From Octopus vulgaris (Eukaryota), in NCBI GenBank assembly GCA_951406725.2, contig OX597816.1, forward strand, positions 144,522,001 through 144,586,000: a stretch of 64,000 nt of DNA, given 5' to 3'. Of this stretch, positions 1-64,000 are shown piece by piece. Position 1 is the stretch's first letter. The number at the start of each line of letters is the position of its first letter. A model generated the notes under the pieces. The model saw nothing but the letters and a program-made list of their open reading frames with translations, had not been told where the DNA came from and made no database searches. The position numbers were made by a program, and so were the translations under genes.

Positions 1-335
1 AGCACCGCCTAAAAAGTGTTAGTCGAAGAAATCTTCCCTCACGACTTAATCTTTGTAAGTCTAGTACTTATTCTATCGGTCTCTTTTGCTGAACCGTTAA
101 GTTACGGGGACATAAACACACCAGCATCGGTTATCAATCGATGGCGGGGGACAAACAGACACGCACAAATATATTCATACACACACACACACACGACGGG
201 ATTCTTCCAGTTTCAGTCTACCAAATCCACTCAAAAGGTTTTGGTTGGCCCGACACTTGCTCAAGGTGCCATGCAATGGGACTAGACCTGGAACTATGCG
301 GTTAGTAAGCAAGCTTCTTTACCACACATCCACGC

Positions 336-337
<2 letters not shown>
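1..337 (-). mobile_element. tRNA-derived CORE-type SINE (octopus OR-like family), 3' end cut by window edge
   Basis: Minus strand reads a tRNA-like head (caggcgtggatgtgtggtaaagaagcttgc) then the CORE-like accttgagcaagtgtc motif. Same family at 7455-7765, 36200-37022 and 56661-57462. Confidence 0.75.
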
Positions 338-410
<73 letters not shown>

Positions 411-686
411 TTAATAAGGGTGAGAGAATTAGATACTAATTTAATAGTATATCCATTCAACACCAAGTGGCCTAGTGCTCCGAGAAACCTGGATTATTAT
501 AATATTTTATAATATATTATAATATTTTTACAAAATAAATATAAGAGAGTGGTCACTATATGGCTCACTCTAGCACCAGTTAATCCAAAGGGTTTCAACC
601 ACTAAAAATACATGTTTCCCATGAAAGTCAGTACGATTGTTAGCTCACACGGACAGGGCAAATAAAAAATAACAAAATACAGATTA

Positions 687-768
687 TTTTGGGACAATTG
701 TTTCGCTATTAATGAATTAAATGTAATTTTACTTACAAAAAAATCCACTTGTAGCTCATCGGCCAAAA
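687..768 (-). ncRNA. Type I hammerhead ribozyme (inverted copy)
   Basis: Reverse complement of 1008-1089. Confidence 0.65.
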
Positions 769-1007
769 CTATCTGGATGAAATCCACTCAATCACACGCC
801 AGATTTTACCATTCTCTCACCCTTATTAATTAATTATAATTATGCTGCATTTATTTCTGAATGCTGTATTTGTTTTCCGTGAAAGTTTTGGCGCGCTGTT
901 AGTTGGGGCATTTGAATTATAACGTCGGATGTAATCAATTGAACCACACGCGTATTTATCGTTATGGTAAAATCTGGCGTGTGATTGAGTGGATTTCATC
1001 CAGATAG

Positions 1008-1089
1008 TTTTGGCCGATGAGCTACAAGTGGATTTTTTTGTAAGTAAAATTACATTTAATTCATTAATAGCGAAACAATTGTCCCAAAA
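1008..1089 (+). ncRNA. Type I hammerhead ribozyme, long stem II insert, U4C core variant
   Basis: Stem I ttttgg(1008-1013)/ccaaaa(1084-1089); core ccgatga; stem II gcta/tagc; gaaa; palindromic stem III acaattgt; GUC cleavage triplet at 1081-1083. Confidence 0.7.
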
Positions 1090-1232
1090 TAATCTGTATT
1101 TTGTTATTTTTTATTTGCCCTGTCCGTGTGAGCTAACAATCGTACTGACTTTCATGGGAAACATGTATTTTTAGTGGTTGAAACCTTTTGGATTAACTGG
1201 TGCTAGAGTGAGCCATATAGTGACCACTCTCT

Positions 1233-1271
<39 letters not shown>

Positions 1272-1284
1272 CCTTTTTTAATCC

Positions 1285-1475
1285 TTTTACTTGTTTCATT
1301 GTCTGGTTACGGCCATGTTGGAGCACCACCTTGAAGGGTTTTAGTCAAACACATCGACCCCAGGACTTATTTTTTAAAACCTAGTACCTATTCTATCGGT
1401 TGATTTTGCCGATCCGCTAGGTTACAGTGATGTAAACACACCAACCTCGGTTTTCAAGCGTTGATAGGACGACAA
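1285..1475 (-). mobile_element. 3' part of CORE-type SINE
   Basis: Matches the tail of the SINE at 36200-36400 (tttacttgtttca...ggccatgttggagcacc...ttattctatcggt). Confidence 0.65.
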
Positions 1476-1556
1476 ACACACACATATACGTATACATACA
1501 TACAAACACACACACATAGATACATACATACATATACATACATACATAAATACATA

Positions 1557-1626
<70 letters not shown>

Positions 1627-1953
1627 GTTGTTCGGAAAGTTCGTGCCGGTTTATAGTAGCTTACCTTTCGACTTATTTTAGAACATGTTTGAGTCCATGA
1701 AATAGGATTTGACTACACCTCCATTTAGAACAAAGTCTAAGCTATCGTTGATTTACTGAGCACATCGTTTTTTTTTAACCTGTGAATAGTTGTTTTGTTT
1801 GGTTTGCTTTTGTGAATAATACTTGTTAATTGCTGTTGTTGAACTTTGTCTGTTTTGTGACAGACGAAAAAACTGTTGTTCCCCTCTGTAAAGGGGCGGT
1901 GGGGGGATAATTACATTTTGTATACACACAAAAATTTCTGTTTGAAATAAAAA

Positions 1954-3500
1954 ATGATGAATAGTGAAGATTCGTCGTCTTCTAGTGTAACTATTGAAGA
2001 ATCGTTTTCTTCCAGTCAAAAAAGTGTAACTATTGAAGATTCGTCTTCGAAAAGTGGAGGTAAAATAATGAATGTTAACGAAAGCACAGACTCGGAAAAA
2101 AAGGATACCCCAAACGCAAACCAAAAAAAGTACACCTTCGCAGCTGCGGCTGGACTTAAGAGAGAAGTCCTATGCATTCATAACAATAAACTGATGAAAC
2201 ACGAAGATATGTATACCAGGGAGGGGCTCGATGCAAGGGCCGCCCTCCGAAATGAAATTATCCAGAAAACACAAATGAGAATCATTACATTCAAATCATT
2301 TATTATAAAAGAGAAAAAATAGAAAAATCAACTAGCGAACAAGTTCAGATGTGTCTGCAGCCAATTTGGCAAGTTATTGAATACAATACAAGAGGGAAAA
2401 ATACGCAACCGTTGTAGTTTACTTCAAAGAAGAAGAAAGAGCAAAAAAAAGCATTCACTTCAGCCAATAAAGACAAACGAAATAATATTAGTGCCTACAT
2501 AACTAGGAAGACAGACTGCAAAAATAAAAATTGAAGAAATCCCACCAGAAATAGAAGTGACATGGTTGCTTCCAGCCCTATTAATGGGGCTGGAGGATAA
2601 AATAACCATTATAGAAGCAGTTAAAATACAACAGCAAAACTGGCGGGGTCAGGGTCTAGAAGTGACTATTCAGGCGGCCCCCACAAAACTTAGAGGAAAT
2701 AGTAGAAAATATTCACTTGGGCGAGAAAACTACATTGCGAATGGTGGTAGTGGGGCGAAAACCCCGTTGCTATGAATGTGGCGAAAAAGGCCACATTCGA
2801 GCAGACTGCCCCACCCGCAAGGAGGAAGAAGAAAAAAGGAGAAAAGAAGCAGAAGAAGAAAAACAGAAAGAAAGCCAAGACTCCGGCACCAAGCAGGCCG
2901 AAGAAGAAACAGACTTTGTCCCAGTAAGACAAAAGAAAACACCATAAAGGAGGAACAATGACTTAACCCCACCCATCCCCAGCACAAACAAGAAAAAAAA
3001 AGCATCACAGCAAACACACAGAAAAACCCACCCCTCCCCACCACGGCTCCCCACAGAAGTCAAAAAATGTACCCCCCCCATCCAATTCCGGATACCTGAC
3101 GATCTCAGTGTTGAAGACTTTCTTCCCCTCCCGGTCTCCACCCCTACAACACCTCCTTCCACCCCATCCACCCCATTCACCCTATCCACCCCATCCACCC
3201 CACCAAGTGTGGGTGTGTTGTCTCCACCAACTAGTCCCCAAAAAGGAGAAATGACCTTTCAGATTGTTTATATGGCCATCAACAAGAAAAACGACCAAGT
3301 AATAAAAAGCATTCAAAACATTCCATCAGCAGAACAAATTGTAACCCACTGAACATTGCCAAAACACATTGACATTTTTAAGAAAGACAGAATGAACTTT
3401 AATATATTAAAAGCTAACTTTCCATCTGACATATGTGGTCCGAAATTAGATTTACATGAATCCTTGTATGAGGGCTTATGTCGGAACACTACCCCATGAA
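1954..3500 (+). pseudogene. Tx1 ORF1 (gag-like, CCHC zinc knuckle), frameshifted
   Basis: CYECGEKGHIRADC at 2768-2809; coding region broken into several ORF fragments. Confidence 0.75.
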
Positions 3501-3538
3501 CCCCGGAAAAAGGAAAGACTGCCGAATAAGGTAACTCA

Positions 3539-6500
3539 ATGTCTCGCATTCATGTAGAGGACATAAATGTGTGTGGCCTGATGTCGAGCTGGAAGCTAGG
3601 GCGCTTCCTAAATGACATCAGGTCACAGGATTTAGATGTTGTTGCTACAGAAACCCGGTTGAAGAGGCCAAGAGATCTGCTCCCGCTGTTCAGCGGTTAC
3701 GAGAGGATTTTCTCTCCGAGCCGTCCTCCCAGCGGAAGTGGGGTGTTAGTCTTGTGGAAAAAAACCGGGTTTCTGAGAGAAAGTTAATTTTTTCAGATCC
3801 AGAAGATAGGCTGGTCGTCGTTGACTTGACATTCAGCAGTTGTAAGACTATCAGACTGGTTGCGATTTACGCGCCCCGATATTCAACGGGGCAAAGCGAA
3901 TATTTTCGGAACCTGGAGAAGTTTCTTAGTACATCGCATCCTTTAGTTTTACTTGGAGACTATAACACAATCTACGATGCGCCCGTACATTATGTTGGCT
4001 CGTGTTCAGATGCTTGGTTCCTGGATCTACTAAGACGTTTTGAGCTGGTAGATCCATATAGGCTGGAATATCCGAACGCTCCATTTTGGACATGGTCAAA
4101 CAGCGACGGATCTTCCAAGACGTACATAGATGGGATATTAATTAGAAAAATAGATACAAAAATAGCTAGGTGTCCACAGTTTCACAAGATGGTCACATGT
4201 AGGCTCGATATAGATAAGTTATATAGAGGCCCCGGCTCTTAATACGTCCCTTTTGGCGATTAAGCAGTACAGAGACCGGATTCAGTTGTTGATTCAGAGG
4301 GCATTAACCGGATCTATTATTAACAACAAATGGTGGTATGCCCTCAATCGAGCCATTAAATATGAGTCTATTATATATAGTGGCTAGAGAGGCTAGAAGG
4401 GAATCAGCACTAGTTAAGGACTTAGAAGAAGCAATGCGAACTGGCACTGCGGCTCAGGTGAGGGCCAAGAGACTGGTTTTAGACCAGCACCTCGAAGCCA
4501 AACACATGGGTTGCATCGTCAGGGCTACACAACGTGTAATGGGGAGTGAAGGAATTAATGCCGCGGGATAGGCCCGAGTGGTGGTAGCCCAACTTGGTAA
4601 CGATGCCACAATTCGATCTTTGACGAACCAACAAGGTAAGTTGATAGACGAGCCCGAGGAGATGTGTGAGGCTTTTCAGGACCACTTCGCTCAGCTCTTT
4701 GGGGAGGGCGGCGGACCGGATAGGAAGAGGGGCCTAACGGACTTCCTCGACGGGCTGCCACGCCACTCGGGGCCGGATGCGAAGTGTATTGAGAGGCTGA
4801 TCACGCCTGGGGGAGTAATAGAGGCCATGACTGACTGCGGCGCAGGTAGGGCGCCAGGACTGGATGGTCTACCCTACAAGGTATATAAAAGTATGCCGGA
4901 CTTGTTTGGGCACCTGCTGGCGAACGTCTACGCGAACTGGCAGCAGAATGGGTTTATTCCCAGATCTGTGCGTCGGGAAGTGGTGACGCTAGTCAGAAAG
5001 GACCCGGACAAGGGGGACGTCATTGATAAATTTAGGCCCATCACTCTGCTGAACGCAGAGCTGAAGATTTTGGCCAAAGTGTTATCAAAAAGATTGGCGC
5101 GTGTCGCGGATGGACTAATCGGTGGGGGGGAGGTGCACAGACATGTGTCGTACCCGGCAGATCCATCCAGGATAATCTCCATCTTATACGATACACTATA
5201 GAGGGAATTAATAACGATTCCGGCAAGGGAGGGGCAGTGGTCCATATAGTCCAATCAAAAGCTTTTGATAGGGTCGACCATCATTACCTGGTGTCCGTTC
5301 TGGCAGAGTTTGGCCTAGGTATTGACTTCCTCAGGTGGGTCATTCAAATGTATGAAAACGTCGACTCGGTAGCTCGGGTGAACGGCTTTCTGTCTAAGCC
5401 GTTCAGCATCAAATGCTCGGTTCGTCAAGGGTGTCTGCTCTCACCGCTTTTGTATGTAATGGCTCTTGAGCTATTGCTGCGAAAACTGAGTGGCATCCCG
5501 AGACAACTATGTTGTGGAATGTCGGTTTCAGCTTACGCGGATGACATCACTATCATCGTAACCGAAGTGGACCACCTACGTAAGATAGACAAGGCCATTG
5601 AGGTTTACGAGACGGAGGCAGAAGCAAAAGTTAATCGTGAAAAGTCAGTCGGCTTGCAACTCGGCACTTGGAGAGGCAAGTCGATGCCTCCAGACAGCGT
5701 CGTGGGACGTTGGACGGAGGGTCCGATTAAGTTGCTTGGAGTTTGGTTTGGACCAGACCTCCAAATAGAGAAGAACTGGGCCGAGGTATTGACCCACATA
5801 GCCAAGACCTGGTTTTGGCGGTAGCTATCCCTGAAAGGGAGGGCGGAGGTGGCCAATGTGTTTATCGCATCGGTTATCACCTACCGCCTTGCCGTCGTTC
5901 CTTACTCTGATTCGTGGTTAACCAAGCTGGAAAGACAATTCTTCTGCTTTTTGTGGAAGAGCTCGAACCCGCTTGTGAAACGCTCTATTTGCTGTCAACA
6001 ACCGTTAAAGGATGGACTAGGGATGCCTTGGCTAATGATGCGCAAATATGCGCTGAGGTTGAGGCATCTGTGGCTCTACCTGGATGGTGAACGGGTGTGG
6101 TTTCCGATGGTGAAACAGATGTTTCCCAGGTTCACTAGTTTCGGTGGACGGGAAACCTGGTTTTATCGTAGATCGAAGTTGGGTACGTGGTTTACGGAGT
6201 GTCGCAAGGCACTCCTGCTCTTCCGTCGCTCGGGCAAGGCCTGCGGCAGTGGTTCTGCCGCTGTCTTTTATAGTGGGTTTGTAGAGGCGGAATGCGATGA
6301 TACATTGGAGGAAGCCCTAGGTTTCGACGATAATCAGCTGACCAGACTGTTGCAACGTACATTCGGGTCGGAGACCCTGGCATGGTGGCCGGGACACTCC
6401 GATCTGTCCAAGATGTAGGCAGGACAGGGAAACCGTCCCGCACGCGATTTTTCAGTGTCCAGAGGTGTCAGATGTGTGAGTTTTCGCCGAACAACTGTTG

Positions 6501-6770
6501 TCAAGTGGAGGAAGAGTACAGCTGTCTATTGAATCTGTAGTGAAAATTAACCTGCCGGATTTCTTAACGAAAGAAGGTAGTATGGAAGACAAGGATGAGA
6601 GAGTTGATATCAGGCAACTTCATCTCTGACCCTGGTCTGGTGAATTTCTTCATATTCCACCTAAAAAGACAAATAGGACTGGAGAGGAGATGCCTGAGGA
6701 AGGAAGTGTTTGATGAAAGATGGAAGAAAATTGCGTATAAAAGGTCCCTCGTGGATGCGAGATAAGCCAA
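3539..6770 (+). pseudogene. Tx1 ORF2 (APE endonuclease plus reverse transcriptase), frameshifted
   Basis: INVCGL, AIYAP and LLGDYN endonuclease motifs. RT motifs FRPITLLN, KAFDRV, VRQGCLLSPLLY and YADD (5534-5545). Confidence 0.9.
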
Positions 6771-7454
6771 AAACTTAGATCAGTGGTGAGGCGGAGTTCA
6801 TGGGGTCCGTATAAAACCTGCCCTCACTCCATTTGTAAAAGCGTCCCTTGTGCATTCGTTACTTTATATAATCATGTAAATTTTTTAAGTGACCCCAAAT
6901 TGCTCTGTTATGTCAAATCATTCTGATTGTGTTATCATTATTTATATTTCGCCTGTATAGGTAATAAAAATCATAGAGCACAGTTTAAGCTATCTTTTCG
7001 TGGAAGAAGGTTTATGTTCCTATAACCTGTGTTAATTCTGTAACCCTTTAAAATGGAAGACAAGAAAGTTCATTTTGGGCACTTGATGCTTTGGGAACGA
7101 AACAAAAATTGCTGCAGCTCGGCTAGGATGTGTTACCCCACCCTCCATATTCACCAGATATTGCTCCTTCGGATTTCCACTTATTCAGATCTCTGCCGAA
7201 TAGTCTTAATGGTAAAAATTTCAATTCCTTGGATGACATAAAAAGATACCTCGATGAATTCTTTGCCATGAAACCACCTCAATTCTGTGAAGAGGGTATT
7301 TTCAAGTTAAAGGAAAGATGGAGACGCATTGTGCAACAAAATGGTTCATATTTGGTTGATTGTAATGGCAAATATTTATTGACCTTTTTCTCTCCTTTAA
7401 AAATCGGCACGAACTTTCCGGACAACCCAATATATATATATATGCACACACATA

Positions 7455-7765
7455 TACGATGGGCTTCTTTGAGCTTCCATCTACCAAATCCACTCACAAG
7501 GCTTTGGTCGGCCCGAGGCTATAGTAGAAGACATTTGCTCAAGGTGTCACGCAGTGGGAATGAACCCGGAGCCATGTGATTGGGAAGCAAACTCCTTACG
7601 ACACAGCCACGCCTGCGCCTATACGTCAGGCTTCTTTCATTTTCCATCTACGAAATCCATTGGCAAGGCATTGGTCGGCTCGTATAGACGATCAAAGAGT
7701 AGACTGAATCCGAACCATGTGATCATGAAACAAGTTTCTTACCACACAGCGACGCCTGCGCCTAT
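7455..7765 (-). mobile_element. Two adjacent CORE-type SINE heads
   Basis: Two copies ending accacacag...cgcctgcgcctat, the tRNA-like head on the minus strand. Confidence 0.65.
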
Positions 7766-7770
7766 ATATA

Positions 7771-8055
7771 GTGGGTAGAGCATTCAGCTCACGATTGTAA
7801 GGTCGTGAGTTCAATTCTCGACGACACGTTGTGTCCTCGCCCAAGACATTTTATTTCACGTTGCTCCAGTCCACTCAGATGGCAAAAATGAGTAGTACCA
7901 GTATTTCAAAGAGCCAACCTTTTCACACTCTGTATCACGCTGAATCTCCCTGAGAACTATGTGAAGGGCTCAGCCACTTGCACGTTAATTTCATGAGCAA
8001 GCTGTTCCGTTGATCGTATCAGCTGGGACCATCGTCGTAACCGACGGAGTGCTCC
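7771..8055 (+). mobile_element. tRNA-derived SINE (second family)
   Basis: A/B-box-like head (gtgggtagagc...gagttcaattc) and a central caagacattttatttcacgttgctccagtccactcag domain shared with 19855-20185. Confidence 0.65.
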
Positions 8056-8101
8056 CTATATATATATTATATGCACACGTATATACATATACTTATGCAT
8101 G

Positions 8102-8697
8102 TGTAGACACCTCGCTTGGCCCTGCCAGAGTTTCGAACTGAATAGGTAAATTTCCCACTAACTATACAGCCTTATTGTTCTGTCGAGGAACAGCGTCGTT
8201 TCGTTCAATCTACGGCCTTGCCAACATTTGATTGACGCAATTTCCTTTTGACCCATAACCCTTCTAGGTTACAAAGAATTTAGACAAATAAAATAAGTTA
8301 CCCCACAGGTGACTAGTCACAGTTACAACGGTACACCTCTTTTTCTGGCTTGTCGGCATACTTATAAATACAAGCAGTTCCGAGCAGACCAGAGAGGTAG
8401 ACACAGAGGGAGAGAGAAAATAAACCTGCGTGGCGGTTGGCAACTATGGTGTTTCACCATACAACTTCAGTCTCCTGTCTCTCGCGTGTTCACTAGCGCC
8501 GTTCTAATAAACACCACTCTCTTTCCTGCTGCTAGAACGACGAGAATATGAACACTTAAGAACATACACTCTTATACAAGAAAATACGACTTTTGTTTTA
8601 CCTGGTATGCTTTACGACTGATTTATTTTGTACACACTTACCCGTCGTGGTTAGGAAATGATTATATGTAGCGGTGCAATAAAATATATGGTCTACA
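8102..8697. mobile_element. Possible solo LTR
   Basis: Inverted termini tgtagac...gtctaca (TG...CA). No matching TSD seen. Confidence 0.25.
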
Positions 8698-8800
8698 ACT
8701 TCGGCCACTGTCCTTATTTCTTGAAGTCCAACACAACGACAACCACATTATCTTTCTCCTCTTCAACATAAGCAATACCCTTTACATACGCACACACTCA

Positions 8801-8910
<110 letters not shown>

Positions 8911-9401
8911 CATACACACACACACACACACACACGTGTGTGTCTCCTTCATAAACTCGTCGTCCTCGAGTTCAGAATATTTTTTCTATCGTCTCGACTT
9001 AACAACCCTCACCGTTTGTTTTTATTGTTTTGTTCTCACTGTCCTGTTCTTGTTACCAATTTCACCCACCGCAAAAAATTCCAAATTTTATTTAATTTGC
9101 TTTGCAGGAAGGATTGTTTCAACGAAGTCGCGTCTTGTCCTTTCCCTCGAACCGTGGAGTAGATGAAACAGGGACAACTGAAGAAGGGGAATATTCTTTA
9201 TGTTGTCTGTCACGTTTCTCTCTGTGTTTTTCTTCGTTGTTCGAAAAAATGTTCGTTTCTATGTTTTTGTTTTTATGTTTTCGTTTCTCATTGTGTTCAA
9301 CTTTTTTTTTGATGGCCTGTACCCATATATGCATGTGTATATATACATATATATGTAGGTATGTACAGATGTGTATGTATATATGCATATATTTATATGT
9401 A

Positions 9402-9995
<594 letters not shown>

Positions 9996-9999
<4 letters not shown>

Positions 10000-10260
10000 T
10001 AATTAACACGAAGCATAAGGATGCGCGAAGCACCAACCTGTTTAGAAATAGGAGTTAAAGTCCCAATTCAACCGCCGAAAAAATTCCACCATAATAACAG
10101 AAAATAACAGTATGCGAGGAAACGCATAAAGAATTAAGAAATTAAGAATTAAGCATACCAATAAGGATTATGCCATTTAGATGCTCATATACCATAGATT
10201 CGGGTGCTGGCCCAATGGGCTTCAACCATCTTCAGTATGAATTACTGGATACAAACTTCT
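9996..10260 (-). mobile_element. Short (TA)n-flanked insert with degenerate hammerhead
   Basis: Minus strand 10241-10184: stem I ttcata/tatgag, ctgaaga, hairpin gccc-att-gggc, gaat in place of gaaa, ctatgg, GUA. Confidence 0.5.
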
Positions 10261-10306
10261 ATATATACACACATATATATGTATGCATATACGTATATAT
10301 TATATA

Positions 10307-10426
<120 letters not shown>

Positions 10427-12215
10427 TATGCATGTGTATATTATTATGTATATATATATATAGATAGATAGATAGATTGAGAAAAACAGACAGACAGAGT
10501 GAGAAATAGAGTTCCGAAATTAAGCCAACCGAAGATTCGGGCTTTAATGACTATAAATGTGAGGAGATGTAAAAATCATACATCATTATAAAAGTTTTTT
10601 GTCCCTTCTTTTTATTGCAGACTAAAGAAATAATAAAGATTTATAAATTAATGGCTAATCTCTTAATCTCTCTCTCTCTATCTATAAACGGCACACCAAC
10701 ATTTCAATTATTATTCACCTCTTTCTCCTTTACAGATCTACGCTTTTCTATAATCATTTTATTTCGTCATCTTTTCTGCTGGTAATTCCAGAGAAAGTAG
10801 CAATATTTTCTAAATTGAAAGCAAATTATTACATCGTCTATTGTTTCAAATACAATATATAAATATAACTTCTAAAAATATATCTAAAATCTAATTTTTT
10901 AAGACTTCAGAGAATTTTTAAGTCTTCGAATGTCAGGATACAATTTATGAAATTGAAATATTCAAATATTGCAGTAATTTTTATAATCAATATATATATT
11001 TGAAATTTAACAATTATATTAGTTTAAAATATATTAAAGATATGGTTTCTGTTGTTGAAGTTTAATTCTCGTCTTGTAACCCTATAGACTAAGACGCTCT
11101 TGCCATGACCGTCCCATAACTTATCATTGTCTAAATGGTTTAATTCACGCAGTAGTTTACAAACTCCGCTGTGCGTTAGTAATAGAGTTTATAATAATTC
11201 TAGACAATGTGATGGAATTCTCAGAACCTATCCATCTGATAAATAATGTTTCAGATTATGAGAAAACATATTTAATACCTTCCACATATAAATGTTAACA
11301 TAGTATAAAAATGTGGAGAGAGAAATGTAAGCTCTCAACCACTTTTTAAATGTTTAAACAATTCATACTGTTTTCTACAAGATGTAAATATTATTTAAAT
11401 TACCAGAGCAATTAGATTTAGATGCAGAATTAAATGAATATTAAAACAGAAATCGTTTTAAAGAACGAAGGATGGATAAGATCAATTAAATGAGTCGTTA
11501 ACAAATTTAGAATTTCACTTCAGAATTAGAAATTCACTGGAAACTACATGAAATAGTGTATAATTAGATGAATATTTTCATTTCTTTAATTTCCATCAAA
11601 TAATTTTTTCCCGTAGTTATAACTGGACTATATTTTTCTAAAATTGTTATACTTATAATTTAATGCTTGTAAAATATTTAAAAAGTTTCTATTCCGTAAA
11701 ATACTGCAGGAATATAAAACAATTTATTATAGAGATACATTTAGGTTTGAAATAGCTCTAATAAATATTTTGCTATGTAAATGTGTTAGTATGTTGTTAA
11801 TTAAAGTAATTATGAAATAATATTCACCAAATTGAAAGTGTTTCGAATTCAGGCTGAAGTTTTTCAGTTTCTTGAATGTTGAGAATATTCAAACAGCAGA
11901 GAGATTTTTTACTTCTGCAACGGTCGCTACGCAATTATGAAATGCCAGGACGGAGATTATAAACGTGTGGGTGTTACTTTGTCCTGTGCGTGTATCTTTG
12001 TTTAAACGTGTGTATGTGTAAGTATGTATGTTGTACTGTCATGGTATATGATGTATGTGTGTATATATGTGAGTAGTGTGAATGTATGTTTGATTAAAGG
12101 TATATGTGTGTATATTGTAGCGTGTGTGTTAGCGAGTAGACAGAGACTACCTGTCTCAAATAACAACACAATGAATAATATCTCTCACGCTTCACCTATT
12201 CATTGCTACATTATT

Positions 12216-12268
<53 letters not shown>

Positions 12269-12592
12269 GTCCTCACCAACGTGGCCACCACCACCACCAC
12301 AATCAGTTCGCCCATTTCCATACAAACATTTTTTCTTCGTAAACAAATCTTTTTTTCTATTTTTTATACAGAAACAGTACAAACCCTAATACTTACATTC
12401 ACACACATACACACACAATCACATTCATACATACATACATGCATACACATATGCATACATACAGAGATACATACATACATAGGTACATAGATACATACAT
12501 ATATACATACATACATACATATATACATACATACATGCATACATTCATGCATACATACATACACACATACATACATACATACATACATACAT

Positions 12593-12648
<56 letters not shown>

Positions 12649-12651
<3 letters not shown>

Positions 12652-12925
12652 AATAATGAGGGAGATGAATTGAATATTAATTTAATTAATATCAAATTAA
12701 AACCAGTAGCCTAGCATATAAAAGTCTGAAAAATCAGAGAAAATTCTAAAACATGTGTATATTAAAGGCTAAAAACCACTATGTGGACAGCCATATGCTA
12801 GAAATAGATCACTACAAAGAAAGAATGTTCTCTAGGGAACGTTCTTTCTTTGTAGTTTGATCGTAGGTGATCTATTTCTAGCATATGGCTATCTACATTT
12901 GGCTTTTAGCCTTAATATACACATA
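12649..12925 (-). mobile_element. Fold-back insert in (TA)n, copied with the segmental duplication
   Basis: Imperfect palindrome ~12755-12925 centred on ctctaggg, with tail 12649-12750. Copies at 22808, 27317 and 34998. Confidence 0.6.
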
Positions 12926-12938
12926 TATATATATATAT

Positions 12939-13139
12939 ACTTTATAATTAGGGTTCAGCAAAGATTTGCTTTTACACATACTGGAGTTAAGAAACTTCGA
13001 TATGTGGTAAAGCAAATCTTTGTTGAACCCCAATTATAAAGTATTACTTAAATTTTCCGTGAAATGGTCCTTTTTTCATGCCGAATTCTACTTGGTGAAA
13101 TTATTAAATACTTCTTAATTAATTAATTTTACCCTTTGT

Positions 13140-13143
<4 letters not shown>
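12939..13143 (+). mobile_element. Fold-back insert in (TA)n
   Basis: Inverted repeat 12939-12980/13001-13043 plus a ~100-bp tail ending accctttgttatta. Copy at ~27610-27815. Confidence 0.6.
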
Positions 13144-13194
<51 letters not shown>

Positions 13195-13644
13195 AATTTA
13201 TAGAAAAAGCAAAAACCGGAGTCAGGTGTAGGAATAATAAGCAAGAGTATTAGTTTGATATTCAGGAAAAATACATGTGTGTGTGTATATGCGTATATGC
13301 GTATGTGTGTGCATATGTGTATGTATATGTCTCTGCGTCTGTGTTTGTTTCTTCCTCATCACCGCTTAACAACCGGTATTGGTGTGTGTACGCCTCGAAA
13401 CTTAGCGGTGTGGCAAATAAGACCGATAGAACACGTACCAGGTTTTTTATAAAACAAATCAGTTCTAAGGTCGATTTGTTCGACTAAAACACTTCAAGGT
13501 GTTGCTCTAGCATGACCGCACACAAATAAGTGAAACAAGTAAACGAATAAAAGAATACATACATACTTATATACACACACAGACATTCCTTTTTCGGAAG
13601 AGTTGTGGTCACCCCAAATATCGTATAGATTAAGCTCATTTTGT

Positions 13645-43699: not shown

Positions 43700-44085
43700 T
43701 GAAAAAAGAAAATACCTACGAACGAAGTTGACCATATTGAGACCGATGGGTCAAAAGAATATTGATGGAACTCAAAAGTTAAAACAGCATCCAAGTTAAA
43801 ACACAACCGGCCAGATATCGTTGTGTGGGACCACAAAGAAAAGATACGTTCTGTTGTAGAAGTCAGCTGCCCTCTGGACACGAATATGGTTAGAAAAATA
43901 TGAGAGAAAGAGGACATCTAATAGATCACTGATAAGGAGCTTGCTTACCCAATGCCCAAGCTACACTTTCAACTTCATGCCTATTATTATTGGAGCAGCA
44001 GGGTATATACCAATCCGTCTGGAGCAAAGTATGGCTGAATTTGGGATCTTAGGGAATGAGTGAAAATCTCTGTCATCAGTAATGC
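43700..44085 (+). mobile_element. R4/Dong-like (restriction-like endonuclease) LINE 3' fragment
   Basis: Translation KHNRPDIVVWDHKEKIRSVVEVSCPLD...EK fits the PD-(D/E)xK RLE motif, with stops. Abuts a (TACA)n tract. Confidence 0.7.
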
Positions 44086-44129
44086 AGCAGCAGAAGCCCC
44101 ACTGATAATACTGTATATACATGTATATC

Positions 44130-44710
44130 CTTTTCTACACTAGACACAAAGCTGAAAAGTTTTGGGGAGGGGTCCACTCGATTAGATAAACCACAGTACC
44201 CAACCGGTACTTAATTTATCGACCCCGAAAGGATGAAAGGCAAAGTTGACCTCGGCGGAATTTGAACTCAGAACGTAAAGACAGACGAAATACCTATTTC
44301 TTTACTACCCACAAGGGGCTAAATACAGAGAGGACAAACAAGGATAGACAAACGGATTAAGTCGATTATAGCGACCACAGTGCGTAACTAGTACTTATTT
44401 AATCGACCCCGAAAGGATAAAAGGCAAAGTCGACCTCGGCAGAATTTGAACTCAGAATGTAACGGCAGACGAAATACCTATTTCTTTACTACCCACAAGG
44501 AGCCAAACACAGAGGGGACAAACAATGACAGACAAACCGATTAAGTCGATTACATCGACCCCAGTGCGTAACTGGTACTTATTTAATCGACCCCGAAAGG
44601 ATGAAAGGCAAAGTCGACCTCGGCGGAATTTGAACTTAGAACGTAACGGCAGACGAAATACCGCTACGCATTTCGTCCGGCGTGCTAACGGTTCTGCCAG
44701 TTCCAAGCCT
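44130..44710 (-). mobile_element. Nin-domain-like SINE with internal tandem units
   Basis: Same units as 38565-39133; head ends near 44710. Confidence 0.8.
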
Positions 44711-44989
44711 TACTATCTACATGTATATCGAAAGGAGTCAGCAAATTTTCTGTCAGACTGATTTTTCTGTCTGACTGATTTTTCTTTTGAAAGTGGCAAA
44801 GGTTGTCTACAAGTTTTCTGCCGGACTGATATTTTATCTCATGTTATTTTTTTTTTAAAGTGGCAAAGATTCATTGTAACTTTGAACGTGAATAAATACA
44901 TTTTTCATTATTATGTACTGTGTTCTACTACTCTACGGTGACTTTTATCATTTATTTAAAAGGTTCTTGACATACACTTTCAAATACAC

Positions 44990-45981
44990 TTTCTAGGACA
45001 GCACTCTAAACCATATGAGATGTCATCGGGTGTACCACAGGGATCTGTCCTTGGTCCCCTCCTGTTTGTGGCATACATTAATGACATAGATGCCAATTTA
45101 AAGAATGCCACAGTATTAAAATATGCAGACGACATCAAGCTGTACCTTGAAATCAAGAGGACTGATCCTGATGTCTACAACTCTTTCCTGCAATCAGACC
45201 TAGACACAATGCAGCAATGGATCACAGACTGGCAACTGAAACTGGCTGTGGACAAGTGTACCACCATGCATTTTGGGAGAAAAAACCCTGCGTCCACATA
45301 CTCCCTCCACAACACTGATATCAAGAAATCCTCTTGCGAGCGTGACCTAGGCATCACTGTCAGCAGTGATTTGCGTTGGACAAAGCATATCTCTAAAATT
45401 GTCAAGAAGGCCGAGGGTGTCTTGGCATCACTCAGCAAGACTTTTGTTAGCCGCTCTCCAGCCATCTATTTAAAACTGTATACAGCTATGGTACGACCAC
45501 ACTTGGAATTCGCATCATCAGTTTGGAATCCCTATCTTGCTCAGAACATTGACCTCCTGGAATCTGTCCAGAGACGTGCAACCAAACGCATACCCTCCAT
45601 CAGACACCTACCATATTTTGAGCGCCTTGTTTCCCTGGGCATGGATTCACTGAAGCTCCGGCGTCTAGCGACGGACTTGGTAAACACCCACAAGGTTATC
45701 AACCACCTCACCAACAACAACACTGAACACCTTTTTGATCTCCATGTGTCTAACACACGTGGACATGCCTACAAAGTCAGAAAACAGCACAGCTCCCATG
45801 ACTTTCGGAAACATTTTTTCACGCTCAGGGTTGCTGAAGCGTGGAATAAACTGCCTGCATCAGTTGTTGACTGCCATGACACTGCATCCTTTAAGGCCCT
45901 CATGCTTCCCGAAATCCGTCGAAACTACACCTGATTATATATACACTTTAGATGAGTTGTAGTGCACCTGAGCACTGTACA

Positions 45982-46051
<70 letters not shown>
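44990..46051 (+). mobile_element. 5'-truncated CR1-type LINE with (ATT)n tail
   Basis: Uninterrupted 304-aa ORF with SGVPQGSVLGPLLF, YADD, ERDLG, VRPHLEFASSVWNP, LESVQRRAT and TRGH motifs. Short 3' UTR then (ATT)n. Confidence 0.9.
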
Positions 46052-46053
<2 letters not shown>

Positions 46054-47116
46054 ATAGCCTAATATGTTTTCAAAAACAATTTGGTTGTCACGTGGAAAAA
46101 TTTTGTCAGATATTTTACCAGTTTTGGCATGCACTCTCAAAAAGGTTGCACACCCCTGCACTAGATGATCTCGTCTTACCGTGAAATAAAGTCGGCGATT
46201 TTCAATGGATCTTTACCAAATTTCGCTGGGATCCAGATACAACCCAGTCTAATGCACGATCAAAAAATCCGCTTCTCATCTCTCCTTAACTTATAATAAA
46301 GATCAGTAAAGAAAAAGAGATGTAGAACAATTAAAAGCTGTAAAGGGTTAGAAGCAGAGCAGAAGTGTTAGTGTGAGTTATAAATACACCGTCACATACT
46401 TGTATGTACGTACGTACGTATGCATGTACGTATGTATGTATGTATGTATGTATGTATGTATGTATGTATGTATGTATGTATGTATGCATGTATGTATGTG
46501 TTTGTGTGTGCCTATAAAGTTGAAACTGGACTTTCCTTGATTGATAGATTGATAGGATGAGCTGCATTATATGCATTGATTAGATATAAATAACTGGTTC
46601 CAGTAGTCAAGAATGAACATTTCAGAAGTACATCTAAACGTCAAAGCATTGGACTTTCTACATACACATTATATGTATATCTTTATGTCTGTATCTCTAT
46701 CTATGTATTTATACATGCATACATATACATACACATAAATACGTTCATACGTACATACATACGTACATACATACATATATACATACATACATACATACAT
46801 ACATACATACATACATACATACATACATACATACATACATACATACATACATACATACATACATACATACATACATACATACATACATACATACATACAT
46901 TTCTGTCTGAAATCCTAGATGAGCCTACATCGCGGCATGAGTGACAAAGAAGAGCACCTTCGTCCAACTCGCTTCTTCATCAAAAACAGTACAGAAAGGA
47001 GACCCAAAAGCACTGAAAGGTGGTGCCCTAGCATGGCCGCAACTTCTGGCTGAAACCAGTAAAAGATAAAAAGATAAAAGATACAGAAGATTTAAATGCG
47101 AGTTGCTATAGGTTTT

Positions 47117-47168
<52 letters not shown>

Positions 47169-47173
47169 TATAT

Positions 47174-47236
<63 letters not shown>

Positions 47237-47239
47237 TAT

Positions 47240-47274
<35 letters not shown>

Positions 47275-48106
47275 CAGGGTGTGATGGGTAAATTGTCGCT
47301 ATTTTATGTTTTTAATTTCGCGCATGCACATTGTTTTTTTAATTTTGTTGACTACACAGTATAGTAGGGTCAGTTGGGCATCGTCTGTGAGATAAACAGC
47401 ACCATGACACAATTCACTCTGCCAGAAATTTAGAAACAACATGCTGTACTGCTTGGCATTCGTGTCGGACGCTCCAGAGTGTCTGGGTGACAATGCGAGG
47501 GCAGTGCAATCCGAGAACATGTAGCGAGAGTGATAAAAATCAAACATCCAGTCAACATCATGGTGTTTTGATCACTACTGATAGCGACGTTATGTTTCCA
47601 TTCATCTTTCCACACTCAACATGCAGGCCTACATCAAGTGCCTGGAGGAGGCAGTGCTGCCCTGGGTCAAGAGAGTGGCTGCTGGAAGGCCCTACGTCTG
47701 GTAACAGGATTCTGCACCATGCCACACAAGCAGAAGAACCCAGTCATGGCTGTCAGACAATTTCTGCGACATCACCCCTAACATCTGGCCACCTAACTCC
47801 CCACACTGTGGGGCGCAGTTGAGCGAGAGGCCAACAAAGCACCTTGTAACAGCAAAGATGAACTGAAGGCAAGGATTATGGCAGCATTCACCAATTTAAA
47901 CAAGGTGACCGCCCAGAAGAGTTTTAGGAGATTCCGATATCGCCCGGAGGCCGTAGTTGAAGCCAATGACGATTTTATTGAATAAATTTACTTTAGTATT
48001 TCAAGATATTTTAATGTAATTTTGGTAAATATTTGTATTAAAATGAGATGTCAGTATTATTTTCATTTTTGCGTAATTTAGATGACAGTTTATTCCCTGC
48101 ACTTTG
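47275..48106 (+). mobile_element. Deleted Tc1/mariner-superfamily element, maT (DD37D)-like
   Basis: Degenerate TIRs cagggtg...taaattgtc / gacagttta...cactttg with TA flanks. Remnant motifs KHPVNIMVF, QDSAPCHT and WPPNSP. Confidence 0.7.
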
Positions 48107-50870
48107 TATATATGCATGTATGTACGTATGTATGTTATGCATGCATGTGTGTGTCTTTGTGTTTGTCCTCCACTACCTCTTGACAACCGGTGTTTGTTTG
48201 TTTACGTGCCTATAATACAGCAGTTTGGCAAAAATAAACTTTATTCCAATCCTTTATAATCTCCCATCCTGAGCTACGGTTATTTATGAAAATGCCATTT
48301 TTGTCCATGACCAACTTCATCACGATTCTTCTGGTGAGCTTGGAAGGTAATCAATATTTTGTCTTGCTCAAAGTAGAGTCCACTAGCCCAATAGTGTTAG
48401 AAAAACCTCTGATAATTCCATTAAGTTATCTTTAAACATTTTTGAGATACAAAGGTTCGAAGTTGAACCTAAAATTTGAACAATTTTGCTGGTACACCCG
48501 GTACATCTACAATTCAAATCTGTTTTCCAGCCATGTTTCCCTTCTGACAACAAGTAAAATTGAATGCTAATCCGTTCTTGTAAAAGCCTCACCCAATTTT
48601 AGCTATGCATAAGTCTAAGAAATCATTTTAAAAGAATGTTTGTTTGACTGAATGGCTTTCTTTTCTTTTATTTATTGCAATTATTTTGGTATTCAAAAAG
48701 TTTCCAGTGTAGATAGAGTAGTGCTTATGATGTTTACAGGCTACCACTGACTGGTGAGATTGATGCAGTTAGTGTGTTGTTCGAACAAGTGCAGGATGGT
48801 GTCTGTGAGAAAAATGTGATTGCAGAGGAAATTCCAGAGCGTTTTAATTCTGTTAAAGAGCAAGTAGGTGAGGTAGTTTGCGCAAGGTTTATAATATGAG
48901 ACACGGGAGAATTAGAATAGGCAGAGAGGAAAAACAACACATCTGTGAACAAGTGGCTGTCATATGAATCATCATCGCTGTGTCAAATGGCATACTTTTG
49001 GATGCAACCTAAGATGTTTACTCGGCAGGATTTTTAAGCTGCAACTCTATACAAAATATATGAACAGTACTGTAATGTGAATCTCACTTGAGTTTTTTAG
49101 TGGGTCAACAAAAAGTTAAAGCTATGTAATTTCCCGAATCAAAGGCGAGATCCTAATCATTGTGATGCATTTTCGACATAGTACATATTTGGAATTCCCT
49201 ATGAGAGATCTCCAGAGATTGTGTGGCTTAGCATTTGAAGAGGCTCTAAGTGTTATTCGTAACTCATGACTGGAGAGTATGACATAAACAAATTCCTTTC
49301 GCTACGTTTATTTTTTTGCATAATCATCATCATCATCATCATCATCATCGTTGTCGTGATCGTCGTTCTTTTCCCCTTCTCTTCTCGGTTTGGTTGATTT
49401 TTATGAAGCAGTAGTTCATGACCGGATGTAACTTCCTATCGCCAACTATTTTAGTCTCCCTTTACGAAATAAAGGAACGTGGTGTGCCAATTCTAAAACT
49501 AAGGTTCATATTCGAAACCCAGAAAAGATTGAATCAAATATTTCTCTTCCTTGATGCATTTCATAGAAAAAATATCATGGAAATTAGCAAGAGAAATATA
49601 TGCGTCTTCAGCAATCGGCAAACGAAAGGACAGACTAATAATATGTCATACATTTATTAAACCACAGTTTCTAATATTATTTACATAGCAAACTTGTTTT
49701 GGCTGGAACAGTATAATTCTTGTAATTTTTATTTGTGCCATTAACCCATCGCATTGAATTTGTAAATATTTAATGTAAATTGCTGAAACCTAACCTTTAT
49801 TTTACTCTATGTATAAATCAAATGTAAGGCAGAGATATTTAATCTCAGTTTGGAAACTTACATTGCAATTTCTCCATTTATCAACTGACATTTTAGAAGA
49901 ATGAAATAACAGTTGACAGGAGGAGACTGGAAATTGCGCAATTAAATTCTATTGTGATAATTCCTTTACATTTGCATATATTTTATTTCAAGCATGAGAT
50001 TGCATCACCCAAAAGAGTATGGACTACCATTTGCATCAGACAATTCGCCACAACGCTAAGATAAAAAGAAACATTTTTATTACATATTAAAACGTTTTTT
50101 TTCTGAAAGTACATCCTCTGTAAATATCAAGATTTACAAGTTTGTTCAACCCAAATTAACATGGTGTGAAATCTAAAATTGTAAAACAAATTGCATTCGT
50201 TTACAATGAATAAATTCAACTGTCACTTTTTTTTCATTTCTTTTAATTTTCTTTAACCTCAGGTCAACCCTAACCAAGTAAACTTAGATACCAAACAGAT
50301 ATAAGTTCTGGTAGGTATATGGGATGTGTTATGATCGACTAAAAAGCCTTTGAAGCTGGTACCGAAGTCTGGCCGAGGTCCGATGACTGAAACGAGCAAA
50401 AGAAATATCATTCTGTTGAAAGGAACCAAGGAGGAATGTCAGCTTCTGGATATGTAATGTAACTGGTTGTCTTTAGCAGAGTTCATTCTATTGCGAGCAT
50501 TCGAAATATTTTCCTGCAGACGTTGTCTCTTTTTCTCTCTGTTGTTGGATCCTGAAGAAGGGGCGGTGTTCACGGTCTTCGCAGGTTCTCTGAGACCGGT
50601 AAGAATGATGTCGTTTATGTTCTACTTGAACTGTTGCAAGCCTCAGAAAAGACACGAGCAGGAAGGATGAACATTCCAGAATGATGACCTTCTAGGAAGG
50701 AACTCGAGACCTGGGCTGAGGTATGTGGGCGCAGTATGGGCGATAGCAAAAGCGGAGACGAACGAATGAGCGGTGTGTACCTGAGTGGTTGTGACCAGCT
50801 AGTTCCTAAGAACAAAGGCTTTTGTAATATAGATAGAAAAGGCAGAAAGAGTGAGAGTGAGAGGGGGAAG

Positions 50871-50904
<34 letters not shown>

Positions 50905-51282
50905 ACAGAGACAGAGAGGAGCCAAGGACTGAAGAGTGACTTTAAGTGATTTTTATCCAATTAAACGAATGAATATGAATAGAGCTTCACATTAAACATC
51001 GATCGCTGGAATCTTGTCAATCTAGGAATGCACTATATAGGTAATCAGTATTACCCCTCTCCTTGTGACGAAGTTATAAGACCCAAAATATATGGAGAAA
51101 CTGAGTTGTGAACTAACGGTCATTTCCAAAATAAGAACAAACTGAATAAAAAAGGACCACGAAAATAAATGTAGGCTTCAGGACATGTGATTCGACTATT
51201 AAAATCAGACTGAAGTGAATAGAAGCTGAATGCGAGCAACTGGCTTGGAAATACGACAGTAAATGACAGAGTAAAGTCAAGT

Positions 51283-51316
<34 letters not shown>

Positions 51317-51719
51317 GAGAGAGAGAGAGGGAGAAAGAGAGAGAGAGAGGAGGGAGAAGGAGGATAAAGAGTGAAAGAGAGGGAGAGAGAAGCAACTGAG
51401 AAAAACAGATTGTGTAAGAAAAACGATTTCAGCGAAAAGCCAAAATATTATAGCTAGTGGTAGATGATAGCTGTAATATCCAAGGAAATAATAATTTCGA
51501 AGAGCGAAGATAGTGACGATGGTGATGACGATTGTTGTTGGTGGTGATGGGGTTGGGAAAAGTGATTGTGGTGATGACAATTGTGAGACTGATGCTGGTT
51601 GTAAAAATGATGATGATGCTGAGGGGGGGTGGATAGGAGAATGGTGATGACGGCGACGATGACCTAGATATAACAAAAGTAGTAATAAGAACGGCTATGA
51701 TGATGACCATCCAGTAATA

Positions 51720-52740
51720 ATATTCCATAATGGTCCTCAGCTCCTGTACCCCTTCCATACCAGTATCCTCCAGCAAGTTATCGATATAGTTTGTCTTCCT
51801 CCTTCCTCTCCTGGTTCTTCCTATCGTTGGATGCCAGAACACTAGCTTGTTAGCAATTTCATTGGTTTGTCTGATGCAGTGTCCAGCTGATCTCATCCTT
51901 CTATACTGTATCTTCAATGTTACTTTTAGTAGTCCCTGGTATAAGTCGGCGTTTATTGTATGACTCTTCCAGGAGACATTGAGTGCCATTCTAAGCATCC
52001 TCGTATAACAACCGTCCAACTGCTTCTTCAATGCTTTAGTGAGCGTCCAAGTTTCAGCCCCAAGAGCAAACTCCACTATTGCCAGAAACAACATCACATT
52101 CAATTTCCATGCTAACTTTGAACTCCATACCTTTCTCAATTTATGGCATGCGCTCCAGGCAAAAGCTTTCCTTGCTACGGTGTATTTTTCAGTACTTCGT
52201 GTCCACACACCAAGGTATTTGAAATTTTCAACTACCTTGAGCGACTTACCGTCTCTCACTTCCACTGACAGGCATTTCGTAGTTGAATACTTGCAGCTCT
52301 GTTTTCTTTGGGTTACAGTACAATCCTATCTTTCCCGATTCCTGCTCTAATCTGCTCAGCACCTCCTGTACCTGATCTGTCCTCTCTGTTAGTAATGCCA
52401 GATCATCAGCATAGTCTAGGGCAGTTACTATTACTGCTTGATGCCGTCTACTTCATTGTCTACGCAGTTTGAATCCCAGTTCTTCTTCCTTGTCCTCATA
52501 CGGTCTACGCATTACATAGTTCAGAACGATGGCGAAGAGATAAGGTACTAGCGTGGTGCCTTGTAATACTCCGGCTTTGACTTCAAAGTGTTCCGTCTTT
52601 CCATCAGGAGTGATCACTTTCGCTCTGGTGTTCGCATACAGCATATTTATTGCTCTCAGAATTCTTGGTGGAATATCATATGCTTTAGGTATCTTCATCA
52701 TCATTCCGCTAATCAAAAGCTTTTTTAAAGTCTGCATAGA
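51720..52740 (-). mobile_element. RTE-clade LINE RT/C-terminal fragment
   Basis: GVLQGTTLVPYLF, DYADDLALL (~52390-52417), VENFKYLG, GAETWTLT and RMRSAGHC motifs, with frameshifts. Confidence 0.85.
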
Positions 52741-52939
52741 TAATGATAGCCTTGACAGTGATGTTGCTTATTAAAACTGCAACATCATTGATATTTTACT
52801 AACAACTAGCTTTCTAAAACATATTTGTCATCCACAACCCTTTACGTCACTCAGCTTTTTACAAAAACTGCTTTGTTTCCTTCATGTTAAAATATATGTT
52901 ATTATTTTTGTTGGCAAAGAGCTTGTCGCCCTTTGTGAA

Positions 52940-53570
52940 CAACTGGGATCGATATAATCGATTTATCCCCTTCCCCCAAATTGTTGACTTTGTGCCAAAA
53001 ATTGAAAATATTATTTTTGGTTGGTAAGAGGTGGCGAGCTGGTAGAATCGTTAGGACCCTGGAGAAAATGCTTAGCGGTATTTCGTCCGTCTTTATGCTG
53101 AATTCAAATTCCGCCGTGATCGTCTTTGCCTTTCATCCTTTCGGGGTCGATAAAACAAGTACCAGTTGAGTACTGAGATCGATGTAATCGAATTAACCCT
53201 CCCCTAAAATTTCAGACCTTGTGCCTCTAGTAGAAAGGATTATTTTGGTTGATAAATGCCGTCGAGGTCGATTTAGCCTTTCATCTTTTCGGGGTCGATA
53301 AAATGTGTTACCAATCAAGCCCTGTGGTCGATGATATCAACTCATCCCTTCCATCAAAATTTCTGAATGCATTTATTACGGTTTTAGGTTCTGAGTTCAA
53401 ATTCCGCCACGGTCGTCTTTGTCTTTAATTCTTTTGGAGTCGGTAAAATAAGAACTAGTCGAGCACTGGGGTCAATGCAATAGACTGCCCCCTTCTGCCA
53501 AAATAAATACATAAATAAATAATAAAAATTTTCGGCCTTATCCCTATAGTAGAAAGGATTATTTTGGTTG
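52940..53570. mobile_element. Cluster of Nin-domain-like SINE fragments
   Basis: Head ggtggcgagctggtagaatcgttag at ~53030 and repeated ctttcatcctttcggggtcgata cores. Confidence 0.7.
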
Positions 53571-54837
53571 GTACACTCCACCCGTCACCCGGTTTAACAC
53601 CACCACCTAGATCTTGAGTGACTTTAGCAGAGTTCTCTTTGATACAAGTATTTAAACCTGACAGCTGATCTGAAAATAACTTCTTTCCTTCTTCCCATCA
53701 GTTTCAGAGTCCCAGTTACAAATAGGGTTCTGGGTACTGTCCTTCTTTCTCTGTCTAAGCCTTTTAAAAAAGAGAAAGGACACCATATAATCTCTCTTTT
53801 TTGTTCGAGGTCTTTGCAACATTGTTTTTTAATCATTCTCTGCTCTTTTAAAACGATGGCAGCTGTTGATGTTTAGTCCCAGGTCAACCATGATGTGGCA
53901 GATCTATGATCAAAAGTATTCTGGCCATGACCTCCTTCAAAGCCTGGTTAGGTTTTCTAATATTTAAATTTATTTCATTCCTTCTGATTTACGCTGTTGT
54001 GTACGAAACATATATTAATAAGTGATGAGCCTTTAAAAGCAACACTATGTAAATTTAGCTGTCCACTACGGTAAATGCTTAATTTACAACAGCGTTAAAC
54101 AGTATTATTACTGTCTATTGAATACTACTCAACGACACTGTATTGTTTAAAGTATATAGAATATTCAATGTTTATTTTATAATGTTTACTGCAACTGTCG
54201 TTACACGCACATATACACCATACATACCACACATACACAGTTACTTGCATATGCACACGCATACACTAACATACATATATATTCATGTGCGTTCACACAT
54301 AAACTTATCTGCACATACATTCATGCATACACTCACACATTCATGCATGCATAAGCAAATACAGAAACACTCACACATACGGACACACTCGTACACACGG
54401 TCTCCGAGAGAGGTTTTTCAAGATGAAACAAGAGTGCCTTCAGGCACTCGAAGAGTGAGCGCTCCCAAAATTTAAGAGAGCTGTGAGGATTTGGTGGAGT
54501 AGGAGCTTATCGGATATTCATGGTCTCCTCCCAGGCACCGTTTCGACTTATGGGCTGAACTCTGCCTCCTATAGGCCTTGCTCAAGCACATACACACACG
54601 CGCACACCTGTATGTACTCACATACGCATAAACAAGCTCGCTCACACGCGTATTTGGTGGTGGCGTAGAGCCTCAACTCTTGATGGAGTTTCCGTTGTGG
54701 TGCCATGGAGACGTACGGTGTGCTATAGGCACTTGAAACCTGTTAGAAACCATCCTTCCCCATGGCCCAGCACATCTGATATCTTCCAGAGAGAAACTGT
54801 GTGCATGTGTGTGTATGTGTGTGTGTGTGTGCGTGAA

Positions 54838-54882
<45 letters not shown>

Positions 54883-55104
54883 AAGGGAAAAAGAGAAAGA
54901 AAAGGAAAAAGAGAGAGAAGACTCGACACCAGTATTTGACTGGTATTTTACCAATCTCGAAAGAAAATGAAAAGCAGACCTTCGGCCTGATTTGAACTCA
55001 GAGTGCGGGGTTGAAAACCGGAAACCATTCTAACTGATACTCACATACTTGCTCAGCACTCCTTATAATATTCTGTAGTAATTGTTTAACCCACTTCAAC
55101 AGTG

Positions 55105-55490
55105 ATCGAACATCCAACAAAGAACTGCGCGCGCACCCATATCAGCCTGCAGCCTCTCACCTCAAAGCTATCCGCTGCATGCGCTGGTATGGACATGTCC
55201 CCCACCACCCGCCAGATCATCCTACCAGGGCCTTACTCTCATTCGGCGCAGCAGCTGCGGGCTGGAAAGGGCCCTGTGACACGCCCCGCGCCAGATGACT
55301 AGGCGTAATTAAGGAAAATCTCAAGACGCTCGACGTCATTCTGGAGGATGCCGAAGGGCTGGCACGGGACCGCCAGCGATAGGGAGCTCTGGGGGACCTG
55401 GTCGGCTCTATGCATGATGACGCCTCTGGGATCACTAACCTAGGATGATCCCCACTCCATCAAGCAAGAACATCAAACAAGCAAGCCAGC
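55105..55490 (+). mobile_element. RTE-like LINE 3' end
   Basis: MRWYGHV motif (55179-55199), GC-rich body and (caag)n-like tail. Confidence 0.5.
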
Positions 55491-56660
55491 AAAGAAGTAT
55501 CCCAGTTATGACAATACAGTAAATTTTTTCCTACATAATGTATCCTGCATCATATTATTCAATGTGTTCCTTTTCTTTTAAAAGACAGGGTGTTGGTTGA
55601 GGGAGATTCAACTGCTATTTCTTACAAATTAAGTCATCCCACTAAGGATCCTTTGTTGACTCGTTATATTGTTCTTCATTCTTAATCCATTCAGAAAACT
55701 ACAGGTTTCTTCTTTTCACCTTCTTTTAAATATTTTGTTATTAGATTAATTTTTGCACCAGAATCTTCAGGCTTTTCTTCTGTTTTTGTTGCTTCTTATG
55801 ATTTCTACTCTTAATTTTCCCATCGTTTCATGACAATCACTTTATATATGAGTGGAAAAAACACTCATTAGAAATTTACCTGGAAAAAAGCGCTTACTTG
55901 CTCGCTTGCTTACTTGCGTACTATCTACTCCCCCACTCTCTCTCTCTCGATATACGACTAGCTGTGATGAGCTTCTGACAAGCCAAATGTCCGATCTTAG
56001 TTTAATATCTGATTTATTATTTCATTGTGATCTCTTCACGGATGTCCCGTAAAAATAAAGAAAAGATAGAACAAGAAATGAAGAAGGAATGAATGTCACA
56101 CCCTCACTATCAGTCTTGCAATCCGTCCCTAAATCGTCATCAACTGGTTGTTGTGGAGATGAGTTAGAATAATTCAACGGATAGTAGAGTAATAAAGGAT
56201 TTCAGTATTCAGTTTTGTCTCTCAAAATATTTCTGCCTTACATGAAATAAGTTTCACATGTAATTATAGAGTTCAGTTCAATTCTTTACAAATATGAGAG
56301 CGCGAATTGATGTAAGTTTCTTTCTCTAACATTTTACATAGTTCAGTCTACACAAGTTAATATGTGAAAACAAAAATAGGGACTTTGAAACAAGTATTCA
56401 TAAAATTAGTTTTTAAACATCGAAATGGCTGTGGGGTCCACCAGAATAAAATAGCAATGAAAGGGGTCCTTAGATAAAATGTGGTTGAGAACCCCTGGTC
56501 TAGTTTATGATATTCGTCTACGCGTCGTAAGGGACTTTCTGCATTATTTCTTTATTGCTTAATTATAACTTTGGTTTTCAGAAACTACGATTTCTGTAGA
56601 ATAAAACGACAGGAGATGAGTTTATAAAAATTGTTCCTAAATAAAAGCAATTAATAACAG

Positions 56661-57462
56661 ATAGGCGGAGGAGTAGCTGTGTGGTAAGAAGCTTGCTTCC
56701 CAACCGCATGGTTCCAGGTTCAGTCCCACAGCGTGGCACCTTGGGCAAGTGTCTTCTACTATAGCCTCGGGCCGACCAGAGCCTTGTGAGTGGATTTGGT
56801 AGACGGAAACCTAAAGAAGACCGTCGTGTGTGCGTGTGTGTGTGTTTGTGTGTGTGTGGATGTGTTTATATATATATATATATATATACGAGCAAAACGC
56901 CCCCCGTCCAATGGACGGTGCTGAGTTGTCAAATATTTAAACCAAATTTTCTCAAAACAACTTGTCCGACCGTCCCATAGGCCTCTCCTTTGAGAAACAC
57001 TGATTTAACCTAAAAGAAGAAGTAAATATAGACTTTTTCTCGCGTACGCGTAGTATCGAACGCAACAGCTGATGTACTTGCGTGTACAAATGCACGTTCC
57101 CACGGCTTTATCGATCGCATTCTCACCTGGAATCGATTTTTGTAATTTTTTCAAGACTTATACACGTTCTGATACCGTCGGTATCTGCATATCAAATTTG
57201 AGCGCAATCGGATGGAAGATGCCCGAGATCCTTGAAGACACACAGACAGACAGAACGGATTTTATATAATAGATGTATGTGTGTGTGTGTGTGTCTTTGC
57301 TGTTTGTGTCTCTGTTTGTCTCCCCCACCACCACCATCACTTGACAACCGATAGTATATGTGCTAGGCTTACAAATAATAAGTCCTGGTGTCGATTTATT
57401 CGACCACAGGTGGTGCTCCAGCATAGTAGCAGTCATATGACTGAAACAAGTAAAAGAGTAAT
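56661..57462 (+). mobile_element. CORE-type SINE split by a mini-Helitron
   Basis: Head at 56661-56825 and tail at ~57295-57462. Confidence 0.8.
56889..57273 (-). mobile_element. Non-autonomous Helitron (~385 bp)
   Basis: Minus strand begins A|TC, carries (ctgt) repeats near the 5' end, has the hairpin ccgtcca-t-tggacgg ~15 nt from the end, and ends CTCG|T (CTRR variant). No TSD. Confidence 0.7.
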
Positions 57463-58389
57463 ATAGAAATAAATATCTTCGAAGTTATAAAACTGCATAT
57501 TTTTCAGAATTTTCGTTTGCGAGTTTTTTAGAGTTAGCTCCCTTGTTATGAGGAAAGGCAACAAAAGTTATCTGCTCTTGGTCTTAAACTGCGACATTGA
57601 TAAGAAAACCGGCTAGTGCTATTTTCTTCCAGTAACAGTGACTCACCTGCCCGTTGTCTTATGTAGAGTAGACACTGCTGCATAAAGATATATTTAGCTG
57701 ACAGATGAGTCAACAGTAAAGATTGTAACAACACTATTCCTATGGGAAATAGATGGGACATTCTGTCACATGCTTCCAAAACTTGAGATCAAAGGAAATT
57801 TTTGAAGACTTCGATGAGGATGAGGGATAGGACAGCACCCCAGTGTTTGAGCTGTAATTTCACTATTCTTACACTTGGTATGCATATGATAGTGAGAAAG
57901 AAGACAGATTATCTTACACAATGTTGTTTTTCTTCACTTTCCATATAGACCCGTTGCTTTATAGCTGTGATCTTGCACTTGGTGATGTTTGCGCACAATA
58001 CTGAGAATAAAGACGGATCAGATCACATAGTGTTGTTTTCTCTTTCCTTAAAGACCTGATATCACGTATTTGTTTTTTTTAGTCAATGAGAGGAATGCAG
58101 CATTTCTTCTGGATAGAAGAAGAAGCGGCGATCATCAGTTTTACTGTGTTACAGCTAGTTACAACCATGAATTATACTTGTGATACGTATAATGTTTTTG
58201 ATTAGTTTTTAATGTGTGTGTGTTATGATGACGAGGTTATATAGTCAGAGGATAGACTGCTTGTCAAATGGTTGTGGTAGTTAGTTATGTGGAGCAGAAG
58301 TTGATGCCTAAGGAAAAGCTGTTGTAAGAAGTTGTACGAGGGGTTGTTGAAACGTTCCTAGCTTTAAGGGTATTGCGAAAGGCTCGACC

Positions 58390-58542
58390 TTCCGAGTTCT
58401 TTTACAGGGCTTAGAAAAAATGAAGTACCGCTGCAATAAGTGTGTTAATCTGCGAGGGGAATATGTTGAATACAATCATAATTGACTGATCATCCTGTAT
58501 TTTAACTTTTATCCCAAACCAGGCACTTTTCAATACCCTCTC
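58390..58542 (+). mobile_element. Mariner 3' end fragment
   Basis: GLEKMKYRCNKCVNLRGEYVE transposase C-terminus, followed by a TIR-like end ...ctcg|ta. Confidence 0.6.
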
Positions 58543-59896
58543 GTATGTATGTATGTTGGTAGCGATTGCTTAGAATGTTAAGTGACTATACTTGTGATAT
58601 TATTTTATCATTTAGTGTGTTAACTGCATTGCTCTTGTACCAGGATGAATTGTGCAGCATTGAGGTTTCCCACTAATGATTGCTTGGAACAGTTATAAAT
58701 TGTTTTACTTAGCTTTTTTATTCAGGTAAGATGGTTAATAAGGTGCATGGTGTTATACAAGGTGTCGTTTTCTATATATTTTCAAGTGTTGGTTGTGGTG
58801 TCCATGTACTGGATCTATTATTTTTACATAAGATATGAAGCCTATACCAGAAGGTGTTTATCTAACATTATCAACGTGTAATTAAGGATTTGAAGAGATC
58901 TGTTTTGCGGTTGTGAATATTTTTCTTAAACAATCATAACGTGAATGTTGTGCGTTAGAATAACATATTCTAATTCCATAGAGCTGCTTTTGGGCCTTTA
59001 ATTTTTGAATTGCATTGTTTTTAAGTGCTCATAATATGTTTACAAAGTTTACAATTAACTGTGAAATGCCGGTATTTCTTAATGAAGTATTTCATGTAGA
59101 TCTCTGGTGTTGAGAATGGAGATAATAACAGTCTGTTGTTTCTAATTATTGTCGTTATTGTTGCCATTGTTGTTATTTTTATGGTTACTGTCGTTGTTAT
59201 TGTTCTTGTTTCAATAGAGTTGTAACTTAAGGTGTGATTGAAAATATTTTCCTCTTGAAATCTCTCTTCTTTGGCGCCACAACACAGCAGCACACATCAC
59301 CTTTCCTGTAAATAAACCAGATGTAAATAGCATTTGTGCTTGAAGTCTTTTCTCTTCGCTTGCTGGAAGCCTGAACTACTTAAAGAACAAAAAGAATGAT
59401 GGAAGGAGACGATATTCTTCCAATATCGTAAACCTTGCCTTCAATTATTAAAAATGGTGCCCCCCCCCCCGACGTAGAAAAGTTTTTCGACAGCCACAAG
59501 TTTCATCGCATTACAAAACGCCTCAGCCGAATCACGAAGTGGCGGTTTTCACTCGTTTTCGACTGGTAAACACACCAATGGCTACAATTCCAGCCGTCCA
59601 TCAACATCTAGCAAGACGACCATCACCTTCCAGTCATCGTTCCCGCCACCATATTTGAATTGTCCCACGTGGAAACAGAATTTTACCGGTCGCGCATAAC
59701 TTTCTGGCGATTTTTTTTAAACTGAGAAACAGAGAAAAAAACATATTTGTTGGTTCAAGCACACACATACCATTACACTGTTTTTCTTTTCGCATTTTTT
59801 TTTTTGTGTTGAAAGAAAACATAAGAGAGAAAAAAAGCAGGTTTAGCGACGAAAATTTTTTTTTGTTTGTGCATTCAGTACACAATTCTATAAATT

Positions 59897-61222
59897 TTGT
59901 TCAGAAAATTTTTTTCTCGCACACTCGCTACTATTTCCAACCACACTTTTTGTCGGTTTTATTTTGGTCCATTTCTTTTCTCCTCTGACAGAAGACAAAA
60001 CAAAAATTTCCCTTCGTATACTGGTGACGTCTCATTTAGGTTCGCTCAGTTAGAGGCATATTTTGCAGTACATACTGTACCATCGTCGCGTCAGTTGAAT
60101 CTTCTTTTGTGTAACATTCCTGCACCACTCGCTCCTTCAGTCAGGGATCTCATAACTGATCCTCGTCCGGATGCGACGTACGAGGGGGTCAAATCTGAGG
60201 TTCTCCGCCGAAACACAAAATCAGCGGAGTCTAAATTTAAGCAGCTTATGCAAGATGAGGAGTTAGGTGACAGGACGCCGACTCAATTTTTACGGCATCT
60301 CCGTGAATTCACCGACACGATTGAGGACAGTTCGCTTCCAAAGAAACTTTTCTTCTCCCGGCTATCTCCCAATGTGCAAACCATCTTGGTCACAGCGGTT
60401 GATACCAACACCGTGGATCAACTTGCTACCATGGCTGGCAAGATTCTAGAATTTGCTATCCAGCCAGCACCTCGCCATGTCTGCTCCTGCTCAGAGATTT
60501 CCTCCGCTGCATCTTCCACCTCTCAGTATATTTTGGATAGACTTGATGCCTTCATACGCCGAATAGACGCGCTTTGGAGAGAGCAATCCAACTCTTCGCG
60601 CCGTCGAAATCTGAGACGGTCCCGTTCACGCTCGACCGATTCCTTTTCTTCTCACTCCGGTCTGTGTTGGTACCATAAAAAATTTGCAGAAAAAGCGCAC
60701 AAACCTCTCTCTCCCAAAGTCGATGCCATTCAGCGCATCGCACCCCACACTTCACTACACCAACTTCGTCAATTTTGGGGCGTTGCCAATTTTTACAGAC
60801 ATTTCGTTAGAAATTGTGCAGACAAGTTATTTCCCTTGACTCAGCTGTTGAAGGCAGATATCAAAAAGAATTCTATTGCTTTATTTGACGAGGTGTTATC
60901 TGCTTTTGAGTTCATTAAGAAGGAAATCGCTTCTGTCCCTTTGCTTGCACATCCAGTTACCGACGCTCCTCTTTCTTTGACCGTTGATGCATCGGACTCT
61001 GCGGTTGGTGCTGTTTTGCAGCACACCGTAGACAATCAGACTAAACCTTTGGCGTTTTTTTCTCGTCAATTAAAGCCAGCTGAACGTCGGTACAGTACAT
61101 TTGATCGCGAGCTTTTGGCGATCTACCTGTCCGTTCGTCATTTTCAACATCAACTCGAGGGCCGAGATTTTGTGATTTATACTGATCGCAAGCCTCTTAT
61201 GTTTGCTCTGTCATCTAAATAG
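59897..61222 (+). pseudogene. In-frame gag to RT-thumb/RNase H fusion ORF
   Basis: Gag motifs FAQLEAYF, LGDRTPTQFLR and CWYH are joined near 60703 to KVDAI...FWGVANFYRHF and LTVDASDSAVGAVL...YSTFDRELLA. Confidence 0.85.
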
Positions 61223-62728
61223 GACAAACACTCGCCTCGTGTTATTCGTCACCTGGACTACATTTCCCAGTTCACGAGTGACATTCAGCACATTCCTGGA
61301 ACAGAGAAGGTGCCTGCTGATGCATTCCCTCGTCTTCCTGTGTGCTCCCTTTCATCTCCTGCTGCAACCGATCTAACTGCCATTGCGCAGGATCAGCCAG
61401 CTCTGGACACTTTGGATTTAGCTTCTACAAAGTTATCCTGTTTCAAGTTTGCCTGTATCTCACTTCCGACTGCTGAAGGCACCATTCTTTGTGACACAGC
61501 TACTGGTTCGCCCAGGCCGTTTGTACCTGAGAACCATCAGCGCTCCGTTTTTTTTTGCCTTGCATTCACTGTCACATCCGAGCGTTGCTGCCTCGGTGAA
61601 GCTTATTACGGCTCGATTTTTCTGGCATAATATGCGCCGGATGATCACCGATTGGGCACGCTCTTGTGTAAAATGCCAGCGTTCTAAAATCTACAGGCAT
61701 ATTCGCGCTCCTCTTGGACAGTTTTCTCTTCCGGAGACTCGTTTTCGCCATGTCCACATTGATCTGGTTGGACCATGGCCTGTCAGCCGCGGTTTCTCTC
61801 ACATATTAACATACGTCGATCGTTTCTCTCGTTGACCAGAGGCCATTCCAATAGTGGACATCTCCGCTGAGTCAGTTGCTCGAGCTTTCGTTTCTAACTG
61901 GATTGCTCGCTTTGGAGTCCCTGCTAAAATAACCACTCAACTCGGACGCCAGTTCGAGGCTTCCCTATTTCGTGAATTATCACGAATCCTAGGAGTTCAT
62001 CACATTCATACGACCAGCTACCACCCAGCCTCCAACGGGATGGTCGAACGTTTTCACAGGCAATTGAAGGCTACCCTACGTGCCACTTCTGACCCGCATC
62101 TTGGACAGAATTCCTGCCTATCGTTCTTCTTGGTTGTGGCACTGCTGTTAAAGCAGACTTATGTTTCTCTTCCGCTGAGCTCTTCTACGGTACCATCCTA
62201 GTACTCTCTGGTACAATGTTAGCGCCAGACAACTCATCGCCTCCTAATCCAACGTCGTATGTCACCAGACTTCGCTCATATTTCTCAAGTCTTCCACCCA
62301 TGCATCTGCATGACCAGTCTATTCCATCTCACGTCCTTCCGGATATTGACAAATGGACTCATGTTTTTGTTCGGAATGATTCTGTCAGAGGGCCTCTCGT
62401 TTCTCCTTATAAGGGACCGTTTCGTGTGCTATCGCGCAGACCCAAAACTTTTAGTCTCGACATCCATGGTCGGGTAGAGATCGTGTCGGTCGACAGACTT
62501 AAAAGTGCACATTTTGAGGTGTCCATACCCTTCCATGACACCCCAAACACGCCCACCTTTGATCCTTTACAACTACCTACACATTCACCTGCACATGCAC
62601 CTTTGACCACACCATCACCTACACCTACACCTTCGTCGCCACTGCCTAACACGAACAAACCCTATGTCACCAGGACTGGCCGCACTGTGCATTGGCCTAA
62701 AAAACTCACTAAAACTATTTATATCTGA
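61223..62728 (+). pseudogene. Gypsy integrase, frameshifted
   Basis: HSLSH...CVKC zinc finger, [23 protein letters not shown], and a GPF/GPY-like module (PYKGPFRV). Confidence 0.88.
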
Positions 62729-64000
62729 CAATCTCTTTTGTGTTTCCTGTGACAGACAATCGCTTTCTTGTCTTACTGGACAGTTCCAATACTCTGCCAT
62801 TAAAAATTTTGTCAAATTTTGTGCATGCCAATTTATATTTCTTGCAGTTATTTTTCTATTTGACTTGTCACATTTTTGTAGCATATCTTGTTGGTTGCGA
62901 TCAGTTGCCATCTTTCCTCTTTCTTGTGCCTGCTCCAATTATTCTGTTTTCGTACTACCACACTCAGGGGGGAGCCTTTGTAGCGGCACAAGCAGTCTGC
63001 GCCATATTGGATGAGATCTCGCGGCAGTCATTGCCATTTCCGAGACTGTATGGAGACCTGATCTGCATTCATTTGCCATGCACAAGATCACAACGGGGCT
63101 TGTTGTGGAGAAAACTATATAAAGGGAAAACCTTCTTCAAATTTTTCTTCTTCGGCTCCACAACACAGCAGCACTGGCTGAACAACATCACTGACTGTGG
63201 CTTTCTGCCTGTCTATCTTCAGAGGCAATGCGCCTACACTATCGGAGCTTAAGATGGTAGCTGAGAGCAGTACACTTCACCTTTCCTGTAAATAAACCAG
63301 ATGTAAATAGCATTTGTGCTTGAAGTCTTTTCTCTTTGCCTGCCGGAAGCCTGAACTACTTAAAGAACAAAAAGAATGATGGAAAGAGGCGATATTCTTC
63401 AGATATCATAAACCTTGCCTCTCATTATTAAAAAAGTATCTGTGAGAATGTTTGAGTTACCCATATTGTAAAAGGCGTTTGCATATTGATGGAAACAATC
63501 AGGTCAAATGTTAGCAAAATCATATTATACAGATTCCTTTGTGTTGTTCTTCTGCATCTTATCACTACTACAGTGTAGACAGAAGCTTTCTTTAAAATAT
63601 TTCAGATTGTGTGGTTGAAATTGTTTATGACGCGAAATCTATTGCAATGGTTGCCTGAAGAACGATTTGAACTCAACACGTAATAGCAAAATGCATAAGG
63701 AACGTTCTGTTTTTTTTTTATAATGATTGGCTGTAATTATTTAGAGATATGTAGACAAGATCATTGATAGTTAACCATCTTAGTTAAGGTGACTGTCTAA
63801 AGCCGGTAACAAGATAACGAACAAATCTGTTCTTCAAAAGAAGGAGGTAATTTCTTTTAAATCAAACTGAAAAGTTTTTTAAAGTTAAATTTGCAATTTA
63901 ATGTCAGTGGATTTAAATTCCCATACATCATTTTAGAGTTCTTTCTGTTTGGATGCCACCTTCCAATTTCTTCAATTTTGTCCCAATTGATTTCAGATTT

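Follow-up and report, generated by a model that had tools for sequence, protein, structure and literature searches.

A young hammerhead retrozyme family of Octopus vulgaris whose two-armed insertions were probably primed at both ends of a staggered target cut

Circular RNAs of retrozymes have been described and their mobilisation by Penelope-like elements (PLEs) was proposed (PMC7229834, PMC4209133), and the retrozymes of animals have been argued to be non-autonomous Penelope derivatives (10.64898/2026.07.22.740005). Insertions of Penelope elements themselves are known to show a tail on one inverted pLTR (PMC3846280, PMC8557442), and reverse transcription by the anole enzyme PAc has two internal start sites in vitro, both strands being extended, with ribozyme-dead RNA being inserted normally in the same study (PMC11167929). 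The non-LTR retrozymes of Metazoa, as far as the accessible parts of these accounts describe them (coral, mussel and axolotl, PMC7229834; vertebrates, 10.64898/2026.07.22.740005), are low-GC, non-coding tandems that range from dimers to multimers and carry one type I hammerhead in each unit; they further have a 2-bp stem III with a tetraloop, a predicted circle that is strongly self-paired, a target duplication of more than 4 bp, and Penelope elements in the same genome. The octopus family described here resembles them in each of these traits.

Its unit of 535 nt exceeds the range of 170-400 nt in PMC7229834 and lies inside the 51-972 nt of the preprint (10.64898/2026.07.22.740005). Circles and cleavage have been demonstrated for those metazoan retrozymes; for the octopus family they are predicted. 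Its two-armed, head-to-head insertions with two fixed ends, hereafter sites A and B, have no description that I found for metazoan retrozymes, and in the accessible text of PMC7229834 the word 'inverted' occurs 0 times. In this build the family is instead like insertions of EN+ Penelope elements, for which the available portions of three reports (PMC3846280, PMC8557442, PMC11167929) give an inverted head-to-head copy, a tail at one end, a microsatellite target, a target duplication, a 5' junction showing microhomology and two internal RT starts. It is unlike them in having no ORF, a tail of ~127 nt rather than 30-40 nt, and arms that may hold many whole units; it also pairs strictly one A with one B, whereas the start sites seen in vitro in PMC11167929 were alike on both strands. 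A literature search, mostly without subscription journals and with no supplements, returned neither an account of this family nor one of strict A+B pairing.

The window, which is the whole 64,000-nt stretch of Octopus vulgaris DNA that was analysed, contains a single truncated two-armed insertion at 407-1238. It lies inside (TA)n, the target of the family, with target sequence at 339-406 on the left and, as (AT)n, at 1239-1267 on the right. Units were numbered such that u1 is window position 834 and u405 is 1238, while u406-536 run from 537 down to 407, resulting in a unit of 405 + 131 = 536 nt with 32% GC and a longest Met-initiated ORF of 26 aa in sense and 57 aa in antisense. The B arm (407-812, minus strand, 406 nt, u131-536) has site B as its outer end, and the A arm (811-1238, plus strand, 428 nt, u514-536 and then u1-405) has site A as its outer end, the typical family end being ~6 nt beyond 1238. 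Apart from one mismatch (590/1186), 538-812 matches 964-1238 in reverse complement; the 23 nt at 811-833 likewise mirror 407-429, and each arm contains sequence missing from the other. The 'tail' is the stretch from A to B (407-537, minus strand, u406-536) and is present at one outer end only, and an AT microhomology at 811-812 joins the arms at their 5'-truncated tips. At 833-834 (plus strand) the A arm reads through site B, which forms the tail-to-head junction of a tandem unit. The sequence-only reading had given these arm coordinates with their AT overlap, a closed unit of ~535 nt devoid of a real ORF, and a hammerhead with its GUC site at 1083, and all of this was borne out.

The length of the target duplication is unreadable for the window copy because its flanks on either side are pure TA. 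Its two hammerheads, at 1007-1090 on the plus strand and in the B arm at 686-769 on the minus strand, lie on opposite strands with zero same-strand tandem pairs, and the locus should yield no RNA monomer. As neither arm amounts to a whole unit and no strand carries two ribozymes, the copy is probably a dead end. Several other repeats were seen in the window. Two copies of a dispersed short repeat, 77% identical, lie either side of the insertion (49-143 and 1369-1463); a degraded LINE with broken frames, outside the retrozyme, occupies 1900-6420 and retains a zinc knuckle (PF00098), an AP endonuclease (PF03372) and an RT (PF00078); and there is an RT fragment (PF00078) at 44960-45934 as well as a gag-pol fragment of an LTR-retrotransposon (DUF7041, RT_RNaseH) at 59894-61222.

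Searching the genome (2.80 Gb, 227 contigs) with the 31-mer across 833/834 resulted in 713 + 678 = 1,391 exact matches, compared with 0 for the control, and these lie in arrays with a unit spacing of 532-538 bp. Tandem monomers of ~535 bp bearing the junction, as anticipated by the sequence-only reading, are present in the genome, and a one-off junction is ruled out by the number of matches. The other alternative that it had raised, namely that 834-963 is the end of a long Penelope ORF, was not borne out, this stretch adjoining the tail of the preceding unit and no Penelope ORF being found upstream of a unit in the loci checked. Patterns of the outer ends followed by TA gave 424 matches for site A (~u411) and 913 for site B (u536-538), and the insertions are therefore on the order of a thousand. 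I parsed 122 loci, or about one tenth of the family, of which 22 came from a DNA search, 76 were found by their B end (contig 1), 15 by their A end and 9 by the junction. Arms ranged from a few dozen bases to ~6.8 kb, or up to 12.7 units. Two loci on contig 1, L052 and L111, share the same arm coordinates 198 Mb apart and are probably a duplicated segment. A check of ORFs and GC on the family unit showed low GC and neither an LTR nor coding capacity. The family is a young, abundant, non-coding, hammerhead-bearing non-LTR retrozyme with a ~535-nt unit; this class of element is already known, and what the family adds is unusually clear genomic evidence on a mechanism, set out below, that has so far been a proposal in the field.

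An older sister subfamily (L248, L278-L307) has a ~501-nt unit that is 75% identical and a canonical hammerhead core. It has the same A and B ends, lying ~100 nt apart, and its 18 two-armed loci comprise 13 clear A+B pairs and 5 ambiguous ones, not counting L292 and L307, which repeat L287 and L288. A hammerhead pattern with a shorter stem II had 5 matches, three of which are relatives of the family, one an older separate family and one an apparent chance match. A third hammerhead repeat, also older (L252-L277), was observed with a spacing of ~300-330 bp, 71-81% identity and both tandem and inverted pieces; weak Penelope protein matches lie near two of its loci.

The type I hammerhead of the window (1007-1090) folds with a z-score of -4.03, and 0 of 200 shuffles were equally stable. 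Its stem I pairs 1007-1013 with 1084-1090, stem II is extended, stem III has 2 bp with a palindromic AAUU loop, GAAA lies at 1072-1075 and GUC at 1081-1083, with cleavage predicted after 1083. The core reads CCGAUGA (1014-1020), which includes the change U4C at 1015 (761 in the B arm). Across the family, the core CUGANGA is found in 84 of the 87 insertions that span it, with every position invariant or almost so save N7 (C47 A27 G11 T2, n=87), and GAAA and GUC are kept in 94-97 of 95-97 insertions. The window in its two arms, L067 and most units of L031j have U4C in common; these carriers (3/87) did propagate. U4C has been noted to lower activity in vitro while still supporting the infectivity of viroids (PMC3088659). 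Rfam gave no match in the window at gathering score, and a weak search included no hammerhead among the 150 matches listed of 189, which were microsatellite-driven miRNA matches only.

Stem covariation was assessed between the two subfamilies, which are 75% alike. Both sides had changed in 5 of 21 pairs and 98% of cells were paired, compared with 29-40% in slid controls; the number of pairs changed on both sides was not above shuffle (68/500), with only two related clades in the comparison, and of five covariation measures one fell below the shuffles and one was not beyond them. Taken together, core conservation and stem covariation make cleavage look important to the lineage, and self-cleavage of unit transcripts is predicted from structure and conservation. 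Circular monomers folded with z-scores of -4.9 to -7.4 (4 monomers, 25 shuffles each).

The parsed loci were two-armed and head to head in 77 of 122 cases, always with the minus arm on the left and the plus arm on the right, so that the RNA 3' directions of either arm face outward. The remaining 45 were one-armed, and several of these show a second arm of just 8-25 nt in the flank. Site A was paired with site B, which lies ~127 nt beyond it, in 76 of the 77 two-armed loci, with A+A = 0 and B+B = 0; the exception, L095, combines a B end with a complex end. Even among loci selected solely by their B end, the opposite end was A in 47/48. Inner ends are scattered across the unit and outer ends are fixed, and hence the circularly permuted start points expected by the sequence-only reading exist at the inner (5') ends but not at the outer ones. 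A 14-bp target duplication, i.e. a 14-mer after B found again before A, was present in 13 of 17 informative cases from 63 anchored insertions (control 23/1,054), and the match dropped to 8/20 at 15 nt and 4/20 at 16 nt. As this duplication surrounds the whole insertion, a single event made the arm pair. Target-primed synthesis from both 3' overhangs predicts such an orientation and duplication. Twin priming of L1, in which cDNA is made on one RNA from both target strands, leads to an inversion; the octopus insertions differ from L1 in that their arms go over one stretch of sequence many times, with the second start at a fixed site, and just 3 of 74 B arms end close to site A. The insertions bear the Penelope footprint of an inverted copy plus a tail, for which separate priming of two cDNAs, and not one strand switch, is the best reading.

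At 42 of the 74 junctions the arm tips have 0-3 nt in common, and arm lengths correlate (rho 0.48, possibly inflated by loci chosen for containing a whole unit). An alternative is that the inversion arose by fold-back self-priming or by one strand switch, and that the tandems come from jumping between linear monomer templates or were made afterwards through unequal crossing-over. Self-priming has been proposed in PMC3846280, the 5' points lie <=15 nt apart in 10 of 74 junctions (4.3 expected), four of them with palindromic overlaps, and long arrays contain aperiodic shared variants. However, 25 of 74 insertions, the window included by inspection, break the length limits of either fold-back model such that neither fits, A and B are fixed outer ends within a 14-bp duplication that encloses the whole, and the cleavage site shows neither excess stops nor indels. 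This explanation is already disfavoured, and I consider it highly improbable. The single strand switch at 'at' that the sequence-only reading had suggested gives way to a pair of cDNAs, each primed at its own fixed site from one end of the staggered cut, with their tips then joined; this explains the inversion better.

The favoured mechanism is that a Penelope-like enzyme primed at either end of a staggered (TA)n cut, probably on one circular monomer RNA, and I regard it as likely. A tandem array would be transcribed, and hammerheads, probably acting as dimers, would release monomers that are ligated to circles. A GIY-YIG/RT protein would then cut (TA)n to leave ~14-nt overhangs, as suggested by the length of the duplication. 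Synthesis of cDNA would start at site A from one DNA end and, 127 nt away, at site B from the opposite end, and either cDNA could make 0 to ~13 laps with no pause at the ribozyme site. Finally, the cDNA tips would be joined via 0-3-nt microhomology or a short filler.

Variation among units was used to evaluate the template. Among 406 units of 115 insertions, divergence was 0.24% inside one arm, 0.37% from arm to arm and 2.93% from one insertion to another. These figures, the variant counts and those for the 74 junctions and the crossings of GUC|C exclude L003, L095 (a complex locus) and L111 (a probable duplicate), and an alignment with one false row (L134) contributed to no count. A total of 21 variants, spread over 17 of 88 insertions, were private to one sampled insertion and present in all of its covering units, and 11 of the 21 were found in both arms. 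T>C or A>G accounted for 12/21 of these array-wide private variants compared with 26/154 of the single-unit variants (p 1.6e-4), which were mostly G>A, C>A and C>T. The spectrum suggests that the RNA stage includes a bottleneck of one unit, rather than that DNA damage was homogenised; selection on the RNA fold could likewise shape it. Since 'private' was judged among about one tenth of the copies, these variants may stem from unsampled homogeneous arrays. There are 322 cDNA crossings of GUC|C, 3 stops fall within 5 nt of it where 4.1 would be expected, and 286/286 copies of the cut-site junction are without an indel. A re-ligated circle would fit both observations on the ribozyme, reconciling a conserved motif with read-through of the cut site. 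Such a cycle was put forward in PMC4209133 and PMC7229834.

The same double-ended insertion might have used an uncut linear multimer of a homogeneous array as template, circles then being a side product or an occasional bottleneck. Homogeneous source arrays would equally give read-through of GUC and homogeneity within arrays, and in vitro it was mainly unprocessed RNA that served as substrate (PMC11167929). At L031j, moreover, 9 of 10 substitution cells show the A arm repeating the variant order of the B arm with an offset of one unit, although the indel site disagrees. Against such a template, the array-wide private variants, with a spectrum unlike that of single-unit DNA damage, need a one-unit bottleneck, selection on the core requires cleavage in the lineage, and copying with truncation alone can just shorten arrays, yet arms reach a dozen units and more. 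Furthermore, just 9 of 153 minor alleles were seen again in another insertion, and no allele is array-wide there. A linear multimer is thus an unlikely template. A circular RNA or head-to-tail multimer, as envisaged by the sequence-only reading, is supported, and between the two I infer the circle.

At 9 sites in 6 of 42 arrays the variant occurs in some units only and aperiodically, from which it follows that gene conversion or mixed templates occur. The arms of L143 are 4.9% apart while its units differ by 0.19% within an arm, and the respective values for L071 are 5.7% and 3.8%. Some insertions therefore had more than one template, and in L143 this would mean two different templates or recombination between insertions. 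The arms of L143, together with a divergence across arms that slightly exceeds that within arms and a predicted protein dimer (PMC11167929), would suit arms made from two separate RNAs on a dimeric enzyme, which would be alike because one source dominates per cell. Two equivalent RNAs should, however, also give A+A and B+B pairs, of which there were 0 in 77, and the private variants common to both arms speak against two RNAs too, making this origin of the arms quite improbable; one circular monomer serving both arms is the preferred reading. Separately, the same minor base was observed at one position in several non-adjacent units of long arrays (L060, L096, L031+L032), spanning A and B arms in L096 and L031+L032. 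These repeated minor bases could reflect a modified template base that was misread, gene conversion or an assembly error.

Transcripts were evaluated in 8 sequencing runs, available as contigs only and with their RNA nature being a guess. In contigs of the runs taken for RNA, A>G was the commonest sense-strand change, at 14/19 places in X1, 8/13 in X10 and 12/27 in X2; further such runs had 6/22 (X4) and 5/11 (X6), and subfamily difference accounts for part of this. A cluster of A>G at L070 8198-8201 was seen in X2 and X4 and was absent from X15 at a summed depth of >230,000. From this comparison between contigs of different runs, the pattern hints at an edited sense transcript. X3 held a single 565-nt contig corresponding to the unit + 30, and a circle or a perfect tandem would each assemble in this way. 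Fixed A-to-I edits in the genomic copies were considered and rejected, as array-wide rare variants have no A>G excess relative to base composition (A>G at 8 of 154 A, T>C at 10 of 208 T, G>A at 5 of 97 G). A promoter of the snRNA type found no support: the unit had no match above shuffles in the upstream regions of 3 clustered U2 loci, and the 1 of 16 U2 upstream comparisons that beat 200 shuffles was at an isolated U2 copy and was treated as chance.

A search for the Penelope partner began from the loci themselves. Using tblastn with 3 Penelope proteins against 150 loci, no Penelope ORF was found upstream of the unit in the loci checked; matches at three loci lay just past the outer end (L141) or outside the arms (L075, L122), and the one-armed loci had no shared upstream ORF into which copies run. 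The possibility that the family is itself an autonomous EN+ Penelope-like element was rejected, an RT + GIY-YIG ORF between pLTRs being absent from the unit and, in the loci checked, from the sequence upstream of it. The unit had no significant DNA match to 50 GIY-YIG and 20 F2 loci, taken from 150 scored of 6,136 candidates (a sample counted otherwise as 30 GIY-YIG loci + 40 fetched stretches). Three Penelope families had only an AT-rich hairpin in common with the unit (E 0.007-0.1), and a scan of 5 Penelope loci from the three families found no hammerhead motif. F2, an autonomous RT+GIY-YIG family of the same genome, has a short end and an end with a 30-nt AC-rich tail in 10/10 two-ended copies, which is the same pairing as in the octopus retrozyme, and its duplication length is unreadable because the flanks are pure TA.

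Two young autonomous Penelope-like families with an intact RT+GIY-YIG frame were observed, one of 781 aa (G000, L178-L186) and one of 775 aa (L187, L198-L247). Each has a separate 450-480-aa frame ahead of it, and their copies, which have short and tailed ends, lie in (TA)n; a motif scan found no hammerhead in them. These two families are partner candidates solely on account of their age and their (TA)n target. The 3' region of the 775-aa family (L187:4565-4620) shows a GC-rich hairpin with a possible pseudoknot that looks ribozyme-like by eye.

A more specific form of the favoured mechanism can be drawn for the enzyme: two RTs, dedicated one to A and the other to B within an asymmetric Penelope complex, would chase each other round one RNA circle, of which each two-armed insertion would be the record. 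The one-sided Penelope tail and the inverted copy would then be what double-ended priming on a single RNA generally yields, and the protein-less circle would recruit the enzyme by its RNA fold and not by sequence kinship. I offer this version tentatively, as plausible but somewhat short of probable.

The return of retrozymes to the genome, and the inverted copies and one-sided tail of Penelope, are open questions in the field (PMC7229834, PMC8557442, PMC11167929). With ~1,000 young and short insertions, paired fixed ends, a measurable duplication and traceable variants, the octopus family makes such questions testable, and computation on one genome, or reconstitution from the 535-nt RNA and the intact 775/781-aa Penelope ORFs, could address them.
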